From the NCBI GenBank assembly GCA_951406725.2, contig OX597839.1:38750001-38814000 (forward strand): a DNA stretch of 64,000 bases. The letters are read 5' to 3'. Positions 1 to 64,000 of the stretch are shown in pieces. This stretch comes from Octopus vulgaris. Taxonomy: Eukaryota. The number at the start of each line of letters is the position of its first letter. Positions within the stretch are counted from its first letter, which is position 1. The position numbers and the translations under genes are program-made. The notes under the pieces are model-generated. The model was given only the letters and a program-made list of their open reading frames with translations. It searched no databases and was not told the DNA's origin.

Positions 1-2
1 CA

Positions 3-62
<60 letters not shown>

Positions 63-548
63 CAACTACGCATATACGAACGCACACACTCTCCTGCTCA
101 GATTCACTTATACACACACACACACAAAGCCATACACATACACAAAGGCACTGACACACACAAACACATACACACATAAACGCACACGCAAACACATGAA
201 CACACACACACATATTCAAAGGCAATGACACTCACAAAGACACACACATAAACGCACACACAAACACATGAAAACACACACAAACACACACGCAAACACA
301 CACATACACACACAAACGCACGCATACACACACTCTGAATCGCGCTTGCACTCAGTTATCCATGCACATGGACAAATCCACTCAAACACATACGTGCGTG
401 CGTACAAATAACACACACACATACATACACCCATACACACACACACACACACACACATATACAGAATTAATCATATACATGCAAGCACTCACGCTCACAC
501 ATTCATATATACAGACACGCATTCACGATCACACACACTTAATCACAC

Positions 549-598
<50 letters not shown>

Positions 599-860
599 AT
601 TCATGTAGATGGACATGCGCACGCAAACATATGCATGCATACGCACACATAATCCACACACACACACACACTCACACATGTATATTTATATAAACACATA
701 CAACTGTAACCTTCATTTGTTAAAAAAAGGCCTCAGTCAAATGACTGAATTAGGTAAAAAGTAAAAAAAAAGTAAAGTAAAAGAAAAAACAAAAGACAAA
801 GACAGGTATATGAACAGCAAGCAAGTATATTAGTTTGACGCACGGGAAAAAGGAAAAAGT

Positions 861-896
861 CATTTATATTTCGAGCCTACGCTCTTCAGCAGAAAG
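861..896 (-). ncRNA. Minimal type I hammerhead-like motif (H1, degenerate)
   Basis: Minus strand reads CTTT CTGCTGA A GAGC-gtag-GCTC GAAA TA TA AATG. Confidence 0.45.
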
Positions 897-980
897 GAAT
901 AAGAGGAAATATATATCGCCATGATATATCGCTAGCCTCTAAACCTTTTTCTATTTTCTCTCCCTGTTTATTTCTGTGTT

Positions 981-1016
981 CTTTCTGTCGAAGAGTTTAG
1001 GTTCGAAACGTAAAAG
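981..1016 (+). ncRNA. Minimal type I hammerhead-like motif (H1)
   Basis: CTTT CTGTCGA A GAGT-ttag-GTTC GAAA CG TA AAAG; stem I is CTTT/AAAG and stem III is the palindrome ACGT. Confidence 0.5.
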
Positions 1017-1095
1017 ACTTTCTCATTTCCCGAGCATTAAACTAATACATCATTTGTTGTCTTCGTCCTTTGTTGTTTTGTAAATTCTCACCATA

Positions 1096-1134
<39 letters not shown>

Positions 1135-1162
1135 TCACAATATATATATATATATAAATAAT

Positions 1163-1860
<698 letters not shown>

Positions 1861-2379
1861 CATATATTCATAAATACACGCACACGCACAAATACGCGCA
1901 CCCACGTGTACTTTTCACGCCTATTTGCATATCAATGCCCTTATAAGCACTCCATAGGCAAACATTTGAAAAAGCAAAACGGTAAAAACCGAAATATTCT
2001 ACCTGCTTAACTTACTGATGAGAATTAATTGTGTCTTAGGGAACCTTAGATCAAGGTAACCCTAAATGGTGTTAAAACATACAGGTTTTGAACCAATGTA
2101 TTTATTTGGGGGCGTGCATGTGTGTGTGTATGTATGTATGTATGTATGTATGTATGTATGTATGTATGTATGTATGTATGTATGTATGTATGTATGTATG
2201 TATGTATGTATGTATGTATGTATGCATGTATGTGTGTATGTATGTGGCTGTGTCCGTGTGTGTAAACGTTTTCTCAACCTGGGCTGATTATCTCCCTTCT
2301 AATCATCACTCTTCTCGTTAAGAGATAATATATTGATTGCCACGTAAAGAAAAAAACAAAAACAAAACTATGGCAGTGC

Positions 2380-2695
2380 AGTTGCAGTTGTTACTGATGC
2401 TGTTGATGATGATGATGATGATGATGATGATACTGTTGCTCTTGTTGTTGATGATGATGATAATGATGGTCTTGATGATGATGATGATGATGATGATGCT
2501 TTTGTTCTTGTTCTTGTTGAAGATGATGATGATGATGATGATGAAGTTACTGTTCTTGTTGTTGCTGCTGCTGCTGATGATGATGATGGCGATACTGTTG
2601 CTCTTGTTGATGATTATGATGATCTTGATGATTATGATGATGATGATGGTCTTGATGATGATGATGATGCTTTTGTTCTTGTTCTTGTTGCTGAA

Positions 2696-2736
<41 letters not shown>

Positions 2737-2800
2737 CGATACTGTTGTTGCTGCTACTGTTGTTCTTGTTGTTGATAATGATGATGTTGATGATATTGTC
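2380..2800. repeat. (GAT)n/(GTT)n trinucleotide low-complexity array
   Basis: Direct reading of the sequence. Confidence 0.95.
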
Positions 2801-2980
2801 TTTGGTGGTTTTTTTTTATTATATTTAATATCTCTTCATTATATATTTTTATTATACATATATTTTTTTATCTATATTATATATATATACTTTTTTATTA
2901 TATTCTTTTTGATGCTGATTCAGCATGGATTTTTGTTTTTGTTGTTGCTTCTCCTCGCTTGTGTATGTGTGTATTGTAAA

Positions 2981-3012
<32 letters not shown>

Positions 3013-3043
3013 AGTGTGTAAGTATGTGTGTATTTCTATATAG

Positions 3044-3082
<39 letters not shown>

Positions 3083-3709
3083 CGTGTGTATGTGTGTGTG
3101 TGTACATATTTATGTGTGTTCGTGTTAATATATATATATATATATGTATACGTCTGTTCGTGTGTCTGTGTGTGTATGTGAGTGTGTATGTATGTGCGTG
3201 AGTGTGTGTGAACATGTGTATTTATGTATGCATATATGTGTAGATGTGTGTGTGTGTATGTGTGAGGTTGTGTACATGTGTAAGAGTGCATTTGTGTTTG
3301 TATATGTATGCGCATACGTGTGTGTATGTTTGCGTGCATGTATGCGTGTCCGCACGCGCACGTGTGTACAAGCGTGTGTGTGTGTGTGTATGTGTGTGTG
3401 TGTGTGTGTGTGTGGACAAACTGGCCCTGAGCGGGAGCATGCTGTTATAATTTCATTTGTGCAGGCTCCTTCCTCCCTTTGTTAATTGAGTTATGGCAAA
3501 GGCATGAAGCGTGCTCTCAAATCACCATTAACACATTCTTGTCTTTATTTTTTCCAAAATTCTTCAACAAAGTAACACACACACACACGCACGCATGCAT
3601 GCATGCACGCACACACGCACGTACAAGCAGATATATACGTATACAAACATGCAGGCATACTCACACACACACACACATGCATGTACACACACGCCTCCTG
3701 CACACACAT

Positions 3710-4290
3710 ACCCACCACCCACCATCATCATCACCACGATCACCACTATCATTATCATCACCATTGACACCACCACCACCACCATCAATACCACCACCAT
3801 CACCAGCATCATCACCCCCATCACCACCACCACCATCATTAATACTACCATAATCGCCATCAACACCACCACCACCACCACCACCACCACCATCATTCCC
3901 AACATCACCACTATCACCACAACCACCACCATCACCATCAATACTACCACAATCGCCAACACCACCACCACCACCACCACCATCATCATTCCCAACATCA
4001 CCACCATCACCACCACCACTATCATTCCCACCATCACCACCACCACCATCAATACTACCACAATTGCCACCAATACCACCATCATCACCACCATTACCAC
4101 TGCCATCACCCCCAGTACAATCTCCCCACCACCACAATCACCATCATTACCACCACCATTAAATCACCACCATCTCAATCATTACAATAAACACCACCTC
4201 CATCACCTCCATTACCCCCCACCCTTCATCATGACCACCGCCATCACTACCATCATACACGACCACCACCACCACCATCTCCACTGCCAC
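3710..4290. repeat. (CAC/CAT)n trinucleotide array
   Basis: Direct reading; explains the 318-aa Thr-rich pseudo-ORF. Confidence 0.95.
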
Positions 4291-4342
4291 CTTTTCCACT
4301 TTTCGATCTCAACTCCTTCACCCCTCACACACTTTCCCCTCC

Positions 4343-4377
<35 letters not shown>

Positions 4378-4622
4378 ACCCAAAACGCTCTCCACCCACT
4401 TCCACACACCTACTGCCCCCCCTCTCCCCCCTTCTTCCCTCTTTATCCCGCTCCCACCCCCACCATCCCCTTCCCATCAGCCAAAAACTGGCATCGCATT
4501 TCTTCCTTTATGGTTAATGATCTTTATATTATCACAATGTTGCGTTGTTAGGGTGCTTTTAAAACCCCTCCAGAAGCAAAATGGCCAAATGAATAGATGA
4601 GGCTAATATATATATATACACG

Positions 4623-4665
<43 letters not shown>

Positions 4666-4666
4666 G

Positions 4667-4697
<31 letters not shown>

Positions 4698-4979
4698 GGA
4701 TATAGATAGATATATATGTTAAGAAAATCAAGTGAACAACAGCATGTATACGAAATATTATTATTATTATTATAAGTAGTAGTAGTAGTGGTGGTTTTAG
4801 TAGTAGAAGCAATCTGGATGATAATGATGTGATAACATGCCCCCAGTGTACATGTACGTATGCATGTATGTATGTATATATATGTTTATATGTGTATATA
4901 TATATATTTTAAAATTCACACGCACATATAGGCATGTATGTATACACACACACACACACATATAGATATAAACCTACAA

Positions 4980-5033
<54 letters not shown>

Positions 5034-5637
5034 GCATGATGTGTGTGCGTATGTATGCATGTATTTATGTTTGTATCTATCCATCTCTCTCTTCTTCCTC
5101 TCTCAATTTTCCTCTCTCTCTATATATATATATATACATACACAGGCACACACATATATGTATACAGAAGAAGTCGACAATGGGTCCGTTGTAACTCAGA
5201 GTTTCTCACTACGTTTCTCACTCTTCAGGCGACAGAAATGACGAACAAGAGCAACTTGGTGTAAGGCTGGCTGGAGACACTGATTAGATCGATTGTCATT
5301 AATCAATAGCGGAATTCAGGTGAATAGTCTATAGTAAAACACTGACAGGAGCAATTAGTACTGGCATATAATTCTTAAGGTATTGTCCCTGCTGTAGGGG
5401 GCCAACAGAAACTACTAGGGAGAAGGAAGAGTGGAGAGGGAAGAGAGAAGAAATGGCTTGAAACCGAATGACGTATCACAAACGAACTTTCTCTGTATGG
5501 ATCTGCAGTGACTGAATAAAGTATTTTGTATGGTGACGGCAAAAAGACAACAGTTCTGATTCTTTATGCAACAATTCGCATGGTTGTGTCGGGATGTAGA
5601 GCTTCTCAGATAAACATTAAAGGTCAGGGCTGCTGAT

Positions 5638-6120
5638 ATACAAGGGTGTGATGAAAAGTTCCTGGCCTTGGATAAAAGAAAACAAAGGAGGATCAGTTAA
5701 TGATTTTGTCAACATACGTGGTCTGATTCAATAAGTATCCGGACGCACAGTGAAGCAGCTTGGCACAAATTGACCATGAACTCTATTGTGCCACGCGCAC
5801 TATGTTTTAACGTTCTCGCTCACTCCCACAGTTTACAGCAGTGCTTGGAAGGAAGGTGTGTAGCGTATGATTGTCGCACTGACCATGACAGAGAAAGTTG
5901 AGCAGAGAATCTGCATCAAATTTTGCCAAAAGCTTGGCGATACCTGCTCAGAGTCCTATGCAAAGTTTTAAAAAAGTTTTCTTCATTCTCGACACAATCA
6001 AGATTTTGTGCGACTGAAACCCGAATGTCTTTTCGGTCAGCTGAAAGAAGTTTTGGCACAAACTTGGCAGACATGCATCTCATACCCAAATCTTCAGTGA
6101 TAATGAACTAAACTGAACCA
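5638..6120 (+). mobile_element. Mariner-type DNA transposon relics with an internal inversion
   Basis: TIR-like starts tacaagggtgtgatgaaaagttcc and tacgtggtctgattcaataagtatcc. The + strand encodes MTEKVEQRICIKFCQKLGDTCSES (transposase N-terminus). The minus strand at 5965-6115 encodes ITEDLGMRCMSAKFVPKLLSADRKDIRVSVAQ (WVPxxL-type region). Confidence 0.85.
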
Positions 6121-6129
6121 CAACTACAT

Positions 6130-6445
6130 TATTTATATTATTTACATTTGACGGATATTTGTCCTCATCTTGTTTGTTGTTCACACAACGTCTCGGCTGA
6201 TATACCCTCCAGCCTTCTTCAGGTGTGTTGGGGAAATTTCGAACATGTGTTATCATTCCTAAGATATTTTTCGATGTTATTATTATTATTATTATTACTC
6301 AGGTCACTGCCTGGAATCGAACTCGGAACCTTGTAGTTAGTAGCCCGCGCTCTTAACTACTATGCCATATGCCCGTGGCGTAGTGGTTAAGAGCGCGGGC
6401 TACTAACTCCAAGATTCCGAGTTCGATTCGAGGCAGTGATCTGAA
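6130..6445 (-). mobile_element. tRNA-headed element with (AAT)n linker and hammerhead-containing 3' part, plus an inverted copy of the head
   Basis: Head ggcatatggcRtagtRgttaagagcgcgggctactaac...gagttcgattccagg at 6299-6374 (-), mirrored at 6376-6444 (+). The HHR lies downstream at 6182-6227. Confidence 0.75.
6182..6227 (-). ncRNA. Minimal type I hammerhead motif (GAAA>GAGA in this copy)
   Basis: CACAC CTGAAGA A GGCTG-gagggtatat-CAGCC GAGA CG TT GTGTG. Confidence 0.65.
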
Positions 6446-6500
6446 AAAAAAAATAAGTAATAATAATAATAACGTAATATATATATATATCATCTATCTA

Positions 6501-6588
<88 letters not shown>

Positions 6589-7199
6589 GCTACCTATATA
6601 AAACAGTGGTAATGAGATTACATTGTCTTGATCGCACGACATTGTTCGTATTAGGATAATCGATTCTAGCCTAAGCCCAATATATTTTTCAGGGGATTTA
6701 TAAATTTACACTTTGGATTTGATAAAAAAAATTGTTCTTATGGGCTTTAAGTGTAATGTAAGTTTTGTGTTATATTAAGATGTCCTATTTTCAGTTGGCA
6801 AACTGGCGATTTTGATTCTGCGCTTATAGAGTAAGCGACACGGACTGGTTTTCATTTTGTAGGATTTATTATTGTCCGACAGGAGTCTAAAGTGATTAGT
6901 GTCTTCTAATTACTACAAACACGTGTTCGTGCGCATATGTATGTGTGTGTGTGTGTGTTTGGGTTTGTTTGCAGGTATGTGGATGATGGGAGAATATTAG
7001 AGAAATAACGTGTGATTTTTTAGCAAATTTTAAATGGAGTAATTATATTATACTGACAGAAGCTTACCTTTTCTTTTATCAAGTTGGTCAGTTCGAATTC
7101 GATGTTTACGAAATTATTAATATGAGGAGACAGTTTCTTGATCTGAAGCCATAGTTTTCAGTTTGTGTGTCGATGGAGCCACTTCCGTCCAAACACACG

Positions 7200-7437
7200 T
7201 ACGTACATACATACATACATACATACATACATACATACATACATACATACATGCATACATACATACACACACACTTACATACATACATGCATACATACAT
7301 ACATGCATGCATACTTACATACATACATACATGTATATATATACATACATACATACATACATACATACATACATACATACATACATACATACATACATAC
7401 ATACATACATACATACATACATACATACATACATACA

Positions 7438-7471
<34 letters not shown>

Positions 7472-7790
7472 CATACATACATACATACAAACATACATAC
7501 ATACATACATATATACATACATACATACATACAAACATACATACATACATACATGCATACATACATACATGCATACATACATATATATATACATACATAC
7601 ATACATACATACATACATACATACATGCATACATACATATATATATACATACATACATACATACATACATACATACATACATACATACATACATACAAAC
7701 ATACATACATACATACATACATACATACATACATACATACATACATACATACATACATACATACATACATGCATATATACATACATACAT
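7200..7790. repeat. (TACA)n tetranucleotide microsatellite
   Basis: Direct reading of the sequence. Confidence 0.98.
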
Positions 7791-8142
7791 ATATTTATCC
7801 AGACTGTTAGTCTGGATACATTTATATATTCAGAAAAAGAAATCAACCAACTGTAAGCGGAACAGTAAAACTTTGCAAGATTTTTCTCAGGTTTAAAATG
7901 CGACATTCTTTTCGTTGTGTTCATTCCAAAGATGGAGTTTTGTGTCTTTGTTAGAAACCAGATCCTTCTTCAGAGGGAATGAATACATGTGAGACATATA
8001 CATACATACATACATACATACATACATACATACATACATACATACATACATACATACATACATACATACATACATACATACGTACATACATACATACGTA
8101 CGTACGTACGTGCTTACATACGTACATGAATACATACATACA

Positions 8143-8175
<33 letters not shown>

Positions 8176-8207
8176 TCATTCGAAGTTGAATGTTTAGACA
8201 CACGCAG

Positions 8208-8260
<53 letters not shown>

Positions 8261-8375
8261 AAATAAAGATAAAACTCAAACACATATCGACTACGTTTCC
8301 ATCAATTTCTTTACCGAAAGATATAACTAAAGATTTCAGATTTTGAAAGGGTAAAACTAATTGTTTTACCCTGCG

Positions 8376-8446
<71 letters not shown>

Positions 8447-8556
8447 TCAATATAAGGGTAGCAAAAAAATTTCAAGAAAAATTCAAGAAAAAGTTTCTAC
8501 AACCAGCGGTCAAGTGAGAAAATAGAAATAGTCACAGACTATATAATATATTCAAC

Positions 8557-8774
8557 AATAGTATTAAGGAATGACCCTGACAGGTCGTTCAACCCACTTG
8601 AAAAGAGCAGCTAAACTCAAACCGCAAAAATAGTAGTAATTCTGAAACTAAAGGAGAAGGGGATAAATGTTTTTATTTCTCCTTTAGTTTCAGAATGACT
8701 ACTACATTTGCGGTTTGAGTTTAGCTGCTCTTTTCAAGTGAGTCGAACGACCTGTCAGGGTCATTCCTTAATAC

Positions 8775-8778
<4 letters not shown>
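8557..8778. repeat. Fold-back inverted repeat, arms about 100 bp, within a (TA)n-flanked element (8443-8778)
   Basis: 8557-8658 is the reverse complement of 8677-8778 with few mismatches. Confidence 0.95.
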
Positions 8779-8805
<27 letters not shown>

Positions 8806-8808
<3 letters not shown>

Positions 8809-9060
8809 AATTTTTCATTCGAAGTATACGTCTCGCTTTTATCCTTCGAAACGTTTAGTAGATGAAACTTTAGCGACTGAAGAAGGGGATTTTTCGTTGT
8901 GCTTATTGTCCTGTATCTCCTTTTTTTGCTTGTCTTGTTCCTTGGTTTGTGTCTATGTTTTTCGTCTCTCTATGTGTTCGACGTCCTTTTGGTGTCCTGT
9001 ACACATATATGCGTGTATATGTACATGTAGAGGTAGGTACGTACATATATGTTTATATAT
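8806..9060 (+). mobile_element. Family-H2 (TA)n-flanked non-autonomous element carrying a rearranged hammerhead
   Basis: Homologous to 37893-38125 (-) and 51600-51790 (-); shared 3' part ...gtcctRt.c.catat. Confidence 0.7.
8828..8890 (+). ncRNA. Candidate non-circularly permuted (pseudoknotted) hammerhead ribozyme
   Basis: ACG-TC-TCGCT ttt ATCCTTC-GAAA-CGT (17-nt linker) AGCGA-CTGAAGA-AGGGGAT; all three stems pair. Confidence 0.65.
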
Positions 9061-9384
9061 ATGCATATATTTTATTAACATATATATATATATATATATA
9101 TACATACGAAAAGTGAAGAAAAACGACTTTTCTGCACATCATTTTCCGAAGCTTTTTTCAAAAGCCTCCTGCTATAGAAAAAAATTAAAGTCACGACGAT
9201 TTGTAGAGATCGAATCATTAAAGTGAAAAATAATTTATCAAAACGGTCGCTCTTCTTCACTTTTTCATATATTCACACGACTGTATCAATTATTTTGCGA
9301 TTTCTAATGCATAAATAATTATATAAAGAAAACAATAATTTCTTAACGATGGAACACGAAGTACATAGAGCTAGAAATAATCCA

Positions 9385-9545
9385 TTCTAATTTTGGAACA
9401 AGGCTTGAAGTCTGTGGGGAGTGGATTAGTCAGTTGCATCGATTCCAGTGCTTAACTGGTACTTATTTCAACGACCCCGAAAAGGATTAAAAACAAAGTC
9501 GACCTCGATGGAATTTGAACTCAGAACGTAAAGGTGGACGTGATA
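9385..9545 (-). mobile_element. SINE family S2 fragment
   Basis: Contains the S2 core aaagtcgacctcg..gaatttgaactcagaacg. Confidence 0.75.
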
Positions 9546-9566
9546 ACGATTCTGGAGAGCGATAAA

Positions 9567-9970
9567 TACTCTTTTTACTCTTTTACTTGTTTCAGTCATT
9601 TGACTGCGGCCATGCTGGAGCACCGCCTTTAGTCGAGCCCGGGACTTATTCTTTGTAAGCCCAGTACTTATTCAATCGATCTCTTTTGCCGAACCGCTAA
9701 GTGACGGGGACGTAAACACACCAGCATCGGTTGTCAAGCAATGCTAGGGGGACAAACACAGACACACAAACATATACACACACATACATATATATATACA
9801 TATATACGACAGGCTTCTTTCAGTTTCCGTCTATCAAATCCACTCACAAGGCTTTGGTCGGCCCGGGGCTATAGCAGAAGACACTTGCCCACGATGCCAC
9901 GCAGTGAGACTGAACCCGGAACCATGTGGTTGGGAAGCAAGCTACTTACCACACAGCCACACCTGCGCCT
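9567..9970 (-). mobile_element. tRNA-derived SINE, family S1 (CORE-like ttgggcaagtgtc segment, internal microsatellite, (GAGTAAAA)n tail)
   Basis: A box tggctgtgtgg and B-box-like gggttcagtc on the minus strand; more than 10 copies in the window. Confidence 0.9.
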
Positions 9971-10196
9971 ATAATAGTTTTTGTTAAGGTTACCTCCACA
10001 GACTTCCTATAAAAATTATAGGCGGCGCTGATTTGTAACGACCTTTCGTATCCGAGTACGACTAAGGTAACCAACAATGGAGATGGAAGATGAAAAGTGG
10101 GTTACGGGCGAATATATCATATTTCAAAGGTTCGTGCCCCTTCATCAGCAGCCATTCAACCCATTAACCCTTCACGAACTAATTGCTTAAAATTGC

Positions 10197-10390
10197 TCTC
10201 TTTTACTCTTTTACTTGTTTTAGTCATGTGACTGGCCATACTGGAGCACCGCCTTTAGTCGAGCACACCGACCACAGAACTTATTCTTTGTAATCGTAGT
10301 ACTTATTCTATTGGTCGCTTTTGCCGAACCGCTTGGTTACGGAGACGTAAACACACCAGCATCGGTTGTCAAGCGATGTTTGGGGGACAA
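10197..10390 (-). mobile_element. SINE S1, 3' half
   Basis: Similar to 9567-9760. Confidence 0.85.
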
Positions 10391-10474
10391 ACCTTTTTTT
10401 CCCCAACCAGTCACCATGCTCGTTCGCTAAATCCACATTTTTAAAATTCTCTCTTTGTGTATTTTCTCTTACTC

Positions 10475-10510
10475 CTTTCTGTGGAAGAGCGTAGGCTCGA
10501 AACGTAAAAG
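10475..10510 (+). ncRNA. Minimal hammerhead-like motif (H1) within element 10440-10600
   Basis: CTTT CTGTGGA A GAGC-gtag-GCTC GAAA CG TA AAAG; the element ends in (TA)n. Confidence 0.55.
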
Positions 10511-10862
10511 ACTTTCTCACTTTCCCGAGCGTCAAACTAGTACACCTGATTGTTGTTCATACACCTGTCTTCGTCTTTTGTTTTTCTGTAAATTTCAACT
10601 ATATATATATATATATACATACATGCACGTACACTCACATACACAATAGGCTGCCACAAAGCCTCTCTTCACCAAACTCACTCGGAAGGCATTTGTCGGT
10701 CCGGTGCTGTAGTAGTGTAGTGGGATTGAACCCGAAACCAGGTGGTTGGAAATAGCGAGCTTTTAAACCACACAGCTATGCCTCTCACTCTGTCTTGTTC
10801 TGTACAGAGATAGATAGATAGACAGATAGATAGATAGAGAGAGAGAGAGAAGAGAGAGATAG

Positions 10863-10949
<87 letters not shown>

Positions 10950-11002
10950 AAGAAACAGAGATAGATAGATAGATAGATAGAGAGAGAGATAGATAGATAG
11001 AT

Positions 11003-11076
<74 letters not shown>

Positions 11077-11399
11077 GTGGTGCACGTCGTCACCTCAATA
11101 TTCCTAGGCTTTAATACCTTGAAAAATGATTTTCTGAGAAAATTAAACCAAAAACGAGAAACGACGAAAGAAGCAACAAAGAATTTTGGTGAAAACTTTT
11201 GGCTTCGCATTCGAGGGATTGGCAAAAAACGGATTCCACTGACATGTACTTAACGAACTACACAGCTAAACACCTCCCCACCGTCACCCTCTCTCTCTCT
11301 CTGCGCCTGTCTCTGTCTTTGTGCGCGCGTGTGTGTGTGTGTGTGTTTGTCTCCCTTTAACTTACTTTCACTATCGATCACTATCTTTCTCTGTGAAAG

Positions 11400-11650
11400 T
11401 GTGTGTGTATATGCGTGGCTGTGTGTGTGTGTGTGAGTGTGTGTGTATGCGTGGCTGTGTGTGTGTGTGTATATGCGTGGCTGTGTGTGTGTGTGTATGC
11501 GTGGCTGTGTGTGTGTGTATGCGTGGCTGTGTGTGTGTGTGTGTATGCGTGGCTGTGTGTGTGTGTGTATGCGTGGCTGTGTGTGTGTGTGTGTATGCGT
11601 GGCTGTGTGTGTGTGTGTATATGCGTGGCTGTGTGTGTGTGTGTGTGTAG
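11400..11650. repeat. Minisatellite ATGCGTGGC(TG)n
   Basis: About 9 units of tatgcgtggc plus a variable (tg)n tract. Confidence 0.95.
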
Positions 11651-11723
11651 GTGTATGCTGTACGTATATTTCCTTTTTCTCTCCTTGATCTCGCTGTCTT
11701 ACAATCACAGTGCCGGTCCTAGC

Positions 11724-11757
<34 letters not shown>

Positions 11758-11865
11758 CTGTGTGAGTGCACGTCTCTTTGTCAGTCTTTTACACACAAAC
11801 ACATAAATATATATAAATATGCATGCACATACAGAAAGAAAACTGCACATATTTCGTTGCAACAG

Positions 11866-11899
<34 letters not shown>

Positions 11900-11913
11900 T
11901 AATAATAATAATA

Positions 11914-12471
11914 AATGCCCTGATGCAGTACCAGGCAGTGGCTCTCATGGCTTCTGATCTTAACTGATTGGAAGTGTTATCATGTACATTGTTTTGTCTT
12001 GGTATAAAAGATGGGCTACAGCAAATATTCTGCTCAATACCACAGATTTGCTTGTCAGTTGTTTGACCTTAACCAGTTGAGCATGTCCCTTAGTGGCTGA
12101 CGATATGTGCATCTCTGATCACGAGCAGAAGTAGTGGGGGAGCATCATAGCCATGTGTTGAGAGGGATTCTTTGGGGTTTGAATAGTTCACCTCTGGAAA
12201 CATGGGTGGTTCTTTCAACATCCTTAAACAACCCTTATTCAGGGACCGTTTGAGCGGGATGGGCTACTCAACCTGAAGAAAATTCTAACTGGGCCCCACC
12301 TGCAAGGTCATGTGCTGTTTATCTTGATATGAGATCACCATGTCGCGCACATATGGTTGTGATGCATGTGCCTGGTGTACCTTTATCAGACGGGTAGTCA
12401 TGATGGGTATATTGGGCTTCGTATATTTTACCCCAGTGTCACTTTGATGGCATGAACTGCTCTCTCACTCA
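11914..12471 (+). mobile_element. About 560-bp unclassified interspersed repeat inserted in (AAT)n
   Basis: Inverted copy at 15764-16305; fragments at 13765-13872 and 20110-20260; all abut (AAT)n. Strand assignment is arbitrary. Confidence 0.85.
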
Positions 12472-12517
12472 ATAATAATAATAATAATAATAATAATGAT
12501 AATAATAATAATAATAA

Positions 12518-12749
12518 TTTTCTTTACTATCCACAAGGGGCTAAACACAGAGGGGACAAACAAGGACAGTCAAAAGGATTAAGTCGATTACATCGATCCC
12601 AGTGCGTAACTGGTACTTAATTTATCGACCCCCGAAAGGATAAAAGGCAAAGTCGACCTCGGCGGAATTTGAACTCAGAACGTAACGGCAGACGAAATAC
12701 GGCTACGCATTTCGCCCGGCGTGCTAACGTTTCTGCCAGCTCGCCGCCC
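12518..12749 (-). mobile_element. tRNA-related SINE family S2 (core gtcgactttgcctttcatcctttcggggtcgataaa, Meta/MESC-like from memory)
   Basis: Full-length copy; matches 24764-24994 and 34870-35099. Confidence 0.9.
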
Positions 12750-12753
12750 TCAT

Positions 12754-12798
<45 letters not shown>

Positions 12799-12976
12799 AA
12801 TGATAATAATAATAATAATAATAATAATATTAGCATTTCGAGCTAATGTTTCTGCCAGCTCGCCGCCTTGCTGTGTTTAGCTTAATGGCCCATTAATGTA
12901 TACAGTGAGTTTCTTTGCCCTAGGAGTTGGGAAGACACACGGCAAGAAATGGAAACAAAATTGAAAGAAGAGAAAC

Positions 12977-13071
<95 letters not shown>

Positions 13072-13074
<3 letters not shown>

Positions 13075-13460
13075 GAAAGATCATAGGCGTTGCCATACTT
13101 TGGGATGCACCCGTAGGTGGCAAAGAGCTGGAAAGGTGGAAGAATACAAATAACTAAAAGGCGAAATTGCAAGAATATGGGCCAGGAGGAGAGTAAAATG
13201 TTATCCCAGTATTTGTAGGGATACGCGGAAGCACAAACAACCACGTACGAGAAACATGTCGGTCAAACTGAAAGTGATATGAGAGCAGGGCATGCCCCAC
13301 AAAATGGTCTGTTGGGGGCAGCTAGGATTTTGAGATTGGTGCTAGGGTGTTGAGTATCTTCCACGGTAGTTAACATTCAGGTACCAAGTCAAATAATTTG
13401 CGGAAAGAGACCCTGTGAGACCTCGGGCAACAGGTTGCTGTCCGCTCTCACAGAATCGAC
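13072..13460 (+). pseudogene. R4/Dong-like non-LTR retrotransposon, REL-endonuclease C-terminal relic
   Basis: Frameshifted translation KIIGVAILWDAPVGGKELE..EEYK*LKGEIARIW..VIPVFVG..LLGAARILRLVL resembles IIDVAIP..EK..KY..L..EI.RLW..VIPVVVG..LGTARILR. Confidence 0.75.
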
Positions 13461-13493
13461 CAGAGCAAGTAAGACCGAAATCTCTGAGAAATA

Positions 13494-13546
<53 letters not shown>

Positions 13547-13562
13547 ATAATAATAATAATAA

Positions 13563-13666
13563 TAACCATCCATACAATAACCATCAGAGCATCACAACAA
13601 ATCACAGCACATATCCAAGGCACACAGAGCTGCGTTTGGTGAAAGCACGCTATAAAAATAAAACTA

Positions 13667-13672
<6 letters not shown>
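13563..13672 (+). mobile_element. LINE-like 3' end fragment followed by (AAT)n
   Basis: Near-identical to 62860-62972. Confidence 0.7.
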
Positions 13673-13745
<73 letters not shown>

Positions 13746-13869
13746 GTAATAGTAATAATAATAATATGCCCTGATGCAGTATCATGCAGTGGCTCTCGTG
13801 GTTTCTGATCTTAACTGATTGGAAGTGTTATCATGTACATTGTTTTGTCCTGGTATAAGAGATGGGCTA

Positions 13870-14006
13870 CAGAATCGTTAGCGCGCCGGCGAAATACTTA
13901 GAAGTATTTCGCTTGCCGCTAAGTTCTGAGTTCTAATTCCGCCGAGGTCGACTTTGCCTTTCATCCTTCGGGGTCGATAAAATAAGTACCAGTTTAACAC
14001 TGGTAC
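13870..14006 (+). mobile_element. SINE S2 partial
   Basis: S2 head and core. Confidence 0.8.
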
Positions 14007-14009
14007 TTC

Positions 14010-14285
14010 TTCCTTCAATGTTGGGTCCGTTTCTTGCCGAGAGTCGTCCCAACAACCTAGGCTAAAGAAACTCGCTGTATATACTGATAGGCCATTAATA
14101 TTAATACACCAAATTGTTCATTTACAAAATCAACCAAAGTTATCTAACATAAATCGATATTTACATGGAAGGTTATCGTTCTCACAGCCCCAATGTACTT
14201 CCACTCTTCCCAGCACAATAAACATACCAATTAAAACAATCTTTTGCCCTTCTTGCATGGACAGTAAGCCAGGAATCATTCTCAA
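14010..14285 (-). pseudogene. R4/Dong-like LINE 3' end relic
   Basis: Encodes MIPGLLSMQEGQKIVLIG (cf. E.QKIVLMGT at 62529). Its 3' UTR is shared with 12900-12975 and 21319-21368. Confidence 0.6.
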
Positions 14286-14293
14286 ATAATTTT

Positions 14294-14700
14294 CAGGAGT
14301 GGCTGTGTGGTAAGTAGCTTGCTTACCAACCACATGGTTCCGTGTTCAGTTCCACTGCGTGGCATCTTGAGCAAGTGTCTTCTACTATAGCTTCGGGCCG
14401 ACCATAGCCTTGTGAGTGGATTTGGTAGACGGATACTGAAAGAAGCCCGTCGTATATATGTATATATATACATATGTGTGTGTTTGTGCGTCTGTGTTTG
14501 TCCCCCAACATCGCTTGACAACCGATGCTGGTGTGTTTACGTCCTCGAAACTTAGCGGTTCGGCAAAAGAGACCGATAGAATAAGTACTAGGCTCACAAA
14601 GAATAAGTCATGGGGTCGATTTGCTCGACTAAATGCGGTGCTACAGCATGCCCGCAGTCAAATGATTGAAACAAGTAAAAGAGTAAAGGAGTAAAAGAGT
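14294..14700 (+). mobile_element. SINE S1 full length
   Basis: ggagtggctgtgtggtaag... through the (gagtaaa)n tail. Confidence 0.92.
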
Positions 14701-15299
14701 TCCTTTTATGATTATTCCAAGTGCTCCTACAATCACTGGTGTTGTAACCTCCTTGAGATGCCATGTTTTTTTTTTTCGATTTCAATGAGGAAATCTTTAT
14801 ATTTTATGAGTTTATCAACTTCTCTTGCCAAAATATTATGTTCACAAGGGATACTCATGTCGATCAATAAAGAGACTTCGTTATTTTAGTTTTCCACAGA
14901 AATATCCGGTTTATTTGCTTTGATGGTTCTGTTTGTATGTACAAGAAAGTCCCTGAGGAAAAATACTGAAGATGGCACTCCCTGTACCTTGGGGGATAGC
15001 AAAGTAATCAGGGACTTTTGCGTGGGGCTTACTACGAATTACCCTAAGTGGACTGCTCCGCTCTTGGGGATTCGATTAATTAATTATTTCTCTAATTTTC
15101 ATTTATATATCCTTTGTTATATCATTTAATATTGTAGTATCTCCCTTTGATCGATATAAACCCCACGTTTTGTGTGTTGTATTTCGTTCTTTGATATTGT
15201 CCTCCATATCTTGAGCCCTTGTAGCCAATAAAAGAAATTATTATTATTATTATTATTATTATGCTGTTTAGCATAATAATAAAAATAATAATAATAATT

Positions 15300-15695
15300 T
15301 CTTAGAGAAAAGCAAAGACTGATAACGGCTCAAAGAGCCATGGAAAGGTCAATGCCTGGTATCTCGTTGAGAGAGCACATAAGTAGCAACATCATCAGAA
15401 AGAAGTCCGGCGTGAGAGATGTCATCGCAGAGTATACTCGCAGCAAGTGTAGATGGGCTGGACACGTCGCCCGGCTCACCGATAATCGGTGGACGCACGC
15501 AGTTGTCGAGTGGTACCCGCGTGAGCGGAAAAGACCACCGGGAAGACCTCCACGACGGTGGAGTGACGATTTCAAGAGGACGATTGGGATCACGTGGATG
15601 AGAAAGGCGCGATCCAGAGAGGAGTAGACAGCGTGTTGTGACCAGCGGTGTCAAATGGACGCCTGACGGACTGGTCGGTCAAAGTGATCAAAGTG

Positions 15696-15697
<2 letters not shown>
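15300..15697 (+). pseudogene. RTE-clade LINE 3' end (C-terminal ORF relic plus short tandem tail)
   Basis: AQRAMERSM.GI.L...RWAGHVAR..DNRWT....W.PR..KRP.GRP..RW.DD motif; tail (caaagtgat)2. Confidence 0.88.
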
Positions 15698-15763
<66 letters not shown>

Positions 15764-15764
<1 letters not shown>

Positions 15765-16305
15765 GAGTGAGAAAGTGATACTGGGGCACAAATATACGAA
15801 GCCCAATATGTCCATCATGGCTGTCTATCTGACAAGGGTACACCAGGCACATGCATCACAACCATATGTGCACGACATGGTGACCTTATATCAAGATAAA
15901 CAGCGCATGACCTTGCAGGTGGGGCCCAGTTAGAGTTTTCTTCAGATCGAGTAACCCAACACGCTCAAAAGGTCCCTGAATAAGGGTTGTTTAAGGATGT
16001 TGAACGAAACACCCATGTTTCCAGAGGTAAATTATTCAAACCCCAAAGAATCCCTCTCAACACATGGCTATGATGCTCCCCCACTACTTCTGCTCGTGAT
16101 CAGAGATGCAAATATTGTCAGCCACCAAGGGACATGCTCAACTGGTCATGGTCAAGCAACTGACAAGCAAATCTGTAGAAGAAAATTGAATAGAATATTT
16201 GCTGTAGTCCTTCCTTTTTCACGAAAACAAAACATGCGCACATAACACTTCCAATCATTAAAGATGAGAGGCCATGAGAAACACTGCCTGTTACTGCATC
16301 AAGTC
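15764..16305 (-). mobile_element. Second copy of the 560-bp (AAT)n-associated repeat
   Basis: Reverse complement of 11914-12471. Confidence 0.85.
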
Positions 16306-16517
16306 ATTATTATTGTTGTTATTATTATTATTATTATTATTATATTTCGCCCGTCGCTCCGTTCTGAGTTCAAATTGAGTCACGGTCGACTTTGCCTTTC
16401 ATCCTTTCGGGGTCGATAAAAAGTATCTGTTGAAAACTAGTACTCATCCCCTCCCCTAAAATTGCTGCCCTTGTGGAAAAATTTGAAAACATTATTTCTA
16501 CTACTACTACTACTACT

Positions 16518-16855
16518 GTGAAGGTGCATGTCTCAGTGGTTAGATCGTCGAGCTTACGGTCGTGGGGCTGCAAGCTCGAATCCCGGACCGGGTTGAGTGT
16601 TGTGTTCTTGAGCAAGACACTTCATTTCACGTCGCTCCAGTTCACTCAGCTGTAGAAATGAGTTGCGATGTCACAGGCGCCAAGCCGTATCGGCCCCTTT
16701 GCCTTTCTCTTAAATAACATCGGTGGCATGGAGAGGGGAGGCTGGTATGCATGGGCAACTGCTGGTCTTCGATAAACAACCTTGCCTGGACTTGTGCCTG
16801 GGAGGGTAACTTTCTAGGTGCAATCCCATGGTCAGTCATGACCGAAGGGGTTCTC
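16518..16855 (+). mobile_element. tRNA-derived SINE, family S4
   Basis: A/B-box head and gtgttcttgagcaagacact segment; copy at 30140-30467. Confidence 0.88.
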
Positions 16856-16856
16856 A

Positions 16857-16924
<68 letters not shown>

Positions 16925-17857
16925 TTTAAATATTGTTTTTGTTTCTTTTTAAATACTTTCCCTTCTTCTCCATTTACTGGTATCTATTCGCTTACGTTTT
17001 TTCAGCATGGCATGTTATAGCAGTTTCGGTGGTAGTTGTAGCGGAGGTGGTGGTGGTGTTGCCGATCGATTGTGTCGACGATGAAGATGATGTTGGTGGC
17101 GATGGTGATGAGGGTGATGGTGATGGTGGCAATGGTAATATTGGTGTTGGTAATAGTGATGATGATGGCGCTGGTGTTGATAGTAATGTTGATGATGTTG
17201 ATGTTGAAGATGATGATGATGATGTTCCTATAGGCGATATTGACTGTGTTGGAGAAGATGGTAACGATAATGAGGCGGGAACTGCTGATGATAGTAATAA
17301 AGGTTAGTGTATTGATGGTGGCGATGGTGATGGTGGCGATGGTGATGAGGGCGATGGTGATGATGACGATGGTGATGGGGGCGATGTTGATGAGGCAGAT
17401 GGTGATGATGACGATGGTGATGGGGGCGATGGTGATGGTGGTGATGGTGATGAGGGCGATGGTGATGGTGGTAGTTCTGATGGTGGCGATGGTGATGAGG
17501 GCGATGGTGATGGTGGCGGTTGTGATGGTGGCGATGGTAATGGTGGCGGTTGTGATGGCGGCGATGGTGATAGTGGCACCGACGGCAATGGGGGTGTCGG
17601 TGATGGAGACAGAAGTGGCGGAGTCGATATTAAATGTCTGTATTATAATGTATAATAAATGTTGACATTCTCTGGTCTTTTTCTATTTTGTTTGTCTTTA
17701 CTCATCATCGATACGTGATTGGATTGCTCCATATCGATGCGAACACAGATGCATGCGAACATGGATGTATGCATGCATACAGGTATCCACGCAGGCATAT
17801 ATACATGCATAAAATACAGACTCATGCATACATAAACCCACATATATACATAAATAT

Positions 17858-17974
<117 letters not shown>

Positions 17975-17983
17975 CATACATTC

Positions 17984-18024
<41 letters not shown>

Positions 18025-18033
18025 CATACACAC

Positions 18034-18088
<55 letters not shown>

Positions 18089-18475
18089 CACACACGCACA
18101 CACACATATATATACGCTCACACATTTATACTTACGTATAATTACTCACAAAGACACACACAGACGCACAAACATAGACATCTATGTAAAGATATATACA
18201 TGTTTATATACTCACATGCTTGTGTACACACACATATATACATATGTAATCTCTATAAATCTATATTTATATAAGCATAAATACATACACACACATACAC
18301 ACATACATACATACATAAATACATATACATGCATACACACACACATACATACATACACACATACATACATACATACATACATAAATACATACATACATAC
18401 ATACACACACATACACATAGATAAACACATACATACATACATACATAAATACAAATGCATATATGTACAATCACC

Positions 18476-18517
<42 letters not shown>

Positions 18518-19023
18518 AGTGCATGTACACACATACGTATATATTTATGTATGCATGTCTATATATATATATAAGTATATATATATAAGTATGCATAAAT
18601 ATATATACTTTCATAAACACGTCCACATAACTTAGAAATATTAGAGTCTGGATAATAACACAATATTAGTTACACAACAACAACAACAACATGAACACCA
18701 ACAGAAGCAATAGTAACCATGTAACTGCATATAATTTAACTAATACAATCAAGATAATTACATAATAACGTTATGGGTGTATATACATATGTAGATATAT
18801 ATATATATATATATGCATATATATATACAATTATATTTGCATATATATACAATTATATTTCCATATATAAACATATATATATACATATACATATATGCAC
18901 ACGCACACATATATACATATACAAATATATATTTGCATATATACATATGCAAATATATATGTACACACACATACACACATGCATATATATGTACATACGT
19001 ATATATATATATATATGCATGCA

Positions 19024-19067
<44 letters not shown>

Positions 19068-19112
19068 TATTCATAGTTACACAAAATAAAGTATGCATAG
19101 GTACCTTGTATG

Positions 19113-19154
<42 letters not shown>

Positions 19155-19362
19155 AATGTACATGTATGTATGTATGTAGAAATGTATGTGTCTAACTACT
19201 TGACTATCTATATACATGCATATACATACACACACACAAATATATATATTTGTGTGTGTATGTATAATGCATATATGTATGTATACATACATAAATACAC
19301 GCACACATAGATATGCATTTCACTATTTCTATACACACACACAGACAGACAGACAGACAGAC

Positions 19363-19421
<59 letters not shown>

Positions 19422-19896
19422 CACATGCATAGAGAAGCATATATATGTATTATGTATGAATGTATAATGTAATATGATATGCACACACAATCAGAGACAC
19501 ACATATATAATGCATGAGAGATGATAATAAATATATTAAAATAATCATACTAAATTTGTAGTGGGAAAATAGTTGTAGTAGTAGTAGTAGTAGTAGTAGT
19601 AGTGTATTATCATCACTGTTGTCGTTGTGGTAAGAAAAAAAATAATTAATTGAATCCATATAAAATGTCTACATGCAACTTATGAAGTTATTCTAGTAAG
19701 TGAAACAAAGATATCAATAATAATAATAATAATAATAATAATATTAATAATGATGAGGAGAAGAAGAAGAAGAAGAAGAAGAAGAAGAAGAAGAAGAAGA
19801 AGAAGAAGAAGAAGAAGAAGAATATCAATATCAACAACAGCAATAATAATAATGATGGTAATAATGATGATAATAATAATACTAATAATACTTATA

Positions 19897-19990
<94 letters not shown>

Positions 19991-20058
19991 GAAGAAGAAT
20001 ATCAATATCAACAACAATAATAAGAACAACAACAACAACAACAATAATAATAATAATG

Positions 20059-20110
<52 letters not shown>

Positions 20111-20269
20111 GGTTTCTGATTTTAACTGATTGGCAGTGTTAACGTGTACATGTTTTGTCTTGGTATAAAAGATGGGTTACAGCAAATATTCTGCTCAATA
20201 CCACAGATTTGCTTGTCAGTTGTTTGACCTTAACCAGCTGAGCATGTCCCTTAGTGGCTGAAAACAGAA

Positions 20270-20460
20270 TGGTGGCGAACTGGCAGAATCGTTAGCAATC
20301 CGGGCAAAATGCTTAGCGGCATTTCGTCTGAGTTCAAATTCCGCCAAGGTAAACTTTGCCTTTCAAACTTTCGGGGGTCGATAAAATAAGTAGCAGTTGT
20401 GCACTGGGATTGTTGCAATCGACTTACACCCTCCCCTAAACTTGCTGGCCTGGTGCCAAC
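20270..20460 (+). mobile_element. SINE S2 variant, degenerate
   Basis: S2 head and core. Confidence 0.75.
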
Positions 20461-20554
20461 GTCGATGGAATCCACTAGTCCCCATCCAACCAAATTTCAG
20501 GCGCATGTATAGGACCGCAATGTGGGTATAGTGACAGACGAAAAGCAAATATAT

Positions 20555-20940
20555 GGAGTGGCTGTGTGGTAAGTAGCTTGCTAATCAACAACATGGTTCC
20601 GGGTTCAGTCCCAGTGCGTGGCATCTTGGGCAAGTGTCTTCTGCTATAGCCTCGGGCCGACCAATGCCTTGTGAGTGGATTTGGTAGACGGAAACTGAAA
20701 GAAGCCTATCGTATATATGTATACATATATATGTGTGTATGTGTTTGTCGCCCTAGCATTGCTTGACAACCGATGCTGGTGTGTTTACGTCCCCGTCACT
20801 TAGCGGTTCGGCAAAAGAGACCGATAGAATAAGTACTGGACTTACAAAGAACAAGTCCCGGTTTCGATTTGCTCGACTAAAGGCGATGCTCCAGCATGGC
20901 CGCAGTCAAATGAGTGAAACAAGTAAAAGAGTAAAAGAGT
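20555..20940 (+). mobile_element. SINE S1 full length
   Basis: As 14294-14700. Confidence 0.92.
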
Positions 20941-21020
20941 ATATACATAGTGGCAATAAGTGAGGTGGTGGTGGTGGGACGTATGTAGTTAAAATATGTT
21001 TTAACCAACAAAAAAAAAAA

Positions 21021-21195
21021 ACACTTGTAATAAAAGCAAGGCCAAAAGCGAGTATGATGAATGTGGAACACTCACATACACTTTTATATAATTGTGTGCC
21101 TGATGAACCAAATGGTGGCGAAACTATATGGCGTAACGATGTAGTTTAATGGGGGGATACGTTTTCTGTTCCTTTTACATCTTTTCTTCGAGATT

Positions 21196-21238
<43 letters not shown>

Positions 21239-21268
21239 TACTACAGTTATTAGTATTATTACTATTGC

Positions 21269-21313
<45 letters not shown>

Positions 21314-21544
21314 CATTATACAGCGAGTTTCTTTAGCCTAGGTTGTTGGGACGACTCTCGGCAAGAAAACACCTGTAATAAAAGCAACGCCAAAAGCGAG
21401 CATGATGAATGTGGACCACTCACATACACTTTTATATAATTGTGTGCCTGATGAACCAAATGCTGGCGAAACTATATGGCGTAACGATGTAGTTTAATGG
21501 GGGGATACGTTTTCTGTTCCTTTTACATCTTTTCTTCGAGATTT
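21021..21544 (+). repeat. Two direct copies of a 176-bp unit (period 348), each with a partial hammerhead core
   Basis: Units at 21021-21196 and 21369-21544 contain CTGATGA-ACCA-aatg(g/c)-TGGC-GAAA-CTATAT..ATGTAG-TT. Confidence 0.85.
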
Positions 21545-21967
21545 ATTTTAACGTAATTAGTTGCTGAAGCTAAAGTGACAACAATATGGCGGCGATACTG
21601 TTTGAACTTTATAGGAGTGCATTTAAAAAAAAAAAAAAAGAAAACAACGAAAGGAGAACAGAAATTCGTTTTCTTTTTCTTTCTTTTTTTTTATATATTT
21701 TGCTACGTCATTTTGTGATGCAGTTTTGTTTTTGTTTTTCCCAAACTGGTAAAATTTTGTGATAAACATAAAACACTTTTACCAATTCCTTCTTCTTCTG
21801 TTTCTCACATCAAATATCTGCGTTTATTTCTTGTGTTATACAAACTCTTTAAGATTACGAGAAGATAAAGTAATATTACTACTACTACTACTACTACTAT
21901 GTCTGCTACCATCACCACCACCAACACCACCACCACCACCATCACCACCATCACTTTCACCACCATA

Positions 21968-22020
<53 letters not shown>

Positions 22021-22050
22021 TACTACTAGTACTACTACTACTACTACTAG

Positions 22051-22082
<32 letters not shown>

Positions 22083-22257
22083 GCACCACCACAGCTGCTA
22101 CTACTACTACTACCACTACTACCACAGTTACTACTACTACTACTACTACTACTACTAATATTTCCACCACTACTACCACCACCACCACCACCACCACCAC
22201 AACTACTACTACTGTTTCTGTTGCTACTACTGTTGCTGCTGCTACTACTACTACTGT

Positions 22258-22312
<55 letters not shown>

Positions 22313-22739
22313 TCCACTTCTACTGCTGTTGTCTCGTTCTTTTACTCTTCTTCTACCTTCCCCTACTCCTTTTCAACTTTCACGTCTCTTCTTCCTCTTC
22401 ATCGTCTCCTCTTCTTCTCCCTCCTCTTCCTCCTCATCTCCTCTTCATCATCATCATCATCTTTCTCCTCCCCCTCCACCTCCTCCTCCTATTTACTGAT
22501 CTTCCATCTCGATTACGGACTTCTTATTTGTACACAGCGACGAGTCGTCGTTGCTGTCTTTGCAGTTGTCGTTGTTGTTGTTGTTGTAGTAACGGTTTAA
22601 TCTTGATTTCGAGTCGCTGTGCACCAGCTTATCCCGAACAACCAATTTTCCGCAGCCGTGTATCTACGGAGATTATCTCTCACTTTAACGTTATACAACT
22701 GTTTGTAATTATCTGTGACGAAAACAGTGGAGAATGTGA

Positions 22740-23400
22740 AAGAGGAAGAGGAAGTGGAGAAGGAGGAGAAGAAGGAGAAGAAGAAGAAGAAGAAGAAGAG
22801 GAGGAGGAGGAGAGGAAAAGAGTAATGATAATAATAATGATAATGATGATGATGAGAAGAAGAAGAAGAAGAAGAAGAAGAAGAAGAAGAAGAAGAAGAA
22901 AAAAAGAAGAAGAATGAGAAGAAAAGGAAAACGAAGGCGAAGAAGGAATAAGAAGAAAAATAAGATGAAGAAGAAAAAGAAAAAGAAGAATGAGAAGAGG
23001 AGGAGGGAAGAAAAACAAGAAGAATGTAAAAGAAGGAAAAAGTAAAGACAAAGAAGAAAAAGAGAAAGAAGGCAAAAAGAAGAATGTAAAGAAAAAGAGG
23101 AGGAAGGGCAGGTGGAAGAAGAGGACAATAAATGAAGAATAACGAGAAAGAAGAAAGAGAATGAATGAGATGGAGAAGAAAGTGAAGGAGAAAATGACGA
23201 AGGTAAGAAAGACAAGAAGCATAGGGAGTAGAAGAACGAGAAAGAGAATTAGAAAATGAAGAAGAATGAGAAGAAGAAAACGAAGGAGAGGAGAGTGAAG
23301 AAGAAAAAGTAGAAAGGAGAAGAAAATAAGTAAAGAAGAAAATGAGAAAGAAGAGGAAGAAGAATAAGGCGAAGAATGAGAAGTAAGATAGAAACTGACA
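22740..23400. repeat. Polypurine (GAA/GGA)-rich tract
   Basis: Direct reading; a similar tract lies at 48870-49450. Confidence 0.9.
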
Positions 23401-23595
23401 TTGGCATCGTCAATAACAACCTCACCATGAAAAGGAGGTGGATTAGCAAAAACATAAGAGCGTCGAACAAAATGTCTTCCAGAATTTAGTTACAGCTCCG
23501 TACGTTGTGAGTCTGATTGCCATCGAGATCAACGTTGCCTTCATCTTTTTGGAGGCTGATGAGATAAAATTACTTCCCATAATTGCGTCTTAATC

Positions 23596-23657
<62 letters not shown>

Positions 23658-23830
23658 GAGAGAAGAAAAAAGGCGGCGTGTGGTGGGATGATCCGTGTGG
23701 TGGATTCGGTTCCGGCTCATGCGCAATAACAGCTATTCGGCGAGTTGGCAGAATCGTTAGCACGCCAGGCGAAATGCCTTGCGGTATTCCGTCCCCCAAA
23801 TTACAGGCCTTGTGCTCTATAGTAGAAAGG

Positions 23831-23877
<47 letters not shown>

Positions 23878-24545
23878 GGTGGTGAACTGGCAGAATCGTT
23901 AGCATACCAGGCAAAACGCTTAGCGGTATTTCATCTGCCGTTACGTTCTGAGTTCAAATTCCGCCGAGGTCGACTTTGCCTTTCATCCTTTCGGGGTCGA
24001 TAAATTAAGTACCAGTTACGCACTGGGGTCGATGTAATCGACTTAATACCTATGTCTGTCCTTGTTTGTCCCCTCTGTGTTTAGCCCCTTGTGGGTAATA
24101 AAGAAATAGGTATTCCGTCTCCCGTTACGTTCTGAGTTCGAATTTCGCCGAGGTCGACTTTGCCTTTCATCCTTTCGGGGTCGATAAATTAAGTACCAGT
24201 TACGCACTGGGGTCGATGTAATCGACTTAATACCTATGTCTGTCCTTGTTTGTCCTCTCTGTGTTTAGCCCCTTGTGGGTAGTAAAGAAATATTTATTCC
24301 GTCTCCCGTTACGTTCTGAGTTCGAATTTCGCCGAGGTCGACTTTGCCTTTCATCCTTTCGGGGTCGATAAATTAAGTACCAGTTACGCACTGGGGTCGA
24401 TGTAATCGACTTAATACCTATGCCTGTCCTTGGATGTCCCCTCTGTGTTTAGTCCCTTGTGGGTAATAAAGAAATAGGTATTCCGTCTCCCGTTACGTTC
24501 TGAGTTCGAATTTCGCCGAGGTCGACTTTGCCCTTCATTCTTTCG
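23878..24545 (+). mobile_element. SINE S2 head-to-tail multimer, 184-bp period, about 3.4 units
   Basis: The unit start recurs at 23927, 24111, 24295 and 24479. Confidence 0.93.
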
Positions 24546-24763
24546 TCTGAGAAACGGACCCCGCGAGATGGAGTGGCTGCTGCAGCGTGTGCCGCTGGTT
24601 AATTCTCCGCGGCAATTGACATCGCAGTCATGACCGCAAGGCGAGGCCGAACGCATCATTAATTCAAGGGTGTGCGGCCCGTTGATCCCCTCCCCTTCCA
24701 TCTTCTGCTGCTTAATCCCCGCCCCCTTGTTTTGTTCTTCGGTTTCTTTATTTCCTTTTACAA

Positions 24764-24994
24764 GGCGGCGAGCTGGCAGAAACGTTAGCACGCCGGGCGA
24801 AATGCCTAGCGGTATTTCGTCTGCCGTTACGTTCTGAGTTCAAATTCAGCCGAGGTCGACTTTGCCTTTCATCCTTTCGGGGTCGATTAAATAAGTACCA
24901 GTTACGCACTGGGGTCGATGTAATCGATTTAATCCGTGCGTCTGTCCTTGTTTGTCTCCTCTGTGTTTAGCCCCTTGTGGGTAGTAAAGAAATA
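24764..24994 (+). mobile_element. SINE S2 full length with 17-bp flanking duplication
   Basis: ggtttctttatttcctt at 24741-24757 and 24995-25011. Confidence 0.9.
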
Positions 24995-25079
24995 GGTTTC
25001 TTTATTTCCTTGTAATTTAATTGTGATAAATAAAGGCAATTTGAATGTTAAGCTACTCTATAAATACAAACAAACGAAA

Positions 25080-25860
25080 GGGAATTACAAACAGAAATCC
25101 CGTCTCTATTGGATGATGAATATTCAGGGATAACCCTTATTTCCATTGCTAATCCGCCTGGTGTTAAACGAACATGTTATACCTGACTGGAATGAGATCA
25201 AATGGCACGGGCCGACTATCAACGACATTTTGTACATGGATGACCTCAAGTTATGCTCCGTAGATAACAAAGAAACAAAAAAAAAAACAAAATTAGAAAA
25301 AGTGAATGGATTCAATAGAGTAATATATTATATAAAAGGTATGCGGGTGGGGGTGGGGTAATTAATTAAAACCGTCAATGTCATGTTAGTTAGGAGATGA
25401 AAGAGAATAATGACTAAAAATAGATTTACAATTACGTAGGAATTAACGAAGTAGATAGAGTGTAACAGAGAGTAATGAAAGAAAATGTCAGGGAAGAATA
25501 TTATAAATATATTAGGGTAATACTTTGAATTGAAAGAAATACCAAAATAAATACATAAATAAAAATAAAGTAATAGGAATTAATATAGTGGTTGTTCCAA
25601 TAATTAGAGTTATAATATTCTCTACCGGAAGTTAAGTGAATTAGCAAGTATTGATGGGAAAACAAGGAAAATGATGATTGCATTTGCAGCAGATCGTAGA
25701 AAAGCCGACGCAGAAAAAAGGTTGCATTTGTCGTGAATATGTGGAGGTAAGGAGCTGTTCTGTAATTAGAAAACTATTATCAAATAGCTACAGTGGAACT
25801 GGAAAAATGTCTTGCAAAGGATAATGGGGAATTGATACAAATATATGAAGAGAATGACTA
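25080..25860 (+). pseudogene. R4/Dong-like reverse transcriptase relic
   Basis: QG*PLFPLL..., INDILYMDDLKL, YKY.(L)G and KAD..RL.L....GG..L motifs in order, with stops and frameshifts. Confidence 0.8.
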
Positions 25861-25864
25861 CATG

Positions 25865-25934
<70 letters not shown>

Positions 25935-26044
25935 AACTTATGACCTGTTCGAATGTCACAGAGATATTTGAACCTTAAAAGCTTTTCGAAAATATATGAA
26001 CTGGTCTTAGGTATTCTCTCTGTAACCGTTTCGCGAAGCAAATC

Positions 26045-26117
<73 letters not shown>

Positions 26118-26172
26118 GGTATAATTATAAACAGGGCAAATTTTAGTCATTTCTCTGCAGACTGCAAAAAAA

Positions 26173-26226
26173 TGAACAACCTTAATCGATTTTCGAACCT
26201 TATCGAGTTCTCAACAGAGGCGTCCA
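26173..26226 (-). ncRNA. Minimal type I hammerhead with A6U core variant
   Basis: TGGAC-GCCT CTGTTGA GAAC-tcgataag-GTTC GAAA ATCGAT TA AGGT-t-GTTCA; palindromic stem III AATCGATT. Confidence 0.65.
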
Positions 26227-26396
26227 CAACATTCTGACAGTCTCCAGATAAACAATCATCCAAACTGTTTATATACTCAACAAATGCAGCTGTTACTCTG
26301 TGAAGGAGTCCTTAATTTGCATATCAAAAGTGTTTAACACTATAAATACCAGTGGCCTGTCAACAGGGACCTTTGTCCACACAGCATCAAGATATG

Positions 26397-26471
<75 letters not shown>

Positions 26472-26711
26472 CGGCGGGCTTCTTTCAGTTTCCGTTTACC
26501 AAATCCACTCTTGTTTAAAATAAAACTCCTCATCGTCAAAGGCCTATTGAATAATTTTACGTCACAGATTGTCGCAGCAAGCTCAAGTAAATGGAGCCAG
26601 TCGCAATACCATAAAATATAAACGGTCCAGTTAATCCTTTTGATAACAAGCTACACCATACTGTAATTGTTGGTAAATTATCATACTGTTCCTCCGTAAT
26701 ATGCCAATCCC

Positions 26712-26792
26712 AGATACACACATATCTAAATACATATATACTCATACACATATACGTACAATCATATTCATATACATACCCAAACATGCACG

Positions 26793-26863
<71 letters not shown>

Positions 26864-27000
26864 ACACACTTTGAGCTAGCTACGTTTTCTCTCATTCCTT
26901 TACCAATACCCTTAGTCAAATACCAGTCGCATATTCTCATATTCTCATATTCTCATATTCTCATATTCTTCGAAGTATTCATACACCGTCATCATCAATT
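26712..27000 (+). repeat. About 280-bp local duplication (second copy 28590-28863)
   Basis: Same unique flanks around the (CA)n and (ATATTCTC)n tracts. Confidence 0.9.
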
Positions 27001-27375
27001 CCTTGAGGCATAGATTTTCTTGAAATCCGGCAATACGTTTCTTGTGCTCGTTCTTGCTTTGTGGGGCTAACCTATGCCTGCAGTCTTCCAGAATGATTTT
27101 TGTGGACATTCTGAACAGTTCCTTCTGCTTCAAAATTCCTCGAATTCGAGTGACTGTAAATCGCGTAGGCAGATCCCTTTGAAATTCCCCCTTAAACTGT
27201 TTTTACTCGTCGTCTGCATTTCAAACGTCCTGTGAAGCAAACTAAGATCAATTTTCTGAGTTCAAATCTCAGTCTGGCTCACTTCATTATTTCTAAAGCG
27301 TCAAATCAAAAAAGAAATGAAATTTAAGTCAGTTATCAGCTGTTAAAGTGTTTATACACTTTTTTGGACACCCTG
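27001..27375 (-). mobile_element. Tc1/mariner-superfamily transposon, 5' relic
   Basis: TIR-like cagggtgtccaaaaaag; translation QFKGEFQRDLPTRFTVTRIR..FEAEGTVQNVHKNHSGR (HTH region followed by the SGR(P) motif). Confidence 0.75.
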
Positions 27376-27399
27376 CACACACACACATACACAGAAATG

Positions 27400-27445
<46 letters not shown>

Positions 27446-28231
27446 TATACACATATACATTCATACAAATATACATACACTCATAGAGCATAAGGCATAT
27501 ATCTGCATATGTACACATATGTATGTATGTATATATTCATGTATATATATGAATGTGTTATTGTATATATATATATATGCATACATACATACATGCATAC
27601 ATAATACATACATACATACTAACATACACACTCTCACACACATATATTTGCTGTCAGTTTTAGCGATAAATAACCTGTCTAAATGAGAAAGTTTCACAAT
27701 TTCCTGACGTAAATTGTCTTACATAGAACTTGTTGACCATTGACCTCGCTCTAAATTCGGAAACTTCATTTGGACTCAACACATACACACGGCTGATTAT
27801 ACACTCACATACATACATGCATGAATACATACATGCGCATATAAATCTATATACATACATACATACATACACTCATACATATATACGCACATACAGGTGT
27901 ATGCAATGATATACACGACTGGCTACATACAAACGTATGCACACAATGCATATATACATATGCAGTATATATATATATGCAGTATATACATACACACACA
28001 CGTATAGACACATGCATACATACACACATAGACAGATATATCTAAACATAGAAACATACACAAACATCATACGCACAAATCGTACTTGCATTTATAGAAT
28101 ATATATATATATATACACACATACACACACAGACATTCATATATGCATACACACACATCATATTCATACATAGATGCATAAAAAATATATATAGATGCGT
28201 ACATAATACATACCTACGGACACATACACCT

Positions 28232-28270
<39 letters not shown>

Positions 28271-28665
28271 TAAGTATATACATACATAAATATGTATATA
28301 AATATCTACGGAAAAGCACATACACACATATATACTTACATACATGCATACATAAATATATATATACACTGATATACTCATACATACATAGATGCATCTG
28401 TACACACACTTATACATACACACATACATACATACATACATACATACATACATACATACATACAAATGTACGTGGGAAGATACACTCTTACATACACACA
28501 CACACATATTCATACGTATATATATATACGCTCATACATACATAAATACGTATATACATATCATCACAAAAAGGCATACATACACACCTAGATACACACA
28601 TATCTAAATACATATATACTCATACACATATACGTACAATCCTATTCATATACATACACAAACAT

Positions 28666-28741
<76 letters not shown>

Positions 28742-29387
28742 TTTGAGCTAGCTACGTTTTCTCTCATTCTTTCACCAATGCCCTCAGTCAAATACCATTC
28801 GCATATTCTCATATTCTCATATTCTCATATTCTTCGAAGTCTTCATACACCGCCATCATCAATCTTTAATTACTGTCCATAATTATCTCGCTGCCTACGG
28901 ACCTTAAGGGTTTGTCCTCATGCCTGACGGTAGGTGGCAGTAATAGTACTGTGCTTGTCTTGTTGGCTCATGTGAAAAACGGCGGGAAGATGGTGGTGGT
29001 GGTGGTGGTGGTGGTAGAGGTGGTGGTGCCAATGACGTCATTGTTACGTGTGACGACTTATCTTGTGCTGGAGATGGTGTGTGGACCGATTCAGTTCTTG
29101 ATTGGTGGAGATGGTTGTGTACAGTGATAGTTTGCGTGTGTGTATGTGTGTAGGCGTGTGTTTGTACATGTATGTGTATATGCGCGTGTACAAAAACGTG
29201 TGTTGACTGGTTTTTTTTTGAAAAAAATTCGCCGAAGATTTCCGAGTTTGGTGGATGTGTGGCCTCATCTGTTTCCCGGTTTCACGGCGTATATATGTGT
29301 TGTGGAAGGATTTTGACTACCACCACGTGGCCAATAGAAGACTGGCGCGTTTCAGTAAAATAAACTGTGTGAACTGTCGACAGTTCA

Positions 29388-29551
29388 GGGCAGGAGTGGC
29401 TGTTTGGTAAGTAGCTTGCTAAACAACCACATGGTTCCGGATTCAGTCCCACTGTGTGGCATCTTGGGCAAGTGTCTTCTGCTATAGCCCCGGGCCGACC
29501 AATGCCTTGTGAGTGGATTTGGTAGACGGAAACTGAAAGAAGCCTGTCGTA

Positions 29552-29630
<79 letters not shown>

Positions 29631-29841
29631 TTGTGTGTCTGTGTTTGTCCCCCTAGCATTGCTTGACAACCGATGCTGGTGTGTTTACGTCCCCGTCGCT
29701 TAGCGGTTCGGCAAAAGAGACCGATAGAATAAGTACTGGGCTTACAAAGAATAAGTCCCTGGGTCGATTTGCTCGACTAAAGGCGGTGCTCCAGCATGGC
29801 CGCAGTCAAATGACTGAAACAAGTAAAAGAGAGAAAAGAGT
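29388..29841 (+). mobile_element. SINE S1 full length
   Basis: As other S1 copies. Confidence 0.92.
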
Positions 29842-30074
29842 TGACCGCGGTGACCGTTTGTGTTGGATTACTTTGTTAGTTTAATATCGTTCCAACGTTT
29901 GGCGTAGCACGGAGCACGTTCTGTGCGAACATATTTATTCTGCAAAAGGTTATTTTAGATAACCATATCCAAATACTTATTTGGGTAACACTTTTCTGCA
30001 CCAATCTTCACTACAACGTCGTCATAACATTATTGGCGTCGAGATATTCAAACCTCCGAAGACATGGCAATATT

Positions 30075-30595
30075 CTCCCACCAGGACGGGACGCCAGTCT
30101 GTCGCAGGGTTACTCATTTTTGCCAGCATAATGGACTGGTGAAGGCGCATGGCTCAGTGGTTAGAGCATCGAGCTTACGATCGTGAGGTCGTGAGTTCGA
30201 ATCCCTGACCGGGCTGCGTGTTGTGTTCTTGAGCAAGACACTTTATTTCACATTGCTCCAGTTCACTCAGCTGTAGAAATGAGTTGCGACAGCACAGGTG
30301 CCAAGCTGTATCGGCCCCTTTGTCTTTCCTTTGGATAACATCAGTGGTATGGAAAAGAGGGGAGGCCGGTATGCATGGGCGACTGCTGGTCTTCCATAAA
30401 CAACCTTGCCCAGACTTGTGCCTGGGAGGGTAACTTTCTAGGTGCAATCCCATGGTCAGTCATGACCATGGACTGGAGCAACGTGAAATGAAGTGTTTTG
30501 CTCAAGAACACAGTGCATTGCCCAGTCCAGGAATCGAAGCCATAATCTTACGATCATAACTCCAACACCGTAACAACTAAGTCACGCATCTCCAC
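30075..30595. mobile_element. SINE S4 (+, 30140-30467) nested in SINE S3 (-)
   Basis: TSD atggactgg at 30131-30139 and 30468-30476. Confidence 0.9.
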
Positions 30596-30816
30596 TTTCT
30601 AAAGTGTCGCTACGGCAAGGCCGCATTCAAATGCCTGGAACCAAAAAAAAAAAAAAAAAAAAAATACGAACCAGACGAAATGAATGAGAAATGGTTTTGT
30701 TATTGCTAATAACATTGCTAAAGTGAAAGGTAATCCAAATGGTTTTATTGTTGCTAATATCATTATTAAAACGGAAGATAATCCAAGAGAACTGAACTGT
30801 TTAAAAATAACGATAC

Positions 30817-30968
30817 CGTTACTTAGCGGTTCGGCAAAAGAGACCGATAGAATAAGTAATGGGCTTACAAAAGAATAAGTCCCTGGGTCGAGTTGCTCGA
30901 TTAAAGGCGGTGCTCCAGCATGGCCGCAGTCAAAATGACTGAAACAAGTAAAAGAGTAAAAAGAGTAA
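30817..30968 (+). mobile_element. SINE S1, 3' fragment
   Basis: Matches the S1 tail. Confidence 0.85.
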
Positions 30969-30984
30969 ACGTGTTTCATATGGG

Positions 30985-31037
<53 letters not shown>

Positions 31038-31286
31038 ATCTCGCGCATGCTCACTCGGAGGAGTGTTGGGTTTCAACTTGATGTTCATCAGTCAAATTTC
31101 TATGACGAGTAATTGAATCAATTGGTTGACCAGTGCTGTGCAGTGGGATCTAATCTGGATCTGTAGGATTCCGAAATTAAATTCTTAATCATAGAAAATG
31201 TTCTGTCTGTTTGTCTGTCCATCTGTTCATCTAAGGGTCTGCCTTTCTATATGTCTGTCCATAGGTTTGTTAGTCTGTCCATTTGT

Positions 31287-31369
<83 letters not shown>

Positions 31370-31487
31370 CCTGTCTACCTGTCTACCTGTCTATCTATCT
31401 ATCTATCTATCTATCTATTTTTCTTTCATTTTAATTCATTTATCTGACCTGACCATTTATCTGTTTGGTTATATGTCTGCCAAGCTG

Positions 31488-31541
<54 letters not shown>

Positions 31542-31868
31542 GACAGATACACTCACGCGCGCACATATAATCGTCTATTGAGTTAAAGCATAGAGAATTA
31601 GTTGATTACTAAATTAATAAATTAATCAAAAGAAATCCACCTGCAACCGCCTACACTTCCCACCCCACACAACCCCCCTGTCCGGCAAGCCTCCACGTAT
31701 TCCCTCACCCCCATCTCCTCCATCCACCCTCACCGCCACACAAAATACAGACTCTTACATTGTATTACCTGGTTCAAATGATATGTGTATGTGTGTGTAG
31801 GTGTATATGTGTGTGTGTGTGTTTGCGAATGTAAATGTGTTTCTCTAAGTAACTAACCCACACTCTAG

Positions 31869-31927
<59 letters not shown>

Positions 31928-32106
31928 CGTACGTATGTATGTGTGTGTGTATGTATGCATTTATATATATATATACTTATATGCACACAGACATATACAT
32001 ACATACACACACATATATATACATACATATGCATACATATATATATATATACACATATATATACATACACAGACATACGTACGTACGTTGGTATGTATTA
32101 TGCATG

Positions 32107-32144
<38 letters not shown>

Positions 32145-32178
32145 CATATATATATATATATAGACATATATATATATA

Positions 32179-32228
<50 letters not shown>

Positions 32229-32315
32229 CACACACACACATACATACATACAAAGACATACGTATGTTTGTATGTATGTACGTACATTGGTATGTATTAT
32301 GTATGTATATATATG

Positions 32316-32383
<68 letters not shown>

Positions 32384-32490
32384 TATATACATGTATATAT
32401 ACACATACATACATATATATATATACATATATATACATATATATATACACATACATACATATATATATATACATATATATACATATATAT

Positions 32491-32579
<89 letters not shown>

Positions 32580-33015
32580 TATATATCTTAACTTATCCAA
32601 CCAACCAACCAACCGACCCTCCATCCGTCTCCAATAAAACAAAAATTTCAGCTGATTTACCGACAGCAGTCGTTTATTACAAAGTTAATTAATATATATT
32701 CAAACAAAATGGGAATTTAATTAACAATCTAATTAGTAAAGACGTTCATTACGCGCATATCTCTCTTTCTTCCTCGTCTCTCATTCTCTGTCCGCCTTTG
32801 AAATCATTGCAAACATAACGTAACCTGATTTATTCAATTCCATGTTTGCATTATACCGTTCTGTCATTGTTCAGTATCGTCGGTCCCAGCATGTAATAAC
32901 CGATCGTCTGCCTGTGCGCATGTCTGTCTGTGTGTCCCCTTCTATGTGTATGTATCGCAGTGCAAGCAAGTGTGTGATGCCTGATGATGATGTACTTGTT
33001 AGACGGGCATGACGT

Positions 33016-33290
33016 GGAGGCGCAAAGGCCCCAGTGGTTAGGGCAGCGGACACGCGGTCGGAGGATCGAGGTTTCGATTCCCCAACCGGGCGTTGTGTGT
33101 GTTTATTGAGCGAAAGCACCTAAAGCTCCCCGAGGCTCCGGCAGGGGGTGGTGGCGACCCCTGTTGTACTCTTTCGCCCTAACTTTCTCTCACTCTTTCC
33201 TCCTGTTTCTTGAGTAACGCTGCAATGGACTGGCGTCCCGTCCAAGCTGGGGGGGGGGGGCACATACGCCGGCAAACCGGGCCCATAAAT
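33016..33290 (+). mobile_element. tRNA-derived SINE, family S6 (V-domain-like 3' part shared with S3)
   Basis: A/B-box head; copy at 57900-58180 (-). Confidence 0.85.
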
Positions 33291-33329
33291 AAATAAAAGA
33301 CGAGCATGTCCATCACTAACATGTAGCAT

Positions 33330-33680
33330 CAGTGACACCCGACCAAGGGCTTCAAATCGAGCACGGCCTGCACGACACCGCGCCGGCCCTCCCTAGCAGT
33401 ACCAAAGCACTCAATGATGAGCAAAGCGTGAGATATCCGGTTCAGCAAAACAGTGGACCTTATGTACGAGTTAACCTTCTCCTAGAGGGATGCCTTAACA
33501 AAGACCTGGACCCTCAAGTCCAGTAGGCTTTTTGCAACTTCGGAGCCCAACCCGAGTATTTCTACACCCCGTCGCCCATGTGCTAGCTAACCCGTAGGTT
33601 TGATCCAGAGAGGCGCTATTACTCTGGGTCAGAGAAGATCTTGGGACAGTAGTGGCTAAGAGGACGATTCTACACTCCTC
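33330..33680 (-). mobile_element. Probable RTE-type 5' UTR-derived fragment
   Basis: GC-rich; minus strand ggcatccctctaggagaaggttaactc resembles a motif I recall from RTE 5' UTRs. Confidence 0.4.
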
Positions 33681-33699
33681 AAAACATTAGAACTCCTGA

Positions 33700-33778
<79 letters not shown>

Positions 33779-33872
33779 ATACAATTGTTTGTTTGTATTC
33801 CACCTGCTTTCGTCTTTTGTTTATTTCCGTAAACCTGCCTTCGTCTTTTGTCTATTTTCATAAAGCTTCCCG

Positions 33873-33907
<35 letters not shown>

Positions 33908-33962
33908 TGAGTCGTCTCAGAGAGCAGAAAAGGCGCATCCGTATATCTATCAGTAGAGTGGG

Positions 33963-34216
33963 TATATTATCCTAAATGTATAGTATCAAATATCCACCAC
34001 GGCTGGTCTTACCAATTTCGCGTAAACAATGCAATGGAGTGTTAGGTAACAAACCGATTATATAACTTTATACTCATCAGAGTTACCCGATATGGAAGGG
34101 GATATGGCGACTAGTTATATAATGGGTTTGTTACTTAACACTCCATTGTATTCTTTACGCGAAACAGATTGATAAGATCAGCCGTGATGGATATTTAATA
34201 CTACACATTTCGGGTA

Positions 34217-34221
<5 letters not shown>
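33963..34221. repeat. Fold-back inverted repeat, arms about 105 bp, in a (TA)n-flanked element with a rearranged HHR-like motif
   Basis: 33963-34067 pairs with 34113-34221. Confidence 0.92.
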
Positions 34222-34292
<71 letters not shown>

Positions 34293-34455
34293 GTACATAT
34301 ATATATATATATATATACATACATACACATATATACAATTATATATATAAATACATATATATGCGTGTGTGTGTATGTATATATGTATGTACATGAATGT
34401 GTGCGTATGCACGAGTCTATGAATGTGTGTACATATTTACTTGCCTACATGTCTT

Positions 34456-34785
34456 GTGAAGGCGCATGTCTTAACGGGTAGGGCATTCGGTTCACGATCG
34501 TAAGGTCGTGGGTTCAATTCCCGGCGACGCGTTGTGTCCTTGAACAAGACACTTTATTTCACGTTACTCCAGTCCACTCAGCTTGCAAAAAATAAGTTAT
34601 AGCTGTAACTCAAAAGACCAGACATTTAATATTTCGTGTCATGCTAACTCTCCTTGAGAACTATGTTAAGGTTACCCGTGTCTGTAGAGTGCTCAGCCAC
34701 CTGCTCGTTAATTTCACGAGCAGGCTGTTCTGTTGATCGTATCAACTGGAACCCTCGTCGTCCTAACCGACGGAGGGCCAGTTTC
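34456..34785 (+). mobile_element. tRNA-derived SINE with S4-like head and a different 3' part
   Basis: gggttcaattccc B box; gtgtccttgaacaagacact segment. Confidence 0.75.
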
Positions 34786-34869
34786 ATGTTTTAGTAAGAA
34801 AGGGTAAATTTTGGTAGTGCATGTAAAGAGTTATCTGTGCACGCGTGCGCGAGTATATATATATATATA

Positions 34870-35099
34870 TTTCTTTACTACCCACAAGGGGCTAAACACA
34901 GAGGGGACAAACAAGGACAGACAAAGGGATTAAGTCGACTACATCGACCCCAGTGCGTAACTGGTACTTAATTTATCGACCCCGAAAGGATGAAAGGCAA
35001 AGTCGACCTCGGCGGAATTTGAACTCGGAACGTAACGACAGACGAAATACGGCTACGAATTTCGCCCGGCGTGCTAACGTTTCTACCAGCTCGCCGCCT
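34870..35099 (-). mobile_element. SINE S2 full length
   Basis: As 12518-12749. Confidence 0.92.
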
Positions 35100-36285
35100 T
35101 ATTAGTATATATATATATATATATATATAGTATATATATATATATAGGTAGTGGGTAGCTCTTTTCTTCACTACTTCAGGGAGTGACGACCCCGTCTTAC
35201 ACGAGTCCCGGGCTCAGCTGGCTCCGGCTGACAGTACCCGGTATGGGCCCCTATCCAGGGTAACGGAAAGGAGTCAACCTTCAAAGAAATCCGGAGTGGA
35301 GCCTCGTAGGAGGTTTAGTGTTCGACTCGACACTCTTCCTGCATCCAAGCTGGTGCCAAACGTAATGCTCTGCCCTCCGTTGGACTACGGCAGCAAGGTC
35401 GAGAGCGGGATCCTGACGATTGGGATACCCAGGGTTTTCTTATATCTAGCCCAGGCCTGTGCAAAACAGGAGAGGACATGAAATATAAAAACCAGACTGG
35501 ATTGTTTTTCTAGTTTAGACACAAGGCCCGAAATTTGGGGGAGGGTGCAGTCGATTTGATCCACTCCAGTACGCAACAAGTACTTAATTTCTCGACCCCG
35601 AAAGGATGACAGGCAAAGTCGACCTAGGCAGAATGTTGTAGAAATATTAAAGAAATTGTCAAATTTCTACTATTATTGCTTCGCAAAGAAGCTTTTTATA
35701 AAACTTGATCTAATTAATACAAATATAAAATTAATCAAAAATAAAAGGAAAACTGAGCTCATGTCAACTTACCGACACTTACATAAATTTTTCCTTGAGC
35801 ATTTCTAATAAGATTTAACAGGAAACAAATGACAACGTACGATGGACAAAGCGTAAGGCGTACAGAAAAAATCTTAAAAGAATTGATGTACGCGGATAAT
35901 CGATCAAACTAAACGAGGAATCTCGTGTCCAATCAGTGTTTATGTCAAGCAAATTAACATGTAACATACTTTCAAGATAAAGCTGTACCGATCAGATTTG
36001 AGATTTTCGAGCACAACATAATGAACACACACACACACTGATACATGTACGGCATGCACACACAGACAGAAATATATATGTTAGCATGTATGCGTGTATG
36101 TATGTAAGCATGTATGCATGTATGTATGTGGTTGTGAATATGCGGATGTGTGTATTCATATTTATCTGTATTTTCTCTTACTCCTCCTCTCTATAAGTCT
36201 GTCTGTCTCTTTCTATATATATATGTATGTATAGCTAGATAGATAAACGTATACACATATCTATATCTAATTGTTCCTTCTCTCT

Positions 36286-36373
<88 letters not shown>

Positions 36374-36386
36374 TTGTGTGTGAGTG

Positions 36387-36417
<31 letters not shown>

Positions 36418-37085
36418 ATACACACTTAGTATATAATTATTTAACTAAACATATATATACACACGCACACACACACACATACTCACGCGAATATTAACCC
36501 AGCAGGCAATTTTTAATATCAAAGAAGTTTCTTGAAAATGAGAAACCATAACTAAATATAACGATACATGCAACAGATCCAAAAACGTTTTCTAAAACAA
36601 ATTCACACACACACACACACACACATTTGTGTTAGCCGCAGGGATTATATGATATCTAACCTTTAACTTTAAGAAGATTCTATGTAAAATAGGGACTCGT
36701 TGGTTGTTGGGGATGGATGTCAGAAGCAACTAGGATATATATATATATGCACATATATATGTATATACACATGCACATATAATATATATAGACATATACA
36801 TATATACACATGTGTATCTTTGCATAAAGAACATGTATATACATACACATTTACATACTTAAATATAGATCAATATACATGCACAAGCACACACACACAC
36901 ACACACACATGTATATATGTATGAATGTTTTCACATAATATATGTGCCATTGTAAACACGTCATCTTAAGAGCAGCCATTTTGACATTGACGCATGCGCA
37001 CTCGCAAGTGCACACACATGCATATACACGTGAAACGGATTTACTGGATTTGCTAGGAAAAGAAGCCATATACACGTTTTATATA

Positions 37086-37164
<79 letters not shown>

Positions 37165-37168
<4 letters not shown>

Positions 37169-37350
37169 GAGTGGGGTGCTGAAAAGTTCCTGGCTTTAAG
37201 GGTGCATTGAAAGGCCTGATTGGAGGCTCAGTCTTCAGAGTTCATTTAAAGGGCCCCGAAAAATTGAAGGTCTGCAGCAATAGGTGTGTGAATTTGAGAG
37301 GAGAATATCTTGAATAAAATCATAATTAACTTATCCGCCTGTATTTCCTT
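37165..37350 (+). mobile_element. Internally deleted mariner element
   Basis: TIR-like ggggtgctgaaaagttcctggc (cf. 5640); encodes EKLKVCSNRCVNLRGEYLE* (mariner C-terminus). Confidence 0.75.
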
Positions 37351-37424
37351 ACAAACACACACACATACATACTTGAAAGAGGATGCGTGCCGTTCAATCA
37401 TATAATAATATAAATAATATATAT

Positions 37425-37827
37425 ATACTCTTTTACTCTTTTACTCTTTTACTTGTTTCAGTCATTTGACTGCGGCCATGCTGGAGCACCGCCTTTAGTC
37501 GAGGAAATCGACCCCGGGACTTATTCTTTGTAAGCCCAGTACTTATTCTATCGGTCTCTTTTGCCGAACCGCTAAGTAACGGGGACGTAAACACACCAGC
37601 ATCGGTTGTCAAGCAATGCTAGAGGGACAAACACAGACACACAAACATATACACACACATACATACACATATATATACATATATACGACAGGCTTCTTTC
37701 AGTTTCCGTCTACCAAATCCACTCACAAGGCATTGGTTGGCCCGAGGCTACAGCAGAAGACACTTGCCCAAGATGCCACGCAGTGGGACTGAACCCGGAA
37801 CCATGTGGTTGGTTAGCAAGCTACTTA

Positions 37828-37830
<3 letters not shown>
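37425..37830 (-). mobile_element. SINE S1
   Basis: As other S1 copies. Confidence 0.92.
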
Positions 37831-37896
<66 letters not shown>

Positions 37897-38027
37897 TATG
37901 TAGGCATAGGACGTCACGAAACGTGTACAAAACAAAAATATACGAAGTACGAGTACATTGAACATGAACTATTCTTTTGAACAACGAAAGACACAAATGG
38001 AAAACAAAAGAAACAACATGAAGGACG

Positions 38028-38091
38028 ATCCTTCATCAGTTGTTGGGTGTTTTTCTAGTCTCGTATTTCGAGCATTTAACAACAATATACG
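38028..38091 (-). ncRNA. Candidate non-circularly permuted hammerhead, second H2 copy
   Basis: CGTA-TA-TTGTTG ttaa ATGCTC-GAAA-TACG (16-nt linker) CAACAA-CTGATGA-AGGAT; stems I and III covary relative to 8828-8890. Confidence 0.65.
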
Positions 38092-38191
38092 CTTTCGATA
38101 AAACAGTTGCTCCCGCAAAGCAAATTCACCATGCTGGACCGCTGTAATCTACAAGTTTTTTCCTTCTCTCTCTATTTATTTTCTCTTATTC

Positions 38192-38227
38192 CTTTCTGCT
38201 GAAGAGCGTAGGCTCGAATCGTAAGAG
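38192..38227 (+). ncRNA. H1 hammerhead-like motif, degenerate (GAAT), in element 38160-38318
   Basis: CTTT CTGCTGA A GAGC-gtag-GCTC GAAT CG TA AGAG. Confidence 0.4.
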
Positions 38228-38314
38228 ACTTTTTTTATTTTCCCGAACGTCAAACTTATATACTTGCTTGTTATTCATACACCTGACTTCATATTTTATT
38301 TTTCTATCAATTTC

Positions 38315-38378
<64 letters not shown>

Positions 38379-38580
38379 TAAAATATTAGGGAATAAATCC
38401 AAACTTACAGGGAAAAATCAGATTTAGGATTGAATCCAATTTTATAGTAAAATATATATCATCTTTTATTAAACTTTTAATAATTTTGATATATATTTAA
38501 AATAATATAAATTAATTAATTTTATGTATTGGCTTAAGTTTTTCATTGTTTGATTTGCCTAATAGTGGTTTTATCTCTAA

Positions 38581-38643
<63 letters not shown>

Positions 38644-38993
38644 TGTATGTATGTATATCGTTCATACAAAAAGAAAATGGAAAAAGTCTTTGATGTTTCG
38701 AACATACGCTCTTTTACTAAAGGAACAGGGAAAGAAAATAGATGGAGAGAGGGAAATAATGAAGAGAAAAAAATGTGTCCGGATTAACGGTTGTACATGT
38801 TGAACTGACCGGAAATATATGTAAATTCAGTTGCCCTGCTTCACATAGCAAATACACCTATAAGCTAATGAAGTTGATTACGTGACTCATGTTCCCTTGT
38901 CATTCATTAATCAATATATACACACATACATATTTATATATATACATACATACACACACACACATATATATCTATATATCTATATATATATAT

Positions 38994-39394
38994 TCTTTTA
39001 CTCTTTTACTTGTTTCAGTCATTTGACTGCTGGAGCACCGCCTTTAATCGAGCAACTCGACCCCGGGACTTATTCTTTGTTAGCCCAGTACTTATTCTAT
39101 CGGTCTCTTTTGCCGAACCGCTAAGTGACGGGGACATAAACACACCAGCATCGGTTGTCAAGCGATATTGGATGGGACAAATACAGACACACAAACATAT
39201 ACACACACATACATATATATATACATATATACGACGGGCTTCTTTCACTTTCCGTCTACCAAATCCACTCACAAGGCTTTGGTCGGCCCGAGGCTATAGT
39301 AGAAGACACTTGCCCAAGGTGCCACGCAGTGGGACTGAACCCGGAACCATGTAGTTTGTAAACTAGCAACTTAGATATATGCAGCCACTCCTGC
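38994..39394 (-). mobile_element. SINE S1
   Basis: As other S1 copies. Confidence 0.9.
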
Positions 39395-39405
39395 ATATAT
39401 CTATA

Positions 39406-39443
<38 letters not shown>

Positions 39444-39811
39444 CGTTTAAATGCATACACACACATGCACACACATATATAATATGAAAGTGGGGTGTAC
39501 GAAATAGACGAAAGAAGTAAATTAAGGGCCACTTGTGAATTCCTGATAAATGAACCCTTCACCCAACGTTTTATTTATTTATCTATTTATTTAATTATTT
39601 ATGTTTGATGTTATAAGTGCTAATTCAAGATCGAAGGAATTTCAGAAATTGAGAAATGTTATCTAAACGAGGCCTTACTCGCTGTTATATATATATATAA
39701 ATAAATAAATATGTGATGCATGTATATATACACACATACATGATACACATGCATATGTGTGATGTGTGCATGGGTTCACACACAAACATATATACATACA
39801 TACACACACAA

Positions 39812-39868
<57 letters not shown>

Positions 39869-40283
39869 CATACACACACACATATATATATATACACACA
39901 CACAAGACTTTATATAATTCTTAATCTTGATGTGTCAGTGATTTACATAATGGATGTGTATGTACGTGTACATATAGATGTGCACATGTGTGTGTGTGTG
40001 TGTGTTTGTGTGTGTATATCTATATATATATACACACAAATGCCTATATATATATATATTTAATACATATATACACACACCTGTATATGCTCTGACACAA
40101 ACCCAGAACATACAGATCCCTCTCACTCATAATAAAAAAAACCTCGGCCTATTCTCAAATTAGGGTTCATTGTCGAATTCTTGGATAAATAAATCAACAG
40201 CCCTACCAAATTAGGATTTTATTCGAAACCTACCCCGTTATCTTTCTATTAACTCCCTGATTATATCATCATCGTCATCATCA

Positions 40284-40333
<50 letters not shown>

Positions 40334-40446
40334 TTTTTTTTTTAAATCTTTTTTTTTATCATTATTATTATTTTATCATTATATCTTGTTTTTGCCTTAA
40401 TTTACAGAAGCTGCACCCAAGCTGCACCTAATGTGGCCAATAAAGA

Positions 40447-40497
<51 letters not shown>

Positions 40498-40579
40498 GTT
40501 GTATTCTTTCTTCTTGTTACTCTTATATTAGGCTTGGTACTTAAATCAGAAACCCTTATTAACATCATTATCCTCATCG

Positions 40580-40632
<53 letters not shown>

Positions 40633-40645
40633 CTCATCCTCATCG

Positions 40646-40689
<44 letters not shown>

Positions 40690-40702
40690 CTCATCCTCAT
40701 CG

Positions 40703-40785
<83 letters not shown>

Positions 40786-41143
40786 TAAACAAATAACTGA
40801 AGGCGAAAAGAGGAACTGTAACGAAATGAACCCCACAAGAAGATTGAATTCGATTGCTAAATAAACGAATCCCTTCTTTGATTAGACACCCCACCCAACT
40901 TCCTCTTTTCAGTGTTCGTTTGATATATTTTGCGGTTACTTTTTCAAGAATCGTTAGAGTATCGAGGAACATGCCTTGTGATATTTCTTCGAACTTTTCA
41001 TGTTCTGAGTTCGAATCCAGCGGAATCAAACTTAGCCTTTTATTTTTTTCTAGGGTTGATAAAATACTGTACTGTTCGTTGTGCATTGTGAGGGGTTTCC
41101 TAGTTCTTCTATCCAAGTTCTGTAGCTCTGTCTTTGTCCATTA

Positions 41144-41526
41144 TCTCTCTATATATAAACGGCAGTTTGTCTGTCTGCGTGTCTGTGTGTCTGTCAGGTT
41201 GTACCCTCACCCTGACCACGGCTTTCAACCGATTCCGATGAAACTTGACACACACATAGCCCAATGTCATAATTCAAAACTAACGCAGCGAAAATTTTGA
41301 AAAGTTCCCCCAGTTCTGAAAAAAATCGATAAATTCGACATGGGGTCGAGAATCAGAAACACAAACCACAGACTGTCTAGGGGACGCAACTCGACCTTTT
41401 TAACTCTAAAAAAAATTTACCATAATTTTTTTCCCATTTTTTTGCTATTTTTTGGCTATAACTCTCTAAAAATGCTTTATAGTTATTTCCCTTACAAACC
41501 CGAGCAACGCCGGGCGATACTGCTAG
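41144..41526 (+). mobile_element. Non-autonomous Helitron
   Basis: A|TC 5' end (tctctctatatataaa), (GTCT)n near the 5' end, 3' hairpin CCCG-agcaacgc-CGGG, CTAG|T terminus, no TSD. Confidence 0.85.
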
Positions 41527-41829
41527 TAGAAAATAAAACAGAAACGCATCTTACTGCGGGCATGGTCTAATTTCCATCTACTACATTCACCCAGAAGGCA
41601 TCGGTCAACCAAGAGCTATATAGCAGAAGACCTACGACCAAGGCCACATGTGATGAGGCTGGACCCGAAACCACATGGCTGCAAAGCGAACTTCTTAACC
41701 TCGCAGCCACACCTGCGCCTAATGGTAAACGACAGCAACAAGAACACAAATAACAGTAGCAATGATGATGATAACAAAAACAACAGCAATAATAATAATC
41801 CCTTTATTATTAACCATAGAGATAACGCT

Positions 41830-41903
<74 letters not shown>

Positions 41904-41904
41904 T

Positions 41905-41961
<57 letters not shown>

Positions 41962-41962
41962 A

Positions 41963-42080
<118 letters not shown>

Positions 42081-42081
42081 A

Positions 42082-42155
<74 letters not shown>

Positions 42156-42156
42156 C

Positions 42157-42214
<58 letters not shown>

Positions 42215-43444
42215 AACAACTACAACTACAACTACTACTACTAGATAATGGTTTCTGCTAAGGAGGTAAAATAAAAAAAATATATTAATGATAGCAATCT
42301 TAAACGAATGAGGAATAATTATGGTTATGACGATGATGATGATGGCTAAGGTATTGTTGTTCTTCTTCTTGGTGGGGGTGGCGATGATGATAATGGTGAT
42401 GATAAGAATGACTGACGACAACGATGATGATGATGATGATGGCCATAAGGAAGATGGAGGTGGGGGGATGATGACAATGATGGTGGTGATGGTAAGGATG
42501 ATGGTGATAACGACGTTGACCGTGATGACGATGATGATGATGATGGCCACCACCGCCACCACCACACCACCACCGCCACTATCACCACCACAACCGCCAC
42601 CACCACCACCACCACCACAACTACCACCGCCACCGTCGCTACCACCACCGTCGCTACCACCACCTCTACCACCACGATGATGATGATGGCCATAAGGATG
42701 ATGGAAGTGGGGGGATGGTGACAATGATGGTGGTGATGGTAAGGATAATGGTGATAACGACGTTGACCGTGATGACGACGATGATGATGATGATGATGAT
42801 GATGATGGTAATGATGATGATGATGATGATGAAGATGATGATTGCGGCGGTGGTGTTGATGACGATAGGGAGGTTGATGATAGTGATGATGATGATGATG
42901 ATGGCGACAACGACGGTCATGGTGATCGCCGTGATGATAATGATGATCATGATGATGATGACAACGGTGATCATTGTTGGTAATGATGATTGTTATGATG
43001 ATGGTGATGACGTCGGTGGTGGTGATGGTGGTGTGGTGGTGGCGGTAGTGGTGATGGTGGTGGTGGCGGTGGCAATGGTGCGACTGGTAGACATGCAAAT
43101 TGTTCTGTTAATTCTCTTGGAAATCACGATGTTCAGTCGGGATAATTATCTCAATTATAGACTGCAGAGAGAGAAGGAGCGTGGACGTCTTCACTACAGC
43201 AACAACAACAACAACAACTGCAGTATCATCATCATCATCATCAGCAGCAGCAGCAGCACCACCACCACCACCACCACCACCACCACCAACAACAACATCA
43301 TCATCAGCATCGCCTCAACCACCACCATCGACACCGCCGCCGCCGCCGCCACCACCACCACCACCACCACCAGCAACAACGACAACAGCAACAGCAAGAA
43401 CAACACTGCTTGTATGAGTGACACTAATTTACAACTATTACGCG

Positions 43445-43490
<46 letters not shown>

Positions 43491-43499
43491 GTTGTATAA

Positions 43500-43635
43500 T
43501 TCTTAAACAAGAATATCATTGACAGTGACTTCGAAGGGTCGGTCAGCAAAGCCATCGTCGGAATGCTGGCAATCCGATGATGGCTTAACTGGTCGAAACT
43601 TCGAAGTCACTATCAACAACATTCTTGTATAAGAA
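43500..43635. repeat. Fold-back hairpin whose right arm is a degenerate type I hammerhead
   Basis: Arms 43500-43562 and 43573-43635; right arm reads CCGATGA t GGC..GTC GAAA CTTCGAAG TC. Confidence 0.8.
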
Positions 43636-43729
43636 GAATAACTTTGTAATCTACAAAAGTATAGAGCAACCCATCAAATTAATGTAAAATTGTTTTTATC
43701 ATAACTGAACATAAACACACACACACACA

Positions 43730-43789
<60 letters not shown>

Positions 43790-43905
43790 GTGGGCTTCTT
43801 TCGGTTTCCGTCTACCAAATCCACTCATAAGGCTTTGATCGATCCGGGGCTATAGCAGAAGACACTTACCCAAGGTGCCACGCAGTAATTGAGTAATTTT
43901 AGTAT

Positions 43906-44099
43906 CTCTTTTACTTGTTTCAGTCATTCAGACTGTGGCCATGATGGAGCACCGCCTTTAGTCGAACAAACCGACCCCAGAACTTTGGAAGTGTTGTACT
44001 TATTCTATCGGTCGTTTTTGATGAGCCGCTAAGTTACGGGCATATAAATATACCGGCATCGGTTGTCAAGCGATGTTGGGGGGGACAAACACAGACACA

Positions 44100-44175
<76 letters not shown>

Positions 44176-44344
44176 CATATATACGACGGGCTTCTTTCAG
44201 TTTCCGTCTACCAACAAATCCACTCACAAAGCTTTAGTCGGCCCGAAGCTTTAGTAGAAGACACTTGCCCAAGGTGCCACGCAGTGGGACTGAACCCGGA
44301 ACCATGAGGTTGGTAAGCAAGCTACTTACCAAACAGCCACTCCT
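43906..44344 (-). mobile_element. SINE S1 (plus fragment 43786-43886)
   Basis: As other S1 copies. Confidence 0.9.
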
Positions 44345-44495
44345 TATATTATATATATATATATAGGAAAAAAAACGTATGTAATTATGAACAAGTCACT
44401 ATTATAACTACGAGGGTTAAGAAAAACCTTTACATGTTAGAAATAGTAGCCAAAACCGCTATAAAGCCATAGTGAACTCATATCATTTCTCCTCA

Positions 44496-44585
<90 letters not shown>

Positions 44586-47034
44586 AACCGCCTACTATAT
44601 ATACACAAATTATGTGTATGTATATACATACATTATATATATACATATATATATAATGTAATATATGTATATGCATATATGTATATTATGACATTACGTA
44701 TATACATTATATATACATATGTATAGATTATCTAAGAACATACATACATACATACACATATATATATATATATTCTCACATACCCACACACATGCATAGA
44801 AATCGATGTAGATAAGCATTTTAATATAAAAATTTTACAAATTCATATTATTATTCCAGTCACGATTAGTAGCATACAGTGTTTGAGAGGACAGCCTACA
44901 GGGATCTCTGATATACATCACTGAGTATCGAACGCACATAATTCGCTGTTTAATCTTGGCGATAAATATCTCGTGGAAATAAAAAGGAAAACAAAGCACA
45001 AATATAAGAATATAAAAAAGCAAGCATGCAAAGAAAACGAGAATTGGAGAGAAACTGAAAAAGAACGCTAAAACAAAATCAGCCATTACTGTACGTAACT
45101 GCACACATACACATGCAAACATATATAAACACACATATATATATATATACAGTTACATACTTGCACATGTATGCTCGCGATTGCGCGCATACACTATCTT
45201 CTTTGTACACATATCTGTTCATATTTGTACAGATGTATACTTAAACATGCATGCATACACATTAGCACACATATATATATACACAAATATATAATCAAAA
45301 ATGAAAAAAATATGCACGTATTAAAGTTCACTCGACTTTAGTTTTAATATTGCCTCGTACGTATGTTTATGTGCATGTGCGTATGTGCACACTTCTACAT
45401 GCATATGCATATATTTATATACACAAATATGCGTGAGTGGAATTTTTTATCGTTGGATTTTATTTACAAACTTTACATGTGTGCACATATATTTCACGTT
45501 GTGTGTGTATACATATACAAAATTAAATATATATGTATATATACAGAGAGAGAGGAGGGGGAGAAAATAAATGTTTGTATACACACACAAATTAAAAATT
45601 CATACGAAATGGAGCATTTTCAGATGAATGCCTTTAATGTGGAGGTTTTTCTATCGATTGGAAGCTTTAACTAAGTGTTTTTTATCTGTGACAACATGTA
45701 ACTAATTTGTGTTTGTGCATGCGCATGGTAAAATCTTTATAGAAGAGAATGTCGTATAGCAGGCTTATGCATTTATGCACCTGTATGCGCACACATATCA
45801 ACAGTAGTGTATTACACATTTAATCTATCAAAATTAGCTTGGAGGTATTTGTTTACATGTCTACATTTAATGAAAAGTTCGGATCTCTTATTTAAATAAT
45901 TATCTCAGTGAATGATTTTATTTGCGATTAGAAAAATAATTGTAGTGGAGGACGCCTTATAGCAGGGACAGGTGTACTTACACCGAGGACAGGCGTAGAC
46001 GCACCAGGGAGAGGCGTACACAGACACATAGATCACCAACAGTGGAGTGTTACACATTTAATCGGATTCAGTCAATCGATCAAAATTAACTGGTAGGTAT
46101 TTGCTGGTATGTCTACATTTTGCGAAAAGTTCGGATCTCTTATTTAAATAATAATTTGAAGAAATGCTTTTATTTAAAATGGAAAAAAAATCTTTGGAAT
46201 ACATAGGCTTATGTTTTGGAGGCATTGTTCTATACTTTATATTAGTTGTGTGTAATATAAAAATGTTAAAATCTGTTCAATGTAGAATTTTTCTGAGTGT
46301 TTTTATGCATTTTTAAAGCAACTTAAACAAAAGTAATAGACCTACTTGAGATATAACATAAAATATAAACAATTCAATGGCGAACTCTATCTTAGCATGT
46401 GGCTGCCACTGGTTATATGTTACTAAGTTCAAATGCAGAAATGCACATCTAGGATTATCACAACAGCAGCTACACAATTTTCACTTACTACTGATATATA
46501 TTATGTTACTTAACCGTGTAAGTGTATAAGAGATATTATCTCTAGGAGAATACTGTAGTTAATTTGGCTTTCAGTGGTGCATCTGCATTAAGTATAATAC
46601 GCAGATTGCCATCTTTCATTTTAGTATCGGAATTTTTTTCTATAATGAAACGGTAGGTTTCTTACAAAGAAACAGAGTTCCAAAGCTGGAATTTGGATAA
46701 CAACATCAATAAAAGGATAAAATTTGAAGTTCAGAGGAGACTTGCAAGCTTTTACTTTAGTTTACAGATTGTATCGGAAAAATAGTGTCAGATGGTCATT
46801 GTAGGTATGCGTATATGTATATATATGAATGTTTGTGTTGTGTGTGTGTGCGTGTGTGTGTGCAAGTGTATATGAATGCATGTATAAATGCATATATGTA
46901 TGTATATATGAATGTATGCGTGCATGAATGTTGGTATGACTGCATATGTACTACCTCACTGTATACACGTATGAGTCTCTGTAAAGATATACACTCGCTC
47001 ACAAAGATACATATATGCATGTATGTATGTATAC

Positions 47035-47071
<37 letters not shown>

Positions 47072-47076
<5 letters not shown>

Positions 47077-47321
47077 GCGCCCTTTTAAAGCCTAGCCAGG
47101 CTCATGGGCCCGGTTTCCCGGTTTCAATGGCGTATGTGTTCCCCACCTGGACGGGACGCCAGTCCATCGCTGCGTGACTCACTTTTGCCAGCTGAGTGGA
47201 CTGGAGCAACGTGAAAATGAAGTGTTTTGCTCAAGAACACAACGCGTCGCCCGGTCCAGGAATCGAATCCACAATTTTACGATCATGATGCTGACACCCT
47301 AACCACTAAGCCACGCGCCTC

Positions 47322-47322
<1 letters not shown>
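47072..47322 (-). mobile_element. SINE S3 full length
   Basis: Matches 1163-1411. Confidence 0.9.
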
Positions 47323-47386
<64 letters not shown>

Positions 47387-47633
47387 TAGTACGTCATTAT
47401 ACTTTGTGTTCAAATGCCGTCCAGGTCAACTTTGCCTTTCATCTTTTTGGGTCGATAAAATAAGTACCAGTTACGCACTGCGGTCGTTTTATAGTAGTAG
47501 AAAGCAATATGTATGTACCCTTCTTTCTCTCAGAGATCATGTGTTGAAACAAAAACATTACAGCGTGGAAGGTGTTTATAAGCCATTTAAAAACACACAA
47601 AAACCGTTAGATTCACTTCAACATTTCAATTTG

Positions 47634-47687
47634 ATTTTCCAAAATATTTTCGTCGCTTTGAGACCGCGACCTGTTCACTGACAAAAT
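47634..47687 (-). ncRNA. Minimal type I hammerhead with G3:C8 core swap
   Basis: ATTTTGTCA GTGAACA G GTCGC-ggtctcaaa-GCGAC GAAA ATAT TT TGGAAAAT. Confidence 0.65.
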
Positions 47688-47732
47688 TCCATGTTGCATC
47701 AGTATATATATAGTAGTCTATATATACATAGT

Positions 47733-47778
<46 letters not shown>

Positions 47779-47793
47779 GTCTATATATACATA

Positions 47794-47832
<39 letters not shown>

Positions 47833-48224
47833 AAAGCATACTTTTAGGTACTCACAATTATAGATGTTACATTCTTTTCGATGCGCTTCTAAAAATATGT
47901 TAAACGAATTTTTATTTATATATCAACATACAAGCATACACGGTCGTACGTATGTATATTATATATATATCCGTGTGTGTGTGTGTATTAGTCTAATTTG
48001 AGGCACATGACCAAGAAAGTGCTCAAAATATTCGGAGCTACGACTGAAGAATATATATGCTGCAGGTCTGGAATAACTTCGGAAATTGCAGAAAACGGAA
48101 AAATATTAGAAATAGCCATAGTTTTATGATTGTGTGTATGTATGTTTGTATGCATGTATGTATGTATACGTGTATGTATTTGCGTGTGCGTTTGTATGAG
48201 TGTGGGTATAAATATGAGTGTGTA

Positions 48225-48276
<52 letters not shown>

Positions 48277-48435
48277 TATAGTACATATTTGTAAGTACTA
48301 TATATGTATATATGTATGCCTGCCAGTATGCATGTGTATATGTATGTTTGCATGTATGCATACGTGTATTTACATTGTATGTATGGATGCATGTACGTAT
48401 GCATGCATGTATGTATATATATGTATATATATGCA

Positions 48436-48497
<62 letters not shown>

Positions 48498-48996
48498 TAT
48501 GTGTGTGTGTTGGTGTATTTATGTATGTGAGCATGTATGTAAATACTGAATTGATTAATTTAGCGATATGATCACGAAAAAATGTATAAAAGCAAAATAA
48601 AATGAAATGAAATATATATAAAAATAAAAACATAGTACAATATGTTTCAGAAATAATCTATTGTCAAGATGGCTGCTGGATAGAGAGATTTGTGATGGAA
48701 CTATGTTGGTAAGTAGCATCAGATCTCAGACATTGATGGTGGGGCGCGGGGGTGGGGGAGGACGATGGTATGGGGGGATAGGGGGGAAGAGGAGGAGGTG
48801 GAGCGAGAGAGAGAGAGAGAGAGAGAAAGAGAAGGTGGAGGTTTGGTTGGTAGTAGCGATGGTGGATTTTAGTGAGGAGGAGAAGAAAAAGAAGATGATG
48901 AAGAAGGAGAAGAGGTAGAAGAAGAAGAAAACGAAGAAGAAGAAGAAGAAGAAAACGAAGAAGAAGAAGAAGAAGACGAAGAAGAAGAAGAAGAAG

Positions 48997-49028
<32 letters not shown>

Positions 49029-49537
49029 GAAGAAGAAGAAGAAGGAGGAGAAGAAGAAGAAGAAAAAGGAGGAGGAGAAGAAGAAGAAGAAGAAGAAGAA
49101 GAAGAAGAAGAAGAAGAAGAAGAAGAAGAAGAAGAAGAAGAAGGTTGGACGAATTGCATGGCGGGAATGAATTGAAGAATGAGTAGAAAGAGATGGAGGA
49201 GAAGAAAAGTAGGAGGAGTAGGAAAGAAGAAGAAAAAAGAAGAAAGAAGAGGGCGAAGAAGAAAAAGGAGACGGAAGAAGATGAAGGAGGAAGGAAATTA
49301 GAGAAAGCGGAGTACGAAGAAGAAAATGAAGAAGGAAATAATGGAGAAGAAGCTACAAGAATGAAGGAAGTAAAGTAGAAAAATAAGAAAAGGAAGAAAA
49401 AATGACAAAAGAAAAGGAAATGATTCAAATGAAAGAATACGAAGGAAATGAACGAATAAGATTGGATAAAAAGTCGTAAATGTTATAAGTTGAAGTGAGT
49501 TAAATTGTTGAGTGAAGGAGTTGAACTGTGTGATTTT

Positions 49538-49586
<49 letters not shown>

Positions 49587-49744
49587 GACATGGGAGGAGG
49601 CAATAGAGAGAGAAGGTTGACGCTGAGGGATAAAAGATATACATATATGTATATACACATATATATACACATATGTACATATGTATATGTACATATATAT
49701 ATATATATACATATATGTATATACATATATATATATGTATATAC

Positions 49745-49799
<55 letters not shown>

Positions 49800-49806
49800 T
49801 ATATGC

Positions 49807-49873
<67 letters not shown>

Positions 49874-50698
49874 TAATACATACAAACACACACAAACACA
49901 TACGCACACAAACACACACACACACACACACAGAGGTAGACAGATAAACGGATAGATCAAATAGAGGGAGAGAGCGAGAGGGAGGAGCCTGGGGGAGAAA
50001 AATTAATGAAGAAAAATACATACAGAATGGAGAGAGAGAGAAAAGGAGAGAGTGGGTGAGGGAGAGAGAGGGGGGAAAGAGAGAAACGGAGAGAGTGGAT
50101 GAGGGATACAGAGAGAGACTGGGAAAGAGAGAGAGAGAAAAGGAAAGAGTGGGTGCGGGATAGAGAGAGAGAGAAAATGAGAAGTAACAGGTAACAGAGA
50201 ACGGTGTGTGCAAGTGTAAAGTGTGTGGGGAAGAAAAGAAAAGAGAAGAATAAAATGAGAGACTAGCGTAGAAGTAAAGCGGAGAAAGAGAAAGAGAGAG
50301 AGAGAGAGGGAAATAAAGAGAGAAAGAGGAGTAGAGAGATGAGATGGGGCTTGTTAGATCTGATCACGAACACGCCACGTTGTTAAGTTGATCGCTTCGT
50401 AATAAACGTGGTCCTTTCTGTGTGTCTAACAGCAAGGGTCTTTGGATAAGCCAGTCTTCTCTTATGGCCCTTTTATTAGCATACTCCTTAAACCAGTGGT
50501 TCCCAACCGGGGTCCATGTAAAATCTTACTCTTTTACTTAGCATAGTAATTGAATTTCTTTCAAAATTCTTACTATTTTAATAATAATAAGACCAAGTTT
50601 CATTTATGTCTAAGTAAATAATAAAAAACAACCAAGAATAAACAGTATAATCTAATATAATAATGAGCGTAGTGCTTTTATATATTTGTGTGTGTGTG

Positions 50699-50759
<61 letters not shown>

Positions 50760-50907
50760 AATATATGCATATATACATACATATATGTACATACCTATAT
50801 ATATATATATATATATTGTTATGAAAAGGGGGTCGAATTAATTAATTATTAATAAATTCGACCAAGCAGTATTCGGTATGTAAAGACCATTTACGGTATA
50901 TTTGAAG

Positions 50908-51204
50908 TATTAATTTATAAAAATATGGTAAAGTAAAAGGATTCACTTTACCACACACCGAACTTTTCAGAAATAGCAGCCAAAAATTTGGCTATTTCTT
51001 CAACTGCAAATAAAAGTCTCCAGACAATGCATACTCAGAAAAATAACTCAGAAAAATAACTCAAGTTATTTTTCTGAGTATGCATTGTCTGGAGACTTTT
51101 ATTTGCAGTTGAAGAAATAGCCAAATTTTTGGCTGCTATTTCTGAAAAGTTCGGTGTGTGGTAAAGTGAATTCTTTTACTTTACCATATTTTTATAAATT
51201 AATA
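50908..51204. repeat. Near-perfect fold-back inverted repeat, arms about 140 bp, in (TA)n-flanked element 50815-51204
   Basis: The arms differ at about 1 position; there is a 13-bp tandem duplication at the apex. Confidence 0.97.
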
Positions 51205-51323
51205 TATATATATATATATATATATTTATAAAATATTATTAGAGACAAAACCACTATTTTGCAAAACAAACAAGGAAAGACTTAATCAATACATAAAATT
51301 TTAATAAATAGTCAAAAAAACCG

Positions 51324-51366
51324 CCACTACAATTGTTTCTTGTCTTGATCGACAATCTTCAGGTGG
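51324..51366 (-). ncRNA. Minimal type I hammerhead ribozyme, canonical core, PLE-type palindromic stem III
   Basis: CCAC CTGAAGA TTGTC-gatcaa-GACAA GAAA CAATTG TA GTGG; predicted cleavage after GUA, between 51328 and 51327. Confidence 0.8.
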
Positions 51367-51474
51367 ACTTCCAATAAGTCAGTTTCAAATTATGAAGTAT
51401 ATATATTATTATATATGAATTATATATATTTATATATATATATATATACACACACACACATATATATATATATA

Positions 51475-51529
<55 letters not shown>

Positions 51530-51599
51530 TATATAAATATATGCATATATACATACATATATGTACATACCTATATATATATATATATGTATATATACA

Positions 51600-51790
51600 T
51601 GCATATATGGGTACAGGACATCAAAAAAGCCTTGAACACAATGAGAAACGAAAACATAAAAACAAAAACATAGAAACGAACTTTTTTCGAACAACGAAAA
51701 AAAAAACAAACAAACAGAGAAACGAGATATACAACATAAAGAATATTCCCTTTCTTCAGTTGTCCCTGTTTCCTCTACTCCACGTTTCAC
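51600..51790 (-). mobile_element. Third H2 element, 5'-truncated within the rearranged hammerhead
   Basis: GAAA-CGTGG..agtagaggaaac..GACAA-CTGAAGA-AAGGGAAT; the upstream part is replaced by (TA)n. Confidence 0.7.
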
Positions 51791-51849
<59 letters not shown>

Positions 51850-52058
51850 GCGAGAAATGGAAGTTAGATCCCTGCATATCTCAAATCTATTTTCATTCCT
51901 CAGCCTCACTCTCTATTTCGTATCTTATCTAAATTAACTATTGCTTAACCATCTTCTCACACCGTCTAAAATGAAGGGATATAATAAATATCTTAGAAAC
52001 AGCAGTAAGACCTTCTATTTATAAACGTTCTAAAATCTACGCAACCTTGATTTTTTAG

Positions 52059-52127
<69 letters not shown>

Positions 52128-52645
52128 GTATGTATACACACATAAACAAAGGCTGTACGTTTCATATTTGGACAGTACACTAATCACAGTGGCTTTTATA
52201 GCGTGCCGTATACTATCCTGCAATCGTTCAGACTCAAAATAAATACGATTTCTATCTGAGAATATGCTAGAAAGAAGGAGAAATAAAAGAAAAATGAGAA
52301 AAGAAAAGTTTAGAGAAAAATGGAAGATAAAACTTGTGTCCCTTTGGTCCGTTAGAAAACGTATACTGATCAAATTTACACATGAATTGACAATGGTTGG
52401 TAGGGCTAATCCGATGGGAAAAGGCTAAAATTTGTAAGATTGTCTAATCTAGAGACAGTTCGATTGCAGAAACTTGTCAAGATACCTGCATCTTGTGAAA
52501 ATTTCCGATCTCGGCTTCAGTGGGTTAGTGGCCTTTTATTATGGAGTTTCAAGGCGTGCAGCCACTTCAAACAAATTACTTTCTGCGTGTCCGAATTGAT
52601 TACTTCTTTATCGGATCGTTTCTTGTGTGCGTATATGTACGTGTA

Positions 52646-52681
<36 letters not shown>

Positions 52682-53182
52682 CATGCGCATTTGTATATGT
52701 GTGCATACATACATGATACACACACACGTGTGTGTGTGTGTGTATTGCTATACGATATTACGTATGCTTTCCTGTAATATTGATCATTAATCGATTGGTG
52801 ACATCCGTGAAAGTGTGTGAGATTCAAAAAGAGAGAGAAAAATTAGAAACAGAAATTAAATGGTAACTAATATATTTTTTCAAAAAAAATCTTCAAAAAG
52901 AAAAGTATGCAAAAAACAAAAAGTTTAACACCACGGAAATCAATAACAGCAACAACTTTAACAACAACAACAACAACAACAGCAACAATAACAAAAACAA
53001 CTGCAGTAAGAAAATGACTAGGGATGACAACAACAACAACAGCAGAAACATAATTACAAGAACAATTAGAATAGAAAAACGATAGATGTGCACCAACACA
53101 TACATAACATATATATATATACATACACACACATATACATGCACTCATACGTCTTTAAATAAATATATATATATGTGGGTAT

Positions 53183-53266
<84 letters not shown>

Positions 53267-53295
53267 GTTACATATATATATATATTACATATATA

Positions 53296-53343
<48 letters not shown>

Positions 53344-53994
53344 TACACATTACACACACACACATATATATATATATATATTACACACACACACACACAT
53401 ATATATTACATATATATATATATATTACATATATATACACCAAAACAATAATAAGGGCAATAATATCAACATTGACGTCAAAGGTAATAAGAACGAGAAT
53501 ATCAACATCTGTAACAACATCAACATTGGCAACAACACGAACAACAACAACAACGACAATAACAGCAATAACAACAAGAACGATAACAATACCAACATCA
53601 ATAAAAACCACAATGTAAACAACAGAACAATAAAAAAACAAAAACAATAATAAATGCAAACAGCAGCAAAAACAACAACAACAAACTTCAAACTTGAAAA
53701 AGTGCAGATTTGAAAAAAAAAAAAAAAAAAAAAAAAGAAGGAAAAAGTTCTCAAAAATAAAGTCAAGTAAAAGAAAAACGGTAAAAATTACAAGAAAACT
53801 ATAGGAAAAGAACAATAATAATAAGAAGAAGAACAACAACAAGTCGTGAAAATATGTTGAAAATAAAACAAGGTTTCTTCCCTGAAGAGAAGACTCTGTC
53901 GGAAATCGGAAAAATTGTTCACACTACTTCCGCTTGACCCATTTTCAGTTCCGCTTTATGAGAGAGAGAGGGAGAGCGAGAGAGAGGGAGAGGG

Positions 53995-54043
<49 letters not shown>

Positions 54044-54080
54044 GGGTCAGAGTTTATAGGTCGTCCAATCACTGAAGCAA

Positions 54081-54119
<39 letters not shown>

Positions 54120-54173
54120 TATATATACATATAAACACATATATAAACATATAGATTTATACAAATACATACA

Positions 54174-54209
<36 letters not shown>

Positions 54210-54217
54210 TATACATA

Positions 54218-54265
<48 letters not shown>

Positions 54266-54329
54266 ATGGATTCTCCCGCTGAAGACGACATACGAGCGTT
54301 CTCAGCCTCTGCCGTACAACCTGCAGTGA

Positions 54330-54441
54330 TCAAGTGTCTTCTGCTATAGCCGCGGGCCGACCAAAACCTTGTGAGTGGATTTAGGAAAGAAGCCCGTAGA
54401 CGGGTGTGTGTGGAAACTGAAAGAAGAATTCCAACCCTGTC

Positions 54442-54479
<38 letters not shown>

Positions 54480-54494
54480 ATGCTTCACAATGAC

Positions 54495-54581
<87 letters not shown>

Positions 54582-54739
54582 TTGTGTGTCTGTGTTTGCC
54601 CCCCCCCACCCAACATCGCTTGATAACCGATGCTGATTTACGTCCCCGTAACTTAACAGTTCGGCAAAAGGGACCAATAGAATAAGTACTAGGCTTACAA
54701 AGAATAAGCCCTGGCGGCGATTTGCTCGACTAAAGGCGG
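54330..54739 (+). mobile_element. SINE S1, 5'-truncated with expanded internal microsatellite
   Basis: S1 body. Confidence 0.85.
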
Positions 54740-54870
54740 TGTGTGTGTGTGTGTGTATACATATGTATATATATGTGTGTGTATATATGTATTATATATA
54801 TATACACACACATATATATACATATATGTATCTGTCTGTCTGTCTCTCTCTCGTTCGACCTATCTCTCTT

Positions 54871-54904
<34 letters not shown>

Positions 54905-55180
54905 CATATATTTCTTTACACATATACATATATGAATTGATATATGTGTGTGTATATATATATATAAATATATATGCGTATGTATATATATTTGCGACAG
55001 GCTTCCACACAGTTTCCGTTTATCAAATTCGCGCACAAGGCATCGGTTGGCACGGGGCCCATTGTAGTAGTCCCTTGCCTCAGAGAGTGCTGTAATCTGG
55101 GCGCTTATATTCCACGGACACCAGACTAAAATCCGGCTTTAAGGGTCCTTAAGTCTCACGATTGGCCCCTAAGTGTTCCA

Positions 55181-55895
55181 TCTTTTATCTTTTACTTGTT
55201 TCATTCATCAGACTGCAGCCATGCTGGGGCGCCCCCTTCAAGAATGTTAGCGGAATGGATCGACTGCGGGCCTTATATTTTTGCGCCTGGTACTTACTCT
55301 ATCGATTTCTTTTGCCCAACCGCTAATTTTCGGGGATGTAAGACACACCGACGCTGGTTGTCAAGCGGTGGTGGTGGGGACACACACACACACACACACA
55401 CACGCACGCACGCACACACACACACACACACACACTCATACACACACTCATACACATGTACGAAAGGCTTCCTTTAGTTTCCGTCCACCAAATTCACTCA
55501 CAAAGCTTTGATCGGTTCGAGGCTATCGTTGAAGACACTTGCCCAAGGTGCTACGCCATGGGACTGAACCCGAAACCATGCGGTTGGAACGTAATTTTCT
55601 TATCACACAGCCACGCCCATGAAGACACTTGCCCAAGGTGCTTCGCCATGGGACTGAACCCGAAACCATGCGGTTGGAACGCAATTTTCTTATCACACAG
55701 CCACGCCCATGAAGACACTTGCCCAAGGTGCTACGCCATGGGACTGAACCCGAAACCATGCGGTTGGAACGCAATTTTCTTATCACACAGCCACGCCCAT
55801 GAAGACACTTGCCCAAGGTGCTACGCCATGGGACTGAACCCGAAACCATGCGGTTGGAACGCAATTTTCTTATCACACAGCCACGCCCACGCCTG
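55181..55895 (-). mobile_element. Divergent SINE S1 with its 90-bp tRNA-like head amplified four times (55531-55890)
   Basis: Units start at 55531, 55621, 55711 and 55801 and are nearly identical. Confidence 0.93.
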
Positions 55896-56451
55896 CACGA
55901 CGGCTACAATTTGAAAGATGTCATGAAGACATTGCGGATGAAAGGAATCAAACCGTTTTTCGAATATGGAGAATCTAAATCGGAAGAAATTTAGCTTTAA
56001 GCTTGTTATCGATCGAATCACTCGGAACATTCTCGAAGAATTCCATAACATTACCGTCCCCCCTCCCCTCTTCTCCGATCCACCCCCCCCAATCCATTCC
56101 ATTCCATTTCCAGCGATCACTCTTCAACGTAACTGTCGTTTTGACTTGCTATCCTTATCTGATCAGTGATCACGTGATTCACAGTGAAAGTGAAAGTAAA
56201 ACGTAAAAAAAAAGAGGAAGAAAAAAAAGGAACGACAACGACGTAATAACGGCATCTGATTGGATAACATAAAAAAAGGAGATAACAGCAGAAAGGACAC
56301 TACCATCACTACAACTACTACTACTACTAACTACTACTACTAACTACTACTACAACCACCACCACTATCATCGCCTCCATCACCATCACTATAGCCGTCA
56401 CTCATAAGCAAGTATGACTTACTAGATTGTACCCCACATTCGCTAATTGTT

Positions 56452-56824
56452 CTTATTTCTTTATTAAACTGATTAAGTCGATTATATCGACTCCAGTACG
56501 TAACTGGTACTTAATTTATTGACCCCGAAAGGATGAAAGGCAAAGTCGACCTCGGCGGAATTTGAACTCAGAACGTAGAGACAGACGAAATACCAATTTC
56601 TTTACTACCCACAAGGGCTAAACACAGAGAGGACAAACAAGGACAGACAAACGGATCAAGTCGATTATATCGACCCCAGAGCGTAACTGGTACTTAATTT
56701 ATCGACCCCGAAAGGATGAAAGACAAAGTCGACCTCGTCGGAATTTGAACTCAGAACGTAGCGCAGACGAAATACGGCTATGCATTTCGCCCGGCGTGCT
56801 AATGTTTCTGCCAGCTCGGCGCCT
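56452..56824 (-). mobile_element. SINE S2 head-to-tail dimer
   Basis: Junction aaagaaatt|ggtatttcgtct on the minus strand near 56594. Confidence 0.88.
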
Positions 56825-57169
56825 TTTTTCTTTTTCGCTAATTGTTCTAGGTGCTTATGCAGTCGGCAGCAGAAATGAATGCCTCCTGCATCCATCGAGG
56901 AGGTCAGAGAATCACAACGACTTCCATTTACACTAAACTTTCCTTACACTAGAACCTGCGAAAGTCACACTATTTCATTGTCGCTAATGTGTGATATCTC
57001 ATCTAACACCGAGAAATATTCGCCGTCTGTGGTTCGAAGAAGACTCAGCGATTAATGATCAATGAAAAAGCGAACCTGATCACGCAGCACATCAACAAAC
57101 GATGAAGCCACTAAGAGGGATGCGGACAATCGTGGCTGCTAGTATCTACTCTACAACTTTCACGTACCT

Positions 57170-57590
57170 GTGGAGGCACATGGCTTAGTGGTAGGGTGTT
57201 AGAGCTGGCAGAAACGTTAGCACGCCGGGCGAAATGCGTAGCCGTATTTCGTCTGCTGCTACGTTCTGAGTTCAAATTCCGCCGAGGCTGACTTTGCCTT
57301 TCATCCTTTCGGGTCGATAAATAAAGTACCAGTTTCGCACTGGGGTCGATGTAATCGACTTAATACCTATGTCTGTCCTTGTTTGTCCCCTCTATGTTTA
57401 GCCCTTGTGGGTAATAAATAAATAGGTAGGGTGTTAGAATCATGATTGTAAGATTGTGGTTTCGTTTTCTGGACCGGGAAAGCGTTGTGTTCTTGATCAG
57501 AACACTCCATTTCACCTTGCCCCAGTCCACTTAGCTGGCAAAAACGGGTAATTCTGCGACAGACTAGTGTCCCATCCAAAGGGTAGCAGG
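57170..57590 (+). mobile_element. SINE S2 (about 57204-57424) nested in the head of SINE S3
   Basis: TSD ggtagggtgttaga at 57190-57203 and 57425-57438. Confidence 0.9.
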
Positions 57591-57688
57591 GAATATATAT
57601 TTTAGTAAGTAAAATTTGCGTCCATGACGGCATTTAGACATTATATCCATCTTCGAATTTAAATATCTGTCTTTTGGGTTAATATATG

Positions 57689-57746
<58 letters not shown>

Positions 57747-57899
57747 GACTCCAGGAAACTGGCTTAGGAAGGAACTGTGGAAGCATGTGGTTTAGTGGTT
57801 AAAGTGTTGTACTCGTGATCGGAAGATTGCGGTTTCGATTCCTGAACCGAGTGATGCGTTGTTCTTGAGAACACATACATACATACATTTATTTATTTA

Positions 57900-58180
57900 T
57901 GCGCCCTTTTCAAGCCAAGCCAGGCTCATAGGCCCGGTTTCTGTGGCGTATGTGTTGCCCCACCGCTGGACGGGACGCCAGTCCATCGCAGCGTTACTCA
58001 AGAAACAGGAAGAAAGAGTGAGAGAAAGTTGGGGCGAAAGAGTACAACAGGGATCACCACCACTCCCTGCCTGAGCCTCGTGGAGCTTTAGGAGTTTTCG
58101 CTCAATAAACACACACAACGCCCAGTCTGGGAATCGACCGTGAGTCCGTTGCCCTAACCACTGGGCCATTGCGACTCCAC
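57900..58180 (-). mobile_element. SINE S6
   Basis: Matches 33016-33290. Confidence 0.85.
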
Positions 58181-58489
58181 ATATACATACATACAAACAC
58201 ATATAAGTGAAAAGTTGACTACTTTTCTATTACTGGAATTTTCTTGCCAGACAGCAATTATTAGGTGCTCAGAGATACTCATCAATCCTAGTGTATCAAT
58301 AATATTAACGGCTTTATACGGTCCAACATACTAGAAACTTCCAGCTGGGTCTTAATATTTATATCCGATCAATCAACCGGGCGTTACGTCTTTATTGTCA
58401 TTTTAGTAAGTAACATTTGCGCTCATGATGGCATTTAGACATTATATCAATCTTAGAATTTAAATATCTGCCTTTTGGGTTAATATATG

Positions 58490-58536
<47 letters not shown>

Positions 58537-59070
58537 TTATATATAAATCTAAGGAAGAGATAAACTAAGAGAAAGAGAAAGAGAAAATGAAAACGACAGA
58601 GGAAAATAAAAGAGAACACCCACTCAAAACGCTACTTTATTCGACAGTGATATTTGGATTATGCTATACATAAAAACTGAATCAAATTTCCACGATCTGA
58701 TGTGTTAGCATCTCTTGCAATACTCGAGGCAAAATGGTCGAAACAGAATAGCTGTGGACGCCATGTTATTAGATATGTCATCTTCGTCTCTTCTTCTGAC
58801 CCTCCCTCTTTCCTTCTCTCTCTCTCTCTCTCTCATACACACACACACACACGCACACACGTATCTCTCTGTTAATCACCCGCCACATTCTGCTTCTCTA
58901 ATCCCGCTTTTATTCTTTCGTTTTTATCTTTCTCATCTATCGCATCAACCATGTTTGTGTGTGTATGTATGTACGAGCATATGATCGTATATTTGTGTGT
59001 ATGTGAGTGTGTATTTGATTATGCATGTGTACGTATCTGGACAGTTGTACATATACATACATACACCCAC

Positions 59071-59462
59071 AGCAATAAGCAAATACCCACATGCATACAT
59101 ACAAACATACATACATTACAAATATACAGATAGATACTTATACACGTATATACACGTGTATATACGTACACCCATAAGCAATAAGCAAATACCCACATGC
59201 ATACATACAAACATACATACATTACAAATATACAGATAGATACTTATACACGTATATACACGTGTATATACGTACACCCATAAGCAATAAGCAAATACCC
59301 ACATGCATACATACAAAGATACATACATTACAAATATACAGATAGATACTTATACACGTATATACACGTGTATATACGTGTATAAGTATCTGTATATATG
59401 TAATGTATGTGTGTATGTATGTATATATGTATCTGTGTATCTGCTTATTGCTTATGGGTGTA
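59071..59462. repeat. 106-bp tandem repeat (about 3 units) followed by an inverted partial unit
   Basis: agcaataagcaaatacccac at 59071, 59177 and 59283; 59380-59462 is a reverse-complement copy. Confidence 0.88.
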
Positions 59463-60001
59463 TGTATGTGTCTCTGTATTTGTATATTAGTGTTTATTTA
59501 TCTGTATGTGTACATACACACACACACATATGTGCGTATATGGGTTTCTATGTGTATGCATCTGTGTGTTTATATGTGTGTGCGTGTGTGTTTGTGTGTG
59601 TGTGAGTGTGTGTGTATGAATGTGTGTGTGTGTGTTTGTGTATATTCGAAGGCGATTACTGTTCAAAGCTTCCCTAAAACGGTTGAGAGTATTTATAAAT
59701 ATTTACTCTTTTCTCGCATTATTCGGTTTCTTTCCACCCACCTTTCTTCCCTTCTTTCTTTCTTTCTTTTCTTCCTTCCTTTCTTTCTTTCCTTCCTTCC
59801 ATCTTTCCCCCCTTCCTTCTTTCTTTCTTTCTTTCTTTCTTTCTCCCCGATCTCTCTCTCTCTGATACACACGTATACCCACACTCAAATACATTTGCTT
59901 TCATATTTACGAACGCGTATAACACACACATACACAAATATGTACATTGCATATCTATAACAGATGCATAGATATATACAACTATTAAATGCACACATAA
60001 T

Positions 60002-60032
<31 letters not shown>

Positions 60033-60108
60033 GCAGACACATATATATATACATATATGCATATAAAAATATGTATATACATATATTTATATATTCTTCT
60101 CTATATGC

Positions 60109-60225
<117 letters not shown>

Positions 60226-60557
60226 CACAAACTTGTATATATTTATTGCATACACATACACACATATATCAATATATACGCTCATACACATATGCGTGTA
60301 TACTTCTACCGACCTAGTCTTCGATGTGCGCTTTATGAATTCATTTAGTAACTACATACATGCACACACACACATACACACATACACACACACACATACA
60401 TTTGTACATCCACATACACGCAACTAAGTGTATATGCATTGATATACGTTGAAATATTCATTCATATATACACAGGTGAACATCCGTATGTACATAACAT
60501 TATTCATATGCATATGTGGGCGCCCGCACAGACACACACATACATTTATATATATGT

Positions 60558-60601
<44 letters not shown>

Positions 60602-60682
60602 CATGTGTATATATATATATATATATACACCACATATATATATATATATATATAGACACCACACACACACACACACACACAG

Positions 60683-60739
<57 letters not shown>

Positions 60740-60877
60740 TATAGATATATTCATATATATGCTTGTATATATATATGATCTATATATGTGAATATATAAA
60801 TACACACATTTGCGTGTACAAGTATATATGTTGAATATGTATAGATGCCTGTATGTATGAATGTGTATATATGTATG

Positions 60878-60944
<67 letters not shown>

Positions 60945-61466
60945 CATGCACATATTTCCATATGTATAGCCTCATGCATATATATGCATGCATATTTCGC
61001 AAATACGTATAACTGAGAATCAGAACTAGGCATATTATTACATTAAAGAATGTGTACAAACAGAGAAATATTCGAGAAACGCAGAGAAAGAAATCAAGAA
61101 GAGACCAAAGCCTAAAATGTTTTCACTAAAACGATTTCTCCCCGAAGCTACAATATCTTTTCAGACGTTTTAGTGCTTCGATTATCTTTTCCGCCATTTT
61201 CTGTCCAAATAATTTCCTCTCCATCTCTTTCTTATCTCCATCAAACTTCAAACCAACACCCCCCAACTTTTAATGGTCACCTCCCCCTATCTCTCTCTCT
61301 CTCTGGCATTTACCCTCCACACGTTTTCATCCTCCCACTCTCTCTCTCTTCCCCCGTTTTATTCACCACAGCATTAATAGCTCCGCTCACATTTTACTTT
61401 TAAGTACGATCTTACTGTTGTGTTTCCTCTGGCGGGAGGTTATTCATTCGTAAGAAAGATCCATTT

Positions 61467-61509
<43 letters not shown>

Positions 61510-61529
61510 CTACTAATAATAATGATAAT

Positions 61530-61692
61530 GGTTTCAAATTTTGGCACGAGGCCAGCAAGTTCAGGTGAGGAAGCCATTCGATTGCTCAATTGGTACTTAT
61601 TTTATATCAACCCTGAAGGATAAAAGGCAAAGTCGACTGCGACGGAATTTGAACTCAGAACGTAAAGTCAGACAATCCTGTTAGTTCGCCGT
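61530..61692 (-). mobile_element. SINE S2 variant
   Basis: S2 core. Confidence 0.75.
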
Positions 61693-61767
61693 CTTGTATA
61701 ATAGTAGTAGTAATAGCAGCAGCAGCAACAACAGGAGCAGCAGCAGCAACAGCAGCAGCAGCAGTAA

Positions 61768-61799
<32 letters not shown>

Positions 61800-61989
61800 A
61801 TGATAAAAGGAAGAAGAAAAAACAACAACGACAACAACGATAATAAATATAACAAAAGCAATGATGATGATGATGATGATGATGATGGTTATGATGATAA
61901 TGAGGATTTCTTTTATTTGCTACAGAAGCATCAAAGGTGGGGAGGATATTACAAGAATAGTTTACAATTTGTGTAATAACGCAATCCCT

Positions 61990-62340
61990 GAGTATGTTAG
62001 CATTAATAGCAGGCAACTACACCAAAACAAGTTACGAAGGAATTTGTACACAGTTCTGTTAATGTAAACGGAAGTGAGATTTATGAAAACGTATTCTACA
62101 TCTATCGGAAATGGGATCTCTCAAGTGGTCTTCCTTTCTCTCTTCTTTTTATACTTGGTGGTAAACCCTTTAATCACATTAAAGGGACTACAATCGGGAT
62201 GCAAACGTTATGAGAAAACCATAAAAGCATCTTTTGTGCATGGAGGACCCCAAGATGTACTCTGAAGACAATTAACAACTAGAAACACTGATACAGATAT
62301 ACCATGGTGTGAGATTTGGTTTTCAAAAGTGCGTCGGAGA
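61990..62340 (+). pseudogene. R4/Dong-like reverse transcriptase relic, highly decayed
   Basis: GISQ...LS....L..NPL, HLLCMEDPKMY and RFGFQKC resemble GIFQGDSLSP..NPL, HLLYMDDLKLY and FGLDKC. Confidence 0.6.
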
Positions 62341-62461
62341 ATAAAAATCACAAGCATTATGTCAGTTATGAGAATTAGACCAAAAACAGACTTATAAGTT
62401 AATTAGGAAAAAACCCAAGTAAACCATGAGAACAATAATAATAATAATAATAATATATTAA

Positions 62462-62788
62462 TAATGCCCTGGAAATGATAGCAAAATAGCAAAAGGGGCT
62501 GATTGCTACCTAACCATGAAACCTCAAAATGGTAGAAATTCAAAAGATAGTGCTCATGGGAACTGCTCATATCCTACGTAAAATACTTTCTATGTAATCT
62601 CAAGTTTTAAAAGAAACATAATTTTCCTATGGTTTCTTAAACATTCTCTAGAACAACACTATGTACAAAACCAAATATATGACACCCTAGGCATAACACC
62701 AACATGAGCTTCCAACTTGATGTCTCTTGAGGTCTCTGGGTGAGACTTGGAGCCAACTCGTACAAATATTAAGCAAAAGTCAAACATA

Positions 62789-62800
<12 letters not shown>
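62462..62800 (+). pseudogene. R4/Dong-like LINE 3' end in (AAT)n
   Basis: 62529-62597 encodes MVEIQKIVLMGTAHILRKILSM*; the 3' UTR runs into (AAT)n. Confidence 0.8.
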
Positions 62801-62845
<45 letters not shown>

Positions 62846-62967
62846 CCTACGCAGAACACTTTCCATACAATAACCATCAGAGCATCACAACAAATCACAG
62901 CACATACCCAAGGCACACAGAGCTGCGCTCGGTAGTGAAGTGAAAGCACGCTATAAAAATAAATCTA

Positions 62968-63038
<71 letters not shown>

Positions 63039-63521
63039 TCCAGTACGGAGGCGATTTTTTTCAACTAAACCCCTTCAAAGTGGTTCCCCAACATGGCCGC
63101 AGTCCAAGAATCGAGACAAGTAGAAGAGATAAAAGGACAAAAAGATGAAAAGCGAAAATTTATAAGTTGAGAAACATCAGCGAATGAACGGAAATTCATA
63201 ATAAATAATGGCGAAATTCTAAATGGAACGAGTTTTGAGAAAGAAAAGAAAGCAAGCTTCCCTAGCAGAAGCCAATAAAAACATCATAAGTGAACGAACC
63301 ATGCATAAATTATGGCCCTACAAAGAAAGAAGAAAAAAAAGGAAACGGCCACATTCAGAATGAATGAAGCTTTAACACAAACAACATACAATAGAAAGCC
63401 GTTAGACGGGGCTGTGGGGTTAAGGAGCTCGCTTCGCAGCCATGAGGTGTCGAGTTCCATCTTGGGCCTACTAACGCCTTGTAAATAAATTTATTTCACG
63501 GAATCTGTGTGAAAGCCATTC

Positions 63522-63568
<47 letters not shown>

Positions 63569-63572
63569 TCGT

Positions 63573-63604
<32 letters not shown>

Positions 63605-63639
63605 TCGTTCTTCCTTTCTTTCTTTCTTTCTTTCTTTTT

Positions 63640-63690
<51 letters not shown>

Positions 63691-63711
63691 CTCTCTCTCT
63701 CTCTCTCTCTG

Positions 63712-63756
<45 letters not shown>

Positions 63757-63847
63757 GAGAGATCACGAAAAAAAAAACAGAAGACGAAGGCAAGTGGTGT
63801 AGAAACCAAATGGATGTATTAGTATAACGCTCGGGAATTGAAAAAGT

Positions 63848-63883
63848 CTTTAACGTTTCGAGCCTACGCTCTTCTACAGAAAG
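63848..63883 (-). ncRNA. H1 hammerhead-like motif in element 63754-63945
   Basis: CTTT CTGTAGA A GAGC-gtag-GCTC GAAA CG TT AAAG; the element 3' end abuts (TA)n. Confidence 0.55.
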
Positions 63884-64000
63884 GGACACAGAAAGAAATA
63901 AGGAGAGAAAAAATGTGTGTAGTGGCTACCGATCTATTATTACGAATATATATATATATATGAAACGATGAATAGCTTCGCGTAAACCATTGGTTCGTTT

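Follow-up and report, generated by a model that had tools for sequence, protein, structure and literature searches.

The minus strand at positions 38028 to 38091 of the Octopus vulgaris DNA analysed here (a stretch of 64,000 nucleotides, called the window below) carries the conserved letters of a hammerhead ribozyme in a permuted strand order, and the question raised by this locus is which strands would close such a fold and whether its RNA would cut itself. The best explanation, with a probability of about three in four, is that the locus lies in a 5'-truncated, non-coding Penelope-like repeat whose 3' part is predicted to form a likely self-cleaving hammerhead opened between A9 and G10.1.

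Hammerhead strands in the window

A preliminary description of the locus had drawn, all on the minus strand, CGUA (38091-38088), UA (38087-38086), UUGUUG (38085-38080), GAAA (38069-38066), UACG (38065-38062), a 16-nt spacer, CAACAA (38045-38040) and CUGAUGA (38039-38033), and each of these strands is present. Its 6-bp stem I (38085-38080 with 38045-38040) is made of Watson-Crick pairs only, and the 5-bp stem III (38091-38087 with 38066-38062) can likewise be formed. Both stems differ by compensatory changes from those of another copy near 8828, the two belonging to homologous subfamilies of one repeat with shared flanks; a hammerhead-like motif with non-circularly permuted strands, whose stems covary and whose core letters are kept, is thus upheld. 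The stem II implied by the same drawing (AUGCUC with AGGAU) has to be abandoned, as it makes 2 pairs at the junction in the window copy and shows no two-sided change in 29 copies. Three more helices, designated P4, P5 and P6, were missing from that drawing. The features are as follows.

37900..38126, minus strand: 5'-truncated copy of non-coding repeat subfamily A, with a TA-rich tail and (TA)n beyond
38113..38119, minus strand: 3' strand of the P6 hairpin; the P6 5' strand and the P5 5' strand are removed by truncation at 38126
38108..38112, minus strand: true stem II 5' strand GAGCA, with G10.1 at 38112 (5 Watson-Crick pairs with 38074-38070, and covariation)
38097..38105, minus strand: P4 5' strand, 6 + 2 pairs with one bulged A (sequence, folds and by-eye subfamily comparison)
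38092..38096, minus strand: internal loop between P4 and stem III, GAA side (subfamily comparison and alignment)
38088..38091, minus strand: stem III 5' strand CGUA (sequence and covariation)
38086..38087, minus strand: U16.1 and A17 (AUA triplet), with the predicted cut between 38086 and 38085 (sequence)
38080..38085, minus strand: stem I strand 3' of the predicted cut, UUGUUG (sequence and covariation)
38070..38074, minus strand: stem II 3' strand UGCUC, with C11.1 at 38070 (sequence and covariation)
38066..38069, minus strand: GAAA, G12-A15.1 (invariant in 29 aligned copies, themselves chosen with the motif)
38062..38065, minus strand: stem III 3' strand UACG (sequence and covariation)
38056..38059, minus strand: internal loop, ACUA side (subfamily comparison)
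38048..38055, minus strand: P4 3' strand (sequence and folds)
38040..38045, minus strand: stem I partner CAACAA (sequence and covariation)
38033..38039, minus strand: CUGAUGA, C3-A9 (sequence)
38027..38032, minus strand: P5 3' strand AGGAUC, not stem II; its partner is absent from the window copy
38012..38044, minus strand: predicted competing hairpin that would sequester CUGAUGA (folding)
8805..9000, plus strand: subfamily C copy with its predicted cut 3' of 8832; truncation leaves it starting one base past G10.1, which it therefore lacks
51600..51789, minus strand: subfamily B copy, truncated at GAAA, without cut-site block and stem II

All core letters of a hammerhead are present, namely CUGANGA, GAAA, U16.1-H17 and the G10.1-C11.1 pair (38112/38070); the order of the blocks is S-G-C, and the circular S-C-G nested junction of hammerhead types I-III in Rfam is not formed. 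No hammerhead appeared among the best 150 of 469 Rfam matches; these 150 came from microRNA models hitting TA repeats, apart from one to an unrelated UTR model. When 150 block-wise dinucleotide shuffles were used as background, a descriptor of stems I and III matched the window three times (8831, 38087 and 14928) against a shuffle mean of 0.013, and the descriptor extended by an upstream 5-bp stem II matched the window copy alone and none of the shuffles. The match at 14928-14972 (plus strand), which relies on G-U pairing alone for stems I and III and lacks both C11.1 and stem II, is probably due to chance. The internal loop reads ACUA in 21 of 30 subfamily A copies and AGUA in the other subfamilies; the GAA/AGUA loop (38092..38096 side) may be loop-E-like, and a kink-turn reading was considered and dropped because, by eye, the flanking C-G and U-A pairs seem to suit the GAA/AGUA loop better. 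The AUA triplet has been described, in the available text of PMC1636495, as present in natural hammerheads and slower.

Other hammerhead-like sites have also been seen in the window. A different repeat, with CUGAAGA followed by GAA(A) about 10 nt on, lies at 38199 (plus strand) and 889 (minus strand), the former copy head-to-head with the subfamily A element. By eye, a minimal type I Penelope-style hammerhead can be read at 6222 (minus strand), with 5-bp stems I and II, an extra A after CUGAAGA, and GAGA in place of GAAA. At 21100 and 21448 (plus strand), two copies of a repeat 348 bp apart have CUGAUGA and GAAA 13 nt apart, possibly a type I hammerhead in a tandem unit.

Stem II and the proposed opened core

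The strand before GAAA is perfectly complementary to one that lies about 25 nt upstream of the predicted cut (38112-38108 in the window copy), and the pairing reads GAGCA/UGCUC, GAAGG/CCUUC and GAACG/CGUUC in different subfamilies. In an alignment of 29 hand-picked, related copies, this upstream stem II is 97.2% paired with 3 of 5 pairs compensatory, and G10.1-C11.1 is G-C in 28 of the 29; stem I is 92.5% paired (4/6 pairs two-sided) and stem III 93.1% (3/4). The register drawn earlier for stem II is 79.3% paired in the same copies, with 0 of 4 pairs compensatory, no better than shuffles. Since AUGCUC pairs upstream and not with AGGAU, the chain would be opened between A9 and G10.1. P5 is made by the strand after CUGANGA together with CCCU, located about 75 nt upstream of the predicted cut (alignment columns 10-13, paired in at least 28 of 29 copies), and directly 3' of this CCCU lies the P6 hairpin, which ends at G10.1 and is 93.9% paired with 3/4 pairs compensatory. 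Covariation is thus shown by P5 and P6 as well as by stems I to III. P4 prolongs stem III past the GAA/AGUA loop and comes to lie next to where stems I and II have their far ends; it is only partly in register in the alignment, reaching 74% on 2 pairs. Taken together, the six helices have 90.7% of cells paired and 16 of 27 pairs two-sided, against 41-46% for slid controls, and because the copies are related these changes represent about eight subfamily branches as independent compensatory events, not 133 cells.

The strands therefore run from 5' to 3' as P5a, P6, stem II (G10.1), P4a, GAA, stem III, UH (cut) and stem I, followed by a linker of 2-5 nt, the stem II 3' strand, GAAA, stem III, AGUA, P4b, stem I, CUGANGA and P5b. 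In the proposed fold, helices I, II and P4-plus-III would form a cage around a standard hammerhead core, P5 and P6 would cap the gap between A9 and G10.1, and the RNA would cut itself 3' of H17. A local hairpin after CUGANGA had been considered as the conserved role of that strand; it was dropped on finding P5a and stays as a competing fold, nested folding giving a hairpin over CUGAUGA both in the window copy and in an intact one (L028). Folding predicts such a hairpin for subfamily A, and by eye it looks feasible in B, C and E as well; it might act as an off-switch or simply follow from the UG-rich tail.

A further check is offered by relatives of the copy at 51745 (subfamily B), for which an upstream CCACG.UH.UUGUC had been predicted. 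By eye, 29 of them (with pair counts for part) comprise 18 that are upstream-intact, 9 truncated, 1 with an internal deletion and 1 with an inverted junction. UH-UUGUC occurs in all 18 intact relatives and pairs with GGACAA; their stem III strand is mostly UCGCG, which pairs with CGYGG through Watson-Crick and G-U pairs, CACG being found in 1 of the 18 and CCACG in none. The predicted pairing is thus borne out in 18/18, and the predicted letters are not. Full-length relatives of this third copy lacking the complementary strand, which had been named beforehand as grounds for rejecting the motif, were not found among the 18 checked.

The window copy starts at 38126, within P6, with P5a and P6a absent; its three stems (I, II, III) as well as P4 are all whole, and neither of the other two copies in the window is therefore as complete. 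Its P5 3' strand reads AGGAUC, against AGGGUC in 22 of 30 subfamily A copies. Because P5a and P6a are missing and the competing hairpin is strengthened, this copy is probably slow or dead, and it seems rather unlikely that it cuts itself. An RNA of 38028-38091 alone would lack G10.1 and stem II, and its cleavage would probably fail. The window copy is, in this sense, a damaged member whose worth lies in representing one subfamily in the covariation set.

The repeat family

The sequence 38126-37900 is a dispersed repeat, with 6,087 first-look candidates in the O. vulgaris genome (2.8 Gb), the best 40 at about 90-93% identity. A pattern of GAAA, AGUA and CUGAWGA gave 6,260 exact matches versus 5 for the reversed control, so that at least 6,260 copies exist, and the matches fall in at least seven subfamilies. 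Those of the copies at 8828 and 51745 account for 1,717 and 3,193 candidates, respectively, and are both homologous to subfamily A, whose whole unit measures about 0.75-0.85 kb; the 8828 subfamily (C) is young, at about 100% identity, with head-to-tail units of ~835 bp. The 3 partial matches found in 400 kb of evenly picked DNA do not suffice to fix the copy number. The repeat occurs as partial tandems (head-to-tail) and as inverted 5' copies, its copies are often 5'-truncated, and its targets are (TA)n; this is the pattern of a non-autonomous Penelope-like element, whose insertion layout is described in the available text of PMC8557442.

No ORF attached to subfamilies A-G, and so none of the Naiad kind (N-terminal GIY-YIG, CxC, C-terminal RT), was found among the translations of the loci listed, and their link to Naiads therefore rests on shared architecture and targets. 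Two neighbouring gene families were rejected as partners. One, a 1,312-aa RT/GIY-YIG-like family beside two subfamily C copies, is equipped with a terminal repeat of its own, and subfamily A-C sequence is present in 0 of its 9 full-length loci; in the loci of the other, a GIY-YIG-like family beside a further copy (L013), a descriptor scan found no motif. Both look like co-insertions into (TA)n, and since Pfam recognised no RT and no GIY-YIG on the proteins of either family, these labels reflect motif reading only. The unit is covered piecewise by four contig sets whose RNA origin is a guess, and these cannot show ends, strand or splicing. In one subfamily C unit (L037:935-1730), GTAAG stands near the 5' end and a pyrimidine tract with CAG reaches the base before G10.1; a splice acceptor at that CAG would delete P5a and P6, though many copies have CGG instead and no spliced contig was seen in the four sets.

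The same layout in Naiad tails

Canonical hammerheads have been reported as absent from Naiads, eight of which were flagged HHR_half_core with the second half 35-50 nt off on either side, according to the available parts of Craig et al. (2021, PMC8557442). Supplement file 1 of that paper holds Naiad consensus records at 210 places, and for 48 of them (114-125 and 127-162) the last ~400 bases were read by eye. The core-opened layout is found in 10 of these tails (Bfor, Chem-3, Amil, Aacu, Anas, Movir-2, Plae, EuTe, Obim and Ovul), of which Amil, Aacu and Anas are near-identical to one another, as are Obim and Ovul; one more (Esco) fits it loosely. Type CSG was read in six nematode tails (Nbra-1 to -3, Hcon, Hpol and Asuum), and in 31 of the 48 neither layout was seen. 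The nematode CSG tails (Naiad-1/2/3_Nbra, Hcon, Hpol and Asuum) appear complete by eye, with long stems and the same extra helix. In the core-opened tails the layout is kept with unrelated helix sequences. In the octopus Naiad family the bases before G10.1 are UU, so that G8 and A9 must come from CUGAUGA. Among the records read, tails before Naiad-2_Movir, Bpla, Mphi, Scon and several bivalve records hold other conserved motifs. Some of these may resemble twister ribozymes, so that one class of ribozyme might be exchanged for another among Naiads.

Exact matches to the octopus Naiad tail number 378 in the O. vulgaris genome, versus 0 for its control. Of 30 loci that match the ORF end, 12 have this tail in the same orientation 0.8-1.4 kb further downstream. 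The ORF remnants upstream of the published tail belong to a family separate from subfamilies A-G; Pfam had no match on one of them (L401), and the window repeat's subfamily has no clear sequence match to the Naiad tail.

5' ends of genomic copies

The 5' ends of genomic copies were mapped from 3'-end anchors in 62 subfamily C arrays (skipping 8 downstream tandem members) and 69 subfamily A copies, with no rows dropped from the counts. Ends fall within the 17 nt after the predicted cut (0-16 nt) in 22 of 93 copies at risk (13/45 in A, 9/48 in C), and the pooled end rate of the other bins is 4.5% (A) and 3.7% (C). The binomial p-values (6e-8 and 6e-5) are rough, because the test bin was chosen knowing the cut site and several of the "ends" counted represent deletions inside the element or indels between subfamilies (in C the -125 and +98 groups, in A the copies L379, L356 and L317). 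Most of the pile-up lies at +5 to +14, not at 0, and 7 ends lie 2-12 nt before the predicted cut. This would fit a mixture of uncut templates and cut RNA, with reverse transcription of the latter halting a few bases before its end; 71 of the 93 copies run through the site, and uncut RNA is therefore the usual template. In the mechanism proposed, the cut would trim transcripts that are tandem or arise by read-through. Cut and uncut RNA alike would then be copied into (TA)n, in trans, by the reverse transcriptase of a Penelope-like element, probably a Naiad, which would explain why many copies start just past the cut. In another Penelope element, from Anolis, the hammerhead required protein, insertion in vitro proceeded without its cleavage, and none of the RNA reads terminated at the cut, as far as the available text of PMC11167929 goes.

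Alternative explanations

The same letters could be arranged in a plain type-SGC hammerhead, whose stem II would use the AGG strand that directly follows CUGANGA, an extra A being either present or absent. This would leave block C whole, and in the extra-A register the G-rich P5b does give 4 mostly G-U pairs with the 3' strand of stem II (77.9% paired, 1 of 5 pairs two-sided in the 29 copies); the arrangement is nevertheless very unlikely, given that the upstream strand tracks every 3'-strand change, that the register without the extra A is uncompensated, that P5b has an upstream partner of its own, and that in the Naiad tails the base after CUGANGA is unable to pair with the strand of C11.1. 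Chance complementarity in an AT-rich repeat, amplified by copying, would agree with the weak folding z-scores (-0.2 to -1.4), and covariation counts are inflated by related sequences; however, it is effectively already refuted by the shuffles (0/150 for the full descriptor), by covariation and by the prediction that held in the third subfamily, and the layout recurs in unrelated Naiad tails.

Two other readings keep the helices and differ in how they would work, and both appear improbable to a similar degree. The helices might form between two RNAs or tandem units as a strand-swapped dimer, as in minimal Penelope hammerheads, a proposal that arises because a monomer needs P4 plus stem III bent back sharply. 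Head-to-tail units about 835 bp apart would supply the strands, the crystal structure is difficult to reconcile with the link from the interaction helix to stem III (PMC10085705, available text), and dimer cleavage by Penelope hammerheads is named in the title of a reference; against this, all strands lie within about 140 nt, type-SGC RNAs of the same connectivity cleave in cis during transcription (PMC10085705), and the conserved internal loop could serve as a hinge. Alternatively, a conserved hammerhead-derived fold that no longer cuts, or cuts only with a protein, might be what the reverse transcriptase binds or where it stops, so that the 5' ends would mark stalls and not cuts. The ends centre 5-14 nt past the predicted cut and some precede it, most copies read through, and the Anolis hammerhead behaves in this protein-dependent and dispensable way; yet C3-A9, G12-A15.1, U16.1 and a non-G17 are kept across unrelated helices in several phyla, and a stall at +11 would not be expected, since a transcriptase moving 3' to 5' has unwound stems I and III and P4 before that point. 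An active hammerhead, whether monomer or dimer, is a quite probable reading of the family fold.

Comparison with known hammerheads and retroelements

The blocks S, G and C were defined by Eckert et al. (2023, PMC10085705), in whose available text no block, including CUGANGA with its adjacent strands, is assumed to be interruptible. There, types SGC and CSG cleave in vitro at 0.004-0.19 per minute; the SGC RNAs come from metatranscriptomes, the only permuted candidate from the genome of a known organism being a bacterial GCS. Type-SGC RNAs (HRIMA-1 and variants) resemble the octopus motif in the order S, G, CUGANGA, in the core letters, in the 2-5 nt link between stems I and II, and in an extra helix joining the far ends of I and II, which corresponds to P4; the S, G, C order, short linker and interaction helix of the type are all found here (P4 by eye and in folds), and the unbroken block C is not. 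In type SGC the stem II strand directly follows CUGANGA and the molecule ends at stem III, whereas the octopus motif is closed at III, opened between A9 and G10.1 and provided with P5 and P6, and it sits in an animal retroelement rather than in a metatranscriptome. Type CSG, known in that text from two metagenomic sequences, has the same circular strand order, with block C whole and the opening after stem III. An insertion between A9 and G10.1 is also tolerated in the CChMVd (+) hammerhead with its extra A10 (PMC1636495), in which one base is inserted, and not two helices and the chain ends as in the octopus motif. A literature search mostly without subscription journals found no tested hammerhead with a break between A9 and G10.1, and no paper that treats the core-opened form or reports permuted hammerheads from Penelope-like elements.

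Hammerheads of type I from Penelope-like elements and from non-LTR retrozymes (PMC4209133, PMC7229834 and bioRxiv 10.64898/2026.07.22.740005, in their available parts) share with the octopus repeat a site near the 3' end, tandem and inverted copies, and non-coding units below 1 kb. The type I (CGS) folds are nested and caught by standard descriptors, whereas the octopus motif is pseudoknotted and missed by them, and the type I hammerhead per tandem unit that marks a non-LTR retrozyme is lacking here. Naiads share with the window repeat (TA)n targets, tandem and inverted insertions and an identical layout in the Naiad_Obim and Naiad_Ovul tails (PMC8557442, records read). With somewhat less assurance than the reading of the repeat itself, an active core-opened ribozyme, together with the nematode type CSG, can be put forward as the missing ribozyme of many Naiads, from comb jellies to octopuses, the cut setting the 5' end of many copies. 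If these RNAs do cleave, the contiguity rule for CUGANGA and its stem II strand would be broken and the opening point would be added to the six block permutations; non-circularly permuted hammerheads would exist by thousands in animal genomes, beyond anonymous metatranscriptomes; and the "half core" entries of Naiads, once used to argue for a spread free of hammerheads, would be explained. The pile-up of 5' ends would provide a genomic read-out for what Penelope hammerheads do. Joining the two ends of SGC and opening the circle between A9 and G10.1 would give the octopus motif, which may thus be regarded as a third opening of the SGC/CSG circle, the three forms being one closed topology opened at three places; as drawn from its strands, the motif is akin to type SGC in its putative working and lies outside that type by one defining feature.
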